Positions 1 through 64,000 of a DNA stretch of 64,000 nt are shown here, in pieces (position 1 is the first letter of the stretch; the number at the start of each line of letters is the position of its first letter). The translations under genes and the position numbers were made by a program. Location of the stretch: positions 64,001 to 128,000 of the forward strand of contig JAHLWP010000005.1 in NCBI GenBank assembly GCA_019057865.1, written 5' to 3'. Source of the DNA: Promethearchaeota archaeon. Its GTDB lineage: Archaea; Asgardarchaeota; Lokiarchaeia; Sigyniarchaeales; SOKP01. Below the pieces are notes generated by a model, which ran no database searches, was not told the origin of the DNA, and was given only the letters and a program-made list of their open reading frames with translations.

Positions 1-265
1 CTAGAAATACATTTTTTTTAGTGAATATTTTTTCAGCGCCCCAGTCTTTATTTGAAAAGAATTTTTCCATAAAAGATCTTCCCAGAGTTTTTCCTACCCA
101 AGTCAATATATCATCCGCATTTGTACCAGCAAATTCTGTGAATTCGATCAAATCAATAGGTCTTAACATTAACAACCTCACATCTTTCTTTTTTTCGCCG
201 AAAAACAGCTGTCCTAATTTCTCTTCAATCATTATTTGTAATTCTTTTTTCAATATTTTTGACAT
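1..265 (-). CDS. V4R/TRAPP-Bet3-like domain protein, N-terminal part (runs off the window start; absent from ORF track)
   Basis: Manual translation from ATG at 265: MSKILKKELQIMIEEKLGQLFFGEKKKDVRLLMLRPIDLIEFTEFAGTNADDILTWVGKTLGRSFMEKFFSNKDWGAEKIFTKKNVFL..., open to base 1. The R-hydrophobic strand followed by the IL-x2-G-x3-G helix is typical of the V4R/Bet3 fold. Confidence 0.6.
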   Translation of the reverse strand, partial: MSKILKKELQIMIEEKLGQLFFGEKKKDVRLLMLRPIDLIEFTEFAGTNADDILTWVGKTLGRSFMEKFFSNKDWGAEKIFTKKNVFL

Positions 266-390
266 TACTTTTCCCTAATTAAGTATTTCATAAAGAATAT
301 TAAGAGATTATATAATAGAAATTTAAGTGTCTAGATATTTAAATTTAATGTTTAAATTAATTGAAATCTAAAATTAAAATATTAGGATTA

Positions 391-1446
391 TTAAGAAGCG
401 ACCAAGTTAAAAATATTTTGGATTACAGCATCGATATTGTATTTTGTCTTTACTGATGTGAAAAGCAATGCCCAATCTCTATTATTAATATTTTTAAAGT
501 TAAAAAAATCAAATAATTCTTCTTTTAATTTCTCTAGTTGATTTTCCCTGCTTTTTTCTGAAGATTTAATTAAATCTGTTTTATTTCCCACTATTAGTAA
601 AGGAATACCGGACAAATCATCTCTATTCACAATATTCCAGAATTCTTTTTTTGATTCTTCAAATCGTATTTGGTTAGCGATATCGATCATAAATACAATA
701 ATATTTGAGTCTTGTAAGCCAATCAACCATTTTTTTCGAAAATTTTGTTGACCTGGCATATCCCAAAAAGCCAGCACCCCTTTTTCTTGTTTTTCAATAT
801 ATTCAATATTGAATTTTCGTGTTGGAGCAAAGAAATTATCATTGAATTCACCTGTTTTTATTCTTCTTACAAGGGATGTCTTGCCAACTTCATCAATTCC
901 AAATAAAAAGACTTTAATAAATAACTCTTGCTGATAATTATAGACGATTTTAGGAGGTTTTTCGATAATTTCATCCCCATATCTTCGAATATCAATGAAC
1001 ATCGAAATTAGCAAATTTTCTATTTCAATTTCATCATCAAAAGAATATACTGTTCCATTATTTAATAATTCACTCAATAATTCTTCAAAAATTTCTTTAT
1101 AATCATAAGGATTATCTTCTTTATCAAAAATTAAACCTATAATAATTTTTCCGTTTATACAAGAGGTATATATATTTAAATCATTAATAATTTGTGCAAC
1201 TGGCTTATCAATTTTATAATGATTTGATTTTTTGTTTAAGTCTAGGTTAGAGATCGATAAATATTTATCTTTTTTATCCTTGTTATTTAGATTTGCCTGA
1301 TCATGACCAGTAATAATCAAATTAACAAGATTTTTGTCATTGATGTTTATAATATCATTTGGATAGCTATAGATATTAAGATCTTTTAAGTCTTGAAATT
1401 TCTTCCCTTTAAATAGAAAAATGTTATGTAGCAATGAAATTTCCAA
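391..1446 (-). CDS. Arf-like small GTPase with a ~170-aa N-terminal domain (possibly longin/uDENN-like)
   Basis: G1 GIDEVGKT, G2 APTRKFN, G3 WDMPGQ, G4 NKTD, G5 TSVK. The N-terminal domain call is tentative. TTG start. Confidence 0.85.
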   Translation of the reverse strand: MEISLLHNIFLFKGKKFQDLKDLNIYSYPNDIININDKNLVNLIITGHDQANLNNKDKKDKYLSISNLDLNKKSNHYKIDKPVAQIINDLNIYTSCINGKIIIGLIFDKEDNPYDYKEIFEELLSELLNNGTVYSFDDEIEIENLLISMFIDIRRYGDEIIEKPPKIVYNYQQELFIKVFLFGIDEVGKTSLVRRIKTGEFNDNFFAPTRKFNIEYIEKQEKGVLAFWDMPGQQNFRKKWLIGLQDSNIIVFMIDIANQIRFEESKKEFWNIVNRDDLSGIPLLIVGNKTDLIKSSEKSRENQLEKLKEELFDFFNFKNINNRDWALLFTSVKTKYNIDAVIQNIFNLVAS

Positions 1447-1617
1447 AAATTCTTAATTCCTATAAGTTTGAGAATAAAGGTTAATTAAAAAAAGTTTGGA
1501 ATCTTGCCTAATTTATAACTTTTAAAGTTTTTGGTTTAATAATTCTAGGAAGATGATTTAACTCCTTTAAAAAACCTTATTAATAGATGAATAAGAAAAA
1601 TTCAATTTAGAATTCTC

Positions 1618-3012
1618 CTATTCTTTGCTATCTTCTTCAACATCTGGAGTTTCTTGTTTATTATCAGAAGTTTTTGTTTCTGATGGAGCCTCAGATTGCG
1701 GAGTTGATTTTGATGCTACAGGTGTTCCACAGATAGGACATTTTGACCAACCTGGTCTCAAGCCGTAACCACATTTTGAGCATTCTTGCATATCCTCATC
1801 TGGTTTCCATTCTGGTATATCTAAACCACCTTGTCTTTTACTAGCAAATTCTTGTAATTCATCTTCTGTCCAAAACTCCATACCCTCAGGTAAACTGGAA
1901 CCTCTCTCTTGGACAAATTTGGTTATTTCTTCTTCCGACCAAATGGGCATATCAGGTTGAGTAGCCCTTCTTTTTTGTGCTTCTTCTGCTAACTCCTCAG
2001 CTGTCCATGCTTTAAGCTCTTGACCTCCCGGAGTTCTCACTACACCTGGTTGTTGAGGAGAAATTTGGCTAGGAGCCTGGGTACCCACAACACCTCCACT
2101 AATAGAAGGTGCATTACAACACTCAGCAGAAAACTTTAAAAGTGCTTCAAAACATTTTGAGAATTTATTTAGATCCTTCCCTTCATCAGTAACTAACATT
2201 AATGTAGTTTTATCAGCTGGCTGAGGAATAGCAATACCACACATGGCAATATCTGATTTAAGTCGCCCTGATTCTATACCAGAAGTGAGTTTTTCCATTG
2301 AGTTCGTTAAATCCTCATCTTTCATCAAAAAATCACAGATTGGATCTCCGTGTCTCTGGAAACTCTCATGGTATTTAGCTAGTTGAGTTCTTGTTATCGT
2401 TGAGTTAAGAGATCTAATAATAGCATCTACATACGGAAAAATTTGAGACTTAGGACCTTTTTGAGATCCTTCTAGCTCATAACCACCTAAATCAAGAGCT
2501 CCCGTAATAGGAGCGAATAGAGATGTTTCATTCTTCATTTTACCATAAATTATTGGTCTTGAAATAACACATTTGATTTCTCCGTAATAGGCAATAGCGT
2601 CATCAAAAAATTGAACTTTTCCATCATAGATAATTCGTGGAACACTTCGGAAAATTACATCAGCCCAAGGCATTTCTTTTACTGGAATTATTACATAACA
2701 TGTTTTATCAATTAAATCGCGCAATTTTTTAATGAAATCTTTTAACTCTTTTTTAATATTCTGATATTCTTCACTAATTAATTCTTCTTCTGCATTTTTT
2801 TCAAATTCTTTAAATTTTTCTTCATTTTTCTTGAGGTTTCCCCCAAATGATTTAACTTCTCCAATAGTATTACCTTGTAAAATAGATGTGGCATTTTCAA
2901 TAATTTTTTTCTGAAAATCGGATAACTCAGCCTCAGAACTTGAAATAAGGTAATCGTTGATATTGAATTGGATTTTATTAGCAAAGACTTCAAACAATTT
3001 CTTTTCTGACAA
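1618..3012 (-). CDS. Hypothetical protein with three W[TS]xEE[LI]-like helical repeats and a C-terminal zinc ribbon
   Basis: 464-aa ORF. Repeats WTAEEL, WSEEEI, WTEDEL, then WKPDED and CSKC-x9-CPIC, then an acidic S/T-rich tail. Confidence 0.75.
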   Translation of the reverse strand: MSEKKLFEVFANKIQFNINDYLISSSEAELSDFQKKIIENATSILQGNTIGEVKSFGGNLKKNEEKFKEFEKNAEEELISEEYQNIKKELKDFIKKLRDLIDKTCYVIIPVKEMPWADVIFRSVPRIIYDGKVQFFDDAIAYYGEIKCVISRPIIYGKMKNETSLFAPITGALDLGGYELEGSQKGPKSQIFPYVDAIIRSLNSTITRTQLAKYHESFQRHGDPICDFLMKDEDLTNSMEKLTSGIESGRLKSDIAMCGIAIPQPADKTTLMLVTDEGKDLNKFSKCFEALLKFSAECCNAPSISGGVVGTQAPSQISPQQPGVVRTPGGQELKAWTAEELAEEAQKRRATQPDMPIWSEEEITKFVQERGSSLPEGMEFWTEDELQEFASKRQGGLDIPEWKPDEDMQECSKCGYGLRPGWSKCPICGTPVASKSTPQSEAPSETKTSDNKQETPDVEEDSKE

Positions 3013-3221
3013 TTCTTTTACCTTTTTCCTTTGCTTTTTTAATTACTTAGATATTTATAAATATAGCAATGAAAGGTATATAAAAATTTAATTGAATCTA
3101 GTTTTCTACATGTTAAGTAAAATTGAATAAATTACTCATAAGTATTTAATAGAACGCTTTAATTATTAAAAAAATTAAAAATCCGAGACTAAATCGTTTC
3201 TTAATATTCAATCTTATATCT

Positions 3222-4430
3222 CTAAGGTAAGGGAAACATTAGATAACAAATTTTAGTCCAATTTAGTCCATGGTATTCAATTAAACCCATCATTTTATTA
3301 TACGCATCAACAGAATAATATTGACAAATGGGGGCAGGACTTCCATTTTCAATAACCGCAAAATGTACATGAGCAGATGAATTCACATTGTAAAACCTAG
3401 CAATGTCCCAACCTAATTGCACCCATTCGCCCAACTCAACATGCATCATACTTGCTTGTTGTTGATAATCTAAATAACTATCAGACCAAATCTCAAATAA
3501 ATATTCAGTTGCAATAGTTATACTGTAATTTATTACTAATCGTAAGGCATATCTATCTTGTCTTCCTGTCCCTCTATCTATAAATTCAATTTTGGTAACC
3601 TGACCTGGTGCAGCTGCTAACACTTTTGAACTATCTTTAAAATAGAAATCAAATCCTAAGTGTATTTCATTCCATGGGCAAAGAACTGTATTAGAATATC
3701 CCTTTACTACCTTTGAAATTGAACCATTAAATTCAAAACTAGCTACCATATAATCTAAGGGAGTATTTTCATCATAACATAAATAAGGCCAATCTGGATG
3801 ATAAATATGAACTAATCCCATCATCCTATTATAGGCTGCTGGAGAATAATATCTGTCAAGACGAGTGCGAACATCATCTTCTATTACATCAAAATGTATA
3901 TGAGCACCTTCTCCAATTTCCAAAAATAGCGCGATTTCTTGCCCAACCTCGACCCAATCTCCTATACTAACATTTATTAAGCTTTTTTGATTTTCATGAT
4001 CACTACTTTCATTAGTCCAAGGTTCAAAATTGTAATTTACATATACGCTATGATTAAATCTTATACTAACCTCAACCATATATCTATTTTCTGTAGCTTC
4101 ACCCCAATCTTTTTCTCGAATAATGCTTACTTGCCCAGGAGCTGCTGCAAGGACTTTTGAGTCGTTAATTAAAGCAAAATCAAACCCTTCATGAGCTCTT
4201 GCCCATGGGCAACTGTTTGTCGTAGACCATGCATCATTAACCGTATAAATATATGATTCGTTTTCAAAAATGACATCCATATAATCCAGATGACCCCAAT
4301 CATATCGTTCTCCAGGATCAAAAAAGTTCTCTTCCCAAGGTGGATTTTCCAGAATTCGAGGTACAATAATAATTCCTGCAATAATTACTACAGCAACTAT
4401 AATAAGTGAAATTATACCTTTTTTTTTCAT
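3222..4430 (-). CDS. Membrane-anchored/secreted protein with two tandem M23 (LytM-like) metallopeptidase domains
   Basis: N-terminal MKKK plus hydrophobic helix. Two copies of HxGxD (HEGFD, HLGFD), VLAAAPGQV, VxxG[DE]WVxxG and HxH (AHIHF, AHVHF), 177 aa apart. Confidence 0.85.
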   Translation of the reverse strand: MKKKGIISLIIVAVVIIAGIIIVPRILENPPWEENFFDPGERYDWGHLDYMDVIFENESYIYTVNDAWSTTNSCPWARAHEGFDFALINDSKVLAAAPGQVSIIREKDWGEATENRYMVEVSIRFNHSVYVNYNFEPWTNESSDHENQKSLINVSIGDWVEVGQEIALFLEIGEGAHIHFDVIEDDVRTRLDRYYSPAAYNRMMGLVHIYHPDWPYLCYDENTPLDYMVASFEFNGSISKVVKGYSNTVLCPWNEIHLGFDFYFKDSSKVLAAAPGQVTKIEFIDRGTGRQDRYALRLVINYSITIATEYLFEIWSDSYLDYQQQASMMHVELGEWVQLGWDIARFYNVNSSAHVHFAVIENGSPAPICQYYSVDAYNKMMGLIEYHGLNWTKICYLMFPLP

Positions 4431-4852
4431 AAGTGAATGAAATAAAAAGAGATTTAAAAATATATCTGCTAAAATTAAATACTCAACTAATAAGAACCGT
4501 TAAATAAAAGGTTTATTTTTCCCTTTTCTCATGAGAATAAAAGAAAAAATTATTAAGCTTTTGAGGAAAAAATCATATTAAGGTTATAATAATTTATAAT
4601 AATTATGAACAAAATTTAGTATATCTTTTAAAGAATATAAAATGTTCATCCAAACTAATCAATTAATTTGAAAAAAAATTTGATATAATATAAAATTGAT
4701 TAAAACTTTTTATACTCAAAAATAACCTCAAAATTAAGCAGAAGAAAACGTTTTTAAAAAAGTAATGCTTAAATAAGCCATTTGGGTTTAATATATTAAT
4801 CCGATAAAAAAAAATCTTTATATATTATATTATCATAAAATGTTATATATAG

Positions 4853-4886
4853 AAAAGTTAAGGATTATAAAAGTTAAGGTTTAAGG
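4853..4886 (+). promoter_or_regulatory. Direct repeats upstream of the RHH regulator (candidate operator)
   Basis: AAAAGTTAAGG at 4853-4863 and 4869-4879, plus a third TTAAGG at 4881-4886, just before the start codon. Confidence 0.35.
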
Positions 4887-4895
4887 CGATTCAAA

Positions 4896-5186
4896 TTGAA
4901 GATTGTCACAGTCAATATTCCGGATTCATTTTTAGATCCAATTAAAAAATTAGTAGGGGAGAATGGCCTGTATCCCTCTAGGTCAGAATTAATTAGAGTT
5001 GCAGTTAGAGAATTTTTATTAAAAGAGCTAGCCGTAGCTAATAGGATGGCTAAGTATAAAGAAAGTGAAATTAAAGATTTTGATGAAAAAAATTACGTGA
5101 GAGTACCTATTGAGACGACTGATGAAAATGATGAACCTGTACGGGAGTTCAAAACGTACAAAATCGTAAGGCGTTTAGAATATTAG
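4896..5186 (+). CDS. Ribbon-helix-helix (CopG/Arc/MetJ) transcriptional regulator
   Basis: MKIVTVNIP...GLYPSRSELIRVAVREFL is a typical RHH signature. Confidence 0.9.
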   Translation: MKIVTVNIPDSFLDPIKKLVGENGLYPSRSELIRVAVREFLLKELAVANRMAKYKESEIKDFDEKNYVRVPIETTDENDEPVREFKTYKIVRRLEY

Positions 5187-5497
5187 AGAATTTGTTAGAT
5201 GTTGCGAAATATGAGTTAAAAAGGGATTAAATATCTTTCTCCTTATTCTTTTTATTATTTTTTATAAAAAAAGGAAGGATTTGACAAATTATATGAATTT
5301 ATGAATTAATTATATTCTTTCAATTTTCATTGATTTAGTTAAAAAATTTTCAATTTGATTAATTAATTATCTAAGGTAATTCATAATGAAATATATATAG
5401 AACTTCGGGTATATTAGAGATAGAACTATAAGAAGAGGTTTTATTAATTTCAGAAAAAAAAAATAATAAAAAGCAAGAAATTTTTAAGCCTAAGTTC

Positions 5498-6730
5498 ATG
5501 GAATGGGGCATAATTAATAAAAATAATTTTAAAGATAAAACTACATATGATATACCGATTAAGAGATGGGATCCTTTATCGACAGTAAGAATAAAATCTA
5601 AGGATTTTGGGGTTCGAAAAAAGCGTGAAAGGTATTATGGACATTATTCCTATTTAAGCCCTATTAGAGGGAAAAGACCTAAAGGTTATGATACCGTAGA
5701 AAAGAAAAGTGAATTTGAGCATTGTCCAAAAAAGATTTATGCAAGAGTAAAGGATGTGTTTATGGCAGTCACAGAAGGAAAACCTATTTATGATAATTGG
5801 GGTTATCAACTGGGTGATGGTTTCACTATAATTATAGCTGAAGATGATAAAAAGTGCGACAATCCTTTTTTAGATACTCCTCATCAAATTGAAAGAATTC
5901 CTAATTCTTGCAAAGCAATCACTTTAATTAATCGGTATCCTTCAATGGCTCGGATTATAGACCCTGAAATAGAAAAATGTATCACTGAAGAATTGCCTCC
6001 TCATCTAAAACTCGCGAGAGGGATAAACTTAGTAACTATTTCAAGAAAATTTTATCCTTCCTTATGTTTTAATTTAATTCCAGAAGAAATAATTGCTGGA
6101 ATTTTTTTATCTATGAAAACGGCAATCCTTTATTGCGTTCAAGAAGCAATAGAACGTGACTATTATGACATTCCAGTAAATCCTTTTTTTAATATAGGTA
6201 TGAAAGTAGGAGGCTCACAACCTCGCATACATAGTCAAGTATATATTGATTTGAATGGTGATGGTCATGGAAGTCGATTAGAAGGGTTTTTAAGGGCATT
6301 CAAAGAGATGGGTGAAAATTGTCATTTATGTGAAACGTCACATGGAGATACAGATCGTATTATTTTAAAAACTGAATTTTGGACTTTTTATACCACAGGA
6401 AGTCCAGTACGAAATTATCACATTCGATTTCATCCAAATGAGCACTTGAGAAGATTTTCACAATTGAAAATTAATCAAATAAATGATTTAGCAAAATCTT
6501 TAAAGATTATCTTTCAAGCAATTGACGATATAAAAATAGATAAAAATCGAAATCTTTTATTTAATAGTTGCCCTTTTGGTTATGATGCCGATTTTCATAT
6601 GTTTGGTGATATTATTCCACATGAAGTAATTGGCGGAGCAGAGATGGCAGATGATATGCGAGTTGCGAGAAAGTTGCCCCATATTGCTGCAGCTGAAATT
6701 AGAGAATCAATAATCAAGTATCTTAATTAA
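5498..6730 (+). CDS. GalT-like nucleotidyltransferase (HIT superfamily)
   Basis: NRYPS, FNIGMKVGGSQPRIHSQ (GxS-x2-HxHxQ variant), CHLC zinc pair and a C-terminal second HIT lobe. Confidence 0.75.
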   Translation: MEWGIINKNNFKDKTTYDIPIKRWDPLSTVRIKSKDFGVRKKRERYYGHYSYLSPIRGKRPKGYDTVEKKSEFEHCPKKIYARVKDVFMAVTEGKPIYDNWGYQLGDGFTIIIAEDDKKCDNPFLDTPHQIERIPNSCKAITLINRYPSMARIIDPEIEKCITEELPPHLKLARGINLVTISRKFYPSLCFNLIPEEIIAGIFLSMKTAILYCVQEAIERDYYDIPVNPFFNIGMKVGGSQPRIHSQVYIDLNGDGHGSRLEGFLRAFKEMGENCHLCETSHGDTDRIILKTEFWTFYTTGSPVRNYHIRFHPNEHLRRFSQLKINQINDLAKSLKIIFQAIDDIKIDKNRNLLFNSCPFGYDADFHMFGDIIPHEVIGGAEMADDMRVARKLPHIAAAEIRESIIKYLN

Positions 6731-6841
6731 CTCAATTCTGTTTTTATTTATTGATTTAATAACTTTTTTATTTCAATTAAACTTAGATTTATATCTATTA
6801 ATTATTTAATAATATGTGAGGATTTTCTTGAGGAAATCATA

Positions 6842-7990
6842 TTGAGAGAATGGTCTGCGATAGTTTTGGCAGGTGGAAAAGGTAAACGATTAATGCCCTT
6901 AACTGCCTTGATTCCAAAACCACTTGTAAAAGTTACCAATGTCCCTATGGTAGACTATGCAATTGCACATTTAATATACGTAGATATAAAGCATATAATA
7001 CTCGCATTGGCTTATAAGGGCGAAGATTTAAAAGAATATATTAAAAAAACATGGCCACCAGATAGATTGGGAGATGTAGAATTAGAATGTGAGATACAAG
7101 ACAGTCAGGGTACCGCTGATGCTTATAGATTATTAACTGATTTTATTGACTCAGAAAATGTTGTTGTATCGATGGCGGACATAGTTACAAATCTCCCAAT
7201 GAAAGATTTCATGAAGTTCCACTCTGAAACAGAGGGATTGGCAACAATTTCTATGAAAACAGTTGAAAGTCATATTTCTCAATATGGTGTTGTTTTATTA
7301 GATAAAGATCGAAAAATTTATCTATTTTTGGAAAAACCAGCTCCAATGGAATTATATTTGAGTAGTATGGCTCAAAGAACTGATTTATTTTTGCATACAA
7401 ACATAATTAATACGGGGATTTATTGTTTTAATAAAAAAATTGGGGATATCCTTCATGAGACAGGTTTAATGGATTTTGGGGGTGAACTATTTCCATATCT
7501 CCTTGAAAACCAATATGATTTGTATGGTTTTGTAAAGAATTATTATTGGCTTGATTGTGGCAACTATCAAACCTATATGTGGGCGAATTGGGATTTACTA
7601 CGCCATTATGCCTGGCCAATCACACCCAATGGAAAAGAATATGATGGTATTTATGTTATGGGAATTATAAATTCAGGCCAAAATATTACAATTGCAAAGC
7701 CAACTTGCTTCGGTAAATTTGTTAAGTTAGAAAATCGCGTCAAAATTAAAGAACTTACATCAATAGGCAGTAATGTTACAATCGGAGAGGATACTGTAAT
7801 TGAGAAGAGTGTTATCTGGGATGAGGTGAAAATTGGTGCTGGTTGTATTATTAATGAAAGCATTATTTGTAATAATTGTGAAGTAGGAGATAATGTTGTT
7901 TTAGAGAGGGCAATAATTGCTCCAAATTGTAAAATAAGTAATGATCGCCAAATAAGAGATCAAACTCTCGAAGTTGGACAACAATTATAA
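6842..7990 (+). CDS. NDP-sugar pyrophosphorylase (mannose-1-phosphate guanylyltransferase-like) with left-handed beta-helix tail
   Basis: LAGGKGKRLMPLT-x2-PKPL, GTADA, FLEKP, INTGIY, YWLDCG and C-terminal hexapeptide repeats. Confidence 0.9.
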   Translation: MREWSAIVLAGGKGKRLMPLTALIPKPLVKVTNVPMVDYAIAHLIYVDIKHIILALAYKGEDLKEYIKKTWPPDRLGDVELECEIQDSQGTADAYRLLTDFIDSENVVVSMADIVTNLPMKDFMKFHSETEGLATISMKTVESHISQYGVVLLDKDRKIYLFLEKPAPMELYLSSMAQRTDLFLHTNIINTGIYCFNKKIGDILHETGLMDFGGELFPYLLENQYDLYGFVKNYYWLDCGNYQTYMWANWDLLRHYAWPITPNGKEYDGIYVMGIINSGQNITIAKPTCFGKFVKLENRVKIKELTSIGSNVTIGEDTVIEKSVIWDEVKIGAGCIINESIICNNCEVGDNVVLERAIIAPNCKISNDRQIRDQTLEVGQQL

Positions 7991-9706
7991 TTATTTTTTA
8001 GCAAAAGGCTCGAGATCTAAAGCTTCAAATATTCCATCATTAGCTTCAAGCGTTCCTAAGAAATGCCATTCACCTTCTTCGACATTCTCACCCTTAGCAT
8101 ATGTCTCTGCCATATTGTAAAGTCTTTTAAAATTTTCATAATGTAATGCTACTCTATTTTCTGCATAGTCTCTTGCACTCCAAGTTGTTATGAGAAATTG
8201 CCAATCACTACTTTCTAATAATAGGAGTTCCCTTGCCATTTGCTTTAAAATTTTGATTAGATGGGGATCATTTGAATTTTTAAATTTAGAAATGATTTCT
8301 TCGCTCTTAGCTTCGCATTCGTATATTCTCTCCCATGTCCAGGTTGTCCACTCATTAAACCATACCCAGTGAGAAGAAGCCTGCCCCCATGACCCTTCAA
8401 TAATCTGGACAACTTTATTCGGAGGATTTGCTTCAAGATATAATCTTGTATTTGTTAGATTTATTTCGGGATCATCCTCTACCCATCTGAGAACTCTAGC
8501 TAACCACCAGTTTCCCTCAAACCACCAGTGTCCAAATAATTCTGCATCATAAGGAGCTACAATAATTCCGTTTCTCCCAAATTTACCTTTAAAAGTACGT
8601 AAAATATCTTTAATAAGATTTATATAATGGCTTGCATTTTCGTCTAGTTTACCAGGTACATCATCTGGCCAATATAACATCTTTCTTCCTAAATCTAATT
8701 TAGCTTCTGTTACTTTCCAATAGCGTAAACCCCCAGGGTAATGCTTCTTATGAAAATCAAGGTATTCTGCACAACCAGGATATCCATGTTCTCCACTCCA
8801 TACCACTATACCGGTTTTTTCATCTCTCGTAAAAAATCCAACAGGAGCAGGTGTAGATGGATCAGTAGATACTAAATATGGTTCATATTGTGATTTTTCA
8901 AATGAAGTTGGAATTTCTTCATACTGGGAAGAGAATTGCTTCCATAGTTCAGCAAGTAACGGAAATCGAGCAGCATAAACTCCTTGTGATTTTCCACCTA
9001 AAAGTAATGCTGTATCTATAAAAAAATACTTTAATCCATTTTTAGCAAGAAAATATTCTACACCAGGTCTTTCATATTCTTCTTCTGTTATAGGATTTTT
9101 CCACCGATAACCCGGGCGATAACCACACTCAGGTAACCAAGCACCTGTGGGGGCTCTTCCAAAAAGCCTTTTATAACTATCAACAGCAGTTTTATATTGA
9201 GCATCAATGGAAGTATCCTTTGAGAGGAGAGGTGCATATCCGTGAGTAGCTCCGCAGGTAATTATATCTAAAAGTCCCATATCTTGCAGATTTTTAAACG
9301 CACCTATAATATCCTTATTGTATCTATGAATAAAATTCTCCCTAACACGCTCATAAAACTCTTGCCACCATTTAGATAACTTTATTCTTCCTTCTTTATA
9401 TTTATTTTCTGTAAAATCTTCATAATCATGTAATGCTGCATTATATTTTTCATCTAAATAACCTAAAAATCCATCAATAAAAGATGGATGACTTAACATC
9501 TCACATAGCACCGGTGTAAGACCAACAGTTAATTTTGGGTGATATCCATCATCAATCAATTTGTATAATTCCATTAAAAGGGGAATATATGTTTCGGCGG
9601 CTGCCTCGTTTACCCAATCTGTACCATGGGGCCACACACCATGTCCTAAAACCCAAGGTAAATGTGCATGAAGCACAAGACTGAAAGAACCTAATGATTT
9701 AGTCAT
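7991..9706 (-). CDS. GH57 1,4-alpha-glucan branching enzyme (DUF1957-type)
   Basis: HAHLP, ETYIP, THGYAP, WLPEC (nucleophile), YDAELFGHWWFEG (acid/base), SSDWQF. Confidence 0.93.
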   Translation of the reverse strand: MTKSLGSFSLVLHAHLPWVLGHGVWPHGTDWVNEAAAETYIPLLMELYKLIDDGYHPKLTVGLTPVLCEMLSHPSFIDGFLGYLDEKYNAALHDYEDFTENKYKEGRIKLSKWWQEFYERVRENFIHRYNKDIIGAFKNLQDMGLLDIITCGATHGYAPLLSKDTSIDAQYKTAVDSYKRLFGRAPTGAWLPECGYRPGYRWKNPITEEEYERPGVEYFLAKNGLKYFFIDTALLLGGKSQGVYAARFPLLAELWKQFSSQYEEIPTSFEKSQYEPYLVSTDPSTPAPVGFFTRDEKTGIVVWSGEHGYPGCAEYLDFHKKHYPGGLRYWKVTEAKLDLGRKMLYWPDDVPGKLDENASHYINLIKDILRTFKGKFGRNGIIVAPYDAELFGHWWFEGNWWLARVLRWVEDDPEINLTNTRLYLEANPPNKVVQIIEGSWGQASSHWVWFNEWTTWTWERIYECEAKSEEIISKFKNSNDPHLIKILKQMARELLLLESSDWQFLITTWSARDYAENRVALHYENFKRLYNMAETYAKGENVEEGEWHFLGTLEANDGIFEALDLEPFAKK

Positions 9707-9869
9707 GTTTATTTAATTTTTAAATTATAATTATAAATTATTTAATTTTGCATCTCTTATATACTAATCATCATTCTAATATTCTTGAAAACACAAAAAA
9801 TATATATAGTAGATTTAGTATCATATACATACTCTCTATTTAACACATATTAAGAAATTCAAAAATTAT

Positions 9870-11261
9870 TTGATCAAAATGGTTAAAAATCTCAAGGACA
9901 TGATCAAAAGCGGTAGAATTGTTGGTAGAGCTAATTATGTCTTTACGCCGGAGATATCAAGTTCTATTGGCTCTATACATGGTAGCTTATTTGATCAAAA
10001 TGAATCAATTGTAATTGGGAGAGATTATCATAATGATAGTAGAATGTTAAAAAGAGCATATACTTCAGGAATTATGTCTACCGGTATTAATCTTTTAAAC
10101 TTATCGGATTGCACATTTCCTATGCTACAATTTACTATACGCCGTTTTGGTGCAAGTGGAGGAGTTTACGTTTCTGGGGGACATCTATATAGTGAAGATG
10201 TTGGGATTAGATTTGTAAATGCAGGTGGAATTGAATTAGCGCAAACAGAAATTCAAAAAATAGTTAAATCTTATAATAACTATCCAGAGAAGGTAAGAAG
10301 AGTTGAACCAAACGAAATTGGTCAAATTACAGCAATTCCGCAAACTGATGATATTTATATTAAGTCTCTGCAGCAATTTGTTAATAAGAAAAGGATAAAA
10401 AAAGCGGATTTAAGGATTGTTGTTGATTGTTCTTATGGACCTACTGGAAAAATTACTCCACTTTTACTTAATGATATAGGAGTAGAAGTTATAGCTCTAA
10501 ATACACATTATCGTGAGAGAACACAAAATCCAGTACCGAATATCAACACAATAAGAAATACGGCAAATATAGTCAAAGCATCAAACAGTCATTTAGGTAT
10601 CTGTTTTGATGTGGATGGGTCAAGAATTTTAGTAATTGATGAAAATGGTTTAGAAGTTAATTTTGAAGATTTATTAATGCTTTTTGTCTCATACGATGAA
10701 AGGATACAAAAGTCAAAAGCAAATACAATTATTACAACACCTTCCATTTCACCTATAGTAAAAAGATTTATTGAAGATAATGGTTTTCCTGTAAAGCAAG
10801 TTGAAAACCTTCCAGGAGAGATCTCTAGGCATATTAGAGAAGAACGTGCGTGTTTTGCTGCATCTGATACTTTAAAGTTTTATCTCCCAGAGTACTCTCC
10901 ATTTTCGGATGGTAATTTCATTCTTCTTAAGATTCTTGAAATAATGACTAATCAGAATGATTTACTTGGCTCTCTATCAAGAGGATTTCCCAAAGGTATA
11001 AAAATTAATAAATCAATTTCAATTTCACCTAGCTTGCTTGATAACTTTCACAATCAATTAATAAAATTAACAGAAGAACATGGTTTCAAATACCTTGATA
11101 TAATTAATGAATTAAAAATTATTGATAATGAAGTTTTTACTACAATAAAAGTTGCACTTAATAGAAGCGCTATATTATTATCCGCAGAATCTTGCGTCGA
11201 GGATACTAATGCGGCAAAAAATATGATTCAAACCTTGGAAGAGATAATAAAGAATATGTAG
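9870..11261 (+). CDS. Phosphomannomutase/phosphoglucomutase-like protein with degenerate active site
   Basis: Alpha-D-phosphohexomutase fold motifs GRD-x4-SRMLK and VVDCSYG are present. TASHN is replaced by VSGGHL and DxDxDR by DVDGSR. Confidence 0.8.
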   Translation: MIKMVKNLKDMIKSGRIVGRANYVFTPEISSSIGSIHGSLFDQNESIVIGRDYHNDSRMLKRAYTSGIMSTGINLLNLSDCTFPMLQFTIRRFGASGGVYVSGGHLYSEDVGIRFVNAGGIELAQTEIQKIVKSYNNYPEKVRRVEPNEIGQITAIPQTDDIYIKSLQQFVNKKRIKKADLRIVVDCSYGPTGKITPLLLNDIGVEVIALNTHYRERTQNPVPNINTIRNTANIVKASNSHLGICFDVDGSRILVIDENGLEVNFEDLLMLFVSYDERIQKSKANTIITTPSISPIVKRFIEDNGFPVKQVENLPGEISRHIREERACFAASDTLKFYLPEYSPFSDGNFILLKILEIMTNQNDLLGSLSRGFPKGIKINKSISISPSLLDNFHNQLIKLTEEHGFKYLDIINELKIIDNEVFTTIKVALNRSAILLSAESCVEDTNAAKNMIQTLEEIIKNM

Positions 11262-11384
11262 GTTTAAAAATTTTTATGACTATTCTTGTGTGTATCTTTT
11301 CTAAATGATTTAAAAATTTAAAAAACATACAAATAATTATATAATAATAATATTTTAAAAATAAAATTATAGGATGATATAACC

Positions 11385-12056
11385 TTGGCAGTTGACGTAT
11401 ATCAAATAATAATATTAGCAACATTATTCATTATTTATGGGATCTTTTTAATGTTTGATTTATTTGGAAGAAACGAAAATTATGGCTATTTAGCATATGT
11501 TGTAGCAGTTATCCCAATTAATTATCTCTGGTCTATGGGCCCAGATTATGTAATAGCGGCATATTTTATTCTCTTCATCTTATGGGATATTACATTATTA
11601 CGCGATACATTTGGGCTTTATTTTAAAAAGAATAAAGAAATTAATGAGATATTTTTATACTTGGTTCTTGGTATTCTAATACAAATAATCATTTCAGCGA
11701 TTTTACCTGAAGGAGATTCTGCTTTACAAGTTAATACTGAACAATTATGGTTTTTTTGGTTGCCTAATATTCATTCAGCAGTTTTTGAGGGAGAATCGCT
11801 CATTTTAGGCTTTAAGCTTGCAGCGAGTTTAATGGTATTACTTATAGTTGTACCATTAATTCTAGATATTAAAGATGAGGAAATCCCACTTCCTATGTTT
11901 ATTATCATCATCGCAATTTTTATCCTTCCTTTTCTCTATATTAGTTATATTTGGCTTCCTGGTCCTGAAACATTAGGGGTTTTAACATTCTTATTTTCAG
12001 TGATTCTATTTATAATCTTACTTCTAATAACTCGGAGTGGAAAAGAGACAAAATGA
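11385..12056 (+). CDS. Multi-pass membrane protein of unknown function
   Basis: 223 aa with about 7 hydrophobic segments. TTG start. Confidence 0.75.
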   Translation: MAVDVYQIIILATLFIIYGIFLMFDLFGRNENYGYLAYVVAVIPINYLWSMGPDYVIAAYFILFILWDITLLRDTFGLYFKKNKEINEIFLYLVLGILIQIIISAILPEGDSALQVNTEQLWFFWLPNIHSAVFEGESLILGFKLAASLMVLLIVVPLILDIKDEEIPLPMFIIIIAIFILPFLYISYIWLPGPETLGVLTFLFSVILFIILLLITRSGKETK

Positions 12057-12114
12057 GCAGAGATTGTAGCAAAATAACCAAAGGTTATAACACGGAGTGG
12101 TAAAGAAGTTAAAT
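12027..12114 (+). repeat. Imperfect direct repeat of the gene 3' end (60-bp period)
   Basis: ATAACTCGGAGTGGAAAAGAG at 12027 and ATAACACGGAGTGGTAAAGAA at 12087. Both encode ITRSGKE. Confidence 0.6.
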
Positions 12115-12233
12115 ACAAAAATTAATATTTTTTATTCTTCTATTAATTTTTTATTATTATTTTTATATTTGTATAACAATAGGATATCAAATTTAGAGAA
12201 AATCTAAATTAAAATCAATAAAAAGAGAATATT

Positions 12234-13232
12234 ATGGCAAAAAAAGTAACCCAATCTGATGAAGATAGCGACGAAAAAGATAAAAACTCAAAAACTTCAT
12301 ACAGTCTCAAAGATCTTCCTGGTGTTGGAGACGCAACAATAAAGAAATTAAAAGATGCGGGAATTGTGTCTATTAGAACTCTGGCAATGTATCCACTACG
12401 AAAATTAATGGATGAAGCAGGGATAGGGGAAAAGACAGCTGAAAAAATAATTAAAGTAGCTCAAGATATCGAAAAAATGGGTTTTAAATCTGCAGATTTA
12501 ATTTGGGAAAAAAGAAGAACATTAAAGAAATTAACTACGGGAAGCCCGAATTTAGATGAATTATTAATTGGAGGTATTGAACCAGGTGCTGTTACAGAAC
12601 TTTTCGGTGAATACAGAACTGGGAAAACCCAATTAGCACATCAACTTTGTGTTAATGTACAATTTTCTTATGAACAGGGGGGTCTTGAAGGAGCGGCTTT
12701 ATATATAGATTCTGAAGGAACCTTTAGACCGGAAAGAATAATCCAGATGGCGTTAGCTAAAGATTTAGATCATAATAAAATTTTAAAAAACATCATTATC
12801 GGACGAGCTTATAATAGCGATCATCAAATTCTGCTTGTGAAAGAAGCTCCGAAAATAATTTCAGAAAAAAAAATAAAAATAATTGTAGTAGATTCATTAA
12901 TATCGCATTTTCGAAGTGAATATATTGGAAGGGGGACTCTATCAGAACGTCAACAAATTTTAAATACTCATATTCATGATTTATTAAGATTGACTGAAAT
13001 CTATGATGAATTAGCTGTTGTTTTTACTAATCAGGTTTCAGCTAGGCCTGATGTGTTTTATGGTAATCCTTTAACACACACAGGTGGGCATATTGTTGCT
13101 CATGGGGCAACTATAAGAATATTTTTAAGAAAAGGAAAAGGAGAACAGAGAATAGCTAAGGTTGTTGATGCTCCTCATATACCTGAACAAGATGCTGTAT
13201 TTTCTATAACTGAAAATGGAATTTCAGATTAA
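12234..13232 (+). CDS. radA: DNA repair and recombination protein RadA
   Basis: N-terminal HhH domain (DLPGVG), polymerisation motif GFKSA, Walker A GEYRTGKTQ, YIDSEGTFRPER, FRSEYIGRGTLSERQQ, GGHIVAH. Confidence 0.96.
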   Translation: MAKKVTQSDEDSDEKDKNSKTSYSLKDLPGVGDATIKKLKDAGIVSIRTLAMYPLRKLMDEAGIGEKTAEKIIKVAQDIEKMGFKSADLIWEKRRTLKKLTTGSPNLDELLIGGIEPGAVTELFGEYRTGKTQLAHQLCVNVQFSYEQGGLEGAALYIDSEGTFRPERIIQMALAKDLDHNKILKNIIIGRAYNSDHQILLVKEAPKIISEKKIKIIVVDSLISHFRSEYIGRGTLSERQQILNTHIHDLLRLTEIYDELAVVFTNQVSARPDVFYGNPLTHTGGHIVAHGATIRIFLRKGKGEQRIAKVVDAPHIPEQDAVFSITENGISD

Positions 13233-13273
13233 AATATCATCTCTCTTTAAAAGAAAATTATAAATAAAAAACA

Positions 13274-13711
13274 CTAATAATTAAGATTTACTTCCACATC
13301 AATTCCTTCTCTCACAGCTTGGGTAACAGTACAATATTGCTCAAACATTTTTCTACATTGATCTGCTCTTTTTCTGGTTTCTGGATCGTCAATTTTTACA
13401 TCAATATTGACATCAATTTTTTTAACCCTCCAAAATCCCTTTTGATTTCGAGCAATAGTTACTTCAGCTTCAGCTTTTAAATCATCTATAGTCAAATTTC
13501 TTTTCTTCAAACAAAAGATAAAACTAGCACTTAGACACCCCAATATAGCCATTCCTAACATTCTAGAGGGATTAGGACCTAACATATCCACCTCATCTTT
13601 ATGAGCTTCATCAATATAGCAATCTTTAACTTTCATTTCTCCAAGATCGCATTTAAATATCATTTCTTCTTCTAAAGTCAATCCTACTTTAGTTTTCAAT
13701 CCTTCTGTCAT
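13274..13711 (-). CDS. OsmC/Ohr family protein
   Basis: GPNPSRMLGMAILGCL ... YCTVTQ with the two conserved Cys. Confidence 0.9.
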   Translation of the reverse strand: MTEGLKTKVGLTLEEEMIFKCDLGEMKVKDCYIDEAHKDEVDMLGPNPSRMLGMAILGCLSASFIFCLKKRNLTIDDLKAEAEVTIARNQKGFWRVKKIDVNIDVKIDDPETRKRADQCRKMFEQYCTVTQAVREGIDVEVNLNY

Positions 13712-13758
13712 TAAAGTTCACTTTTCATGTTTAAAAAGGTTGTATAACTCTTCTCTTT

Positions 13759-14361
13759 TTATTTCAATATTTCTTGTGATTCATTTTTTTTTAAGTTAAA
13801 GTGGCGATATAAATGGAATAATATAAATGGAAAATAGATTAATATGAGTAAGATATATGGAAATGCTAATAATGTTATAGATAAAATCATTAGAATAAAA
13901 ATTAGAACCTCTATTACCATACAAATTTTATTGTTATAATATTTTTCATCAAAAAAAGAAGCAGGATTTTTATATTTACTCAAATATTCAGATATGTTCT
14001 CAAATTCTTCTTTTGAAATTAAAAATTTGGGACCAATCTGTTTTTTTTGAAAATAAAAAAAATTTGTACCCCAATCAAGGGTATCAAGTAATACATGAAT
14101 TGAATAACCGTAACCACTTATATATAAAGCTGGCCAATCTATTATATGCCCTAAAATTATAATAATTAAACTTGGAATTATGGAATGTGTGATTAACATT
14201 CGATGATTTTCATTTTTAGCATATTTGGAAAGAAAAACATCAAAATCACTAATAAATGCAAAAAAGACTATCATAGAGAATTCAAATAAATTAAAGTTAA
14301 AATAATAATTAAGAATGGATGCTAAGATTACTCCTATTCCAAAATGAGTATTAATATGGAT
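13759..14361 (-). CDS. YdjM-like membrane-bound metal-dependent hydrolase (likely ATC start at 14361; ORF track starts at 14274)
   Basis: Motifs NTH (in the upstream extension HINTHFGIGVILA), SDFD, HRMLITHS and HVLLD. GGTGA lies 6 nt before the ATC. Confidence 0.75.
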   Translation of the reverse strand: MHINTHFGIGVILASILNYYFNFNLFEFSMIVFFAFISDFDVFLSKYAKNENHRMLITHSIIPSLIIIILGHIIDWPALYISGYGYSIHVLLDTLDWGTNFFYFQKKQIGPKFLISKEEFENISEYLSKYKNPASFFDEKYYNNKICMVIEVLIFILMILSITLLAFPYILLILIYFPFILFHLYRHFNLKKNESQEILK

Positions 14362-14378
14362 TAGAATTCACCATAATT

Positions 14379-15362
14379 TTATATAATATATCTTCTTTTG
14401 TGTATTCTTTTTAAAACTTTTTCTTTTCTTTTAAAACCAGAAGGTCCTTTCTTTTCTACTAAAAAGGAAGCAGCAGCAGAAGCTAAATGAGCAGAATTCT
14501 CAATTGCGTTCCATAATTTATCGGAATGTATAAATTCATATAAAAATATCGAAAAATAGACGTCTCCAGCTCCTGTTTCATCAATAATTTTTCTAGCTTT
14601 AAAAGCCGGAATTTTCAAGGTTTTCTCTCCTTTTTTAATAAGCATTGACCCTCTCTCGCCCAGGGTCATAATGAAGATTGCATTATTATCGAATTTAAGA
14701 AAATGATTCATAACTTTATATAAATCTTCATTCTCACCTGCTAATAATTTCATTTCTTCTTCTGAACCTTTAAGGATCAATTTATCTCCAATTAAATTTA
14801 TTATTTCATCCATGTTTGAAATTATCTGTTCATCATATATATAAGCAACTTTACCATCTTCTCTAATTTTTCTAAGAAAACCCTGAAGATCTACACCTAA
14901 ATATATATTAGGAAATTGTTTCAATATTTGTGAAACATAATCAATTGAAATTTCATTACATAAGGGTACTAGAACAATAATTTCAGGCGGGTTGTCAAGA
15001 TACTCTACTGGAATATCATTAAATTTTAAATTAGGACTCCGAGATTTGAGAGTTAAGGTTCTAGAATGGTTATAATAGTCTAATACAAATTGAGTATTGT
15101 TTACCTCTGAGTATTTTATTCCTTTTAAATTAATATTTTTATGATTAATTCCATCTAGCAAAGAATAATCAAAATTTAATTTCCCTAAATGTGAAATTAT
15201 ACTAATATTAATATCTTGAGAATAAGTACTCAAGGCTAAAGAACAATATGATACACTTCCTCCCAAGCTTGGCTTATTTCTTCGTTTAAATCTTATAATT
15301 GTATCAATAGCAAAGTGTCCTGCGAAAATAATGGAGGAGGATTTTTTATTTTGAAAAGTCAT
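14379..15362 (-). CDS. PfkB/ribokinase-family carbohydrate kinase
   Basis: GHFAID, LGGSVSY, TLGERGS and the DETGAGD signature. Confidence 0.9.
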   Translation of the reverse strand: MTFQNKKSSSIIFAGHFAIDTIIRFKRRNKPSLGGSVSYCSLALSTYSQDINISIISHLGKLNFDYSLLDGINHKNINLKGIKYSEVNNTQFVLDYYNHSRTLTLKSRSPNLKFNDIPVEYLDNPPEIIVLVPLCNEISIDYVSQILKQFPNIYLGVDLQGFLRKIREDGKVAYIYDEQIISNMDEIINLIGDKLILKGSEEEMKLLAGENEDLYKVMNHFLKFDNNAIFIMTLGERGSMLIKKGEKTLKIPAFKARKIIDETGAGDVYFSIFLYEFIHSDKLWNAIENSAHLASAAASFLVEKKGPSGFKRKEKVLKRIHKRRYII

Positions 15363-16511
15363 TTATGATGATTTTAATTCTTCAATAATTTTATTCTTTT
15401 CTTCTATTGTTAACTTTAACTTATTTATTCTATTCTGCAAATCTTCAATTAAATCAGCCATTGGACCGCTAGGGATGGTTTTCTGAGCAGGTTTTAACGT
15501 TTGTAATTTTGCTATTAAAGTATCCTTCTCTTTTATTTGTTTTTGAAGATCTTTTACTTTATTTTCAATATTATTAACTAAAGTTGCTGGTTTAGTTTCT
15601 TCCGATTTTAATTTTAAAGAGTTTTGCAATTTCGAAATTTCATTTCTAAGATCTTCATTTTCTTTCTTGAGCTCTTTTATCTCATTAGGTTCTAATTGGA
15701 AACCACCTTTCTCTAAAGTCTGCTTTAATTCTGATTTTTCTTCGGTTAATTGTTTAATTATTCCTTTAGCTCGATTTAAATCAGATTGTAAATCTTGGCA
15801 AAGCAGCTCAAGAGTGGTTGATGGAGATTGAGTTGATTGTGGCGCTATTTCTGGTTCTTTAGATATTTCAACAGGAACGACATAATCTATTGGTAGACTT
15901 TTTAATTTTTCAATTAATTGTTCATTTAGAGATTCATTTTCTTCCATTAATTCATTAATTTTTATATCTTTAGCTTTGACTGATTCTTCATATTCTGTAA
16001 TAAATAATTTCTTTTTTGATAATTCTGACTGTAAATCTTCAATTAAAGCGTTAGTTACTGTTGATTCTGAATCCGATTCAATACTAGGCTTAGGTTTTGG
16101 TTGCCTTGGTGTTGAATAACTTTCTATTCTTAATTCAGCAATCTCTCTCTCTTTTTCATTTAATTCTTCGTCTTTTTCTAGAATTATTCTTTCTAAGGTT
16201 TTTACTTTTTCCTTTAGTTTGATGCTTTCTTGTTTGATAATTTCAGTCGCAGCTCCACTTCCAATCTGTCTTGGTTTTAGTTGTTCTTTTAATCTCTCAT
16301 TTTCTTCAATAGTTTCTTTAATAACTTTTTCAGTTCTACTAAGTAAATCAATGTTTTGCTTGATTTTATTTCTTAAATCTTCGTTTTCTTTTTCTACATC
16401 TTTAATTCTCTCTAAGGTATCTCCTATTACACTAGGTTTTTTCATTTCATTTTCCATCTTTTGCTTCCACAAGCCGATAAAGTCTTCTACTTTTTCATTA
16501 TCTTCTGGCAT
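15363..16511 (-). CDS. Long coiled-coil protein with three repeated L[IC][EQ]DLQ motifs
   Basis: E/K-rich heptads. ALIEDLQSELSK, LLCQDLQSDLNR and DLIEDLQNRINK each follow a P/S/T-rich linker. Confidence 0.75.
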   Translation of the reverse strand: MPEDNEKVEDFIGLWKQKMENEMKKPSVIGDTLERIKDVEKENEDLRNKIKQNIDLLSRTEKVIKETIEENERLKEQLKPRQIGSGAATEIIKQESIKLKEKVKTLERIILEKDEELNEKEREIAELRIESYSTPRQPKPKPSIESDSESTVTNALIEDLQSELSKKKLFITEYEESVKAKDIKINELMEENESLNEQLIEKLKSLPIDYVVPVEISKEPEIAPQSTQSPSTTLELLCQDLQSDLNRAKGIIKQLTEEKSELKQTLEKGGFQLEPNEIKELKKENEDLRNEISKLQNSLKLKSEETKPATLVNNIENKVKDLQKQIKEKDTLIAKLQTLKPAQKTIPSGPMADLIEDLQNRINKLKLTIEEKNKIIEELKSS

Positions 16512-16550
16512 TTTTCAATTATTTTACTTTAAATTATATAATTTATTTCT

Positions 16551-17438
16551 TTATTTTATAATAATTCCAGAGAAATATCCAACACAATAGCCAAGATTCT
16601 CTGTTATATCATACGAAGTATAATATTGTAAAAATTTTCCTGTTTTTGCATCTAAATTTTTATAAGTTAACATTAATGTAGTTATTGTGTGTTTACCACA
16701 TACACTTCTATAAGCAGCTTCAAAAGCTTTTTTGGGATTTATCTCTACAAATGCATCTATTAAATTTTGGTCTCTTTTCTTGAATTTTTCTACATCATTC
16801 GAGCTATTAACTTCCTCATGAGACATATCTGAGGATGCTATAATAACGATATCTTTATTAAAAGATTTTATCGATTTAGCAATATCATTTGAAATTTTTT
16901 CCAAGACTTCATAATTATCTCTGAATTTACTAGAAATTTTTATGGGGACTATTTGTACATCCTTATCATTAGCGCAATATTTAATGAATGGTAATTGAAT
17001 TTCAATATTATGCTCTCTTCCAAAGGGGTATCCTATAAATGCTGAATTATCTAAAATAATTGTTTCACTATTATCTAAAATTTTTTGGGCTAATTCTGAA
17101 TCTATTTTTAAATTTCCTAGAGGAGTTTCCCATTCACCTTCTTTCATTAAAGCTATTTTATCATACCCGATATGATCATTGCCCAATATTATAATTGTAT
17201 CAGGGATTTTTTCTTTGAATAAATTTAGATATGAAAATGCCGCACATCTTCCAGAATATGCATGACCGGCATGAGGCGAGACTGCTCCCATTATGGTTCT
17301 TGTTTCTTGACCTAAAGATTTTGGTTCTGTTCCAGGTCCAAATTTTTTATCTATAAAATATTTACTTAAATCCTTGATTAAATCTGATTTAGATCGAGGA
17401 TACCAACTTCCTGCGTGTATTGCGCGTCTAATTTCCAT
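16551..17438 (-). CDS. MEMO1 family protein (AmmeMemoRadiSam protein B)
   Basis: HAGSWYP, PHAGHAYSG, WETPLG, EHNIEIQLPF, ASSDMSH, SVCG. Confidence 0.93.
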   Translation of the reverse strand: MEIRRAIHAGSWYPRSKSDLIKDLSKYFIDKKFGPGTEPKSLGQETRTIMGAVSPHAGHAYSGRCAAFSYLNLFKEKIPDTIIILGNDHIGYDKIALMKEGEWETPLGNLKIDSELAQKILDNSETIILDNSAFIGYPFGREHNIEIQLPFIKYCANDKDVQIVPIKISSKFRDNYEVLEKISNDIAKSIKSFNKDIVIIASSDMSHEEVNSSNDVEKFKKRDQNLIDAFVEINPKKAFEAAYRSVCGKHTITTLMLTYKNLDAKTGKFLQYYTSYDITENLGYCVGYFSGIIIK

Positions 17439-17559
17439 TTTTAATCACAATTTTTTTGATTATTACCTATGAAATAGTTAATACTGAAATTTATATAACT
17501 TCACCTAATCATTAGAAATTTGAAAGATTTAATAAATTATTTTTAATAACTCTAGACTG

Positions 17560-18162
17560 ATGAATGAAGAAAGGGAAGCTCAAATTTCGCTTGATGACAT
17601 TAAAGAAGAAGATATCCCTAAAAAAATTCCTACAAAATTTTTAAATTCAAGAGTCATTGTTTTCAATCCTTTATTTGCTTCTTATCTTTATGTAAAAAAA
17701 AATTTCTTTGGAAGTCCTTTAGGAATAAATAAACCACGCTTAGAATATTTCTCTAAGCCTTCAGAATTGTCTTTAATTGAGGCTTACTATTTGTTGAATA
17801 AGGGTGAAATCACTATTTATAATGTTAAAGAAGATAAAGATTTAAGCCCAAATGAATTTCATGAAATTGCTAAAGAGATTCATCATAAATTTGAAGAAAA
17901 ATTTATAATATACAAAGATCTAAGAGAAAAAGGCTATATTCCTAGACCAGGACTTAAATTTGGAGCAGATTTTGTTGTGTATAAGAAAGGCCCAGGATTA
18001 GAACATTCACCTTTTATTGTTCATGTACTACCACATAATTCTAAAATTACTGCCATAGATATGGTGAGAGCTGGACGGCTGGCAACCTCTGTGAGGAAAA
18101 AGTTTGTTATCGCAAATCCGTTGACAAAATCATATTATTTCTTTGAGTGGTTCAAACCTTGA
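17560..18162 (+). CDS. endA: tRNA-intron lyase (splicing endonuclease)
   Basis: LSLIEAYYL, YKDLREKGY, GLKFGADFVVY..GP..EHS and RLATSVRK, giving the catalytic Tyr/His/Lys. Confidence 0.93.
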   Translation: MNEEREAQISLDDIKEEDIPKKIPTKFLNSRVIVFNPLFASYLYVKKNFFGSPLGINKPRLEYFSKPSELSLIEAYYLLNKGEITIYNVKEDKDLSPNEFHEIAKEIHHKFEEKFIIYKDLREKGYIPRPGLKFGADFVVYKKGPGLEHSPFIVHVLPHNSKITAIDMVRAGRLATSVRKKFVIANPLTKSYYFFEWFKP

Positions 18163-18321
18163 GAGTTAAGAGAAAGTAGTTTCATTACAATCAAGTCTAT
18201 TGTGGTTCAAACTTCAATTCTTGATTTATTTTTTCGAGAAATTCTTTTAAAATAAAAGGTTATCTGAGAACCATCATTATCTATCTTTAGAAATTAAATT
18301 TATAATGAAATATTATTTAAA

Positions 18322-19326
18322 ATGAATGAAAGTACCGAAAAGATTGAAAAAATTAAACTCTCAAAATATTTAGAAAAATATGTATCTCAAGATTTTCCTT
18401 ATAAAAATGACCTAATTGAATTAATTAAAATTATTTCCGAAGCTACAATTCCAATACGAGGATTACTTGAGAGAGGCATAACATCCCGGGAAATTCATTA
18501 TAGAATGGAAATTCCTATACCCCATGGCGATTCAATAAATATTTATGATGAGCAGCAAATTCATGAAGACATTCTCACACACTCAATAATCCTTAAAGCT
18601 TTGCAAGAAGGAGATGTAGATTTTGCATTCATTGCTTCTGAGGAGGCTGAACCTATTTTAGGTAATGGAAAATTCGGAATAACAATTGATCCTGTTGATG
18701 GTTCTTCAAATGTTGCGGTTAATAGAACAGTAGGTACAATTGTAGGAATATATTATGAAGGAAGAATACTTTGTTCATTTTATATACTTTATGGAATTTT
18801 TACAAATCTTATTCTTGCTATAGATGGAAAAGTTTCAGAATTTATTTTAGATTTAACTCCATATAGTTCAACTTTTTATCATTATGTATTTTATGGATAT
18901 TTATCCATGCCTAACAGAGAAGAGGGTGGGATTCGTGCAATGGGAGGCAATTCTTCACAATGGTCCAATAAATGCAGGAAATATAAACAATTATTAATTG
19001 AAAACCATTTTAAGGACAGATATAGCGGAAGTTTTGTTGGAGATTTTCATGCTGTTTTATATTACGGAGGCATTTATTCATACTTCCCTTGTCCAAAAGG
19101 TAAGATACGTTTGTATTATGAATGGGTTCCTCTTGCGTTTATTGCAAGAGCTTTAGGAGGAGACTTTTTAATAATTGGTGAAGGTACTCAGCTTGATGAG
19201 ACTAAGAATATGGAAGATATTGAACCTCTAACAAGAGAAAATATTCATAGAAATCATGCTATTACATGTGGAGGGCTTATCGGAAGTAAACAAGTAGTAA
19301 ATTGGTTTAAAAATATAAAATCTTAA
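18322..19326 (+). CDS. fbp: Class I fructose-1,6-bisphosphatase
   Basis: ASEE, IDPVDGSSN, VGTIVGIY, RYSGSFVGDFH, GKIRLYYE. Confidence 0.88.
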   Translation: MNESTEKIEKIKLSKYLEKYVSQDFPYKNDLIELIKIISEATIPIRGLLERGITSREIHYRMEIPIPHGDSINIYDEQQIHEDILTHSIILKALQEGDVDFAFIASEEAEPILGNGKFGITIDPVDGSSNVAVNRTVGTIVGIYYEGRILCSFYILYGIFTNLILAIDGKVSEFILDLTPYSSTFYHYVFYGYLSMPNREEGGIRAMGGNSSQWSNKCRKYKQLLIENHFKDRYSGSFVGDFHAVLYYGGIYSYFPCPKGKIRLYYEWVPLAFIARALGGDFLIIGEGTQLDETKNMEDIEPLTRENIHRNHAITCGGLIGSKQVVNWFKNIKS

Positions 19327-19355
19327 ATAACTCTTATTTTTAACATATAAATAGC

Positions 19356-19799
19356 TTAATATTTGATCACATTGCCACATGCAGGACATTTGGTAACAAA
19401 ATTTGGAACAATAATTCCACATTTGTCACATTTACGAATTATAGGTTTTCGATACTTAAAGTTTAGATTTACTGGTTTTATTTTTCTCTCCTGAGGTTTA
19501 ATTTTTTCAGATTCTGTTTTATAAAGTTTCTTTTCTTCTTCATAACTATAAATAGATTTCTTATCTCTTTTTGGGAATAATCGGGAATAAAAACTTGCCT
19601 TAGTAGTGCTAATTAATGGTCCAAGTACAAGGATGAATGCAAAAAAGAGGATTAAGAAAGAAATTAAAGGATTTATACCGATTTTATTTAGTAGAAAATA
19701 AATATAGATAAGAATCCCAATATAAAAAATCAATATGAGAAACCGAATAATCATTCCATTCTGAGAGATTTTTCTCTCTTTATTATTAACATTTGTCAT
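19356..19799 (-). CDS. Two-TM membrane protein with C-terminal zinc ribbon
   Basis: Two hydrophobic helices, a basic linker and CDKC-x9-CPAC. Confidence 0.75.
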   Translation of the reverse strand: MTNVNNKERKISQNGMIIRFLILIFYIGILIYIYFLLNKIGINPLISFLILFFAFILVLGPLISTTKASFYSRLFPKRDKKSIYSYEEEKKLYKTESEKIKPQERKIKPVNLNFKYRKPIIRKCDKCGIIVPNFVTKCPACGNVIKY

Positions 19800-19845
19800 A
19801 TATTTAAATTTAATTAACTTTGAGGGATATGATTATTATTTTAAA

Positions 19846-22104
19846 TTAAAAAAATTTATTAGAGATATATTGTATTGCTTCTTCTAAATCCTCTTTAGTT
19901 TTCTTAGTCTCTATTTCTTTTTCTATTTCTTCGAATATCACATCTTTTTCAGCCTCAGTTTGAAAAATTATTACTGAAAAAATATCATCCATATAGAATG
20001 GAAAGAATTCAGTACCTGAACCTTGAAAAAATTTCGAGAAAAACTCATAAAAAGTTAATCTAATAGAGTTTATGAAAACCAGTAGACCTTCGATTAAAAT
20101 CACTACAGCATTACCAAAGATTAATCCTAAAACTCTGAAAATTTCGATAAGTATTCCTTCTCCTTGAAGTATGTCTACCATTGCTTGAATGGCGATCAAT
20201 AAAGAAATATGCGCTAATGCTAATGCTAATAATCGAATGTAAGAAGCAACATTACTCATAATAGATAATACAGTTTCAAAAGCTTCTATTGTACCTGTAC
20301 CCATCAAAACACCAAAAGATTCATCTTTTAAATAAGTTATCCCTATTAATCTCCCCAATGGCTTCATTACAATTAGTAAAATACCTGGAATCAATGTCCA
20401 GAGAATTGGATAAGGGGGTTCCATCCAAGTATAGATATCAAATCCCCAAATAAAAATCAAATAAGTTCCCCCTGATAATAGAAAAATCTTCATTAAAGAA
20501 TCTGCTATGGCAATATATTTTTGTTTTTGCTTCCAATAATTTAAAAATTGAATAAACCAACCTAAATTCAATTGGATTACGCCAATCATAATGGCTGCCT
20601 TAAAAATAATCATTACATTTTCCATAGGATTGTTTAAACTAATATTTAGGAAGGGAATTATGTATGGTTTAAGAGCCATCCCAAAAATTTCCTCTGATCC
20701 GAAAAATTCTCCATATAAAATACCACCGATAACAGCACCCCATCCGCAGTAAAATATAATCCAACTCATTTTTCGCATATTACTTTTTTTAATAAAAATT
20801 CCACCTATAATTCCCGCTATAATTAAACATAAACCATGTCCAATATCTCCGAACATTAAGCCAAATATGAGAGGAAAAGTAAAAAATAAGAAAGGAGTTG
20901 GATCAATTTCTGAATATGCTGGAGTTCCATACATTTTTGTTAAGATTTCAAAGGGTCTAAACAGGAAAAAGTTTTTCATAATAGTTGGTGCTTCATTTCT
21001 TAAATCCTCTTCTTCAATTTTTTTCTCTGCCAACTGATTATTTTGATCAGTTAATTCAATTCTTTTTAATATCTTCTTTTCTACTTCAGGTGAAATTCTT
21101 TTCTTTTCACTAATAGAATGGTCTTTTGGTATATCTATTGACTCTATTATAATTTTATCTTTAAACTTTTTGATTAAGTCTTGTTCTACATCCTTTTTTC
21201 TATTAATTGGAATAAAAAATCTAAGAACTAATCTATCAGATGATATAACTTCAAATTGATGTTCTGCCCAATTATATTCTTCAATATTTTGAATAATCTC
21301 ATCAATGGCAGCAAATTTAAGTAAATTATCATCTCTTATCTGATTTTTTTCTTTTTCATATTTTCTTAAGGTATTTTCGATCATAATTAGTTCTTTATTA
21401 AATCTAGTGAAATTTACACCCTCATTTGTCAAATACTTTTTCAATATTGGGATTTCTTCTGCATGGATAAGATTTATTCGTTCGATTAAACCTTGTTCCT
21501 TATCTTTTGGATAAATAATAAAAAACACTAATCTATCCTCTGAGAGATTATAAGTTTTATAAATGTTAGGAATTGAAGAAAAATCAAAAAGAGTTTCTAG
21601 ATTTTCTATATTCTTAGTAAAAGTTGTAAATATTTTAAATTCGAGCTGATCAAAGGTTATTAAACTATTTCTTGTAATATTTAATTTCTCTAAAATTTGA
21701 TAGCTTTTTTCTAGAAAATTTACATTCTCTAATTCAATTTTAGCTCTCGCTATATACCTGTCTAATTCGTTAATACGATTCAAGTAGAAATTAATTTCTT
21801 CAGCAGTATGGTTAATTAATTCTTTTAAATCTTTTACAGCGAAATGTGTTCTCTCATCTTTTTTAACTTTTAATTCTTGGAAATTATATGCACTAATTTG
21901 TAATTTTTTAAATAAACTGTCTAGATTTTGTCTTAGTTGCTTTATTTTTTCTAATATAGGATCTTTTTCTTTTATCTTTTTTTTAGTTTTAGACAATGGT
22001 TTTATATGTACATTATTAATTTTAGAAAGTTGATTTATTAAAAGATCTTTTAAACTGCTGTTTACAGTAATCTTCAATAAACTCATCTGACTTTTTTGCT
22101 TCAT
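19846..22104 (-). CDS. atpI: A/V-type ATP synthase subunit I (a)
   Basis: YGTPAYSEIDPT, FGLMFGDIGHG, SNVASYIRL (essential Arg), EFFSKFF. Confidence 0.95.
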   Translation of the reverse strand: MKQKSQMSLLKITVNSSLKDLLINQLSKINNVHIKPLSKTKKKIKEKDPILEKIKQLRQNLDSLFKKLQISAYNFQELKVKKDERTHFAVKDLKELINHTAEEINFYLNRINELDRYIARAKIELENVNFLEKSYQILEKLNITRNSLITFDQLEFKIFTTFTKNIENLETLFDFSSIPNIYKTYNLSEDRLVFFIIYPKDKEQGLIERINLIHAEEIPILKKYLTNEGVNFTRFNKELIMIENTLRKYEKEKNQIRDDNLLKFAAIDEIIQNIEEYNWAEHQFEVISSDRLVLRFFIPINRKKDVEQDLIKKFKDKIIIESIDIPKDHSISEKKRISPEVEKKILKRIELTDQNNQLAEKKIEEEDLRNEAPTIMKNFFLFRPFEILTKMYGTPAYSEIDPTPFLFFTFPLIFGLMFGDIGHGLCLIIAGIIGGIFIKKSNMRKMSWIIFYCGWGAVIGGILYGEFFGSEEIFGMALKPYIIPFLNISLNNPMENVMIIFKAAIMIGVIQLNLGWFIQFLNYWKQKQKYIAIADSLMKIFLLSGGTYLIFIWGFDIYTWMEPPYPILWTLIPGILLIVMKPLGRLIGITYLKDESFGVLMGTGTIEAFETVLSIMSNVASYIRLLALALAHISLLIAIQAMVDILQGEGILIEIFRVLGLIFGNAVVILIEGLLVFINSIRLTFYEFFSKFFQGSGTEFFPFYMDDIFSVIIFQTEAEKDVIFEEIEKEIETKKTKEDLEEAIQYISNKFF

Positions 22105-22116
22105 AATAAATAACCT

Positions 22117-22776
22117 TTAACTCGGAATATTTCCTTTTTTATAAATCAAATCCTTAGTTTTTTTTAACCGCACAAAACTCTCTCTATCTATTTCTTCTAA
22201 TTTTCCTTTTATATCTTTGATATCAAATTCAAGTTTTGGAATTATAATATTTTTTAAACCATTTAATCGACGGTTTATTTTTTTAAAATTCATTGCATTT
22301 TTTAGTAAATAATCTTCTTTTTCTGCTAAAAGAAAAAGCCTTTCGAAAAACTCTTTTAATAGAATAATTAAATCATCTAAAAAGTGGCTTGTATATTCAA
22401 ACGAATATGCAGGTAACTGTTGTTTATGCATCAAACTATAATCTATTTTAGGATTAAAAATTCCCAATTCTTTAACATATTTAATATTAATGACGGGTTT
22501 CATTTGGATTTTAGTAATACCACTAATTAGAATAAAATCTCGTTTACCCATTTCTTTATATGTTTGATTTAATTTAATCATAGATTTTCTAAAGATTGCT
22601 AAAAATTTATTTCTACTTCGGGTATAATCAAGCCATAATTTCCTTATTTGTTGTATTAATTGTTCTCTCTTATATTCTAAAAAATTCTCACCTTTTAAAG
22701 CAAAATTTAATTTTTTTTGCAATTTTATAAGATTTGTTTTTGTAAGTCTAATTTTTCTAAAGCTGATATTTAACAC
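22117..22776 (-). CDS. atpD: A/V-type ATP synthase subunit D
   Basis: TKTNL..., LEYKREQL, RRLNGLKNIIIP, LEEIDRESFVRLK, and operon context. Confidence 0.9.
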   Translation of the reverse strand: MLNISFRKIRLTKTNLIKLQKKLNFALKGENFLEYKREQLIQQIRKLWLDYTRSRNKFLAIFRKSMIKLNQTYKEMGKRDFILISGITKIQMKPVINIKYVKELGIFNPKIDYSLMHKQQLPAYSFEYTSHFLDDLIILLKEFFERLFLLAEKEDYLLKNAMNFKKINRRLNGLKNIIIPKLEFDIKDIKGKLEEIDRESFVRLKKTKDLIYKKGNIPS

Positions 22777-24165
22777 CTAATCAATATAATATTTATTCAT
22801 AAAATGTTCATGTATTCTGAATAACTGACTTCTTTGCAAATCAGATAAAATTTTCCATGCTATAGATAAAGTTTGGGAAAAATTACGATTTTCATTTCTT
22901 TGCTGATTTAAAAATTTCTGCTCAAAATTGTCTCCAAATTTCAAAAGAACTTTTTGCTCAAAATTAAGTCCTTCCTCGCCAACGATTGATATAAGATCTT
23001 TTACATCGAGATAATCAGAATAGGAAGATAATAATTGAGAGCTTACATCTGCGTGATCCTCTCTTGTTGTTTTTTTACCAATAGCATCCTTCATTAGCCT
23101 TGATATTGAAGCTAAAACTTCAATTGGAGGGTATATACCTTTCTTGTTTAAATTACGATTAAGAACTAACTGCCCCTCAGTTATATAACCCGTAGTATCA
23201 GGTACGGGGTGAGTTATCGAATCCGACGGCATTGTTAAAACTGGAATTTGCGTGATTGATCCTTTTTTCCCTTTTATTTTACCAGTTCTTTCATAAATTG
23301 AAGCGAGATCAGAATATAAATACCCGGGATATCCTTTTCTACTTGGTATTTCTTCTTTAGCAGAACCCAACTCTCTTAAAGCTTCTGCATAATTGGTTAT
23401 ATCAGTTAGAACAACAAGTACATGCATTTCTTTTTCAAAAGCAAAATATTCAGCTGTTGTTAAAGCAACCCTTGGAATAATTAATCTTTCAATAACAGGA
23501 TCGTCAGCAAAATTAATAAATGAAATAATATTTTGAATATTTCCACTCTCTTTAAAGCGATTTAAGAAAAAAATTGCTTCATCTTGAATGATTCCAATTC
23601 CACAAAAAATTATTAAGAAAGGTTCCTCTGTTAATACTTTAGCTTGAGATACGATTTGAGCAACTAATTTATTATGTGGTAATCCTTGACCACTAAATAT
23701 AGGAAGTTTTTGTCCCCTTATAAGTGTGAATAAACCATCTATTGCTGATATACCTGTCTGTATTACATCTGAAGGATATTCTCTTGCATATGGATTAATT
23801 GGAGTTCCATATATATCTTTTTCAATATCTGCTATTATATCAGATTCTTTTAGAGATTTTTTAGATAAATCAATTGGTTTACCTAATGAATCAAAGACAC
23901 GTCCAAACATATCAAAATCAGATATTTTAATTTTGAAAGAATCTTCTGTAAATAAAATATTGGAATTTTCTAAAGATAAACCTTTTGTATCTTCAAATAC
24001 TTCAACAACAATTATCTCTTCATTCATTTTTAAGACTTGACCATTACGGGTTGTTCCATCATCGCTATAGATTTTAACAATCTCACCATATTTTACATCA
24101 TGATTATTTGACAAAAATAATAAAGGTCCTATAATCTCCTGTATTTTTCTATAAATGATGCTCAT
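22777..24165 (-). CDS. atpB: A/V-type ATP synthase subunit B
   Basis: GPLL, QTGISAID, RGQKLPIFSG, EEIPSRKGYPGYLYSDL, THPVPDTTGYITEGQ. Confidence 0.96.
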   Translation of the reverse strand: MSIIYRKIQEIIGPLLFLSNNHDVKYGEIVKIYSDDGTTRNGQVLKMNEEIIVVEVFEDTKGLSLENSNILFTEDSFKIKISDFDMFGRVFDSLGKPIDLSKKSLKESDIIADIEKDIYGTPINPYAREYPSDVIQTGISAIDGLFTLIRGQKLPIFSGQGLPHNKLVAQIVSQAKVLTEEPFLIIFCGIGIIQDEAIFFLNRFKESGNIQNIISFINFADDPVIERLIIPRVALTTAEYFAFEKEMHVLVVLTDITNYAEALRELGSAKEEIPSRKGYPGYLYSDLASIYERTGKIKGKKGSITQIPVLTMPSDSITHPVPDTTGYITEGQLVLNRNLNKKGIYPPIEVLASISRLMKDAIGKKTTREDHADVSSQLLSSYSDYLDVKDLISIVGEEGLNFEQKVLLKFGDNFEQKFLNQQRNENRNFSQTLSIAWKILSDLQRSQLFRIHEHFMNKYYID

Positions 24166-27100
24166 TACCTCTTAATACCCCCTGATGTCAATTTTAATGA
24201 TTGAATTTCTTTAAGCAATTTATCTTTAATATTTAGAATCTGATCAAAATCACTATTAGGGACTGAATGACTAACTCTCAAAATATCATTTATAACCTCA
24301 AAGTTCTTTATATCCTCGATAAAAAAGCCTTGTTTTAAAAGTTCTTTTGTTTCATCATTCAGCAAAAGAATTAATTTTATTTGTCCTAGCAATTTTTTAA
24401 TATCGGTATAATTATCAATATTATCAAATGCGTTTTGAATAAGAAAGCCTTCTCTAATTAGTCTTGATATAAAAAGTATTAATCTCTGTTCTTCTGGTAA
24501 ATTTTCTTCTCCAATTAATTGAGTGATATTTTTTAAATCAACCTCTTTTGACAATATTTCATTAACACGATTTCTACATCCAAACCAATCAATATCAATC
24601 TCAGGCCAATCAATATCTCGCTCATAATACCATTCTGAGATGTAATCAGGATAATTGGAATATGAATCAAGCCAGTTTATTGCGGGATAATGTTTTGAAT
24701 AAGCTAAGTTTGCATCTAAAGCCCAGTACGCTTGGACAAAACGCTTAGTAGTTGCAGTTACTGGTTCGCTAAAATCTCCTGCAGGAGGAGATACAGAACC
24801 AATTATTGTTAAAGAGCCTAAATTGTCTTTTCCCGAAGCACTGTTTCCAATGGTTTTTACAACACCTGCTCTTTCATAAAAACTTGATAATTTAGAAGGT
24901 AAGTATGCAGGATAACCTTCTTCTGCTGGCATTTCTTCTAATAATCCTGAAATTTCTCTTAATGATTCTGCCCATCTTGAAGTACTATCTGCCAAAACAG
25001 CAACATTATATCCCATATCTCTGTAATATTCTGCCATTGTGACTCCAGAAAAAATACTTGCTTCACGAGCGGATACTGGCATATTAGAAGTATTAGCTAT
25101 AAGTATTATTCGCTCTAATAGAGGACGTCCACTTTTTGGATCAATTATTTTAGTAAATTCTTTTAAAACATCAGCCATTTCATTACCTCTTTCTCCACAT
25201 CCGACAAACACTATTACATCCGCATTACACCATTTAGCTAAAGACTGTTGAATTACTGTGTTATGCAATATAAAGGGTGTGATTCCTCCTATAAAATTAT
25301 GTAATCCCTCAACAGTTAAATCATATACATCTATTTCTTTATTTAAAGCCTCAATTTTAACTACTTTATCAAAATATACATTCTTGCATGTTTCTATTAA
25401 ATTTTTAATATGACATAATATTTCATTATCAAATTTTTGCTTATTTTTTATTACTAGATTATATATTCTACTAAGCATTGTGAGTGATATTTTTTCGTCG
25501 GATTCAATATAATTCCGAAGTCTTATCCCCTCTACTTTTCTAAATAAATTATAACCCTCACTATCTTTTCCCTGTGATTTCAATGTGATTAACACTTGTT
25601 TATCCACGGGGATTATATCTAATCCATCAAAATGATTTATATTTTTATCAGAATATTCATACAATGGTTTAATTTTATCATATATATACACATCTTCATT
25701 TTGCATAATATTTGCTAATTTTTCTGAATGTTTTCCTTCAATATAAAAATAATATGAATTGTTCCTTTTTTTCACCCTATATAGTATTCCAAGTCTTGAA
25801 TGTAAATAACTAAGATCACTATATAATTTCTTACTGACTGTTGAAAATCCAACAGTGTACTTATGAAACCATCCATCTCCGGCAAAATAACCATTAAAAA
25901 AATGAATTAAAATATTTTCTGGCGATTTTAATAAACAGTTTGGGATAGATATTTTGTAAGTTTTATTTTCTTTTGGAATTCCTAGGAAATATAGGAATTT
26001 AACTAGTGTTGTATTCGATATTCTCATATATGGAGTCTTGTCTTCATCTTTACCGTATTTAGCTGTTAAATCAAATATCCTCTTTGATAATAACTTAAAT
26101 CTTTCTAGTATCTGTTTCGAATTATTATAAAGATAAACCCCACCATATTCTCCCTTTATATGACCATCAGCTGTGAATAACCCTAACCATTCAGCCAATT
26201 CTTTTGTTATCTTTCTTGGAAATTTAAAAGATTTTGATTGTCTTTCAGATTTTAAAAGCCTAACATCAATTGGGGGAATTCTAGCTAGTTTAGTTAATTT
26301 TTGTAGAAATTGCAAAGTAGGTTTATTTTTTCTTTGATAATACCATCTTAAGACATCATAAGACATTTCAAGTTTTTCTGCTAATTCTTTTAGAGTCATT
26401 TTATTTTTCAATAAATTAAGGACACAAACCATTTGATTTAGAGCTTTTTTGTCGACCACACGAAGCGAAATATCAAAATCATATGGATTTAATACTATTT
26501 CATGCCCAACTATATTAATCTTTCTTGGAACGGTAATAAAATCTCCAATTTTTATACTTTTTGATTCCACTCCTTGAATTTTTTTACCATTAAAAGCAAA
26601 TAATTTATGAACTGGAGTTATCTCTATTTTTCTACCTGTCCTTGTTGTTATTCTCACTAGTTTATCAGTTTTGCCCCGATATATATGTGTGGCACTCCTT
26701 TTTTCAAAATTTATCCCGTTAAATGATAAAATGTCAATTTTTTTTCTCAATCTGATAAGGGTTTCTTCTTTATTATCTAACTCAATTATACTATCTTGTT
26801 TGCAATATCTTTTGAAAAGTTCCTTTATTTCTACAATCCCCCCATTAGATATAAGTATTGGTGTTTCTCCTGTAATACACTTTCCTGTTCCAAAACCTCC
26901 AGGCACAGCAACAGTACCACCCATTGCTATAGGAAACAATAAATCAATAGTTCTTATTCCTGTGTATAATGGTTGGTTGGGAGAAATTCTATTCAAATAA
27001 GGTCTATTTGTAGTTACTGGCCATTTCTGCATCATGTTTAATGCTACTTCATTCTTCCCATTCTTTAACCTGTAAATTTCATCAATGATAGTACAGTCCC

Positions 27101-27632
27101 CCTCATCTACTATATATGATAGAATACCAGAATGTCGAGGAGGAATCATTATTTTATGTTCAATTAATGGTGTTTCTTGTACAGTACCAACAACATCTCC
27201 ACCAGATAATTTCTCATTTAATTTACTTGTTGGTATAAAATGCCATTTTTTTTTCCTCGATAATGAAGGAATTTCAATACCTCTCTCCATAAAACCTAGA
27301 CCCTTTGAATTTATGAATATTTCTTTCAGTGGTCTTTGAATTCCATCAAAAATATTTGACAGTAGGCCAGGAGCTAATTCCATAGATAGTGGTTCATGAA
27401 GATTTATAACTTTTTCAAATAACTTTAAATTATATAAATTTTCAAAACATTGAGCAACAACATGATCTGAATGAATATGTATCACTTCACCGATAATACC
27501 ATGCGAAGCAATTTTTATTAAGTCATGAAGTTTTATTTGATGCTCCAATCCTTTTATTTCAATTAATGAACCATTGATCGCAGATATATAACCTATATCA
27601 CTATTCTTTAAATTTTTGTTAGATTCTGTCAT
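24165..27632 (-). CDS. atpA: A/V-type ATP synthase subunit A, intein-containing precursor (~615-aa mature extein)
   Basis: FDGIQRPL, P-loop GGFGTGK|T split by the intein, GCGERGNEM, NTSNMPVSAREAS, EMPAEEGYPAYL. Confidence 0.96.
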   Translation of the reverse strand: MTESNKNLKNSDIGYISAINGSLIEIKGLEHQIKLHDLIKIASHGIIGEVIHIHSDHVVAQCFENLYNLKLFEKVINLHEPLSMELAPGLLSNIFDGIQRPLKEIFINSKGLGFMERGIEIPSLSRKKKWHFIPTSKLNEKLSGGDVVGTVQETPLIEHKIMIPPRHSGILSYIVDEGDCTIIDEIYRLKNGKNEVALNMMQKWPVTTNRPYLNRISPNQPLYTGIRTIDLLFPIAMGGTVAVPGGFGTGKCITGETPILISNGGIVEIKELFKRYCKQDSIIELDNKEETLIRLRKKIDILSFNGINFEKRSATHIYRGKTDKLVRITTRTGRKIEITPVHKLFAFNGKKIQGVESKSIKIGDFITVPRKINIVGHEIVLNPYDFDISLRVVDKKALNQMVCVLNLLKNKMTLKELAEKLEMSYDVLRWYYQRKNKPTLQFLQKLTKLARIPPIDVRLLKSERQSKSFKFPRKITKELAEWLGLFTADGHIKGEYGGVYLYNNSKQILERFKLLSKRIFDLTAKYGKDEDKTPYMRISNTTLVKFLYFLGIPKENKTYKISIPNCLLKSPENILIHFFNGYFAGDGWFHKYTVGFSTVSKKLYSDLSYLHSRLGILYRVKKRNNSYYFYIEGKHSEKLANIMQNEDVYIYDKIKPLYEYSDKNINHFDGLDIIPVDKQVLITLKSQGKDSEGYNLFRKVEGIRLRNYIESDEKISLTMLSRIYNLVIKNKQKFDNEILCHIKNLIETCKNVYFDKVVKIEALNKEIDVYDLTVEGLHNFIGGITPFILHNTVIQQSLAKWCNADVIVFVGCGERGNEMADVLKEFTKIIDPKSGRPLLERIILIANTSNMPVSAREASIFSGVTMAEYYRDMGYNVAVLADSTSRWAESLREISGLLEEMPAEEGYPAYLPSKLSSFYERAGVVKTIGNSASGKDNLGSLTIIGSVSPPAGDFSEPVTATTKRFVQAYWALDANLAYSKHYPAINWLDSYSNYPDYISEWYYERDIDWPEIDIDWFGCRNRVNEILSKEVDLKNITQLIGEENLPEEQRLILFISRLIREGFLIQNAFDNIDNYTDIKKLLGQIKLILLLNDETKELLKQGFFIEDIKNFEVINDILRVSHSVPNSDFDQILNIKDKLLKEIQSLKLTSGGIKR
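25260..26879 (-). mobile_element. Intein with LAGLIDADG homing endonuclease (540 aa) in the P-loop of ATPase subunit A
   Basis: Begins CITGET after GK, block B ITPVHKL, LAGLIDADG motifs LGLFTADG and FNGYFAGDG, ends VYDLTV...ILHN followed by extein Thr. Confidence 0.95.
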
Positions 27633-28341
27633 ATTCTCTTAAAAATTCATCAATATCAAGTTTTTTCTTTTGAATAAATTGCTCAAAATCTTTTTCTAAG
27701 TTTTTAACCTCAGATTCGCTGAAAACTCTTGAAAATTCTATTTCAATTAGAGAAGATTTTTTACTAATTAAATTATCAATTGAATAATCATAAAGAATAT
27801 CTTCATTTGGATTGATTACCTTGAACCCTCCAATAAAATCAGTAGTAGTTTTTGTAATCCCTACTTCATTCTTAAATATGTCCTCTATTTTAGCAAAATT
27901 TTCATTAAAATAATTAAAATCTGTGTTATTTAATAATATAGTAACTCTTGGTGGTTTATCGATAATAGGACTAACTTCTTTAATTAATAGAATTAAAGAA
28001 GTAATATAATAAGAGTACTCTTTATCTATTTTTTCTTTTATTAAGTTTTTCAAACTAATTTTTAATTCTTTGATTAATCTTTTCTTTAGATTTAAAATAC
28101 TTTCTTTTATATTTAAAAGTGTTTGGGATAATGCATTGTTTAAAAATTGATTATGTGTTTCAATAAATTGATCCCTTAATCTTTTAGAACTCTCAATATT
28201 TCTCTCAATATGTCTTTTTTTAATCTCTGCCTTTTGTAAAAGCATTTTCTGATTTATATCTTTAATTTCCTGTTGAGCTTTATTAATTAAATATAAACCT
28301 AATTTGCCAAATTGTTCTTTTAGTTCCTTATCTTCTGAAAT
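27619..28341 (-). CDS. atpE: A/V-type ATP synthase subunit E (likely ATT start at 28341; ORF track starts at 28245)
   Basis: C-terminal FIGGF...DYSID motif. The frame is open 32 codons upstream of the ATG (SEDKELKEQFGKLGLYLINKAQQEI), with GATGA 6 nt before the ATT. Confidence 0.8.
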   Translation of the reverse strand: MSEDKELKEQFGKLGLYLINKAQQEIKDINQKMLLQKAEIKKRHIERNIESSKRLRDQFIETHNQFLNNALSQTLLNIKESILNLKKRLIKELKISLKNLIKEKIDKEYSYYITSLILLIKEVSPIIDKPPRVTILLNNTDFNYFNENFAKIEDIFKNEVGITKTTTDFIGGFKVINPNEDILYDYSIDNLISKKSSLIEIEFSRVFSESEVKNLEKDFEQFIQKKKLDIDEFLREYDRI

Positions 28342-28355
28342 TTTTTATCATCTAT

Positions 28356-28679
28356 TTAAGATATTAATTTTCCTATAATTTTAAGAATTTTATTTAATAG
28401 AACATCTTCTTTTTCAATATTGGTTTCAAATAAATCTGGAAGGAAAAAAATAAATGGTCTTCGATTGTTTAATTTAAAATCAATTAAAAATTCAGTAACA
28501 TCACCTGGTAAGTCAATTGCTATAATGATCATCCCTATAGTAGGCTTTTTTATTAAATCATTAAATAATTGCATAAAATCATTAGCATTTTCGACAGTGG
28601 TCCCTTCAATTCCTAAGAGACCTAGCATTAATACGATCTCATCGTAACCTAGTACATGAATTTTCTGATCAACCATCAA
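28356..28679 (-). CDS. atpF: A/V-type ATP synthase subunit F
   Basis: KIHVLG-x2-IVLMLGLLGIEG, IGMIII, PFIFFLP and the C-terminal KIIG. Confidence 0.85.
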   Translation of the reverse strand: MMVDQKIHVLGYDEIVLMLGLLGIEGTTVENANDFMQLFNDLIKKPTIGMIIIAIDLPGDVTEFLIDFKLNNRRPFIFFLPDLFETNIEKEDVLLNKILKIIGKLIS

Positions 28680-28981
28680 AATCCTATCTTATCATTAATT
28701 AGATTTAATAATTTTTCATTATGCTTTTTAAATTTTATTTCAATATTATTGATAATTTTTCCCAATTCATCCTCGAGATTTTTGATTTCTTCTTTTACTG
28801 CTTCGGATAGATTTTTTAATGATGAATTGATAATTTCTCTTTTACTCTTCAATGATAATTCAATTTGCTTCTCTTGTTCTTCAGTTAAGATCTGAATTTC
28901 TTTTAAGCTTTCTTGTTTAGCTTTTTCAATTAAATTCTTGTAAATTTTCTCTATTTCCTCTGTCCATTTAAATATTTCCAT
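28676..28981 (-). CDS. atpH: A/V-type ATP synthase peripheral stalk subunit H/G
   Basis: 101-aa E/K-rich helix (IEKAKQES) with overlapping start/stop codons inside the ATPase operon. Confidence 0.7.
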   Translation of the reverse strand: MEIFKWTEEIEKIYKNLIEKAKQESLKEIQILTEEQEKQIELSLKSKREIINSSLKNLSEAVKEEIKNLEDELGKIINNIEIKFKKHNEKLLNLINDKIGF

Positions 28982-30053
28982 ATCTATCTTCTAATATCTC
29001 ATACTTACCATGTAATAATTTAATAATATTAGGCATTATATCAAAAATTATTTCTTTTTCTTTTTTTAATATTAATTCTAATATCCTATATATAGTCAAA
29101 TAACTAATATTATCAATCTTTACTTGGAATTTCTTAAAATAATAATTTTGGTATAACCCTTCAAGCGACCATTTTAAATGCCTTTCTTTCAACACTATTG
29201 GTATAAAAAGTATTTTTAATTCATCAATTTTTCTTAAATATTCTTCAAGCTTTACAAAAAATTCATTAGCGTTTTTTGAATTTAATAAAATTTTAATTTT
29301 CTCTTCATTAAGAAATAAATAATTCTCTATCAAAAATTGTGATAATAAGTTTTTATCTATTTTATTTCTAATGCCCCTATAAATCATATTTAGATTATAA
29401 ATTTCAGTTTTATAATCAATAAAAAGAGTTATCATCGCTTTTTCTTGTTTTTTGTAAATTATTTTGCTTTTTATTAAATCTTCATAGTATAACCGGTCTA
29501 AAAAGGCTTCTAAAACAAAAATTTCATCGTTTTTTCTAAAATAGAGAATTCCCTCTCGTATAGCCCTATAATATTTCGTATTCTTAAAAAAAAATTGAAT
29601 CTCATCTAAGGAGGTCATTTCGAGCAAATCATTTATAAAATCAGTTTTTTCTAAATAATCTTCAACTAAAAAATTGATATTTTTTTCTTTATCTCTTCTA
29701 CTCTTTCCAATTATCGATCCAATAATAATTTCTAAAATATTTTTAATCTCATACTTTAAAAGAAAAGCTTTTAAAAACTTTCTCATATGTTCAGGTGAAT
29801 AGTATAAAATTCTCCCAATTAATTTGATATAAATATGAAACAAAGCTTTTTCAATGTCTGAGATAGTTTCTTTTGTTATATTGATATCCGGGTAATAAGG
29901 TTTAATATAATCTATAAAATCTTTAATTTTATTTATTTCCCTTAATTTTCTTAATGAGTTATCATCCATTATTAATTGTTTTAATAATGTTATTTTAACA
30001 AAAAGATACTCATAGGTCGATAAAAATCGTATAACACTCGTAAAGAACACCAA
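28968..30053 (-). CDS. atpC: A/V-type ATP synthase subunit C (d)
   Basis: KYEIKNI, TKYY, EAFLDRLYY, EIYNL-x3-RG, matching size and operon context. Confidence 0.85.
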   Translation of the reverse strand: MVFFTSVIRFLSTYEYLFVKITLLKQLIMDDNSLRKLREINKIKDFIDYIKPYYPDINITKETISDIEKALFHIYIKLIGRILYYSPEHMRKFLKAFLLKYEIKNILEIIIGSIIGKSRRDKEKNINFLVEDYLEKTDFINDLLEMTSLDEIQFFFKNTKYYRAIREGILYFRKNDEIFVLEAFLDRLYYEDLIKSKIIYKKQEKAMITLFIDYKTEIYNLNMIYRGIRNKIDKNLLSQFLIENYLFLNEEKIKILLNSKNANEFFVKLEEYLRKIDELKILFIPIVLKERHLKWSLEGLYQNYYFKKFQVKIDNISYLTIYRILELILKKEKEIIFDIMPNIIKLLHGKYEILEDRYGNI

Positions 30054-30078
30054 AAATAAATTGATAAAACACTCTATA

Positions 30079-30459
30079 TTAAACGGGGGGGCTTGGAATT
30101 TTGGTCCATAATAGTATAGCTACAATTAGTCCATAAACTGCTAATGCTTCTGCTAATGCCACGACTAAAAAAGCTTTAAAAAAGGATTCTTCACGTTCTG
30201 CAAGTGATGATATTGCTGCAGTACCTACTGTTTTTATTGCCCACGCACTTCCTATAACTGAGAAACCAACCGAAAGTGCTGCCGAGAGAGCTAAAGCGAT
30301 AGTAGTCGGAGAGTTAAAGTATTCAATTGGTTCAGCTTGAGCAGAAGCAAATGATATCAATCCATCAACAGAAAAGAATACAGTTAATACTAGTATTATT
30401 TGAAACAAGCCAAGTAATAAGTAAAATTTTTTTTTACTATTCATTTTATTCACATTCAC
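30079..30459 (-). CDS. atpK: A/V-type ATP synthase proteolipid subunit K (c), single hairpin plus N-terminal extra helix
   Basis: ALSVGFSVIGSAWA...LAEALAVYGLIVAILL with the ion-binding Glu. Confidence 0.93.
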   Translation of the reverse strand: MNVNKMNSKKKFYLLLGLFQIILVLTVFFSVDGLISFASAQAEPIEYFNSPTTIALALSAALSVGFSVIGSAWAIKTVGTAAISSLAEREESFFKAFLVVALAEALAVYGLIVAILLWTKIPSPPV

Positions 30460-30490
30460 TAATTTATGTAGTAAAATTAAATATCTTATA

Positions 30491-30521
30491 GAAAAAAAGG
30501 AAATCTTGCGTAAAAAGATTT
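30491..30521 (-). terminator. Candidate hairpin plus U-tract terminator after the DUF47 gene
   Basis: Minus strand reads AAATCTT-TTTACGC-AAGATTT followed by CCTTTTTTTC. Confidence 0.3.
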
Positions 30522-30565
30522 CGAGATTTTTTATTATTAATTTAATTAATAAAAAGCTGAATAAT

Positions 30566-31204
30566 TTATTGATAAAGCAAGACTCTTATTAAATCTGTGA
30601 GAAAATGAATTCTATCTGCTAGCTGTTCAAGTAAAACGATACTATCACGAATTCTGAGGAGATTCCTTATATCTAAATCCTCATTAGAGTATAAATATTC
30701 AAGGAATTGCCTATAAATCGTATCAATTTCATTTTCAATTTCATGTATTTTAGTAGTGTTATCAAACACTGCTTCACGCTTATCTCTTAAGTTTTTTATC
30801 GTTGTTTTTAAAACAGCTGCCATTTCAATTATTTTATTAATCAATTTATTATATCTTTTCTTAATTTCTTTATCTAGTTTCCCATCAAATTTAATTTTAG
30901 GAAGCATATCAACAAATTCAAGAGGGTAGTTAATCAAATTGTCCATTCTTAAGACTAAAGTCATATAATCTCCGACCCCTTGAGCTTCTGCCTCTGAAAA
31001 TTCTTTAATTAATTGAATTTTAATTGAATCTCCATCTTCTTCAGATAATTGCATTTTATTTTTCTTTTTTTCTAAATTATCTTTATTAGACTCATAATCT
31101 TCCGCCCAAGTGGTAAAATATACTGCCATATCACTAATAACCGTATAAATTATTCTAGAATGCTCAATAAGCCTAGTTATGATTTCTTCTTTAATTTTAT
31201 TCAT
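30566..31204 (-). CDS. DUF47/PhoU-like family protein
   Basis: Two helical repeats with EEDGDSIK and IHEIENEIDTIY, plus LEQLADR. Confidence 0.85.
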   Translation of the reverse strand: MNKIKEEIITRLIEHSRIIYTVISDMAVYFTTWAEDYESNKDNLEKKKNKMQLSEEDGDSIKIQLIKEFSEAEAQGVGDYMTLVLRMDNLINYPLEFVDMLPKIKFDGKLDKEIKKRYNKLINKIIEMAAVLKTTIKNLRDKREAVFDNTTKIHEIENEIDTIYRQFLEYLYSNEDLDIRNLLRIRDSIVLLEQLADRIHFLTDLIRVLLYQ

Positions 31205-31373
31205 ATTATTATAGTATCAAGTTTTTTATTTTTAAATATAATATATAAAAGAAACATTAAAAAAAATAGTTTTTATTTCTGAATTATATTAAATTTATAT
31301 AGATAATATTATAATATTCTATTATAAAGGTTATAATACAATCTAATAACTTCTTCATAAAAGGTAAAAAAAA

Positions 31374-32096
31374 ATACTGTCTGAAATTAGAAAAAGGATT
31401 AATACTTATAACCAAATAACAAATTTCAGTGAAATTGCACGTAGATATTTTATTAATAATTTTTACGATGGGGCATTAACAGTTTTAGGAATCATCTTAG
31501 GATTCTTTGTGGTAGTGCTTAAAAACCCTCATCAACCTACTATTCCTTCTTTATACATTGCATTACCAGGACTTGGAACCTCAATATCAATGTTTATTTC
31601 AGGAGTATCTGGATCTTATCTTTCTGAGGGAGCTGAACTAAGTAAAAAGCGTGCTGATTTAAATATGGCAATGGGTATAATCGAAAGTGAGACTATAGAA
31701 GAAGATCTTGATATAAAAAAGCAAGAAGAGGAATTAAAAAAAGCAATGTTAAGTAAAGTAAAAATAAAAGTTAATAAAAGTGAAGGTAAAAAAAGAAGAG
31801 TAAAAAAAACAATTCATGAAAAAGCTCAGAATTTCGCAGGGAAATTTGTTGCTTTAGTAAATGGTTTTGCACCACTTTTAGGAGGTTTAATTCCTTTAAT
31901 TCCCTTTGTATTTGTAAATAATGCAAATTTCATGACATTTATTTATTCATTTATAATTATATTCTTGTGTATTGTTTTATTAGGAATATTTTTGGGAAGA
32001 ATTTCAAATGTATCGATTATAAAAAATATTCTACAAATGTTATTTGCCTTTATAGCTACAATGATTGTTGTTATAATTTTCTTGGGGATCTTTTAG
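31374..32096 (+). CDS. VIT1/CCC1-family metal transporter, paralog 1 (likely ATA/CTG start at 31374/31377; ORF track starts at 31509)
   Basis: The upstream in-frame sequence encodes EIARRYFINNFYDGALTVLGII, matching paralog 2. Also SMFISGVSGSYLSEGAE and GGLIPLIPF. Confidence 0.82.
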   Translation: MLSEIRKRINTYNQITNFSEIARRYFINNFYDGALTVLGIILGFFVVVLKNPHQPTIPSLYIALPGLGTSISMFISGVSGSYLSEGAELSKKRADLNMAMGIIESETIEEDLDIKKQEEELKKAMLSKVKIKVNKSEGKKRRVKKTIHEKAQNFAGKFVALVNGFAPLLGGLIPLIPFVFVNNANFMTFIYSFIIIFLCIVLLGIFLGRISNVSIIKNILQMLFAFIATMIVVIIFLGIF

Positions 32097-32220
32097 ATAC
32101 ATTAAATAGATTTTAATAATATTCGAATTTTTCGACTTTAACTTAATAATTATAATATGGAGAAGATTGAATTAAATGATTTTTAAAAATATATTCAAAA
32201 ATTGGTGAAAGTATTCAGAA

Positions 32221-32856
32221 ATGTCTGATTTGGGAGAAATTGCTAGAAGAAAATTTTTTAACAGTTGTTTTGATGGAGCTCTAACTTGTGCAGGTATCGT
32301 TAGCGGGTTTTTTATTATGTTCTTGAGTGAACCTACAAGAAATGTTCCTAATACAGTAATTATTACAGGATTTGCTACAGCACTAGCTATTGGAATAAGT
32401 GGTTTATGGGGTGCTTTTCTTTCTGAAGAAGCTGAACGTAAAAAGAAAATTACAGATATGAAAAAAGAGATGGCAATAATTGAGACTGATGATGAGGAAA
32501 CAATAGATCATTCAGAGAATAATATTAAAAAAACAAAAAAGAAGAAAAAGAAGAAAATAAAGCCTACTTTACTTGAAAGAGCAGAATATTTTGCTACAAT
32601 TGTAGCTTCTTTGGTTGATGGAGGTGCACCAGTTCTAGGATCTTCTCTTCCATTAGTTCCATTTTTCTTCGGTACAGTATTAACACCTATACATTTTATA
32701 ATCTCATATATTGTATTAGTAGGCTTGCTTGTATATCTAGGAGTTTTTCTAGGAAAAATATCCGGGGGAGGACGAGTTAGATATGCAATACATCTAGTTA
32801 CCGCTGGTGTCGTGACACTTATTGTATCTATATTACTAGGTAAAATTGCAGGATAA
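32221..32856 (+). CDS. VIT1/CCC1-family metal transporter, paralog 2
   Basis: EIARRKFFNSCFDGALT, GISGLWGAFLSEEAE, PLVPFF. Confidence 0.85.
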   Translation: MSDLGEIARRKFFNSCFDGALTCAGIVSGFFIMFLSEPTRNVPNTVIITGFATALAIGISGLWGAFLSEEAERKKKITDMKKEMAIIETDDEETIDHSENNIKKTKKKKKKKIKPTLLERAEYFATIVASLVDGGAPVLGSSLPLVPFFFGTVLTPIHFIISYIVLVGLLVYLGVFLGKISGGGRVRYAIHLVTAGVVTLIVSILLGKIAG

Positions 32857-32931
32857 GTTTTATTCTATTATCAAAAATTTTATTTTCTGGATTTCATTTT
32901 TATATGTAAAAAAAACAAAGGAACAGATCAA

Positions 32932-33708
32932 ATGCATTTTATTGGGATAGATATTGGGTCATTGGCGACAAAAATAGTCTTATTGAATAATAGTGATTTA
33001 ATCGACTATCGAACAGAACGATCTACATTTGATTTCAAAAGAATAGGACATAATTTATTTAAGGAGCTTTTAGAAAAGAATAACTTAAAAAAAGATGATG
33101 TTTTTGTTATGAGCACTGGCTATGGAAGAAATACAATAGATATTGCGGATGACCGAATTACTGAGATTACTGCTCATGCTCGTGGAGGGCAATTTTTCTT
33201 TCCAGATGCTCACTCGGTTATAGATATAGGGGGGCAAGATAGTAAGGCTATTGTTATGTCTCAGAAAACTGGGAATGTAATTGATTTTCAAATGAATGAT
33301 AAATGCGCAGCAGGAACTGGAAGGTTTCTTGAAGTCATGGCACATGCATTAGAGGTCCCAATTAATAAATTTGGAGACTTATCCTTGAATTCAACTAAAC
33401 CTGCCGCTATTAGTTCTACATGTACTGTTTTTGCAGAGAGTGAAGTTATCAGTCTTTTTGCTAGAGGAGCCTCTAAGCAAGACATAGCAAGTGGAATTCA
33501 TAAATCCATAGCAAGAAGAGTTGCAGGTATGGCAAAACGTATTGGGGTTGGACCTAAACTAGTTTTTTGTGGTGGAGTCGCTAAAAATCCTGCGGTTAAA
33601 AAATATTTAGAAGAAGAACTAGGATTCGAGATAGTTAGTCCAAAATACCCTCAATTAACAGGGGCTATTGGAGCTGCTTTAATAGCTCAAGAAAATCAAA
33701 GTAATTAA
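32932..33708 (+). CDS. hgdC: 2-hydroxyacyl-CoA dehydratase activator (HgdC/BcrAD-type ASKHA ATPase, [4Fe-4S])
   Basis: GIDIGS, TGYGR, DIGGQDSK, MNDKCAAGTGRFLE, STCTVFAESE, GGVAKN. Confidence 0.93.
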   Translation: MHFIGIDIGSLATKIVLLNNSDLIDYRTERSTFDFKRIGHNLFKELLEKNNLKKDDVFVMSTGYGRNTIDIADDRITEITAHARGGQFFFPDAHSVIDIGGQDSKAIVMSQKTGNVIDFQMNDKCAAGTGRFLEVMAHALEVPINKFGDLSLNSTKPAAISSTCTVFAESEVISLFARGASKQDIASGIHKSIARRVAGMAKRIGVGPKLVFCGGVAKNPAVKKYLEEELGFEIVSPKYPQLTGAIGAALIAQENQSN

Positions 33709-33819
33709 ACATTATTTGATTTTAAAATTATTATAATACTCATTATTTTTTTAATCAGTAACTTTTTTGAAGAATTACCTCTTTTTTGATAAATAATTCA
33801 ATAATTTTTAGATAATACA

Positions 33820-34956
33820 ATGGATGATTTAGAAATATTATCAGAATATTCATTATATCTCAAAGATAAAAAAGAAGAAGGAAAAAAAGTAATTGGATTC
33901 ATTGCTCATGATAATATACCTGAAGAATTAATAGATGCTGCTGGATTTATTCCATTGAGAATGATATTTGCAGGAAATGATGAATTGATGAATGCTAGTC
34001 ATGATTACCTACCACCTTCGACTTGTGCATTTGCCCAATCTTCCATTGGATTGTTCTCATTAAAACCAAGCCAATTTAATTTTTTAAATTTATTAGAATA
34101 CTTTATTGTATCAAACCATTGCGTATCTGATATATGTGCTTCTGAAATAATCTCAAGATATTTTAATATCCCACGATTAAACTTCTATATTTCATATACT
34201 AAGAATGATAATAGTTTAAAATATTTTAAATTAGAATTAATGGATTTGAAGCAACAGCTTGAAAAAATAAGGGGGAGCGAAATACCAAGTGAAGACTTGA
34301 GGGAGAGTATAATAAAATATAATAAGTTTAAGAAAAGACTTCTAGAAATAAATAATTTAAATATTAAGAGTTCCGAAAAGTTAAGGATATTCCAAATAGC
34401 AATGTTAATTGGTCCCGAATTTCTCCCTAAATTAGATGAGATTCTACATGAATTTAGAGAAAAAACACCTCAAGAACCTAATAAAACAAAGGATCTAATT
34501 GTTACCGGATGTTCAATATTTATAAATGATTTTCTAATTGATTTAATAGAAGAAAGTGGAGGAAATGTTGCTTTTTTTGATACTTGGATTGGAAACAGTT
34601 ATTTATCACAAACTTTTGAAGAGGAGAAATTAAATTCAGAACTAGATCCTTTAGATCTATTAGTTCATAGATTTAAAAACAATATTTATGGAGATCATTC
34701 TGTCCCTAATTACTTAGAATTAAAAATTTCCCAAATTGAAAAGATTTATCACGATTACAAGCAGAAAACTGGAAAGAAATTAGGAGTTATAAATCATATT
34801 ATTAAATTTTGTGATCACATTTCAATTATGTCTGCTCATTTTAAAAATCAATTACAAGAAAAAGGGATTCGCGTTTTAAATTTAGAAAGAGATTATTCAA
34901 GAGCTAATCGAGGTCAATTATCTACTCGAATAGAAGCATTCATGGAGATGTTGTAA
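33820..34956 (+). CDS. 2-hydroxyacyl-CoA dehydratase family subunit (HGD-D)
   Basis: PEELIDAAG, TCAFAQS, NHC, KFCD, GQLSTRIEAFMEML. Confidence 0.88.
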   Translation: MDDLEILSEYSLYLKDKKEEGKKVIGFIAHDNIPEELIDAAGFIPLRMIFAGNDELMNASHDYLPPSTCAFAQSSIGLFSLKPSQFNFLNLLEYFIVSNHCVSDICASEIISRYFNIPRLNFYISYTKNDNSLKYFKLELMDLKQQLEKIRGSEIPSEDLRESIIKYNKFKKRLLEINNLNIKSSEKLRIFQIAMLIGPEFLPKLDEILHEFREKTPQEPNKTKDLIVTGCSIFINDFLIDLIEESGGNVAFFDTWIGNSYLSQTFEEEKLNSELDPLDLLVHRFKNNIYGDHSVPNYLELKISQIEKIYHDYKQKTGKKLGVINHIIKFCDHISIMSAHFKNQLQEKGIRVLNLERDYSRANRGQLSTRIEAFMEML

Positions 34957-34958
34957 AA

Positions 34959-36317
34959 ATGAGTTTAATAGCTGATGATATCATTCAATTCTCATCTGTA
35001 TTAAGAATTGCTTACAATCTATTAGCAGGAAGAGACTATTTAAAGAGAAAGAAGTTCCGGGAAAAGAAAAAATTAATATCAGTTGCTCTACCCTTTTCAG
35101 ATTTAATCTATGGATTTCCTGATTTAGTCCCTGTTTTTCCGATAAGGATGCATGCCTTTAAAATCCATAAATATCTCACATATCTCTCTTTAGGCTCTGA
35201 TATTTTTGGGTGGAAGCGTGTTTCTAAATTTTTAAGCTTTGTAAAAAATCTTGGAATTAGTGAAGCAAGTAGAATCATCGAAGAAATCATTGGTGATGTG
35301 ATAGATACTGTTAATGATAAATATAATGAAATGTATGACCTTGGAATAGAAAGTGGCATTCCGAATGATTTTTGTTATGGAATAAAGTCTCTCTATGGTA
35401 TGCATGTGAGTAAGGGAAAGAATGTAGAAGCTACTTTGAATTACACAATTCGATGCAGTGCATGGAATAAGTATTTAGAATCCTTGAAAACGATTAAAAA
35501 TCCTGCTAAACAGGTCTGGATTGACATTCCTCCGAGAAACATTGGTAATGCCTTAGAATTATTAACAGAAAATATTTATGATGCTATTAGAGAATTAGAA
35601 AAGATAAGTGGAAATAATTATGATAAAAATATTTTGCGAAATCATTTTCAAGTAGCCAATGAAATAAGGAAATATTACAAAACAATTCTATATGAAATAA
35701 GCACATCTGATTTTTATCCCTGTAATCCTGCCACATTTAGTGAAATATTAGTAATTTTAAATAATAGTTTTCAAGATTATAATTCCAATGCAAATCGATA
35801 TAGAGATAACATGTCATCATTAGTAAATGAAATGAAAGAGAGAATTAGAAATAAAATTGGAATGGACGTAAGTAAAATGCCACGAATCCTAGTTACACCC
35901 ATGTTTGGTGGTTGGGAACCAAAAAGCCATGAAATAATCTATGAATTAGGGGGTCGGGCATTATATGCTGATTGGGACATGCTATTACTCTTGGAAGAAA
36001 TACCTATCTCAAAATTCTCGGATCCTGTAGAAGCATATGCTCAATTTCTATTGAATGCTACTAAGACAGGAATCGGGTGTGACAATGACACCCTTACAGA
36101 TTCTTACATAAGATTGGCTAAACAATTAAAAGCTGAAGGTCTTGTTTTTATTCAATTATTTGGTTGCCATTCAATTTCAAATTGCTATGCAATGCTTAAA
36201 GAAAAAATTCGCAGAGACCTAGAAATTCCGAGCATTGCTTTAACATTTAATAAAATTGGAGAGAATGTAGAGCAAGTTAAAACGCGCTTAGGAGCTTTTA
36301 TGGAGATGTTTAATTAA
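34959..36317 (+). CDS. 2-hydroxyacyl-CoA dehydratase family subunit (HGD-D), copy 1
   Basis: DFCYGIK, IRCSAWNK, FGCHS, EQVKTRLGAFMEM; in an operon with the activator. Confidence 0.82.
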   Translation: MSLIADDIIQFSSVLRIAYNLLAGRDYLKRKKFREKKKLISVALPFSDLIYGFPDLVPVFPIRMHAFKIHKYLTYLSLGSDIFGWKRVSKFLSFVKNLGISEASRIIEEIIGDVIDTVNDKYNEMYDLGIESGIPNDFCYGIKSLYGMHVSKGKNVEATLNYTIRCSAWNKYLESLKTIKNPAKQVWIDIPPRNIGNALELLTENIYDAIRELEKISGNNYDKNILRNHFQVANEIRKYYKTILYEISTSDFYPCNPATFSEILVILNNSFQDYNSNANRYRDNMSSLVNEMKERIRNKIGMDVSKMPRILVTPMFGGWEPKSHEIIYELGGRALYADWDMLLLLEEIPISKFSDPVEAYAQFLLNATKTGIGCDNDTLTDSYIRLAKQLKAEGLVFIQLFGCHSISNCYAMLKEKIRRDLEIPSIALTFNKIGENVEQVKTRLGAFMEMFN

Positions 36318-36381
36318 ATTCACAAAAATAGTAAATGTAAACTCTGATTAACTAGGAAAAAAATGAAAGATAAGGAATAAA

Positions 36382-36723
36382 ATAAAATATGATAAGCTTT
36401 TTGTGTATGGTACATTGCAGCATGGACAAAGCAGACATTACATTCTCCAACATTTGAAGTTTGAAAAAGCTGTATTACCAAAGTATAGAAAAGTTTCTCC
36501 CCCCTCCTTAGGATTTCCATTCATTATACGTGATGAAAACTCACAAGTGAATGGTGAAATTTATTACGGTCTAGATGATGAATTATTTCAATCATTAGAT
36601 CTTATTGAAGGAGAAGGTTCTTTATATCACAGAATTTTAGTAAAAGTGAAACCACAAAATAGACAGGAAATAGAATGCTTTGTTTATTATCCTGATAAAA
36701 GACTTATTAATAGTTATTTATAA
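36382..36723 (+). CDS. Gamma-glutamylcyclotransferase (GGCT/AIG2-like); likely ATA start at 36382, ORF track starts at 36403
   Basis: KLFVYGTL, VNGEIY, LDLIEG, LYHR. The motif extends upstream of the GTG chosen by the ORF caller. Confidence 0.85.
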   Translation: MKYDKLFVYGTLQHGQSRHYILQHLKFEKAVLPKYRKVSPPSLGFPFIIRDENSQVNGEIYYGLDDELFQSLDLIEGEGSLYHRILVKVKPQNRQEIECFVYYPDKRLINSYL

Positions 36724-36726
36724 TTA

Positions 36727-37485
36727 ATGTGGGGATTTATTATGGAAGAGAGAAATGAAATTAATAACGTAGAAAAAAAAAAGATAAGTCTTATTGATAA
36801 TTATCCAATTGGTTTTCCGACAGACAGGATTTCGAGAATCGAATCGATTTTAAATGAGAGTATTGCTAATATTAAGGTTGAGACAGTAAATTTTTCTAAA
36901 TTAAGTTTAAAAAATCTAGAGGATTGTATTGGTATAATTTTATCTGGCTCCATTTTAAACGTTTCTGATTTCTATTATAATGACAGATTGAGAGATTATT
37001 TCAAACAAGAATTAGAATTAATAAGATATTTTAACCAAATACCGATTTTAGGAGTTTGTTTTGGATTTCATATTACAGCGTATGCATTTGGTGGCCAAGT
37101 ATGCAGGATGCGGATACCTGGTTTATTAGGAGGAAAAATTATATTTATTCTATTAAAGGAAACTGATGATTTGATAACAAAAAAAAACATACCTGTTGAT
37201 ATATTCCACAGGGATTTTGTCTCTCCAAATGATTCAAAAATTCAAAATTCTTTTGAAATAAATTGTACAACGAGAATAAAAGGATATAAATTAATACAAT
37301 ATATTCGACATAAAGAAAGACCTATTTTTGGTATCCAATTTCACCCCGAAACTCATGAATCTTATCATTTTCGCTCAAGTATTTACGATGAGAGGATAAT
37401 TGCTAAGACAATAGAAATCGGACAAGAAGTTATTAATAATTTTGCATGGCTTAGTCTACATAAGCATAATTCCAAAAATCTATAG
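36727..37485 (+). CDS. Class I glutamine amidotransferase-like protein
   Basis: GIILSGS, PILGVCFG (catalytic Cys), GIQFHPE (His/Glu). Confidence 0.88.
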   Translation: MWGFIMEERNEINNVEKKKISLIDNYPIGFPTDRISRIESILNESIANIKVETVNFSKLSLKNLEDCIGIILSGSILNVSDFYYNDRLRDYFKQELELIRYFNQIPILGVCFGFHITAYAFGGQVCRMRIPGLLGGKIIFILLKETDDLITKKNIPVDIFHRDFVSPNDSKIQNSFEINCTTRIKGYKLIQYIRHKERPIFGIQFHPETHESYHFRSSIYDERIIAKTIEIGQEVINNFAWLSLHKHNSKNL

Positions 37486-37661
37486 AAAGAATGGTTATTA
37501 TGATTAATATATTTAATGGTAATTTCAATTTTTTGTATTAAAGGATAAAAAACAAGATTATCCTATGGAATAGACATTATTCGACTAATTTATTGAGAGT
37601 AAAAGATTATTTTTTTATTTCATTTTAAGTTCCAAATTAAAAAATAGATTCAATTTTTATC

Positions 37662-38669
37662 TTATGCTAAAATTGATTCATAGACCTTAATATAATCGTC
37701 AACCATTCTTTCAACAGTAAATTTTTTTTCAACCCATCTTCGACATTCTGCACGATCAATAATATCAATTTTTTTTAATGCCGTAATTGCCTCTTCAATA
37801 GAATTGACTAAAAATCCAGTTTTTCCATTTACGATTACTTCAGACATACTCCCTTTATTAAAAGAAATAACAGGTGTTCCACAAGCCATTGCTTCCACAA
37901 CCGACAAACCAAATGCCTCGGGAATATTAATAGGGTTCAATAAGGCATAGCCTCCGCCTAATAACTCATCCCTCTTCTTCGGACCAGCAATACCAACGTA
38001 TTTTATTAGATCATTATTAAGAAAGGGTTCTACTTCTTTTTGAAAATAAGCTTTATCTTGTATAATCCCTGCCAAGATTAATTTCATTCCCACTTTACGT
38101 GCTATATCAATAGCTTCTTTAGTACCTTTATCATGATGTATTCGCCCAAAAAATATTAAATAATCTTTTGATTTTGATTTAAAAGTAAATTGGTTCAAAT
38201 CTATACCATGATATACTGTAGCAATATAATCCAAGTCTGGAATCCTAGCGGCATTGCTAATAGAAACATAATAGCTCTGATTATTATATTTTTTATAAAC
38301 TGGTAAAATTTTGGGAGATGAGATGCCATGGATTGTTGTTAAAACAGGAGTAGAAGTCATCTTCATATAAGTTAGGGGTAGGAAATCAAAATGATTATGA
38401 ATGATATCAAAATCATCTCCCTTTTCGAACACTTCAGATATATGTAAGCATTCCCAAACTTTTGCTATTAATTTATCATCTTCTTCATAGCCATGAGGAG
38501 AGACTCCTTCAAGATGTGCCTTAGTAATTGAATTTTTTGTTGCAAATAAGGTGACTTCAATTCCTTTCTTAACAAGACCTTCAGTTAATAAAGAAACTAC
38601 ATATTCCCATGGGCCATAGGAACGAGGAGGGGTACGCCATGCAATGGGAGCGAGCATTGCTATGTGCAT
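37662..38669 (-). CDS. GT4 family glycosyltransferase
   Basis: TPPRSYGPWE, GRIHHDKG, EAFGLSVVEAMACGTPV. Confidence 0.92.
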   Translation of the reverse strand: MHIAMLAPIAWRTPPRSYGPWEYVVSLLTEGLVKKGIEVTLFATKNSITKAHLEGVSPHGYEEDDKLIAKVWECLHISEVFEKGDDFDIIHNHFDFLPLTYMKMTSTPVLTTIHGISSPKILPVYKKYNNQSYYVSISNAARIPDLDYIATVYHGIDLNQFTFKSKSKDYLIFFGRIHHDKGTKEAIDIARKVGMKLILAGIIQDKAYFQKEVEPFLNNDLIKYVGIAGPKKRDELLGGGYALLNPINIPEAFGLSVVEAMACGTPVISFNKGSMSEVIVNGKTGFLVNSIEEAITALKKIDIIDRAECRRWVEKKFTVERMVDDYIKVYESILA

Positions 38670-38671
38670 AA

Positions 38672-39643
38672 TTACCCTCCTGATAAGGAATTATGCTCTT
38701 TAAGCCATTCAAGAAGTTCTGAAAGATTAGCTCTTGCTAAACCAATACAACTATCAGCACATCCATAATAAAGTAAGACATCATCATTTTTTTGAATCCA
38801 GCCACATGGAAAAACTACTTTATCAACATCACCAAATATCTCATAAGATTCTTTTGGAGAAAAAACCCATTCATCAGATCTGGCAATTACATTGCGAGGA
38901 TCTTTTAAATCTAAAAGTGCAAGCCCTAACCGATATATAATGCCACTAGCAGTAGATTTAACTCCATGGTAAAGAATTAACCAACCCTCGTCAGTTCTCA
39001 AAGGTGGGGGTGATATACCAATTTTTTTTGCATCCCACCAGCTACCTCTCCTAGCTTTAATAAGAACCTGATGCTCCCCCCAATGTTTAAGATTTGGAGA
39101 AAAAGCAATCCAAATATGAGCCCCAGTACCAGGCATTTTGGCAACTGGTCGATGAATCATTGCCCAGCGCCCATTATAGCGAATTGGAAATAATGCAGCA
39201 TCTTTATTTTCAGGTGGCATCACAGGACCATAACGAGTAAAATTTTGAAAGTCTGAAGTAGTTATCAACGAAACTAAAGGTCCGCCCTCTGAATAAGCTG
39301 TGTATGTAATAGCTAATAATCTTTTTTCCTCTAAAAAAACAATTCTCGGGTCTTCAATTCCCCAAATTTCTTCCGGGTATGTCTCTGGGTTGGGCAATAT
39401 AGTTGGTTGAGAATCAATTTCCCAATTGCTTATACCATTTTTGCTTCGTGCTAATGTTAGATGGGATATACCACGTCTATCTTCAACTCGCATTAATAAA
39501 AAAATTTTATCATCCAATTTTATTGCTCCTGCATTGAATACTGAATTTGCCATATAGGGAATATCATTTATTGAAATAATGGGATTTTGTGGATCCCGAT
39601 GAAAAAGTTCTTTTATCATATTGCTTTTTATTTTTCTCACCAA
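38672..39643 (-). CDS. GH130 beta-mannoside phosphorylase/glycosidase
   Basis: NSVFNAGA, GIEDPR, NKDAALFP, HRP, WLILYHGV, VVFPCG, YYGCAD. Confidence 0.92.
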   Translation of the reverse strand: MVRKIKSNMIKELFHRDPQNPIISINDIPYMANSVFNAGAIKLDDKIFLLMRVEDRRGISHLTLARSKNGISNWEIDSQPTILPNPETYPEEIWGIEDPRIVFLEEKRLLAITYTAYSEGGPLVSLITTSDFQNFTRYGPVMPPENKDAALFPIRYNGRWAMIHRPVAKMPGTGAHIWIAFSPNLKHWGEHQVLIKARRGSWWDAKKIGISPPPLRTDEGWLILYHGVKSTASGIIYRLGLALLDLKDPRNVIARSDEWVFSPKESYEIFGDVDKVVFPCGWIQKNDDVLLYYGCADSCIGLARANLSELLEWLKEHNSLSGG

Positions 39644-40291
39644 TTAGAATTCTGGTTCTAATACTACAGGTTTTCCAGAGATTTTAGCATTTCGTGCTAA
39701 ATCATAAGCCTGATTATACTTATCAGCAATTATTTCCCATGAAACAACCTCATCAAGATAGTGCTTTAAATTTTCACCAAGTGACATTCTAAGATTTTCA
39801 TCACATGCTAATCTAATTACATTTTTCTTTAACATTTTCTTAGTTGTAAATAATAAACCACCACCACTTTCTAAAGTTTGCGCAGTTAATCCTTCCATTG
39901 GAGCTGTTGTTATATATGGTTTATTCAGAGATATTATCCTTGCTAATGTTCCAGATTGAGTTTCATCAATAGTTGGTAATATAATGAAATCACATATTCC
40001 CATCACTTTATAATAGATATCTCCTCTAGGGATAAATTCATAATAATGTGCTATCCCCTTGCTTTGAAGATCAAGAACATCAGACTTCCACATTATATAA
40101 TCACGTTGATGATTTGGATCACGTATAGTACCAGCTGCAAATAAATTCCATTTTTGACCACATTTTTTTTTAATTTCTTCATTTCTCTTTAGATTTCTTT
40201 TATTTATATATTTAGAAGATAAAATTTCAAGATTATTTAGATTCTTATCTAATTTCTCATTTATTTCTGCTTTTCTATTTTCATTTTTCAA
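39644..40291 (-). pseudogene. GT4-type glycosyltransferase reduced to its C-terminal Rossmann domain (probable internal deletion)
   Basis: DFIILP...QSGTLARIISLNKPYITT...VSWEIIADKY. Only 215 aa and no N-terminal acceptor domain. GGTGG SD and TTG start are retained. Confidence 0.55.
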
Positions 40292-40727
40292 AATACCACC
40301 TTTGATCTGTCTTTAAATCCTAAGAATGTTAAATCTGAAAATTATTTCATTATATGGGAAGAATTTATTTCATAATTGGCTTGAATGAAATTCTTATTTT
40401 TAACATTCAATTTAAATTAAAAAAATGATTAAGATAAAAGGATATCAAATTATTTACTTTTCTTTTATAATAATATAATTCAAAATATTTAATTTTTACC
40501 TTAAAGAAGTAGTAATTTTTGATTAATATTTTAAACACCTAATGGGTCTTATTGAATTTTTTTTTAAAAAACTAATCATTTCGATTTTTTCTGGTATTCT
40601 TAATAATTTGAATAATATATCAACTCTAAAATAATTCTAATAAATTTTAAAACAAAATCTTGATTTTTCTTAAATGACAATTCTAAAATATCAATAAGAA
40701 TTTTGTTGTTCTAGGAGTTTATAAAAA

Positions 40728-42077
40728 ATGAGTATTTACGCCGACGATGTTATAAGTTTTACATCAGTTTTAAAGATGTCTTATAATTTTTTAACGGGTA
40801 GAGATTATTTAACAAAGAGAAAACAAAAAGAGAAAAAGAAACTAATTTCTGTTGCATTAGGTTTTCCAGATTTAGTTTTTGCTGCTAATGCAATACCTGT
40901 ATTTCCCATAAGAATGGAGAAATTCAAAATTAATTTATATTTGATGGCATTAAATTCTGCCACAAGCTTATTTGGTTGGGATCTTACAACAAAAATTTTA
41001 GGGATCGCAAGGCAATTAGACTTTTTAAAGGTAGTTGAAAAGGTATTAGATGATGTTGTTAACTCAATTAATGAAAAATATAATGAAATGTATGATTTAG
41101 GAGTTAAGAATGGAGGCCCTTCTGACTTATGTTATGGTGTAAATGCTCTCTATGGAATGCATAAATCAAGGGGATCTGTTTTAGATGGGAACTTAAATTT
41201 TGCCATGCGTTGCGGTGAGTGGAATAAATTCTCAGAATCATTGCAAACAATAGTTCCTAATCAAATTTGGGTTAATATTCCTCCAAGAGAAATAGAAAAT
41301 GAAGATAAAGCATTAGAAATTATGGTAAATAATGTCAAAAAAGCAATATCAGAATTAGAGGGTATAACAGGGAATTATATTACTGATAATAGTTTAAAAA
41401 AACAATTTCGAATAGGTAATCAAGTTAAAAGGTTTTATAAAACAATTTTATATGAAATATGTTCATCTGATTTTTATCCTTGTAATCCCGCTACTTTTGC
41501 TGAAATATTAGCTTTATTAACAATTTCCTTCCAAGATTACAATTCTAATGCACAAAGATATTTAGAAAATATGAGTCAATTAGTTACTGAAATGCGGGAA
41601 AGAATAAAAAAAGGGATAGGGATGGATGTATCTGACATGCCACGTATCTTAATAACCCCTATGTTTGGAGGCTGGGAACCAGAAACTCATGAAATAATAT
41701 ATGAATTAGGTGGCAGGGTTATTTACGCGGATTGGGAAATCTTGGGGCTGTTAGAAGAAATACTAGTATCAAATGATTCGGATCCTATCGAGAATTATGC
41801 TAAATTCCTTTTGAGAGCTTCAAAAAAAGGAATAGGATGCAATATTAATAATTTAAAAAATTCTTATCTGAAAGCCGCTAAGCAAATGAAAGTTGATGGT
41901 TTAATTTTTAATGAAGTATATGGATGTCCTTCTATATCTAACAATTATGACATCTTAAGAGAGGAAATCAAAACTGAACTTGATATTCCTGCAATTGTTA
42001 TTAATTTTAGAAAAATTGGTGAAAATGTTGAACTTGTGAAATCACAACTTAGAACCTACATGGAAGTATTCAAGTAA
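40728..42077 (+). CDS. 2-hydroxyacyl-CoA dehydratase family subunit, copy 2 (paralog of 34959..36317)
   Basis: Collinear with copy 1: GRDYL, PVFPIRM, KYNEMYDLG, SDFYPCNPATF, TPMFGGWEP, KIGENVE. Confidence 0.82.
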   Translation: MSIYADDVISFTSVLKMSYNFLTGRDYLTKRKQKEKKKLISVALGFPDLVFAANAIPVFPIRMEKFKINLYLMALNSATSLFGWDLTTKILGIARQLDFLKVVEKVLDDVVNSINEKYNEMYDLGVKNGGPSDLCYGVNALYGMHKSRGSVLDGNLNFAMRCGEWNKFSESLQTIVPNQIWVNIPPREIENEDKALEIMVNNVKKAISELEGITGNYITDNSLKKQFRIGNQVKRFYKTILYEICSSDFYPCNPATFAEILALLTISFQDYNSNAQRYLENMSQLVTEMRERIKKGIGMDVSDMPRILITPMFGGWEPETHEIIYELGGRVIYADWEILGLLEEILVSNDSDPIENYAKFLLRASKKGIGCNINNLKNSYLKAAKQMKVDGLIFNEVYGCPSISNNYDILREEIKTELDIPAIVINFRKIGENVELVKSQLRTYMEVFK

Positions 42078-42116
42078 AATTTACCCAAAATATAGAAAGA
42101 GAATAAATCAAAATAC

Positions 42117-42707
42117 TTATTTTTTAAATAAATCAGAAGGTCTGATAAGATGAGGTTCCTCTTCCTCTTCTTTCTTCTTTTTATCTTTTTTCTTACCAGG
42201 TACATGTCCATAAACCTCAGTTGCGGGTGTTGGTGCAGGGGCTGGTGGTGTTGATGACATCGTTGTTGCAATAGGAGGTGTAATACTTATGCCTGCAGTT
42301 ATAGGTTCTGGTTGTTGACCTACACTTATTTTTTGATGCATTATAGGTGCTATACTAGTACCTTTCAATCCTTTTAATTCAGTTAATACTTTTTCTAAAT
42401 TCATTGATTGTACGCTTTTATTCATAGTATCCATAATTTCTTTTAAAGATTTTGATGTTTCTCTCAAACCCTTTGGACTAATTCCTGCAAGTAAAGAATC
42501 CAGATTTGCACTTATGCTTTCATTTAGCTCTTTTAAGGAATCTATAACTGTATTCCAATGTTTATTCATTTGGGATTCGATAACGCCAATCATTTTGATT
42601 GTCTGGTTCATAAAATCAACATGACTAGCATAGCGTTCTTCATCCTTCGCCCGAAGGTCAGATATCAGCATTATTAACTTTCTTAGAGCTTCTTTTTCTT
42701 CACTCAT
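42117..42707 (-). CDS. Hypothetical helical protein with Pro/Thr-rich linker and K/E-rich tail
   Basis: 196-aa ORF: helical N-half, PPAPAPTP linker, then KKKDKKKKEEEEEPHLIRPSDLFKK. Confidence 0.7.
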   Translation of the reverse strand: MSEEKEALRKLIMLISDLRAKDEERYASHVDFMNQTIKMIGVIESQMNKHWNTVIDSLKELNESISANLDSLLAGISPKGLRETSKSLKEIMDTMNKSVQSMNLEKVLTELKGLKGTSIAPIMHQKISVGQQPEPITAGISITPPIATTMSSTPPAPAPTPATEVYGHVPGKKKDKKKKEEEEEPHLIRPSDLFKK

Positions 42708-42843
42708 TTTTAGGGAATTTTCTTTTTATTTTTCTTTATTATAATTATGATTACATAAAAATTTATATATATTTATTTTATAAGGAAAAGAATATAAACT
42801 ATATTTATCAAGATAATAAATTTGAATTAGGCGCAATATAAGA

Positions 42844-44334
42844 ATGCTTTTTAAAGAATTTGAATGGCCTAAAAATCCAAAAATTTATGAAATTAACACT
42901 TGGCCATGGCTTAAGTATTTATCAGAAACTTATAATATTTCCATTAATTTGAAGAATATTCCTAACGAAGTATTTAATCAAGAAATAAAATTTTTTGATG
43001 CTATTTGGCTAATGGGAGTATGGGAACGTAGTCCTGCTGGAAGGAGAATTGCTCTTGAGCGTCAAGATTTACAGAACGAATATCATAAAGTTTTACATGA
43101 TTTTGGTGAAAATGATGTTGTAGGATCACCTTATTCTGTTTATTATTATCATATTGATGCTAATCTTGGTGGGATTGATGGTTTAACTGAGTTTCGTAAA
43201 CAATTGCAAGAACATAGCATCCGTTTAATATTGGATTATGTTCCTAATCACGTTTCTATTGATCATCTCTGGATTTTAGAAAAATCAGATGTTTTTATTA
43301 CTGGAACTTTAGAGGATCTAATGACTAAGCCGAATGGATTTTTTTCTGTAGGGGAAATAGTGTATGCTAATGGTCGAGATCCTTATTTTGACCCATGGAC
43401 AGATACTGTCCAGATTAATGCATTTTCTCTTGAAGCTCGTAAAAAAGCAATCAATACGTTATTGAGTATCGCTGAATTATGTGATGGTGTTCGTTGTGAT
43501 ATGGCAATGCTTATGACTAATAATGTATTTAAAAAGACTTGGGGTGAAAAAGCTGGAACTCCACTTGAAAAAGAATTTTGGAAGGAAGTCATTCCGGCAG
43601 TAAAACAAAAGTTTCCAAATTTCTTATTTATAGCAGAGGTGTATTGGGATATGGAATGGGACCTTATACAACAAGGGTTTGATTATTGCTATGATAAAAA
43701 ACTCTATGACAGGTTAGCTCATGAGACCATAAACACAGTTAGAGAACATCTCAAAGCAGAATGGGATTATCAGAGTAAATTAGTTCGATTCATAGAAAAT
43801 CATGATGAGCCTAGAGCTATAGAAAAGTTTGGAGAAGAACGATCAAAGGCGGCAGCTATTATAGCATTAAATTTGCCAGGAGCAAGATTAATATATGAAG
43901 GTCAAACTCGTGGTTATAAAATAAAATTACCTGTTCAATTAGGAAGGAGGTCATTCGAAGAAGAAAATGCAAAGCTTCTTGAATTTTACCAAAATTTATT
44001 AAATATCATACCTGGAAGAGAATTTGAAAAAGCAAATTGGTCCCTCTGTAAAGTTGAACCTGTTATTATTGATGACCCCTCTTATCAAAATATAATTTCT
44101 TATCTCTGTTGGTATAACGATATTTTTCGACTTATTGTGGTTAACTATAGTCCATTTCATGTAAAAGCACATATCAGACTTAAGCAAATAGAATTTAACA
44201 TTGAGAATTGGAATTTTACAGATTTACTTCATCAGAAAACTTATAGTTATAAAGGGGAAGACTTAGATGAATTTGGCTTATATATAGATTTAAACCCCTG
44301 GAATGGTCATATCTTTGATATCAAAAGAGAGTAA
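42844..44334 (+). CDS. GH13 alpha-amylase family glycosidase
   Basis: LDYVPNH, DGVRCDMA (nucleophile), AEVYW (acid/base), ENHDE. Confidence 0.92.
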   Translation: MLFKEFEWPKNPKIYEINTWPWLKYLSETYNISINLKNIPNEVFNQEIKFFDAIWLMGVWERSPAGRRIALERQDLQNEYHKVLHDFGENDVVGSPYSVYYYHIDANLGGIDGLTEFRKQLQEHSIRLILDYVPNHVSIDHLWILEKSDVFITGTLEDLMTKPNGFFSVGEIVYANGRDPYFDPWTDTVQINAFSLEARKKAINTLLSIAELCDGVRCDMAMLMTNNVFKKTWGEKAGTPLEKEFWKEVIPAVKQKFPNFLFIAEVYWDMEWDLIQQGFDYCYDKKLYDRLAHETINTVREHLKAEWDYQSKLVRFIENHDEPRAIEKFGEERSKAAAIIALNLPGARLIYEGQTRGYKIKLPVQLGRRSFEEENAKLLEFYQNLLNIIPGREFEKANWSLCKVEPVIIDDPSYQNIISYLCWYNDIFRLIVVNYSPFHVKAHIRLKQIEFNIENWNFTDLLHQKTYSYKGEDLDEFGLYIDLNPWNGHIFDIKRE

Positions 44335-44343
44335 TACTTATTA

Positions 44344-46194
44344 TTAATGTACAGTTACTGTTTTACTTAAGTTCAATGGTTTATCAGGATCTAGTCCGTG
44401 AGATAAAGCGGTATAATAAGCCAATAACTGTAAAGCAGGGATAAAAGTTATTGGGCTAAAGAGATTATGGTATTTATCTCCTGGTTGTGGAATTCGAATT
44501 GTTAGGTCACTCAATTCTGTTATTTTTTCATCACTTTCTACAACTAATGAAATGATTTTACCTCCCCTTGCCTTAAATTCCATAACATTACCTATTAATC
44601 TTTCATAAGTTTCATCGGGTGGTGCAATAAATATTATTGGAAAACCATCTCTAACGAGAGATATTGGTCCATGTTTTGCATGAGCCGCCGAATAGCCTTC
44701 TATGAAGCGACATGCTATTTCTTTTAATTTTAGTCCCCCTTCTTTAGCAGTAGCAATAGATATACCTCGTGCCAAAAAAAAGAAGTTGTGTTCTTTGTCT
44801 AAATATCTAATAATTTTTTTTACAGAATCTACTTTAGTTTCCAGAAATTCTTCTATTATTGATGGAGTTGAGTTTAATGCTTCATAATATTTTTTTATCT
44901 CCTCAAATAATTCTATTTTTCGTAATTTGGCTATTTCTAAGCCAATCAATGCTAAAGTTAATACTTGAGTACAATAAGTTTTTGTAGCAGCAACCCCGAT
45001 TTCAGGTCCGGCACGAGTAACAATCACATGATCTGAGTATCTAGTAATAGTTGATCCTACAACATTCGTTATTGATAATATTTTTACACCTTTCTTTCTT
45101 TTTGCCCACCGAATTGCATCAATTGTATCTATAGTTTCTCCAGATTGAGAGAGTGCAATAACTACGGAATTTTCTCTTAAACATTCTGCTAATTCGTTCT
45201 TAAATTCAGAACATTCAACTGCGTGAATATATTTTCCCAAAAATTTAGTAATAATGTATTTCCCAGCTAATGAAGCATAAAATGATGTACCGGCTGCTGT
45301 GATATAAATATTACTTGCTGACCATAACTCATTAGCAAAATTTATTATTTGATCTTTATGAATCTTCATAGTGCGCCTAAGTGCCATGGGTTCTTCATAA
45401 ATCTCTTTTAACATAAAATGTTCATACCCTCCTTTTTCAGCAGCATCAATACTCCATTCAATCTCTTGTATTTCTTTTTCAATTCTTGTATCATCATTAA
45501 TATTAAAGAATGAAACTTTTCCAGCTTCTAATTTAGCCAATTCATCATCATCCATAATGTAACAATACCTTGTTAAGGGTAGAAAAGCTGGAATATCTGA
45601 AGCACAATAAGTTGCTCGATCTTGATCAATTCCAATAACTAAGGGAGATCCTTTTCGAGCAACAAATATTAAATCCGGACTTTTAGCATAACAAATAGCT
45701 ATTGCATAAGCTCCGCGGCATCGTTTTAAAGCGCGAATAACAGCATCTTTAAAATTTAATCCATCTTTTATAAAATCTTCAATTAAATGTGGAATTATCT
45801 CGGTATCTGTGTCAGATTTAAAGATATGGCCTTTGCCAGTTAATTCTTTTCTCAATTCTATAAAATTATCTATTATTCCATTATGAACAATAGCTATTTC
45901 TCCCGAACAATCTAAATGTGGATGACTATTATTTTTCGTAGGTGCGCCATGAGTTGCCCATCTTGTATGAGCAAGTGCAAGTTTAGAACCATTTGGAAAA
46001 TCTTTTAAATTTATTTTTTTCTGAATCTCATCAATTCTACCAGATTCTTTCTTAACATATAATTTGGAATTATATTGAGTAACTATTCCACAAGAATCAT
46101 AACCTCGATATTCTAAACGTTTAATACCTTCAAAAGCAATTTTTCCAACCGATATATCTTTTTGATTTGTGATTACACCAAATATCCCACACAT
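44344..46194 (-). CDS. glmS: Glutamine--fructose-6-phosphate transaminase (isomerizing)
   Basis: MCGIFG, LEYRGYDS, HTRWATHG, HNGII, SQSGET, LKLKEI, PLNLSKTVTVH. Confidence 0.96.
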   Translation of the reverse strand: MCGIFGVITNQKDISVGKIAFEGIKRLEYRGYDSCGIVTQYNSKLYVKKESGRIDEIQKKINLKDFPNGSKLALAHTRWATHGAPTKNNSHPHLDCSGEIAIVHNGIIDNFIELRKELTGKGHIFKSDTDTEIIPHLIEDFIKDGLNFKDAVIRALKRCRGAYAIAICYAKSPDLIFVARKGSPLVIGIDQDRATYCASDIPAFLPLTRYCYIMDDDELAKLEAGKVSFFNINDDTRIEKEIQEIEWSIDAAEKGGYEHFMLKEIYEEPMALRRTMKIHKDQIINFANELWSASNIYITAAGTSFYASLAGKYIITKFLGKYIHAVECSEFKNELAECLRENSVVIALSQSGETIDTIDAIRWAKRKKGVKILSITNVVGSTITRYSDHVIVTRAGPEIGVAATKTYCTQVLTLALIGLEIAKLRKIELFEEIKKYYEALNSTPSIIEEFLETKVDSVKKIIRYLDKEHNFFFLARGISIATAKEGGLKLKEIACRFIEGYSAAHAKHGPISLVRDGFPIIFIAPPDETYERLIGNVMEFKARGGKIISLVVESDEKITELSDLTIRIPQPGDKYHNLFSPITFIPALQLLAYYTALSHGLDPDKPLNLSKTVTVH

Positions 46195-46407
46195 AGTAAA
46201 AAGATAATTTTTTTTGTTTAAAAATAAAAAAGAATCAAAATTATATTAACATTACTAAATATATAATAACATAATTAATGTAGATAATATATATAGTAGC
46301 TAATTTAATTCTTTTTATTGATATAACTAATATAATTAAGTTTTTAAAGAAATGACTCTTTTTAGTTTTGAAAAAACATTCAATTTTAGGTTTTAAATGA
46401 GATAATA

Positions 46408-47367
46408 ATGACCATAAAGGTATTAATCACTAAGAATTTTAACCATATGAGTGAAGTAGCAGCTAATATAGTCAAAGAAGAAATTATAAAAGTATTAAAA
46501 AATAAAAAGGAATTTGTTTTGGGATTAGCTACAGGAAATTCACCTACAGGATTGTATAAAAATTTAGCAAAAATGATGAATAATGGTGAGATTGACAGCT
46601 CTAAAATACGGAGTTTTAACCTTGATGAATATGTGGGACTTCCAGGTGAAAATGTTCAACAACGCACAATACATCCAGAGAGTTATTCTTATTTTATGAT
46701 ACAAGAATTATTTGGACTTCTTAATAAGAAATTTATCGAAACATCTGTACCTTTTGGTTGTTTAATTGATCAAAAAAGGTTTATTAAAGAGCTTAAGGCC
46801 CATCCTGATGATTGGAGTGAACTGGGGGTTGATGCGGGTAAATCAATTGTAATTAAAGATAATGCTGCTTCAGAATACTTACGATGGGTTCGAAAGACAG
46901 TTCAAGAAGAATATATTCAGAAAATTGAGAATGCTGGAGGTATAGATTTACAGATTATAGGGGTTGGAGGGCGTGGACATGTAGCATTTCATGAATCTGG
47001 AATCCCTTTTGAAGGTAGTAAAGTCTTAATAGTAAAACTTGATGAAAATACTATGACTAATGCCCTAACTGATGGACATTTTCCCTCAAAAGAAGAATCG
47101 CCATGGTATGCAATCAGTATGGGTGCTGAATTAGTTTATAGAGCAAAAACAGTTTTACTTTTAGCTAATGGAGAACGAAAGATGGATCCCATTACTAAAT
47201 CATTATTAAATGACCCAACTCCAGAAGTACCTATATCCTATGGTCAAATCTACTCAGAAAAGGGTGGCAATTTAATTTATGTAATTGATAAAATTGCGGG
47301 TAAAAAACTTCTTGCAAATAAAATGCTGCTAGAGGAAAAGGGTATAGAAATTCAAAACTTAGAATAA
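46408..47367 (+). CDS. nagB: Glucosamine-6-phosphate deaminase (NagB-type)
   Basis: LGLATGNSP, FNLDEYVGL, GGIDLQIIGVGGRGHVAFHE, AISMG. Confidence 0.85.
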   Translation: MTIKVLITKNFNHMSEVAANIVKEEIIKVLKNKKEFVLGLATGNSPTGLYKNLAKMMNNGEIDSSKIRSFNLDEYVGLPGENVQQRTIHPESYSYFMIQELFGLLNKKFIETSVPFGCLIDQKRFIKELKAHPDDWSELGVDAGKSIVIKDNAASEYLRWVRKTVQEEYIQKIENAGGIDLQIIGVGGRGHVAFHESGIPFEGSKVLIVKLDENTMTNALTDGHFPSKEESPWYAISMGAELVYRAKTVLLLANGERKMDPITKSLLNDPTPEVPISYGQIYSEKGGNLIYVIDKIAGKKLLANKMLLEEKGIEIQNLE

Positions 47368-47378
47368 ATTTATTTAGA

Positions 47379-48827
47379 TTAAAGATAAATTAAATTTAAT
47401 TTTTCCATCCTTTCTTTAGCTAGTTCATTAATTTTTTTTGTGGATTCCAAATCAACACTTGATTCACCCGAAATTCTTAAATATGGACTTGTACCTGAGC
47501 GTCTTATTAAAATCCATCCATCATTAAAATCAAATCTTACACCATCCATTTTATTAATATTCTCCAATTTTTTTCCTTGAGAGCCTAATAATTCCTGTAT
47601 TTCATCAATAATTTTTTGATTAATCTCATCAGTAAAAGGGATATCCTTCTTTAATTTAAAGTTGCTTCTGTAATAAGGATATTCGGGGATATCTTTCAAC
47701 AATTCTCTTAATTCTTTTCCAGTTTCAGCTTTCATTCTTAAGACTTTTGCAATAGTCGCTATGGAATCTGGGCCTAAGTGTGTGCTTGGCCATATATACG
47801 TTCCCGACGTTTCTCCCCCCAAAAATCCATTATATTCTTTTAGTGCTTGGGCAACTTTTATATCCCCAACTTCAGTATAAATCACTTTACAATCAAAAGG
47901 TTTTAAGGCATCTGCTAATAAACGGGATGAGTTTACTGCTGTTGTAACTATTCTATTTTCTTTAGGTATCTTTTCTTTATTTCGATTTAAATAATCAACT
48001 GCCATTAATGCTAAAAGACGGATTGGATCCACTATATCTCCTCCCTCATCTATAAAAACAACTCTATCTGCATCTCCATCAAGAGCAATTCCAATTTCCC
48101 CTTTTTCGGAAATATTTATGTATTTAGATAATTGAGTCAGATTTTCTTTACTCGGTTCACTAAGTCTTCCAGGGAATGAACCATCCATATTTCCGTTTAT
48201 AATAAACATTGAACAATTGTAAATATGAAGTAATTTAGGAACTATCTCACAGCTAGCCCCATTTCCAGGATCAACAATAACATTTAATGAACTTCCATCA
48301 AACATTACACGATTAATTACGTCCTTAATATGTATATCGTTAATATCATCAATTGTTGTAACCTTTCCAACGCCATCCCATTCAATTTTTATAAAGTCTT
48401 TCTCATTATAGATTCGCTCAATATCTTCTTCTTGTTCTTCAATATATCCCATTCCAGATGGGTTCCAGAATTTTAACCCAATATATTCTGGAGTATTATG
48501 GGATGCTGTAATCATTACTCCAGCATCAGCTCTTAGAAATTTTAAAGACATAGCTAATGTGGGGGTTGGAACAATCCCTATATTCTTTACATTACATCCT
48601 GTGCTGATTACTCCTGAAATAAATGCGTATTCAATGGGTAAAGCTGGTATACGAATATCTTTCGCAATAACTACAACTGCATCCCCTTTTAGATATGTAC
48701 CTAATGCAAGACCAACATCTAAAGCCATTTGAGGTGTTAGCATAATCTCAGTATTATCATAATTACTAAAAACCCGTCTAATTCCAGAGGTACCAAAAAT
48801 TGGTATTTTTGGACTCAATAAAATCAA
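47379..48827 (-). CDS. glmM: Phosphoglucosamine mutase / phosphohexomutase
   Basis: FGTSGIR, ITASHNTPEY (phospho-Ser), DGDADR, GGETSG, RRSGTSP; next to glmS and nagB. Confidence 0.8.
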   Translation of the reverse strand: MILLSPKIPIFGTSGIRRVFSNYDNTEIMLTPQMALDVGLALGTYLKGDAVVVIAKDIRIPALPIEYAFISGVISTGCNVKNIGIVPTPTLAMSLKFLRADAGVMITASHNTPEYIGLKFWNPSGMGYIEEQEEDIERIYNEKDFIKIEWDGVGKVTTIDDINDIHIKDVINRVMFDGSSLNVIVDPGNGASCEIVPKLLHIYNCSMFIINGNMDGSFPGRLSEPSKENLTQLSKYINISEKGEIGIALDGDADRVVFIDEGGDIVDPIRLLALMAVDYLNRNKEKIPKENRIVTTAVNSSRLLADALKPFDCKVIYTEVGDIKVAQALKEYNGFLGGETSGTYIWPSTHLGPDSIATIAKVLRMKAETGKELRELLKDIPEYPYYRSNFKLKKDIPFTDEINQKIIDEIQELLGSQGKKLENINKMDGVRFDFNDGWILIRRSGTSPYLRISGESSVDLESTKKINELAKERMEKLNLIYL

Positions 48828-49107
48828 TCCTCATTTACTATTAAAATTAAATTAATAAAGAATATTTTAGTTTATATACAGCAATTGAATATAAGATAAA
48901 GAAGGATTATTGCTTTTTATATTTAATTTCTGATTTTTTTCATAAATCAGAATATCTAATTAGGCTAGTTCAATAAAATAAGCACTAAAATAAATTTTAA
49001 ATTTAAAATGCTTATATTCGATTAGAAAAGGAAAAGTATTAATTTTTTTAAAGATACTCTTTAAATAAGAAAAAACAAAGTTATCGCAACACTATTCCTA
49101 ATATAAA

Positions 49108-50586
49108 ATGATATTTCAAGGCTTATTTAACATTTTAGACTTATACTTTAATGATATTGATCTTTTTTACAATAATATTGATAAATATTTTTTTAATAAA
49201 ATTGACAATTCTTTTAGTGATTATAAAATTGTAGAAGGTAATTTAAACCAAGCTCTCGAAGATCTCACTTCATTTCTCATAAAAGAATTTATTGAATTAG
49301 GTTTTGAACAAATAGAGATTGAAAATGAATTTTTGGATCCTTTTTTAGAAATAAGAAAAGAAGACAAAGAAAATTTAACTAGTATTAGAGATCTTTATGA
49401 AAAAAAAGTAGCTCCAATAGTTTATGAGATTCTTTTAGAAAAAATCGTTGATTATCTTGTGGATATAAAAGTAACACCTCTTATGTTAAAAGCTAAGTCA
49501 AAAGGATTTCTAACAATTGAAATTATTATGGAATTGAGAAATTTAAAAGATATCCTTAAACGTTCACCTGAAAAAATGGAGAATTTAAGAAAATACATTC
49601 AAATCAGAGAAAAAATTATTGCTAAACTTAGGGAAGAAAAAAAAAAAATAGAAAGTTTAGAAGATTTAGAAAATCCTCAAGATAAACTCCAATTAATGTA
49701 TTTAATTTATAGAATAATTGATTTTTTTCATTTACAAAAAAGATTTGACTTTTCTCACATTAAAGAATATCTTAAAAATAATGTAGATGAATGGTTAATT
49801 GATGTCCCTTTAATTACTCTAAAAAATCCTGATATATATTTCTGCGGTATTTACCTAGCTAAACAATTCAATGTTGATCTTGATAAGGAAAAAGTAAATC
49901 AGTTTTTGTTAAAATTATATGAAGAAGCTGTAGATGAATATGAAGTACCCCTTATTGAAGCTACAGATGGAGTATATTATTACCTTAAATCTACAGATTT
50001 AATGGAACTATGGTTAAACAAAGATCAAATTAATAATATTATATTTATAGACCCCAAATATTTCCAATCTAATTATTTGAAAGATTTTGAAACCTCACAA
50101 TTGGTCGTAATCTTAAAACTCTATAAATATCTGGAAGCTAAATTATTAGATCACGATATAAAAGCTATAACTGATGAAATAGAATTACGTGTCACTTCTG
50201 AAGGGATAAAACAATTCAGAGATGGTTTTATATCTTCTGAAGCTACTTATTATGTTTTATTTTGTAATTATATGAGAAACACCCTTGAAAAACTGAAGGA
50301 TTATGCTCTTTTAGATAATATTGTTTCAAGAATTTATAGAAATCTAGAACTAATAGATTTCTCAGTAGATACAAATTATGATTTGGTAAGTGAATTATTT
50401 TACTCAGTTGAGAGTTTAAAATTATTTAATTGTATAGAAACCAAACAAATGATAATTCATCTTGCTAAATTTCTATTTCCACAAGAAATTGTTAAGAAGA
50501 TATCAAGTAGTGAAGAAATAATTTGTACTACAGCAAGATTTAGGCATTTGAAAGTAAATAAGATAACAGGAGAGACTATTTATTAA
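49108..50586 (+). CDS. Hypothetical all-helical protein, C-terminal half possibly a prenyltransferase-like alpha/alpha barrel
   Basis: 492 aa. Recurrent helix starts such as IYFCGI, ATDGVYY, SEATYYV and ELFYSVESL. The fold call is tentative. Confidence 0.6.
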   Translation: MIFQGLFNILDLYFNDIDLFYNNIDKYFFNKIDNSFSDYKIVEGNLNQALEDLTSFLIKEFIELGFEQIEIENEFLDPFLEIRKEDKENLTSIRDLYEKKVAPIVYEILLEKIVDYLVDIKVTPLMLKAKSKGFLTIEIIMELRNLKDILKRSPEKMENLRKYIQIREKIIAKLREEKKKIESLEDLENPQDKLQLMYLIYRIIDFFHLQKRFDFSHIKEYLKNNVDEWLIDVPLITLKNPDIYFCGIYLAKQFNVDLDKEKVNQFLLKLYEEAVDEYEVPLIEATDGVYYYLKSTDLMELWLNKDQINNIIFIDPKYFQSNYLKDFETSQLVVILKLYKYLEAKLLDHDIKAITDEIELRVTSEGIKQFRDGFISSEATYYVLFCNYMRNTLEKLKDYALLDNIVSRIYRNLELIDFSVDTNYDLVSELFYSVESLKLFNCIETKQMIIHLAKFLFPQEIVKKISSSEEIICTTARFRHLKVNKITGETIY

Positions 50587-50705
50587 TTAAAGATCACACA
50601 TGAAATCTTCTTGAAAAAAATATAGTAAACTTCTTTTAGAAAATAATAATTTTAAATTAAATCTAATCATTTAAGTAAGATAATAATAAGACCAATTGAT
50701 TACTC

Positions 50706-52184
50706 ATGGATTTTAAAAATTTTGAACTTATTTATAAAGAAAATAGACATGAAATTAAAGATAAGCAAGCAATAGAATCAAAATTAAACGAAATTGTAGG
50801 AGAAAGTAATGTTTCAACAAAAGATATTGATATATTGGCTTATACTAAGGATACTACGCTTCTAACATTCAATTGGACAATCGAAGGAAAAATAGCAGGA
50901 TTGCCAGATTTCATAACGTGGCCAGAAACTGTTGATCATATATCTGAAATTTTAAGGCTTGCAAATAAAGAAAAGATCCCAATTATACCTTTTGCTGAAG
51001 GATCTGGAGTGGTGGGAGGAGCAATACCCATTCATGGTGGAATTATTATTGATATGAAAAAATTTAATAAAATTCTTGATATAAATGATAAGAATTTAAC
51101 GGTAACAGCTCAAACTGGTATTAATGGTATGAATTTAGAACGGTATTTAAATGCTAAAGGTTATACTGCTGGTCATATACCCCAATCTCTCTATATTTCC
51201 TCTTTAGGTGGATGGATTGCACACCGTGCGGCGGGTCAATTCAGTACAAAATATGGAAAGATTGAAGATATTGTTTTAGGAATGGAAGTTATTTTACCTC
51301 AAGGAGAAATTATTAATCTTAAAACAATTCCCAGAGCCTCAACAGGACCTCAACTTGATAAATTATTTATTGGTGGAGAAGGTACGCTAGGAATAATTAC
51401 TAAAGCAACATTAAAAATTTGGCCTTATCCTGAAAAACGAGCTTTAATATCGTATGCTTTTCCTACAATTGAAAATTCATTTGAAGCAATAAGACAAATC
51501 TTAAGAGTTCAAATTTATCCCGCAGTTATAAGAATCTATGATCAATTTGAAACTGAAAGACATTTTCCAGATGTTGAACAAGCAAAAGATAAAGTTATGG
51601 TTATATTTGTATGCGAAGGAAATTCAAAACTCGTTGATTTAGAAGAATCGATTACTAGGGAAAAATGTGAAAATATATTAGGCGTAGATTGCGGTGAACA
51701 TCCAGTAGAACATTGGTTTGAAACTAGATTTAGAGTAACAGAGACGTCTATGCTGCCTACATATAAAATTGTATTTGATACTCTTGAAGTAGCTTCTTTA
51801 TGGGAAAATGCCCCAGATATTTATCATTCTGTTTTAGAAGCAATGGATAAAGTAAAAGGAAATTTAATGATCACTGCTCATATTTCACATTTTTATCCAA
51901 ATGGAGTAGGTATTTACTTTTCATTTGGCGGAGTACCACAGAAAGGAAAAACTGATTTAGAATTTTATCAAGAATGTTGGGATACTACAATTAAAGCTGT
52001 ATTGGATGGTGGTGGTTCAATTGCCCATCATCATGGAATAGGGATTAATAGAGCACATTGGATGGATGATGAATGGGGAAAATCAATGAAGGTAATGAGA
52101 GATATTAAAAATTTACTTGATCCTAACAATATACTCAATCCCGGTAAAATTTATGTGAATACTTGGAAAAGAGGTGAAAATTAA
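50706..52184 (+). CDS. FAD-binding oxidoreductase of the VAO family, alkyl-DHAP synthase (AGPS)-like
   Basis: GSGVVGG, GHIPQS...SLGGW...AAGQFSTKYGKIED, GGEGTLGIIT, HISHFY...IYF, AHHHGIG, DPNNILNPGK. Confidence 0.88.
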   Translation: MDFKNFELIYKENRHEIKDKQAIESKLNEIVGESNVSTKDIDILAYTKDTTLLTFNWTIEGKIAGLPDFITWPETVDHISEILRLANKEKIPIIPFAEGSGVVGGAIPIHGGIIIDMKKFNKILDINDKNLTVTAQTGINGMNLERYLNAKGYTAGHIPQSLYISSLGGWIAHRAAGQFSTKYGKIEDIVLGMEVILPQGEIINLKTIPRASTGPQLDKLFIGGEGTLGIITKATLKIWPYPEKRALISYAFPTIENSFEAIRQILRVQIYPAVIRIYDQFETERHFPDVEQAKDKVMVIFVCEGNSKLVDLEESITREKCENILGVDCGEHPVEHWFETRFRVTETSMLPTYKIVFDTLEVASLWENAPDIYHSVLEAMDKVKGNLMITAHISHFYPNGVGIYFSFGGVPQKGKTDLEFYQECWDTTIKAVLDGGGSIAHHHGIGINRAHWMDDEWGKSMKVMRDIKNLLDPNNILNPGKIYVNTWKRGEN

Positions 52185-53458
52185 TGGGTGTCTTTGAAAC
52201 GTTAAAGAAATACAAATGGATGGTTCCCCTTATTGAAAAAGCGGATAGGATTACCAAATCTACATTATTGAAAAATTTTCGTCTAAAAAAGAAGAATTTC
52301 TATCCAGAAGGAGAATATAAAGCAGATATAGACAATTTAATTAAATGTATGCTTTGCGTTAACCTTTGCAGGTTTGACTGCCAAACTCTTCAAGCATCAC
52401 AATCCGAAACGATGAGTCCTGGTTATAAAGCTAGAATTGGCTATTATTTAACAATGGGAAAAATAGATCCTACAAAAGAGGAAAATAAGGATTTTATAGA
52501 CCTTATGTACAAATGTACTAATGAAGAGAGTTGTAAAGTTTGGTGCCCTTTTGATTTTTCAGTAGTATCTCTATTAGAAACTGTCAGAGATGACTTAAAT
52601 GATAAAGGATTAATGCCAGAATATTGCAAACAGCAGATAGATAAGTTAAATAAGACAAATACAATAGAGGATTATAATATTTATGAAACTTATAAGGAAA
52701 AGGGGATAGATAATATTGAAACAGATGGAAATGATGAAGTTTATTATTATATTGGCTGTGAAATGATGAAATTTCCAGAGGTTGTTAAAGCAAATATAGA
52801 AATCCTGAAAAAAGCAGGAATAAAATTCTCGACTAATTTGGAAAAGAGAGTATGTTGTGGAGGTCCTGCTTTTAATATTAGAGATTTAGAGACAGGAAAA
52901 AGGTTTGCCAATAAAAATAAGGAATCAATTGAGAGCACTGGTGCTAAAATTGTCGTTTCAGATTGCCCAGGCTGCGTGTTAACTTTAACTGAAAGATATA
53001 ATAAAGCGGGAATTGATATTGAAGTAAGAATTGTTCATATAGTTGAATATATTAACCATTTAATTAGTGATGGTAAATTAAAATTTGAAAAGGAAATTTC
53101 AGAGAAATTTAAAACAATTACAATTCATGATCCTTGTCTAATCTCAAGGACCCTGAATGATACTACTTCTATAAGGGAGATTTTAAATCAAATTCCGGGG
53201 CTTAAAATTGTCGAGCCAATCTATAACAAAGAGTACGTTCATTGTTGTGGTTGGAGTGGAACAGTTCATTGGGCAGATAAAGAGATTGCAATTAATGAAG
53301 CTAAGAACAGAGTAAAAGAATTAAAAGAGACAGGGTCTAACATCTTCTTAACCGCATGTCCTCTCTGCGAATTAGGTCTAGCTTATGGAATAAATGAAAC
53401 AGAAAAAGAAAAATATAAAATATTGGATATATCTGAATTAATAATAAAAGTAATATAA
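52184..53458 (+). CDS. Fe-S oxidoreductase subunit with ferredoxin-like and two CCG domains (GlpC/GlcF/HdrD-like)
   Basis: CMLCVNLC...C, CTNEESCKVWCP, CCGG..DCPGC, HDPC..CCGW..ACPLC. Start overlaps the upstream stop (TAATG). Confidence 0.88.
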   Translation: MGVFETLKKYKWMVPLIEKADRITKSTLLKNFRLKKKNFYPEGEYKADIDNLIKCMLCVNLCRFDCQTLQASQSETMSPGYKARIGYYLTMGKIDPTKEENKDFIDLMYKCTNEESCKVWCPFDFSVVSLLETVRDDLNDKGLMPEYCKQQIDKLNKTNTIEDYNIYETYKEKGIDNIETDGNDEVYYYIGCEMMKFPEVVKANIEILKKAGIKFSTNLEKRVCCGGPAFNIRDLETGKRFANKNKESIESTGAKIVVSDCPGCVLTLTERYNKAGIDIEVRIVHIVEYINHLISDGKLKFEKEISEKFKTITIHDPCLISRTLNDTTSIREILNQIPGLKIVEPIYNKEYVHCCGWSGTVHWADKEIAINEAKNRVKELKETGSNIFLTACPLCELGLAYGINETEKEKYKILDISELIIKVI

Positions 53459-53496
53459 AAAAATAATAAGTATATACATTTCTATAGAGTGATGAT

Positions 53497-54957
53497 ATGA
53501 GTGAATTAATGTGTGTGTTTGATATTGGAACTACAGGAGCAAGAACGATTATTTTTGACATTAACGGTAAAGAAATTATACGTGCTTATGAGGAATATCC
53601 CGTTGTGAAACAACCTGTTGGTATTTCAGAACAAGATCCTGCAATTTGGTGGAATGCAATTAAGAAAACTTGTAATTATGTTTCTCAAAAAGTCAATGTC
53701 AATGATATTGTTGGTATTTCTGCTGCTTTTCTTAGACAAACAATGACATTTCTAGATGATAAAGGAATTCCATTACATCCTGCCTTAACATGGATGGATG
53801 AAAGAGAAGAATCAAGCGCTAAGGATTGGGTTGATGAAGAAGGTGCCTTCAGAAGAGCAATGCCTAAAATTTTATGGATGAAAAAGAATAAATCTGAAAT
53901 TTTCGATAAAGTTTCGAAAATTGCTTTTGTTGATACTTATATTATGAATAAATTATGCGAAAACCTTGTAACTGATCCTACTAATGGATATTGGGGAATA
54001 CTTAATTTACAAACGCTAAAATGGGATGTAAATTTAGCAGAAGCCTATGAAGTTCCATTAGATTTATGGCCTGATTTACGTTTTCCTGGAGAAGTTCTTG
54101 GTGAGCTCACTAGTGATTCTGCGAAAGAATTGGGCTTACCAAATAACATTCCAGTGATAATGGGGAGCGGAGATCAACAATGTGCTGCTTTAGGATTAGG
54201 GGTCCTTGAAACAGGTCAAGCAAAAATCACTATGGGCACTGGAACTTTCGTTGATTATGTTGTGGATAAACCGATTATACCAGCCGGAGATATTCCTATA
54301 TTTTCTATACCAACACCAATCAAAGGAAAATGGAATCTTGAAGGTTCAATGCCAGGTACTGGAACAGCCATGAAATGGTTTAAAGACAATTTTTCTCAAT
54401 TACAAATTAAAGAAAGTCTTGAGAAACAGATAAACGTTTATGATATGCTAGCAAATGAGGCGGCGAATGTACGACCTGGAAGTGAAGGCTTACTTTTTCT
54501 ACCTTTATACATGTACAGAAAAGGTGCAATTCACGGTCTTGGATGGAATCATACTAGAGCACATATGATCCGGGCAATTATGGAGTCTGCTGCTCTTAGT
54601 GCTCAGATGTATCTCCAAATGTTAGAGGCAATGGGGGGTGCAAAAGTCTCAGAAGTTAAAGCAGACGGAGGAGCGATGAATAGTCAATTATGGGCACAAA
54701 TCTTAGCAGATATAACATCAAAAAAAATTCTAATACCTGAAGTAAAAGATGGTGCTGCTATGGGTGCCGCAATTTTGGGTTTTTATGGTATTAAGAAATA
54801 TGAAAGTTTTGAGAAAGCAGTTAATAACATGGTAAGATTTACTGATGTTAAGGAACCTATAAAACAAAATGTCAAGATTTATAAAAAATTGAATAGGATT
54901 TTCATGCCTCCCTTATTAGAGTTATATGAGAAAAAGAGAATCACAAAAGATTTATAA
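53497..54957 (+). CDS. FGGY-family carbohydrate kinase (xylulose/glycerol kinase-like)
   Basis: FDIGTTG, EQDP, TWMDER, GSGDQQ, MGTG, DGGAMNS..WAQILAD, AMGAA. Confidence 0.92.
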   Translation: MSELMCVFDIGTTGARTIIFDINGKEIIRAYEEYPVVKQPVGISEQDPAIWWNAIKKTCNYVSQKVNVNDIVGISAAFLRQTMTFLDDKGIPLHPALTWMDEREESSAKDWVDEEGAFRRAMPKILWMKKNKSEIFDKVSKIAFVDTYIMNKLCENLVTDPTNGYWGILNLQTLKWDVNLAEAYEVPLDLWPDLRFPGEVLGELTSDSAKELGLPNNIPVIMGSGDQQCAALGLGVLETGQAKITMGTGTFVDYVVDKPIIPAGDIPIFSIPTPIKGKWNLEGSMPGTGTAMKWFKDNFSQLQIKESLEKQINVYDMLANEAANVRPGSEGLLFLPLYMYRKGAIHGLGWNHTRAHMIRAIMESAALSAQMYLQMLEAMGGAKVSEVKADGGAMNSQLWAQILADITSKKILIPEVKDGAAMGAAILGFYGIKKYESFEKAVNNMVRFTDVKEPIKQNVKIYKKLNRIFMPPLLELYEKKRITKDL

Positions 54958-55074
54958 TTTTTTATCTTTTTTTTGTTTATTTTAAGTTTTGATAAGTTAC
55001 TTTCAAATTTAGAAAAGTATTTTTTGAATCTTTTATTTCAAAAATTATAGAATATCAAACAATTTATAGCTCAC

Positions 55075-55902
55075 ATGCCTTATTTTGTGAATAGAGAGGG
55101 ATACCGACTTTATTATGAAGATATTAACTCTTCATCAAAAATGTGTACTATAATTATGCTTCATGGTTTCGCCTCGTCAGCATCTTTCTTTAAAGCCCAA
55201 ATAAAAATTTTAAAAGATAATTATCGGATAATTGCGTTTGATGCTTTAGGGCATGGGAGAAGTGATCATCCAAAAAAGTTGCATCTTTCAAAAAATATAA
55301 GACATGAAATTATCAGAGATTTAGAGGATTTATTAAAATATTTAGGAGTTAAAGAGAAGTATGGGATAATTGGGCATTCTCTCGTAGGAGGGATGATAGC
55401 TCAATTGATTTGCATGAAACATCCTGAAGATATCAAATTTCTCATTTTATTAAATTCTGGTTATATAATGATCGATAACGTAATTCGAAATATTTTTTAC
55501 AATTTACTCCCTTATTCTATTCGTATGAGTTTTTTGGATGTAGTAGCAAATTCAGTTGAAAAAGTTTTAGATAGAATCATTCCTTTTATTATAACTGCAT
55601 TATCAGATTCTTTAGTTGGTACAAAATTAACCAAAGACGAGTTATATATGAAAATTGAAGAGCAAATCTTTGGAATGATAAATGAAATAAATGAATATGA
55701 TCCCTCAAGTATTACATGCCCAACTCTTATAATTGGAGGGAGACTTGATAACTTTGCTCCTGGAGCGATGTCAGAAGAACTTCATAAAAAAATTAAAAAT
55801 TCTCAATTAGAAATTATTGATATGGCAGGTCATTTCGCTCCTGCTCAACGAAAAGAGATAGTTAATGAATTAATATGTAATTTTATTAGAAGTTTTAAGT
55901 GA
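55075..55902 (+). CDS. Alpha/beta-fold hydrolase
   Basis: LHGF, DALGHGRS, GHSLVGG nucleophile elbow, PTLIIGGRLD, AGHF. Confidence 0.88.
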   Translation: MPYFVNREGYRLYYEDINSSSKMCTIIMLHGFASSASFFKAQIKILKDNYRIIAFDALGHGRSDHPKKLHLSKNIRHEIIRDLEDLLKYLGVKEKYGIIGHSLVGGMIAQLICMKHPEDIKFLILLNSGYIMIDNVIRNIFYNLLPYSIRMSFLDVVANSVEKVLDRIIPFIITALSDSLVGTKLTKDELYMKIEEQIFGMINEINEYDPSSITCPTLIIGGRLDNFAPGAMSEELHKKIKNSQLEIIDMAGHFAPAQRKEIVNELICNFIRSFK

Positions 55903-55947
55903 TTAATTAATATTAATTCGGTTAATAAATAAGAGATTGATTTTAAA

Positions 55948-56313
55948 ATGGATGAAATTCATGATCAAAATACGCTCGTTTCATTTTTTAAAAAGGAAGT
56001 GAATAATTTCGTGAATAGCCGTAATTGGACAAAATACCATACACCAAAGAATTTAATTCAAGCTTTAATGATTGAAGCAGCAGAACTATCTCAGTGTTTA
56101 TTATTCAAGGAGGATAAAATTGAACATATCTTAAAAGATGAAACTCTATTAACTAACATATCTGACGAAATTGCGGATATTTTTATCTATTTAATTAGTA
56201 TTGTTAACGTTTTGGGTTTAGATTTAACTAAAGCGTTTATAGGGAAAATGGAAAAAAACAAAAAAAAGTATTCCGTTAAAGAGTTTAATAATGGGAAGTA
56301 TTATAAAAAGTAA
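55948..56313 (+). CDS. MazG-like dNTP pyrophosphohydrolase (DCTPP1-type)
   Basis: RNWTKYHTPKNL...IEAAEL...DEIADI...KMEKNKKKY. Confidence 0.9.
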   Translation: MDEIHDQNTLVSFFKKEVNNFVNSRNWTKYHTPKNLIQALMIEAAELSQCLLFKEDKIEHILKDETLLTNISDEIADIFIYLISIVNVLGLDLTKAFIGKMEKNKKKYSVKEFNNGKYYKK

Positions 56314-56393
56314 ATTAGGTTAACCGATTTATAATTTTTTTATTTTATTATTAATAAAAAGATTTTTTATGGCTTTTTCTATTATTTATTATC

Positions 56394-57371
56394 ATGCCAG
56401 AGGAAAATATTGAAAATATTATTAAGGAGCAACTAGAATTTACATTAAAAGAAACAAAATTTCCTTCTTTAGGAAAATTATATAGAGGAAAGGTCCGTGA
56501 TAACTATATAAAGGAAGATATTAGGATAATTATTGCAACTGATAGACTGAGTGCATTTGATCGTGTTATTACTACTATCCCTTTTAAAGGTCAGATGTTA
56601 AATCAGGTTTCTTCGTTCTGGTTTGAAAAAACAAAAGATTTAGTAAAAAATCATATCATTGAAGTTCCAGATCCTAATGTTTCAGTTGTTCACCAATGTC
56701 AAACACTCCCAATTGAAATAATTGTTAGAGCCTATCTTACTGGTACAGCATGGCGTAATTATTTAAAAGGAGAATCTACTTCGGGAATTCTAATTCCTAA
56801 AGGGATGAGAAAAAATCAAAAATTGGATGAAATCTTAATCACACCTTCAACTAAAGCAGAAACTGGGCATGACATTTACATCTCGAAAGAATTCATTATA
56901 AAAGAAAAAATAGTTAGTAAAGAAATCTATGAACAAATGGAAGATGCCGCTATGAAACTATTTAAATTTGGTCAAAATTACTGTAAGAAGAATGGACTGA
57001 TTCTAGTTGATACTAAATATGAATTCGGAGTAAAAGATAACGAATTAATTGTAATAGATGAAATTCATACACAGGATTCTTCACGATTCTGGATACTCGA
57101 TTCATATGATAAAAAGTTTGAAGAAAATAAAGAACCAGATATATTGGATAAAGAGATATTTAGAGGGTGGTTAATGGAAACATATCCAGAAATTTTCCCT
57201 GATATCAAACCAGATGAAAATATTCCTCCTATAACAGATGAAATTAAAATAGAATTAGCAAAAAGGTATATGAAAAGCTATGAAAAGATTACTGGGATAA
57301 AATTTAAAGCCGAAATTTCCGAAGTAAACAATAGAATATATGAAAATTTGAAAAAAGCTAATTATTTATAG
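56394..57371 (+). CDS. purC: SAICAR synthetase
   Basis: RGKVRD, ATDRLSAFD, TPSTKA..GHD, DTKYEFG, DEIHTQDSSRFW. Confidence 0.96.
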   Translation: MPEENIENIIKEQLEFTLKETKFPSLGKLYRGKVRDNYIKEDIRIIIATDRLSAFDRVITTIPFKGQMLNQVSSFWFEKTKDLVKNHIIEVPDPNVSVVHQCQTLPIEIIVRAYLTGTAWRNYLKGESTSGILIPKGMRKNQKLDEILITPSTKAETGHDIYISKEFIIKEKIVSKEIYEQMEDAAMKLFKFGQNYCKKNGLILVDTKYEFGVKDNELIVIDEIHTQDSSRFWILDSYDKKFEENKEPDILDKEIFRGWLMETYPEIFPDIKPDENIPPITDEIKIELAKRYMKSYEKITGIKFKAEISEVNNRIYENLKKANYL

Positions 57372-57417
57372 AATTTAAGAAAAATTTATATAATAATCAG
57401 TAGTATTTTTTCTTATA

Positions 57418-57621
57418 ATGTTAAATTTAATTCTTTTATTTATTGATTTTGTCTTATTTATTCTAAGTTTTATATTTGCTATAATTGACATTAAATCTTA
57501 TACTAAAGATGAAAAAAAAGAGATAGATATGAAAAAATTACCTAAGTTTAGCAAATATAGTTTACTGTGTGGTCTTTTAGCTTTAATATTAATGATAATA
57601 GTTAGTATTAGCTATATCTAA
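57418..57621 (+). CDS. Small two-TM membrane protein
   Basis: 67 aa with two hydrophobic helices around a Lys-rich loop. Confidence 0.55.
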   Translation: MLNLILLFIDFVLFILSFIFAIIDIKSYTKDEKKEIDMKKLPKFSKYSLLCGLLALILMIIVSISYI

Positions 57622-57823
57622 GATTTACTATTATAATGAAATGCAAAAAAATATCCACTAAATTTTTCCTTAAATCATCTTTTCTAACAATATTTAAGTA
57701 ATTGTAGAGGGCAAAAACTTAAAATAAATCAAAAAATAACAAGCTCTTGTCGTTTTTGTCGATGAGAATTATTTTTAAATTAATAAGAATTAATAAAAAT
57801 ATATACAACCTCTTTTTTCATAA

Positions 57824-58093
57824 ATGGATCGTCAAGAATTTCAAGTAGAAATAACATTAATGAATAAACCAGCAGCTAGAGATCCAGTTGGCGAAACTAT
57901 TCAAAAAGACCTTTTGGCTAAAAAAGGGTATGATATAGTATTTAATGTTCGTTCAGGACAATTTTTGCAAATTAATCTTAAAGCTGCTGATGAGAATGAA
58001 GCTAAAAAAATTGTAGAAAAAATGTGTAATGATCTACGAATTTTCAATCCAGTTACACAAAACCTAACTATTTTAAAAGTATCGAAATCATGA
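57824..58093 (+). CDS. purS: FGAM synthase subunit PurS
   Basis: KPAARDPVGETI, VRSG, MCNDLRIFNPV; directly upstream of purQ and purL. Confidence 0.92.
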   Translation: MDRQEFQVEITLMNKPAARDPVGETIQKDLLAKKGYDIVFNVRSGQFLQINLKAADENEAKKIVEKMCNDLRIFNPVTQNLTILKVSKS

Positions 58094-58803
58094 CTGTTAA
58101 AATAGCTGTAATTCAGTTTGCTGGAAGCAATTGTGATTTAGATACGATACATATTTTAAACAATGTTGTTGATGATATCGAAGCAGATTTAGTCTGGCAT
58201 AATCTTTTTAAGGAAACTAAATATGATGGAGTAATTTTACCTGGAGGATTTGCGTTTGGAGATTATTTAAGAGCAGGAATTATTGCTGCCCATAGTCCTG
58301 CAATTGACGAGGCAAGAGTGATGTTAGATGATGGAAGACCTGTAATAGGTATTTGTAATGGATTTCAGATATTAACAGAAGCTCAGTTCCTTCCAGGTGC
58401 TTTATTAAGAAATGATTCTTTAAAATTTATTTGCAAATGGGTAAATCTAAAAGTAGAAAACAATTCAACAGCATTGTCCAATAAAATGAATATAAATGAT
58501 GTTCTTGCCATACCTATTGCCCATGCAGAAGGGCGATATTATACTGATAATTTAAAAGAATTAGAAGAAAATAACCAGATTGTTTTTAGATACTCTACTG
58601 AACAAGGAAAATTAACTAAAGATGCAAACCCTAATGGATCCTTAGAAAATATTGCGGGGATTTGTAATTTAGAACAAAATTGTGTTGGTTTTATGCCTCA
58701 TCCAGAACGTGCGTCAGAAGCCATTCTAAGTCCAAAAAAAACAACTCATGGAAAACTTTTTTTTGATTCTATAGTTGAATTTATAAAGCGGAGGGTGTCT
58801 TAA
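58090..58803 (+). CDS. purQ: FGAM synthase glutaminase subunit PurQ
   Basis: FAGSNCD, PGGFAFGDYLRAG, GICNGFQ, NPNGS, MPHPER. Confidence 0.96.
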   Translation: MTVKIAVIQFAGSNCDLDTIHILNNVVDDIEADLVWHNLFKETKYDGVILPGGFAFGDYLRAGIIAAHSPAIDEARVMLDDGRPVIGICNGFQILTEAQFLPGALLRNDSLKFICKWVNLKVENNSTALSNKMNINDVLAIPIAHAEGRYYTDNLKELEENNQIVFRYSTEQGKLTKDANPNGSLENIAGICNLEQNCVGFMPHPERASEAILSPKKTTHGKLFFDSIVEFIKRRVS

Positions 58804-61049
58804 TGACAAGGGTAATTCTTAATGGAGAAGAAGTAGACATAGAGATGAATAAGGGAGATTTCGAAAAAGTAAAAGAGTTATTAGATAAAGAGCCAAATAT
58901 TACTGAATTGGGCATGTTTGATATTATGTGGAGTGAACATTGTTCTTACAAATCATCTCGCCCAAAATTAAAAAATTTTGAAGATGCTGAAGAAAATTAT
59001 GATTATGTGCTAGCTGGTCCTGGCCAAGATGCGGGGGTTATAGACATTGGAGATGGTTATGCTTTAGCATTTCGAATTGAATCTCATAATCATCCTTCTG
59101 CAATTGAACCATATCATGGAGCTGCTACAGGAATTGGTGGGATAATAAGAGATATACTATGTATGGGTGTTAGACCAATAGCATTATTGGACCCTTTAAG
59201 ATTTGGTCCACTAAAAAACAATCCCCACTCTCAATGGCTATTTAAATATGTTGTAAAAGGGATTGCTGATTATGGCAACTGTACAGGAATCCCGACTATT
59301 GGGGGTGAAGTAGAATTTGATGAGAGTTTTGAGAGTAATTGTTTAGTAAATGTTGCCTGTATTGGATTAGGGACAATCGAAGATTTTAAGCATGCTCCAA
59401 GCAGAGCATACAACCCTGGTGATTATGTAATCCTTATGGGAGGATCTACAGGTAGAGACGGAATTCATGGAGTAACATTTGCTTCTCGCACACTAACAGA
59501 GATGTCCGAAGCAGATAGACCAGCAGTCCAAATTGGTGATCCGTTTACTAAAAAAATGATTATTGAAGCAACTTTAGAAGCGATAAAAACAGGATATGTA
59601 AGAGGTTTAAAAGATCTTGGTGGGGGCGGACTTACCTGTGCAACAAGTGAATTAACTGGTGATGGAAATACTGGAGCAAAAGTAGATTTAAGAAAAGTTT
59701 TTACTAGAGAACCAGGAATGAATTCTTATGAAATTATGCTTTCTGAATCACAGGAACGAATGGCTTTCGTAGTTAAACCTGAGGGATTAGAGACTGTTCT
59801 TGATGTATTTAGAAAATATGAAATGAATTTTGCTGTAATTGGTAGAACAGACGATTCAAAAATTCTCAAAGTATATGATGGAGATAATCTTGCTGTAAGT
59901 ATACCTTCCAAGGCACTTTCCGAATCACCTACTTTTAAAAGGGAAGAAAAACGACCAGACTACTTAGATGAATTACTCTCCCAGAAAACTCCTAAATCAA
60001 TTTTAGGTTTAGATGAAATAATTTATACGTTAATTGCTTCAGAAAATATTTGTAGCAAGGAATGGGTCTATAGGCAATATGATCATGAAGTTGGAATTAG
60101 ATCAGTTGTAAAATGTGGTGAGGGAGATTCAGGAGTTCTCAGAATAATTGGTACAGATAAATTCATAGCTGCAAGTGTCGGTGTAAATTCGAAGCAATGT
60201 TTTTTGGATCCATATGAAGGTGCCAAAGGAGGGTTAGTTGAAGTATGTGGAAATATAATTGCAGATGGGGCAAAGCCAATGGCAATGGTAAACTGTTGTA
60301 ACTTTGGAAATCCTGAAATACCTGAATCATTTTGGTATTTTTCTCAAGCTGTTGATGGAATGAATGATTTTTGTAGAGACTTGAGGATTCCAATAATAGG
60401 TGGAAATGTTTCTTTCTATAACGAGGACGAAGTAAAGAAAACCGCAATTAAAGCAACACCGATGATAATGATCGTTGGAGTAATAGAGGGTGAAGACAAG
60501 ATTATTACTCTACCATTCAAAAAAGCGGGTAATGATTTGTTTCTAATTGGTGAAACTGCAGCAGAATTAGGAGGATCTGAATATCACTCTGTAATTTATA
60601 ATCTAGAAGGTGGTATACCTCCTAAGGTAAATGATAAAAAAGTAAAAGCAACTTGGGATTTCCTTTTTGATTTATATAAAAATGACCTTGTAAAAGCAAA
60701 TCATGATGTAAATAAAGGTGGGTTCATCATTACAATAGCTGAAATGTGCTTTAAGAATAATTTGGGAGCTGAACTGAAACTAAAAGGATGTTATGATGAA
60801 AATTTAAGAGATGATGAATTTCTATTTAGTGAATCTGTTGGGAGATTTATTATTGAAACCGACCCTAAAGATTATAAGATCATAATTAAGAAAGCAGAAA
60901 AGTTCGGTGTAGATTTAAAGAAAATTGGTGTTTTAATTCCAAAACCAGAAATTATTATTAAGGGTTTGAAGTTAAAAGATTTAAAACTCGATGTTAAAAA
61001 ACTGAAAAATTTATATGACTCAACCATCCCTAACTTAATGGAAATTTAA
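58803..61049 (+). CDS. purL: FGAM synthase subunit PurL
   Basis: MWSEHCSYKSS, ESHNHPS, GAATGIGG, DLGGGG, SESQERM, QYDHEV, GGNVSFYN. Confidence 0.97.
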   Translation: MTRVILNGEEVDIEMNKGDFEKVKELLDKEPNITELGMFDIMWSEHCSYKSSRPKLKNFEDAEENYDYVLAGPGQDAGVIDIGDGYALAFRIESHNHPSAIEPYHGAATGIGGIIRDILCMGVRPIALLDPLRFGPLKNNPHSQWLFKYVVKGIADYGNCTGIPTIGGEVEFDESFESNCLVNVACIGLGTIEDFKHAPSRAYNPGDYVILMGGSTGRDGIHGVTFASRTLTEMSEADRPAVQIGDPFTKKMIIEATLEAIKTGYVRGLKDLGGGGLTCATSELTGDGNTGAKVDLRKVFTREPGMNSYEIMLSESQERMAFVVKPEGLETVLDVFRKYEMNFAVIGRTDDSKILKVYDGDNLAVSIPSKALSESPTFKREEKRPDYLDELLSQKTPKSILGLDEIIYTLIASENICSKEWVYRQYDHEVGIRSVVKCGEGDSGVLRIIGTDKFIAASVGVNSKQCFLDPYEGAKGGLVEVCGNIIADGAKPMAMVNCCNFGNPEIPESFWYFSQAVDGMNDFCRDLRIPIIGGNVSFYNEDEVKKTAIKATPMIMIVGVIEGEDKIITLPFKKAGNDLFLIGETAAELGGSEYHSVIYNLEGGIPPKVNDKKVKATWDFLFDLYKNDLVKANHDVNKGGFIITIAEMCFKNNLGAELKLKGCYDENLRDDEFLFSESVGRFIIETDPKDYKIIIKKAEKFGVDLKKIGVLIPKPEIIIKGLKLKDLKLDVKKLKNLYDSTIPNLMEI

Positions 61050-61061
61050 AATCATAGCTGA

Positions 61062-61139
61062 GGTCATATTATCTACCAACAAAATTATATAATTTGTGGT
61101 GAGGATGCATTAATAAAATTTTGGACTTTAGACAATTAG
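61062..61139 (+). pseudogene. Possible WD40-repeat gene remnant
   Basis: A start-less frame reads GHIIYQQNYIICGEDALIKFWTLDN*, resembling the end of a WD40 blade (xGxDxxIKxW). Confidence 0.3.
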
Positions 61140-61269
61140 ATTTAATGAAGACAATTAATAAACACTAATAATTGCATCTACTTTTTTTTTTAAAACCATA
61201 AATTTGAAATATTTTCATAATTTTATATAATAAAAGTAGCTTAAAAATAGGATATTAGGTATCTTTATA

Positions 61270-61464
61270 ATGGTTCGTTGTAGGGCATGTATTAAATGTA
61301 GACAATATATCGTTATCCACCCAGATAATCCTATCAATCAGCTTGAGATAAAAAGGTTTGAAAAGAAACACTTACGCCATACGATTATGACAGTAGATCT
61401 CAATGAAATAAAAGGAATCTATGATCCCTTTAAAAATAATGGAGCAGAAAAAACCTCTTTATGA
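61270..61464 (+). CDS. Small Cys/His zinc-binding protein
   Basis: 64 aa with CRACIKC ... HLRH, and an AGGT SD-like site upstream. Confidence 0.7.
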   Translation: MVRCRACIKCRQYIVIHPDNPINQLEIKRFEKKHLRHTIMTVDLNEIKGIYDPFKNNGAEKTSL

Positions 61465-61536
61465 ATTAAATTATTAAAAAGTAATAAAAAAGAAAAAAAG
61501 ATTTAATTTAATTATAATTTTACTAATTCTATTTAA

Positions 61537-63033
61537 TTATTGCTCAATTTTAGTACCGCACCACTTACAGAATTTATCTTTCTCCAGAAACTTGCTTCCA
61601 CAATAGGAACATGTTTTTGACATTGCTGGTGTAGTAACTGAAGGAGTACCAAGTTGCCTTCCTTGTATTTTACCCCCACAATTTGGACAGAATTGGGCAT
61701 CTGGTGAATGAGTTGTACCACAACGAATACATTTATAAGTAGGGGGGGGTGCTTTTTGAGTAGGAGTTGTTGGAGTTAAAGGTTTAGTGGGCATTGAAGG
61801 TTCGGTTGGTGCTGCAGGTTTAGGAGGGGCTTTACTTTTCAATTTTTTTTGACCTTTTCTAGCAATAACAGCAGCTATTATTAATATGACAACTATAACT
61901 GTGATAATTATCAATATTGGGCTAACTTCTAACCATCTATCAATTGATGTTATACCAGTATCATAACTTACATCAAAAGTGATTAAAGTAGATTCTTCTG
62001 GAGAATTCAAAGGATCAAAGTAAATGAAAAAATACCAATTTCCCGAATTGGGAACTTGTCTTGTTTGTTGAGGAATAAAATCAGTATCTAATACATAAAA
62101 TTCAGTTCCAGTAAAGTCTACAATATTAGTAGCAGTATAATTAACTGTAAAATCTACGTCGACGGATGAAATCCCATCATTATACCATACTACATAGTAA
62201 TCCTTTGCTTCATTAATAACAAGGTCTCCCGTACCCTGATTACTATTTGCTTCCTCTACATAAAATGAAGGTGAACCTCCTTGATTCCAAATATAAAGAT
62301 CATAACCATCACCTATGAAAAAGTCAATCAAATCAGTTGAATTATAATCGTACTCTATTACCGATTCTGGTCTTAAAAATAATTGGAGATAATGATATTC
62401 ATCACTCAAAAGACTTTCCGGACCTACTTCACTTCCATTTAATATAGTTGTCGGTAAGTATTCAAAAGGACGATCCCAGATAGCAAAACTAATATTAGCT
62501 GGTGATGATTGAATAGAGAAGGTGATATTATTACCTGCTTCAATATTTTCATATTCATACCAGAATTCATTAAAATATAAGGTTTCTGTGGAACGATAAT
62601 TCACATTTCCATTGACATCAGCTTCACTAAAAGGGAATAACATAGCCACGCCAAAAGCAGGTAATAAAATCAATGCCATCAAAATTAAAAAGACTATACC
62701 TCCACCAATATACATAGGAGAGTAATACCAAGGTCGATAATAGTGACCAGCCCACCATGGTGAGTACCACCACCTATAATACCAAGGTCGATGATACCAC
62801 CACCAAGGTCGATAATAATATCGACGTGGTCTATACATTGTGTGTGAATAAGGACCTCTTGGAGATCGAGAAACTATTCTTGTTGCACCAGTTCGCCCGA
62901 ATGGTCTTCCACTTGTTCGAACATTTCCCATACGAAAACTGCCAGGTCCACCTCGAAATCCCCCACCTCGAAGCCCACCTCCGCGAAATCCACCTCCACG
63001 GAATCCCCCACGAAATCCTCCACCACGGGGCAT
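61537..63033 (-). CDS. Two-TM membrane protein: N-terminal RGG repeats and R/Y/W-rich region, acidic beta-rich external domain, Pro-rich linker, double zinc ribbon
   Basis: RGGGF-type repeats x6, RPW[WY] repeats, two hydrophobic helices, C-terminal CIRC/CPNC and CSYC/CKWC. GAGGTGA SD upstream. Confidence 0.85.
   Translation of the reverse strand: MPRGGGFRGGFRGGGFRGGGLRGGGFRGGPGSFRMGNVRTSGRPFGRTGATRIVSRSPRGPYSHTMYRPRRYYYRPWWWYHRPWYYRWWYSPWWAGHYYRPWYYSPMYIGGGIVFLILMALILLPAFGVAMLFPFSEADVNGNVNYRSTETLYFNEFWYEYENIEAGNNITFSIQSSPANISFAIWDRPFEYLPTTILNGSEVGPESLLSDEYHYLQLFLRPESVIEYDYNSTDLIDFFIGDGYDLYIWNQGGSPSFYVEEANSNQGTGDLVINEAKDYYVVWYNDGISSVDVDFTVNYTATNIVDFTGTEFYVLDTDFIPQQTRQVPNSGNWYFFIYFDPLNSPEESTLITFDVSYDTGITSIDRWLEVSPILIIITVIVVILIIAAVIARKGQKKLKSKAPPKPAAPTEPSMPTKPLTPTTPTQKAPPPTYKCIRCGTTHSPDAQFCPNCGGKIQGRQLGTPSVTTPAMSKTCSYCGSKFLEKDKFCKWCGTKIEQ
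62935..63027 (-). repeat. Coding tandem repeat (12-15 bp units) encoding RGG(G)F
   Basis: RGGGF RGGF RGGGF RGGGL RGGGF RGGPGSF, with varied synonymous codons; locally GC-rich. Confidence 0.9.
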
Positions 63034-63034
63034 T

Positions 63035-64000
63035 TTATTCTTTCACCTCTCTTATTCCAGATTGCGGAATTTCTTTTTCACAGAAAATGTAATCACGGTA
63101 TATAGCTCCTAGAATCAAAAGCATTGAAATAATGGAAATTGTTAGACCTACAGGGTCAATTGTTATATCAACAGCTGGTTCGGCAGTTGCAAATCCAATA
63201 CCAAAAAGGATCCACTCAAGAACCATAAAGAAAAGAACTAATCCAGGAATTATGTATTGTATAACTCGTCCTGTTCGATAATTTCTAACATTAGCAAAAC
63301 TGGCATAGATTAACGAAAATAAACCAATTATGCCAAAAATTAGTAATAAAACACTATTAACCACTAAAAATCCCCATATAACACCATGTCCTGATATCAG
63401 ATCTGTAAAAGGTACGAAAAAGTTTACTCCACGTGCTTCAAAGAAATGAAATGTAACTTCTCCTCCTCTTAAATCCATACCCAAGAAGCTCAAAAGATCT
63501 GTTAGATCTGCTGTAAAATAACTAAACACTCCCACTAAAGGTAATATAATTCCTAAAACAAATGCTATTATCGCACATGCACTAGCAAACCAAAATTCGG
63601 CTACTTTTGTATTTCGTACCGGTATTAATCCAATTTCATCCACAATTTTATCAGGAATATAACTCCAACAATCTTGAATAGTAGCAACTCCAATAAGCTT
63701 TTCTTTTTCAACTACTGGAACAACATTAACATATAAGTCACGCATTCTTATAAATGCCTCTTCGACAGGAGTATCTAATGAAACTGGAGTGATTGTATAC
63801 ATTGTTGACACAACTCTCTCAGTTTTCGAGTCTGATCCTTCTGCTACAACATTTTTTACTATGTCAAAATCAGCTATAACTCCAATTACTTTTTGTGTTT
63901 CCCCTTCTATTACTACTAAGTCTGGTACCCCCAATTCCTTCATTTTTTTAGCGGCATCTTGAATTGTTGCATTCGAATCAATTGTACCATATTCATCATC
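63035..64000 (-). CDS. CBS-domain pair fused to a ~4-TM membrane domain (5' end outside the window)
   Basis: The frame is open to base 64000 (DDEYGTIDSNATIQDAAKKM...). CBS motifs LVV...VIGVIADFDI and VPVV...LIGVATIQD, then four hydrophobic segments. Confidence 0.85.
   Translation of the reverse strand, partial: DDEYGTIDSNATIQDAAKKMKELGVPDLVVIEGETQKVIGVIADFDIVKNVVAEGSDSKTERVVSTMYTITPVSLDTPVEEAFIRMRDLYVNVVPVVEKEKLIGVATIQDCWSYIPDKIVDEIGLIPVRNTKVAEFWFASACAIIAFVLGIILPLVGVFSYFTADLTDLLSFLGMDLRGGEVTFHFFEARGVNFFVPFTDLISGHGVIWGFLVVNSVLLLIFGIIGLFSLIYASFANVRNYRTGRVIQYIIPGLVLFFMVLEWILFGIGFATAEPAVDITIDPVGLTISIISMLLILGAIYRDYIFCEKEIPQSGIREVKE

Follow-up and report, generated by a model that had tools for sequence, protein, structure and literature searches.

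In the eukaryotic TRAPP core, longin subunits (Bet5 and Trs23) and subunits of the V4R/Bet3 superfamily (Bet3/TRAPPC3, Trs31 and Trs33) are brought together near a small GTPase: the catalytic site requires the longin heterodimer Bet5/Trs23 as well as Bet3 and Trs31, its Rab substrate is supplied in trans, and the C-terminus of Bet3 opens the nucleotide pocket of Ypt1 (PMC10152722). Fusions of a longin domain to a GTPase have already been published for Lokiarchaeia (Dey 2016, PMC4917890; Tran 2024, PMC10933270; Zhu 2025, PMC11914678), and these Arf-like or Rag-like proteins were assigned no partner in those papers. V4R domains (Pfam PF02830) also form the sensor parts of MopR, PoxR and MJ1460, and the TRAPP/V4R proteins of Asgard archaea likely bind ligands (Tran 2024, PMC10933270). 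The locus described here has longin and V4R/Bet3-superfamily folds beside a small GTPase, as TRAPP does, but its single longin domain is joined in cis to a GTPase that is Arf-like and not a Rab.

The locus lies at the left edge of the window, the 64,000-nucleotide stretch of DNA that was analysed (G000:C71:64001-128000), and homologues of its genes carry the labels Promethearchaeota or Lokiarchaeota. It contains three open reading frames, here called genes A, B and C, all on the minus strand, and their coordinates agree with a prior sequence-only reading of this DNA, which had described three co-oriented genes separated by gaps of 171 bp (A-B) and 125 bp (B-C). Gene A (1618..3012) has a TTG start and encodes 464 amino acids. 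Gene B (391..1446) encodes a longin-fused Arf/Arl-like small GTPase of 351 amino acids as delimited here; most of its homologues start at the position that corresponds to its second TTG (1434), and this probable start would give a protein of 347 amino acids and an A-B gap of 183 bp. Gene C begins, as had been proposed, at the ATG at 265, and its first 88 codons (1..265) lie in the window. The remaining 332 bases, to the left of the window, encode the zinc-site residues and the acidic C-terminal tail discussed below, and the whole gene as recovered from the genome (G000:C71:63669-64265; L001:13669-14265) encodes a stand-alone V4R protein of 198 amino acids. The spacer between B and C (266..390) is 125 bp of AT-rich DNA; at the 49 loci examined this spacer is 53–199 bp long with a median of 162 bp, longer than the median gap of 89 bp between co-oriented genes in the source genome. 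One terminator-like hairpin follows gene C, and a sigma-70 promoter scan, whose model does not cover archaeal promoters, gave 21 sites where 20.5 are expected by chance. All three proteins are acidic and none has a transmembrane segment.

The N-terminal ~172 residues of B have no Pfam match, and the longin fold that the sequence-only reading suspected there is borne out by a structural model (pLDDT 77.9) folded from a 40-sequence alignment. The modelled domain (970..1431, minus strand) starts with a beta strand and has the DSSP order beta-beta-alpha-beta-beta-beta-alpha-alpha, which is the longin topology; residues ~58–73 form a disordered insert that varies between proteins. Its best VIA matches are the GATOR1 chain 8fw5_B and the Loki longin 8yqg (rmsd 3.3, 127 aligned), a Loki roadblock-longin protein, both with Z 9.0, followed by BLOC-3 (Z 8.9) and MON1A-CCZ1 (Z 8.7), and the top nine matches are all longin-containing complexes or domains with Z of 8.0–9.0. 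Foldseek alone gave no match at E ≤ 0.001 for this model or for the model of the A core. We conclude from the model and its VIA matches that the N-terminal domain of B is a longin domain, and by VIA it is closer to longins of the NPRL2/Mon1/BLOC-3 type (Z 8.7–9.0) than to those of TRAPP (Z 6.6–7.0). Gene B is present in a single copy in the genome and its longin, the one such domain in the block, has no close paralogue there; it may pair with itself or with a more distant partner.

The GTPase domain of B (391..915, minus strand) matches Pfam Arf over residues 174–346 (E 2e-28) and, as first described, has its G1–G5 motifs intact: G1 is GIDEVGKT (900-877), the G2 region includes PTRKFN (within 828-808), G3 is WDMPGQ (765-748), G4 is NKTD (585-574) and G5 is TSVK (459-448), and these motifs are kept across 59 homologues. 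By sequence, B is nearest among solved structures to Arl8, Arl3 and two Asgard Arf entries (8oul/8ouk), and the aspartate at position 3 of G1, invariant here, is another feature in common with the Arf family and the Asgard ArfR/AArf proteins; position 2 is mostly isoleucine, where a strict Arf has Leu-Asp at positions 2 and 3. The third position of G3 is proline, not glycine, in each of the 57 homologues, out of 59, whose G3 motif could be matched (51 of them read WDMPGQ), whereas a strict Arf has glycine there (DxGG; PMC11914678), and no N-terminal amphipathic helix of the Arf type was found in B, whose N-terminus is the longin domain. Since B differs from Arf proteins in these two defining features it is Arf-like rather than a strict Arf, and we rejected the designation "Arf family member" for it. 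No membrane anchor was found in B. Its motifs predict an Arf/Arl-like small GTPase that would be a GTP/GDP switch, with the same architecture as the published Lokiarchaeia fusions (its orthologue in MK-D1 is WP_147662730.1); unlike those proteins as published, B has a fixed V4R neighbour in one family.

That neighbour, gene C, had been taken for a V4R/Bet3-type gene from the motif ILTWVGKTLG, which is indeed present (C residues 53–62, window 109-80). The superfamily part of this assignment stands and the Bet3 part probably does not. C matches Pfam V4R PF02830 with E 1.3e-5 at 25.6 bits (cut-off 31 bits), many of its close homologues carry PF02830, and its best ten Atlas family matches are all V4R; the weak matches of its profile to MJ1460, Bet3/TRAPPC3 and Thor-TRAPPC3 (E 0.014–0.2; 0.05–0.2 for the Bet3/TRAPPC3 chains) likewise indicate that placement in the V4R/Bet3 superfamily is right. 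Pfam TRAPP PF04051 was not reached (E 0.14). Residues C133, E155, C158 and C166 are kept in 64–66 of 68 homologues and match the spacing of the MopR zinc site C155/E178/C181/C189 (bioRxiv 10.1101/2023.07.11.548514), from which C is predicted to carry a MopR-type Cys-Glu-Cys-Cys zinc site, although the site is absent from the sister-family orthologues of C. The fold and this spacing are common to C and the V4R sensors MopR, PoxR and MJ1460, but C stands alone, with no ATPase or DNA-binding module, and has an acidic tail. The tail, kept in most genera of the host family and missing in genus g3, is the sole feature of C that recalls Bet3. In MK-D1 the orthologue of C (WP_147661795.1) adjoins the gene that we take to be "MKD1 PoxR" (WP_147661794.1).

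The relation of C to the archaeal TRAPPC3 proteins was examined by phylogeny and by a phylum-wide search with PF04051, which took the place of a five-genome search that matched nowhere, controls included. PF04051 was found in 26 of 26 genomes of the Thorarchaeota-type family f11 and in 0 of 25 of the host family. In a 43-sequence tree MKD1-TRAPPC3 (WP_147663132.1, a different gene from the MK-D1 orthologue of C) clusters with the Thor proteins (support 99/93), and C lies outside that clade, nearest with weak support to a second V4R gene of the source genome, D (C26:8118-8606); a constraint forcing C together with the TRAPPC3 group was not rejected (p-AU 0.37). D is the closest paralogue of C (HHalign 98%), and the TRAPPC3 proteins give HHalign values of 63–67% with C. 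Thor-TRAPPC3 (PDB 7yh3) and MKD1-TRAPPC3 are thus superfamily relatives of C with weak profile similarity to it, and they form a clade of their own, in which the zinc site is made of four cysteines. "Bet3 orthologue" was rejected as a name for C, which lies outside the Thor/MK-D1 clade.

Gene order was compared in one 121-genome sample searched with C, the B longin domain and the A core. B and C are adjacent, with B upstream, in 86 of 92 host-family genomes, and A and B in 83 of 89; both adjacencies hold even in genus g3, at ~40% identity. Three of the six B-C exceptions are probable contig breaks, and the other three (G052, G056 and G084) reflect one common relocation in which C has moved away from B with both genes intact; in genus g7, three genomes have A and B apart. 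These counts are not independent because the genomes are related, and the GalT, RHH, cdhA, Rag-like and VWA-RING genes around the block are also syntenic in the host family, so inheritance alone explains much of the adjacency. Of the 69 cases in which cdhA and C share a contig, the two are no more than 5 kb apart in 68 and directly adjacent in 43, and the greater resistance of the B-C junction to insertion than of the C-cdhA flank hints at co-regulation.

The expectation that this adjacency would be conserved across Lokiarchaeia holds for the host family and fails in the sister families, including MK-D1 (G105), where the orthologues of B and C are 1.03 Mb apart and A was not found. No V4R neighbour was found at eight sister-family B loci, and in genus g13, which has B, profile searches found neither C nor D, even in a genome assembled as one contig and 93% complete. 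C was found in five sister-family genomes, and in each of them it is followed head-to-tail (overlapping or within ~20 bp) by a second V4R gene, and the best matches of the two in the source genome are C and D, respectively. This pair adjoins a roadblock/299-aa/MglA-like operon or precedes a roadblock-Rab gene, and is next to pilus-like and rpl3 genes, at which locus D still resides in the source genome. On the simplest reading, made with no rooted species tree, the C-D pair came first and the B-C pair is derived. In a 151-genome sample of the phylum the B longin and strong C matches were found only in the host order, and matches to C outside it are weak and at the level of V4R in general. The B-C pair would then have formed late, within the host family, and eukaryotic TRAPP probably does not descend from it. 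The parts of the block are of known kinds, and no description of the B-C gene pair was found in the literature searched.

V4R genes recur beside small GTPase genes: C next to B in the host family, C and D with the MglA-like operon or the roadblock-Rab gene in sister families, and a further V4R gene, E, that adjoins Rab-like genes. In the source genome 3.5% of non-GTPase genes adjoin a small GTPase gene (2.0% co-oriented), and the recurrence relative to this background favours a general wiring of sensors to switches. The explanation that we prefer, tentatively and with somewhat less than even confidence, is that C, likely together with D, senses a ligand or the redox state and acts on B, in a unit specific to the host family and not ancestral to TRAPP. 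B would be a soluble GTP/GDP switch whose fused longin serves as a docking platform for regulators, and C would belong to the zinc-stabilised V4R proteins of MopR/PoxR type, form a dimer in which the separately encoded paralogue D is the probable partner, and respond either to a small ligand or to the thiol state. In the ancestor of the host family B and C would have moved from separate loci to a position behind A and been kept there as a co-regulated, possibly co-transcribed block, and C, through a putative contact with B, would bias the nucleotide state or the output of B. Several observations sit uneasily with such a unit: the long B-C spacers, the relocation of C in three genomes, the presence of B without C in g13, the loss of the zinc site in sister-family C orthologues and the region-wide synteny.

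It is also quite possible, although we lean against it, that no direct functional link joins B and C and that their adjacency is a rearrangement frozen in a family of stable gene order. B would then dimerise through its longin, and C would work with D in a role tied to the older locus of the two, beside the type IV pilus/T2SS-like genes and rpl3. The unlinked positions of A, B and C in MK-D1 and other sister-family genomes, the occurrence of B where C was not found and where A was not found, the extension of synteny to unrelated genes and the continued residence of D at the pilus/rpl3 locus all fit this account, as does the report that GTPase genes in MK-D1 are generally not in operons with genes for longin or TRAPPC3 proteins (PMC10933270). 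It accounts less well for a B-C junction that is more resistant to insertion than the C-cdhA junction, and for the frequency of V4R genes beside small GTPases relative to background.

Two other readings give C a role in nucleotide exchange. We consider it unlikely that a C-D V4R heterodimer docks on the longin of B in a TRAPP-like geometry and is a ligand- or redox-gated exchange factor; if true, this would be an archaeal GTPase regulator built independently from the two folds of the TRAPP core. A complex prediction of C and D with B as the partner scored 0.01 against a mark of 0.32, a result that counts neither for nor against binding. Improbable, too, in our judgement is that C sits on the B longin as Bet3 does on Bet5/Trs23, with its tail prying open the nucleotide pocket, and that the two genes form a minimal TRAPP-type exchange factor, a form of the minimal GEF-GTPase unit that the sequence-only reading had envisaged. 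Both TRAPP core folds are present, the profile of C weakly matches the Bet3/TRAPPC3 chains, most host-family genera have an acidic tail on C that could correspond to the pocket-opening C-terminus of Bet3 (PMC10152722), a C-D heterodimer would parallel TRAPPC3-C6, grouping of C with the TRAPPC3-like clade is not rejected, and a longin-TRAPPC3 fusion has been reported from a Heimdall archaeon (Tran 2024, PMC10933270). Against these points, C misses the TRAPP Pfam, falls outside the TRAPPC3 clade and has a MopR-type zinc site; the B longin ranks with the NPRL2/Mon1/BLOC-3 types above the TRAPP longins; and the tail is missing in g3, where the adjacency persists. TRAPP moreover acts on a Rab supplied in trans and needs Trs31 and a longin heterodimer, which these two genes do not supply, and the GTPase adjacent to C is Arf/Arl-like and longin-fused. 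Only one family shows the B-C pairing, no B was found outside the host order, and the C matches beyond that order are weak; the case for a proto-TRAPP exchange factor, whose activity is putative, is weak.

Gene A was correctly described at the outset as a repeat and zinc-ribbon protein. It consists, in order, of a globular core (2107..3012, residues ~1–300; model pLDDT 88.5), a low-complexity linker, three W[ST]xE[ED] repeats (1855..2007; residues 336, 358 and 381), a CSKC...CPIC zinc ribbon of CxxC-x10-CxxC form (1729..1782, residues 411–428; Pfam Zn_Ribbon_1 E 5e-5) and an acidic tail, all on the minus strand. Orthologues from each of the three families retain the repeats, and the gene family is small, with 42 relatives among 1.84 billion representatives. 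Pfam has no family for the core, Atlas searches with A gave nothing usable, and the distant homologues of A, which lie on short contigs, have no B-like or C-like neighbours. In VIA the core superposes best on chain 4 of two translocons, multipass and SND3, followed by TtfA and folds of the type III secretion chaperone type (Z 9.5 with rmsd 6.6 over 190 aligned residues, 8.1 and 7.9 in one comparison, and Z 9.2 in another), at 7–10% identity. Chain 4 is inferred to be CCDC47 from its size and because CCDC47 is common to both complexes. The modelled core may therefore weakly resemble CCDC47 and TtfA, but with rmsd above 6 Å for the CCDC47-type matches (Z 9.5, 9.2 and 8.1) and no sequence support found for the CCDC47 likeness this is a lead only. 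No CCDC47-type single transmembrane anchor was found in A (peak 19-residue hydropathy 0.89), and no paper was found that links CCDC47 to Asgard archaea or to TtfA. Matches of A to HBL, 14-3-3 and TipAS were rejected as weak helical matches in single members. The SRP receptor pairs a longin with the Arf-like SR-beta, and by analogy A could be the real partner of B, a scaffold resembling CCDC47 and T3SS chaperones that would bind partners through its repeats and zinc ribbon and have B as its switch; the frequent A-B adjacency and the translocon match of the core fit this, but we think it very unlikely, given the poor superposition, low identity and missing sequence support, the lack of a membrane anchor in A, the separation of A and B in g7, and MK-D1, which has B and in which A was not found.

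Small GTPases number in the dozens in Asgard genomes (66 in this one), and a native regulator has been matched to none of them; the gene layout of MK-D1 hinders the matching of GTPases to regulators (Tran 2024, PMC10933270), and no regulator of the Asgard Arfs had yet been identified according to Zhu 2025 (PMC11914678). The block described here supplies small, soluble candidate regulators for B, namely C, its unlinked paralogue D, and A. Evidence that they regulate B would show how V4R and longin folds control a GTPase in a cell without an endomembrane system. Because a single Loki family has the B-C pairing, its lesson for TRAPP would be one of analogy and not of direct ancestry.

The gene order Rab-like GTPase, thioredoxin (99 aa, CAPC), V4R gene E, found in the source genome at G000:C9:59648-61665 (locus L144; relatives in L145-L173), is conserved in 29 of 30 loci from two families, MK-D1 included, the one exception being a locus truncated by a contig end, and this order is conserved more deeply than the window's own pair of genes B (the longin-fused Arf/Arl-like GTPase) and C (the stand-alone V4R protein). 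A second Rab-like gene usually accompanies the gene E locus.

Gene C has been relocated in genomes G052, G084 and G056 (loci L068, L069 and L071), where it lies beside a gene encoding a protein of 970 aa; in two of these genomes it also adjoins a gene encoding one of 172 aa. The relocated gene retains its zinc site, and gene A (the zinc-ribbon protein), gene B and cdhA are still found together in these genomes. Left of the window in the source genome, past cdhA and 3-6 kb downstream of gene C, are genes for a VWA-RING protein (L001:8031-9233, minus strand) and a Rag-like GTPase that carries a helix-hairpin-helix region at its N-terminus (L001:9438-10646, plus strand).

A 96-aa regulator of the ribbon-helix-helix type (window 4896-5186, plus strand), whose gene is divergent from gene A and stays close by even in genomes of the sister family (L054, L059, L067), is a candidate for controlling gene A. 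Between the two genes sits one (window 3222-4430, minus strand) whose 402-aa product has a hydrophobic segment at the N-terminus and matches Pfam Peptidase_M23 repeatedly; this gene was not seen at the same position in those loci of relatives that were examined. Across most genera in the window's family the ribbon-helix-helix gene is adjoined by a gene of ~293 aa, missing at the corresponding position in the window, whose start appears longin/uDENN-like by eye and which gave no Pfam match (L033:2726-3604; equivalents in L032, L034-L037, L039, L042, L046-L048 and L050).

An operon encoding a roadblock protein of 331-361 aa, a protein of 299 aa that matched no Pfam family and an MglA-like GTPase adjoins the gene C-gene D pair in the sister family that includes MK-D1 (L052, L056, L058); in the source genome it lies apart from these genes (G000:C77:35686-38282). 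The V4R paralogue D (G000:C26:8118-8606, locus L072) has a prepilin peptidase, a T2SS/pilus ATPase and rpl3/rpl4 as neighbours. Paralogue D is better conserved than gene C, and is probably its dimer partner.

What the first reader, a model, noticed from the sequence alone, without database searches (positions are those of the whole stretch)
3222..4430. Surface-anchored tandem M23 peptidase in an archaeon, with an altered catalytic strand
Seen: a signal/anchor helix plus two 177-aa repeats. Each keeps the Zn ligands HxxxD and HxH and a Cys pair (CPW ... [LI]CY, possibly a disulfide). In both repeats the usual Y-x-H-L strand is replaced by Y-x-F-E-x-W (YNFEPW, YLFEIW). Known: M23 enzymes (LytM, lysostaphin) cleave peptidoglycan peptides, and Asgard archaea are not known to make peptidoglycan. 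Inference: an outward-facing enzyme for attacking or scavenging bacterial cell walls, or an M23 subfamily that uses Glu instead of His and acts on a different substrate.
Basis: partly seen in the sequence, partly recalled or inferred. Interest (0 to 1): 0.72.

Follow-up and report, generated by a model that had tools for sequence, protein, structure and literature searches.

The report
Asgard tandem M23 peptidase, variant site
A Loki-type Asgard archaeon with no cell-wall (peptidoglycan) synthesis genes carries a membrane-tethered, outward-facing protein made of two zinc-peptidase domains of the bacterial wall-cutting M23 type, from a little-known subfamily in which one of the two usual catalytic histidines is gone.

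Summary
Window 3222-4430 (-) encodes a 402-aa protein with an N-terminal membrane anchor and two 177-aa repeats (41% identical). Both repeats keep HxxxD and HxH and read Y-x-F-E where M23 enzymes read Y-x-H-L. M23 homology is solid: Pfam scores 51.6 bits against a cut-off of 28.7, and the single-domain model (pLDDT 96) matches Csd3, EnvC and LytM at Z 12-14.

The altered strand defines a separate 175-aa subfamily, found in Asgard archaea (120 of 400 genomes searched), DPANN and Hadarchaeia archaea, and many uncultured bacteria. Across 199 domains, Glu136 is kept in 188 and Gln148 in 197, and no His is conserved at that position.

Glu136 tends to be lost together with the zinc ligands, as the catalytic His177 is. 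The independent cases are too few for a test, and I could not read model coordinates, so a catalytic Glu is inferred, not shown.

The host genome (99.7% complete) has no Mur ligase, PBP or SEDS gene. Domain 2 exists as deeply divergent allelic types reshuffled between close relatives.

Substrate and activity are untested. First readers of this scan had flagged the same protein type in other genomes. NCBI already labels its relatives M23.

The parts
3222..4430 (-). Whole gene, 402 aa (P0001): anchor, linker, M23-like domain 1, M23-like domain 2
   Evidence: ORF list and translation. Pfam PF01551 scores 51.6 bits against a cut-off of 28.7. 36 homologues, the closest named 'M23 family metallopeptidase [Promethearchaeota archaeon]'.
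4347..4424 (-). N-terminal signal-anchor helix (residues 3-28; KKK, then a 19-residue hydrophobic core)
   Evidence: Kyte-Doolittle 19-mer maximum 3.3 at residues 5-23. AF2 helix over residues 3-28. Present in all 20 aligned orthologues. No A-x-A type cleavage site is visible (reading of the sequence).
4293..4346 (-). Linker between anchor and domain 1 (residues 29-46)
   Evidence: pLDDT 56-63 and no secondary structure in the two-domain model.
3768..4292 (-). Domain 1 (residues 47-221), the conserved M23-like domain
   Evidence: Domain HMM 285.8 bits. Single-domain AF2 model has pLDDT 96.3 and pTM 0.91. VIA Z 14.2 to Csd3, 13.7 to the EnvC LytM domain, 12.2 to LytM. 75-84% identical among same-genus orthologues.
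4179..4193 (-). HEGFD: H80 and D84, the first two zinc ligands of domain 1
   Evidence: H is kept in 147 and D in 147 of 154 domains. Aligned to the HxGxD motif of MepM and actinobacterial M23 enzymes by hhalign.
4017..4034 (-). YNFEPW (133-138): the strand that carries Y-x-H-L in canonical M23; Phe135 at the His position, Glu136 next to it
   Evidence: Across 199 domains: Y 196, F 186, E 188. AF2 strand over residues 129-136 at pLDDT above 90.
3981..4007 (-). Inserted helix (residues 142-150) holding invariant Gln148; absent from canonical M23
   Evidence: AF2 helix over residues 142-150. hhalign treats F135-N147 as a 13-residue insertion and pairs Q148 with the canonical His. Q is kept in 197 of 199 domains.
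3894..3902 (-). HIH (177-179): His177 corresponds to the catalytic first His of HxH, His179 to the third zinc ligand
   Evidence: 22 of 154 domains in the subfamily read HxD instead of HxH.
3240..3764 (-). Domain 2 (residues 223-397), the membrane-distal and highly variable M23-like domain with a complete motif set
   Evidence: Domain HMM 247.4 bits. HLGFD at 3648-3662, YLFEIW at 3486-3503, HVH at 3363-3371, Q325 at 3456-3458. Only 40-45% identical to domain 2 of most same-genus orthologues, while domain 1 is 75-84%. Nucleotide identity to the closest relative falls to 57-62% over window 3200-3800.
4209..4211 (-). Cys74 (CPW). Partners: Cys218 at 3777-3779; in domain 2, Cys251 at 3678-3680 and Cys395 at 3246-3248
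   Evidence: In the subfamily, Cys218 is present in 118 of 154 domains, and 106 of those also have Cys74 and/or Cys190. This suggests a disulfide with alternative partners; it is not shown.

Best explanation
The gene encodes a type-II membrane-anchored, outward-facing, probably N-glycosylated protein with two tandem zinc-binding M23 (LytM-fold) domains. It belongs to a distinct 175-aa M23 subfamily. That subfamily consists of the M23 core, a helix inserted after the 'catalytic' strand, and a C-terminal helix ending in Cys-Tyr.

Shown: homology, fold, intact zinc motifs in both domains, absence of the second catalytic His, the subfamily-wide Y-x-F-E...Q signature, and absence of peptidoglycan synthesis genes in the host.

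Inferred mechanism: each domain binds Zn through H80/D84/H179 (H257/D261/H356 in domain 2). His177 (His354) activates the water nucleophile. The role of the missing LytM-His260-type residue is taken by Glu136 (Glu313) as a general base.

Inferred function: an active endopeptidase working outside the cell on material the archaeon does not make itself. The most likely substrate is peptide cross-links or stems of bacterial peptidoglycan, or Gly-rich peptides. The purpose would be scavenging amino acids from bacterial walls and necromass, or acting on neighbouring bacteria.

The distal domain 2 is kept functional: within one allelic type dN/dS is 0.1-0.25 and the active-site set is retained. It exists as old, deeply divergent alleles reshuffled by recombination, as expected for a part that meets variable outside targets.
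For: - M23 homology: Pfam 51.6 bits against a cut-off of 28.7. hhalign of the subfamily against canonical M23 gives probability 99.2%, E 1.6e-19. All top Foldseek hits are M23. VIA Z 14.2-11.8 to Csd3, EnvC, ShyA and LytM over 122-130 residues.
- Zinc ligands are under strong constraint: intact in 185 of 199 distinct domains.
- Glu136 is kept in 188 of 199 domains. It is lost in 8 of the 14 domains with a broken metal site but in only 3 of the 185 intact ones. This is the behaviour of catalytic His177 (5 of 14 against 5 of 185). Gln148 and Phe135 behave differently: they persist in degenerate domains.
- Extracellular location: the anchor, plus 10 sequons against 2.4 expected, at 18-25 sequons per 1000 residues in orthologues against 0-8 in neighbouring cytoplasmic proteins. 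Bacterial members carry signal or lipoprotein-type peptides.
- The host has no Mur ligase, PBP or SEDS gene at 99.67% completeness, while the controls ring.
- The family is long established in Asgard archaea: 120 of 400 genomes and 34 of 85 genera. The Asgard sequences fall in one clade of 44 rows.
- Domain 2 is functional but polymorphic.
- Archaeal M23 peptidoglycan hydrolases that kill bacteria are an established precedent (PMC12352652).
Against: - In LytM, lysostaphin, LasA and Ale-1, replacing either catalytic His by Ala abolishes activity (PMC4594094). The subfamily therefore lacks a residue that is essential elsewhere.
- LECT2 shows that an M23 fold can keep its zinc site, lose a catalytic His and be non-catalytic (PMC9662197, PMC13385698).
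- In gapless register Glu136 sits one residue after the His position. In a regular strand it would point to the opposite face.
- hhalign instead pairs the His with Gln148.
- The link between Glu136 and the metal site rests on only 6 phylogenetically independent pairs, and the sign test is not significant.
- No LysM, SH3b or PG_binding module occurs here or in the ten multidomain relatives scanned. Those carry beta-propeller, PKD, fn3 or Big_2 domains.
- There is no conserved functional neighbourhood in bacteria.
- There are no activity, expression or zinc data.
Confidence: 0.55

Rival explanations
1. It is a non-catalytic zinc-containing binding module, as in LECT2. The domains keep zinc for structure or ligand binding, but without the second catalytic His they do not cut peptides. 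The protein would then be a surface adhesin or receptor, for example for partner cells, with a variable distal domain.
For: The His260-type residue is absent throughout the subfamily. Mutating that His inactivates canonical M23 enzymes (PMC4594094). LECT2 keeps H/D/H zinc ligands, lacks a catalytic His and has no peptidase activity (PMC9662197, PMC13385698); LECT2 appears among the structural matches at Z 10.2. Deeply divergent domain 2 alleles fit a recognition surface. Relatives carry binding-type accessory domains.
Against: The first His of HxH is not a zinc ligand and is needed only for catalysis, yet it is kept in 189 of 199 domains. Glu136 is as conserved as the ligands and tends to be lost together with them. 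Purely structural zinc sites do not usually preserve such second-shell residues over this range of taxa.
Confidence: 0.2
2. It is an active peptidase whose substrate is the archaeon's own envelope, for example maturing or remodelling surface or protrusion proteins. In that case it has nothing to do with bacteria.
For: The host has no peptidoglycan. The protein is tethered to its own membrane. The family looks old and largely vertically inherited in Asgard archaea. No peptidoglycan-binding module is present. M23A enzymes are known to cut proteins such as elastin (PMC9662197, reference list).
Against: Distribution is patchy even inside the genus (13 of 53 genomes) and among good genomes (26 of 90), which is odd for a housekeeping envelope enzyme. 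The same subfamily occurs in many bacteria with ordinary walls. The hypervariable distal domain points to outside targets.
Confidence: 0.15
3. Catalysis works without any replacement for the missing His. His177 alone activates water, while Glu136 and Gln148 merely staple the inserted helix to the strand.
For: Gln148 is invariant even in degenerate domains, so it is structural. Glu136 and Gln148 flank the insertion. In a regular strand Glu136 would face away from Tyr133 and Phe135 (inference from the strand at 129-136).
Against: Glu136 is lost in 8 of 14 metal-site-broken domains, whereas Gln148 is lost in none of them. Single-His variants of canonical M23 enzymes are inactive (PMC4594094).
Confidence: 0.1

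Closest known systems
M23B peptidases LytM, lysostaphin, MepM, ShyA, Csd3 (Pfam PF01551)
   Same: Same fold (Z 11.8-14.2). Same HxxxD and HxH zinc and catalytic motifs in the same order. The same 'V..G..V..G..IG' segment before HxH. Extracytoplasmic location.
   Different: - The catalytic His of Y-x-H-L (LytM His260) is absent and reads Phe-Glu.
- A 13-residue insertion forms a helix with invariant Gln.
- The domain has an extra C-terminal helix ending in Cys-Tyr, giving 175 aa against about 130.
- No peptidoglycan-binding or inhibitory domain is present.
- The host makes no peptidoglycan.
- The domain is duplicated in tandem.
Archaeal peptidoglycan hydrolases of Strock et al. 2025 (e.g. the M23 + PG_binding_1 protein Woldo of Halogranum salarium; PMC12352652)
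   Same: An archaeon without murein encodes a secreted M23-type domain. Patchy distribution among relatives.
   Different: Those proteins were selected for carrying a catalytic domain plus a peptidoglycan-binding domain. Their M23 domains branch with Bacillota, and they come from Halobacteriales and Nanoarchaeia. The main text of that paper does not mention Asgard archaea. The protein here has no binding module, belongs to a different M23 clade, and lacks one catalytic His.
LECT2 (mammalian M23-fold protein)
   Same: M23 fold with the zinc ligands kept and a catalytic His missing (PMC9662197, PMC13385698). Structural match at Z 10.2.
   Different: [quoted passage not shown] Here the first His of HxH and a metal-site-linked Glu are conserved. 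No specific sequence relationship was seen.
Degenerate LytM factors EnvC, NlpD, DipM, SpoIIQ
   Same: Among the best structural matches (Z 12.7-13.7). They also lack a full catalytic set.
   Different: They have lost zinc ligands and act as protein-protein regulators of amidases in bacteria with walls. Here the ligands are intact in both domains, and the host has no such machinery.

Membership tests
Peptidase family M23 (Pfam PF01551 / MEROPS M23) | Match to the family profile above the curated threshold | tested here: met
   51.6 bits against a cut-off of 28.7, three stretches. hhalign of the subfamily against canonical M23 gives probability 99.2%, E 1.6e-19.
Peptidase family M23 (Pfam PF01551 / MEROPS M23) | LytM fold | tested here: met
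   Single-domain model pLDDT 96.3. VIA Z 14.2 (Csd3, rmsd 2.4 A over 122 residues) and 12.2 (LytM); all top rows are M23. Foldseek probability 1.00.
Peptidase family M23 (Pfam PF01551 / MEROPS M23) | H(x)nD motif (two zinc ligands), one of the two motifs that define the family (PMC9662197) | tested here: met
   HEGFD 80-84 and HLGFD 257-261, aligned to the canonical motif.
Peptidase family M23 (Pfam PF01551 / MEROPS M23) | HxH motif (catalytic His plus the third zinc ligand) | tested here: met
   HIH 177-179 and HVH 354-356, aligned to the canonical HLH.
Peptidase family M23 (Pfam PF01551 / MEROPS M23) | Second catalytic His about 30 residues before HxH (LytM His260; essential in LytM, lysostaphin, LasA and Ale-1 according to PMC4594094) | tested here: not met
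   The position reads Phe135 (Phe312 in domain 2). No His is conserved between the strand and HxH in 199 domains. His145 occurs only in Loki-type domain 1 (23 of 154).
Peptidase family M23 (Pfam PF01551 / MEROPS M23) | Oxyanion-stabilising Tyr (LytM Tyr204) | not testable with these tools
   It can come from different sequence positions (PMC4594094). Locating it needs coordinates, which were not available to me. Tyr133 (196 of 199) is a candidate only.
Peptidase family M23 (Pfam PF01551 / MEROPS M23) | Zinc binding and peptide-bond hydrolysis | not testable with these tools
   Needs purified protein.
Degenerate LytM regulators (EnvC/NlpD type) | Loss of zinc ligands or catalytic motifs | tested here: not met
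   All three ligands are present in both domains and in 185 of 199 domains of the subfamily.
Modular archaeal peptidoglycan hydrolases (PMC12352652) | A catalytic domain combined with a peptidoglycan-binding domain | tested here: not met
   Pfam finds only PF01551 in the protein at max_evalue 10, apart from a sub-threshold LptE hit.
LECT2-like non-catalytic M23 fold | Zinc site kept, catalytic His lost, groove blocked by an extra loop | tested here: inconclusive
   The first two features are met. Whether the groove is blocked cannot be read without coordinates.

The most novel reading that the evidence does not exclude
This is a previously undescribed branch of the M23/LAS metallopeptidases that swapped one of its two water-activating histidines for a glutamate general base, delivered with an inserted helix. 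The branch is widespread in uncultured anaerobic bacteria, episymbionts (CPR/DPANN) and Asgard archaea. In Loki-type archaea it became a tethered two-headed enzyme whose outer head is a recombining, polymorphic cassette. That would make it a molecular trace of direct, evolving contact between Asgard cells and bacterial walls or other external targets.
Probability: 0.3. Interest if true: 0.72.

Novelty: new variant of a known kind. Interest (0 to 1): 0.55.

Why it matters
Asgard archaea live in tight association with bacteria, and how they touch, feed on or fight their neighbours bears on models of how eukaryotes arose. A surface-tethered wall-cutting type enzyme in a wall-less archaeon is a concrete, clonable handle on that interface, and its variable outer domain hints at changing targets.

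For enzymology, the subfamily is a natural experiment. M23 enzymes are thought to need two histidines to activate water, yet here one is missing in about 200 domains across both prokaryotic domains of life while the zinc site stays conserved. Either a Glu does the job, which would be a new mechanistic variant also relevant to engineering lysostaphin-like lysins, or a large group of 'M23 family metallopeptidase' annotations are not peptidases.

Tried and rejected
- **PDB by single sequence:** no hit at E up to 1. With the profile only weak local hits appeared (5kqb, E 1.5e-4). That local alignment to LytM starts after the strand and was not used to decide the register.
- **NCBIfam:** nothing near any cut-off, so no curated model covers this subfamily.
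- **Phage records:** tblastn of domain 1 found nothing.
- **The search for related loci with the broad alignment A2:** Repeated with the narrower A3.
- **Model coordinates:** not exposed by any tool; /data holds only FASTA files. Distances from Glu136, Gln148 and Phe135 to the zinc site could therefore not be measured.
- **Phylogenetically independent test of Glu136 against metal-site integrity:** only 6 pairs, not significant. The raw Fisher p of 8.6e-9 overstates the case because relatives are not independent.
- **Recent gene conversion between the two repeats:** rejected. Overall nucleotide identity is 55%, and even identical peptide stretches are 73-80% identical in DNA.
- **Positive selection on domain 2:** not supported. 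dN/dS is 0.1-0.25 within allelic types. The 0.5-0.7 values between types come from saturated comparisons and are unreliable.
- **Gene neighbourhood:** the order RHH gene - M23 - zinc-ribbon gene is kept in 10 of 10 same-genus loci, but these are separate or divergent genes with no evident functional link. Two bacterial loci showed unrelated neighbours.
- **Promoter and terminator scan:** no better than shuffles.
- **LECT2 structure paper (PMC5016117):** not held; LECT2 facts are cited from two other papers.
Full report
**1. What is in the sequence**

Window 3222-4430 on the minus strand is one ORF of 402 aa, stored as P0001.

- The N-terminus is KKK followed by a 19-residue hydrophobic core. 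The Kyte-Doolittle mean is 3.3, and nothing else in the protein exceeds 0.98. It is modelled as a helix over residues 3-28.
- A low-confidence linker follows (residues 29-46).
- Two repeats then align without gaps at an offset of 177 residues, 41% identity, E 5e-48.
  - Repeat 1: HEGFD 80-84, YNFEPW 133-138, HIH 177-179.
  - Repeat 2: HLGFD 257-261, YLFEIW 310-315, HVH 354-356.
  - Cysteines: CPW...LCY (Cys74, Cys218) and CPW...ICY (Cys251, Cys395).

**2. It is an M23 homologue by sequence and by fold**

- Pfam PF01551 scores 51.6 bits against a curated cut-off of 28.7.
- The two-domain AF2 model (pLDDT 83) hits only M23/LytM structures with Foldseek.
- A single-domain model built on a 40-sequence alignment reaches pLDDT 96.3 and pTM 0.91.
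- That model gives VIA Z 14.2 to Csd3 (rmsd 2.4 A over 122 residues), 13.7 to the EnvC LytM domain, 13.0 to ShyA and 12.2 to LytM.
- About 45 of the 175 residues lie outside the shared core. These are a helix at residues 142-150 and a C-terminal helix at residues 197-210 plus a tail.
- A profile of the family aligns to canonical M23 (E. coli MepM plus 29 actinobacterial M23 sequences) at probability 99.2%, E 1.6e-19. HxGxD, the Gly-rich 'V..G..V..G..IG' segment and HxH are all in register.

**3. The altered strand is real and defines a subfamily**

A 175-residue HMM built from the two repeats covers all 156 proteins returned by the two database searches over essentially its full length. The exhaustive search of 1.84 billion cluster representatives found only 123 proteins at E up to 1e-3.

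Counts of conserved residues over 199 distinct full-length domains:

| Position | Domains that keep it (of 199) |
|---|---|
| Metal ligands all intact (H80, D84, H/D179) | 185 |
| Tyr133 | 196 |
| Phe135 | 186 |
| Glu136 | 188 |
| Gln148 | 197 |
| His177 | 189 |

- No His is conserved anywhere between the strand and HxH. His145 occurs in only 23 of 154 domains, in Loki-type domain 1.
- In the tree the subfamily is separated from canonical M23 by a long, supported branch (SH-aLRT 99; quick LG+G4 tree).

**4. Which residue stands where LytM His260 stands is not settled**

- Counting from the conserved 'idH' position (F125 here), Tyr is at +8 and the catalytic His at +10 in MepM and the actinobacterial enzymes. 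Here +10 is Phe135 and +11 is Glu136.
- hhalign prefers to open a 13-residue gap (F135-N147) and pair the canonical His-Leu with Gln148-Leu/Lys. The distance to the next conserved Val is then identical, +6 in both.
- AF2 models residues 129-136 as a strand and 142-150 as a helix, both at pLDDT above 90.
- No tool gave me coordinates, so I could not measure who faces the zinc.

There is indirect evidence from the degenerate domains.

- Among the 14 domains whose metal site is broken, Glu136 is lost in 8. Among the 185 intact ones it is lost in 3.
- Catalytic His177 shows the same pattern (5 of 14 against 5 of 185).
- Gln148 is lost in none of the 14 broken domains and Phe135 in one of them, which marks them as structural.
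- The losses reduce to about 6 independent contrasts, and the sign test is not significant. This is a lead, not a proof.

Background from papers sets the stakes. In LytM both His260 and His291 sit 2.6-2.8 A from the transition-state oxygen, and Ala replacement of either abolishes activity in LytM, lysostaphin, LasA and Ale-1 (PMC4594094). LECT2 keeps the zinc site, lacks a catalytic His and is not a peptidase (PMC9662197, PMC13385698). The subfamily is therefore either a mechanistic variant or a non-enzyme.

**5. Who has it**

- The closest homologues are named 'M23 family metallopeptidase [Promethearchaeota archaeon]', Lokiarchaeota and Hermodarchaeota.
- The neighbouring gene is an Arf-family GTPase, in line with an Asgard host.
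- In 400 genomes of the phylum, 120 have a match: 34 of 85 genera, 26 of 90 high-quality genomes, and 13 of 53 in the window's own genus. The distribution is wide but patchy.
- Most copies are single-domain proteins of about 220 aa, often as adjacent paralogues. Two-domain forms occur in this genus and in one other family of the same order. Three-domain forms of 569 aa also exist.
- All domain 1 sequences form one clade (98) and all domain 2 sequences another (99), so there was one duplication, and domain 2 has the longer branches.
- Outside Asgard archaea, the same signature occurs in these bacterial groups: Thermodesulfobacteriota, Chloroflexota, Marinimicrobia, Elusimicrobiota, Aminicenantes, Verrucomicrobiota, Planctomycetota, Patescibacteria and Saccharibacteria. 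It also occurs in Aenigmatarchaeota and Hadarchaeia archaea.
- The Asgard sequences sit in one 44-row clade (support 81), next to a mostly bacterial clade (96).
- Bacterial members have signal or lipoprotein-type N-termini.
- Multidomain members add beta-propeller, PKD, fn3 or Big_2 domains, never a LysM, SH3b or PG_binding module.

**6. Location and host**

- The ectodomain has 10 N-x-S/T sequons against 2.4 +/- 1.4 in shuffles (0 of 5000 shuffles reach 10).
- Orthologues carry 18-25 sequons per 1000 residues, against 0-8 in the neighbouring cytoplasmic proteins. This fits an N-glycosylated extracellular protein.
- The host assembly (4.26 Mb, 99.67% complete) has no match to Mur ligase, PBP transpeptidase or SEDS profiles, all of which ring in the bacterial controls. 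This gene is its only M23 match.
- So whatever the protein cuts or binds, it is not the host's own murein.

**7. A polymorphic outer domain**

- The order RHH gene - M23 - zinc-ribbon gene is kept in all ten same-genus loci.
- Nucleotide identity to the closest relative, along the window:

| Region | Identity |
|---|---|
| Zinc-ribbon and RHH genes | 94-97% |
| Anchor plus domain 1 | 81-86% |
| Window 3200-3800 (domain 2) | 57-62% |

- Protein identity to P0001 is 75-84% for domain 1 in all same-genus orthologues. For domain 2 it is 76-80% in two proteins and 40-45% in the rest.
- Other pairs are mosaic too. For example, in L010/L012 domain 1 has dS 0.39 and domain 2 has dS 2.5.
- Within one type, domain 2 is under purifying selection (dN/dS 0.1-0.25) and the catalytic set is retained.
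- There is no recent conversion between the repeats.
- The simplest reading is that old, divergent domain 2 alleles are exchanged by recombination. This pattern is usual for parts that face variable partners, enemies or viruses.

**8. Verdict**

The best-supported reading is a tethered, outward-facing, two-headed zinc endopeptidase. It belongs to a divergent M23 branch and acts on exogenous peptide material, most plausibly bacterial wall peptides.

- Homology, fold, motifs, topology, distribution and the host's lack of murein genes are shown.
- Activity, the catalytic role of Glu136, the disulfide and the substrate are inferred.
- Rivals are a LECT2-like non-catalytic binding protein, an enzyme for the archaeon's own surface, and a one-His mechanism with a purely structural Glu and Gln.

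Relatives are already labelled M23 in public records, and archaeal peptidoglycan hydrolases are known (PMC12352652). That study required a wall-binding domain, and its main text does not mention Asgard archaea. My searches of the held papers for M23 together with Asgard or Lokiarchaeota terms turned up no description of these proteins; I did not search specifically for the His-less F-E...Q branch.

First readers of this scan had noted the same protein type in at least six other genomes, one of them also noting the missing His. No follow-up verdict existed for any of them.

Noticed in passing
window 3200-3800 (domain 2) compared with 3800-4430 and the flanks: Identity to the closest relative (L004) drops sharply to 57-62% nt over domain 2, against 81-86% over domain 1 and 94-97% in the flanking genes. 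Domain 2 occurs as at least two deeply divergent types within the genus and is reassorted relative to domain 1.
   Followed up: yes
subfamily alignment, position equivalent to His179 (window 3894-3896): 22 of 154 domains read H-x-D instead of H-x-H, so the third zinc ligand would be Asp. This is unusual for M23 and concentrated in the mostly bacterial branch.
   Followed up: partly
L040 (Aenigmatarchaeota), L039/L038 (uncultured archaea), L042 (Patescibacteria), L057 (Saccharibacteria): DPANN archaeal and CPR bacterial copies form one tight clade (support 100). This suggests cross-domain transfer among episymbiotic lineages.
   Followed up: no
G020:C22:5903-7242; G363:C6:8902-10229; G331:C53:47-1403; G333:C4:365939-367423: Other Asgard genomes carry two single-domain paralogues side by side. 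This is the likely precursor state of the fused two- and three-domain proteins.
   Followed up: no
window 5498-6730 (+): A 410-aa ORF with no Pfam hit at E up to 1e-3, conserved in same-genus genomes (60-90% identity). It sits between the RHH gene and a sugar-nucleotidyltransferase / GH57 branching-enzyme pair.
   Followed up: no
window 1618-3012 (-): A 464-aa protein with a C-terminal zinc ribbon lies immediately downstream of the M23 gene in all ten same-genus loci. It is 92% identical in the closest relative. No functional link to M23 is evident.
   Followed up: partly
control panel: PF01551 also rings in Sulfolobus acidocaldarius among the 14 control genomes; 10 of the 11 genomes that ring are over the cut-off, and which one is not is not stated. 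M23-like sequences in wall-less archaea are therefore not confined to Asgard archaea.
   Followed up: no
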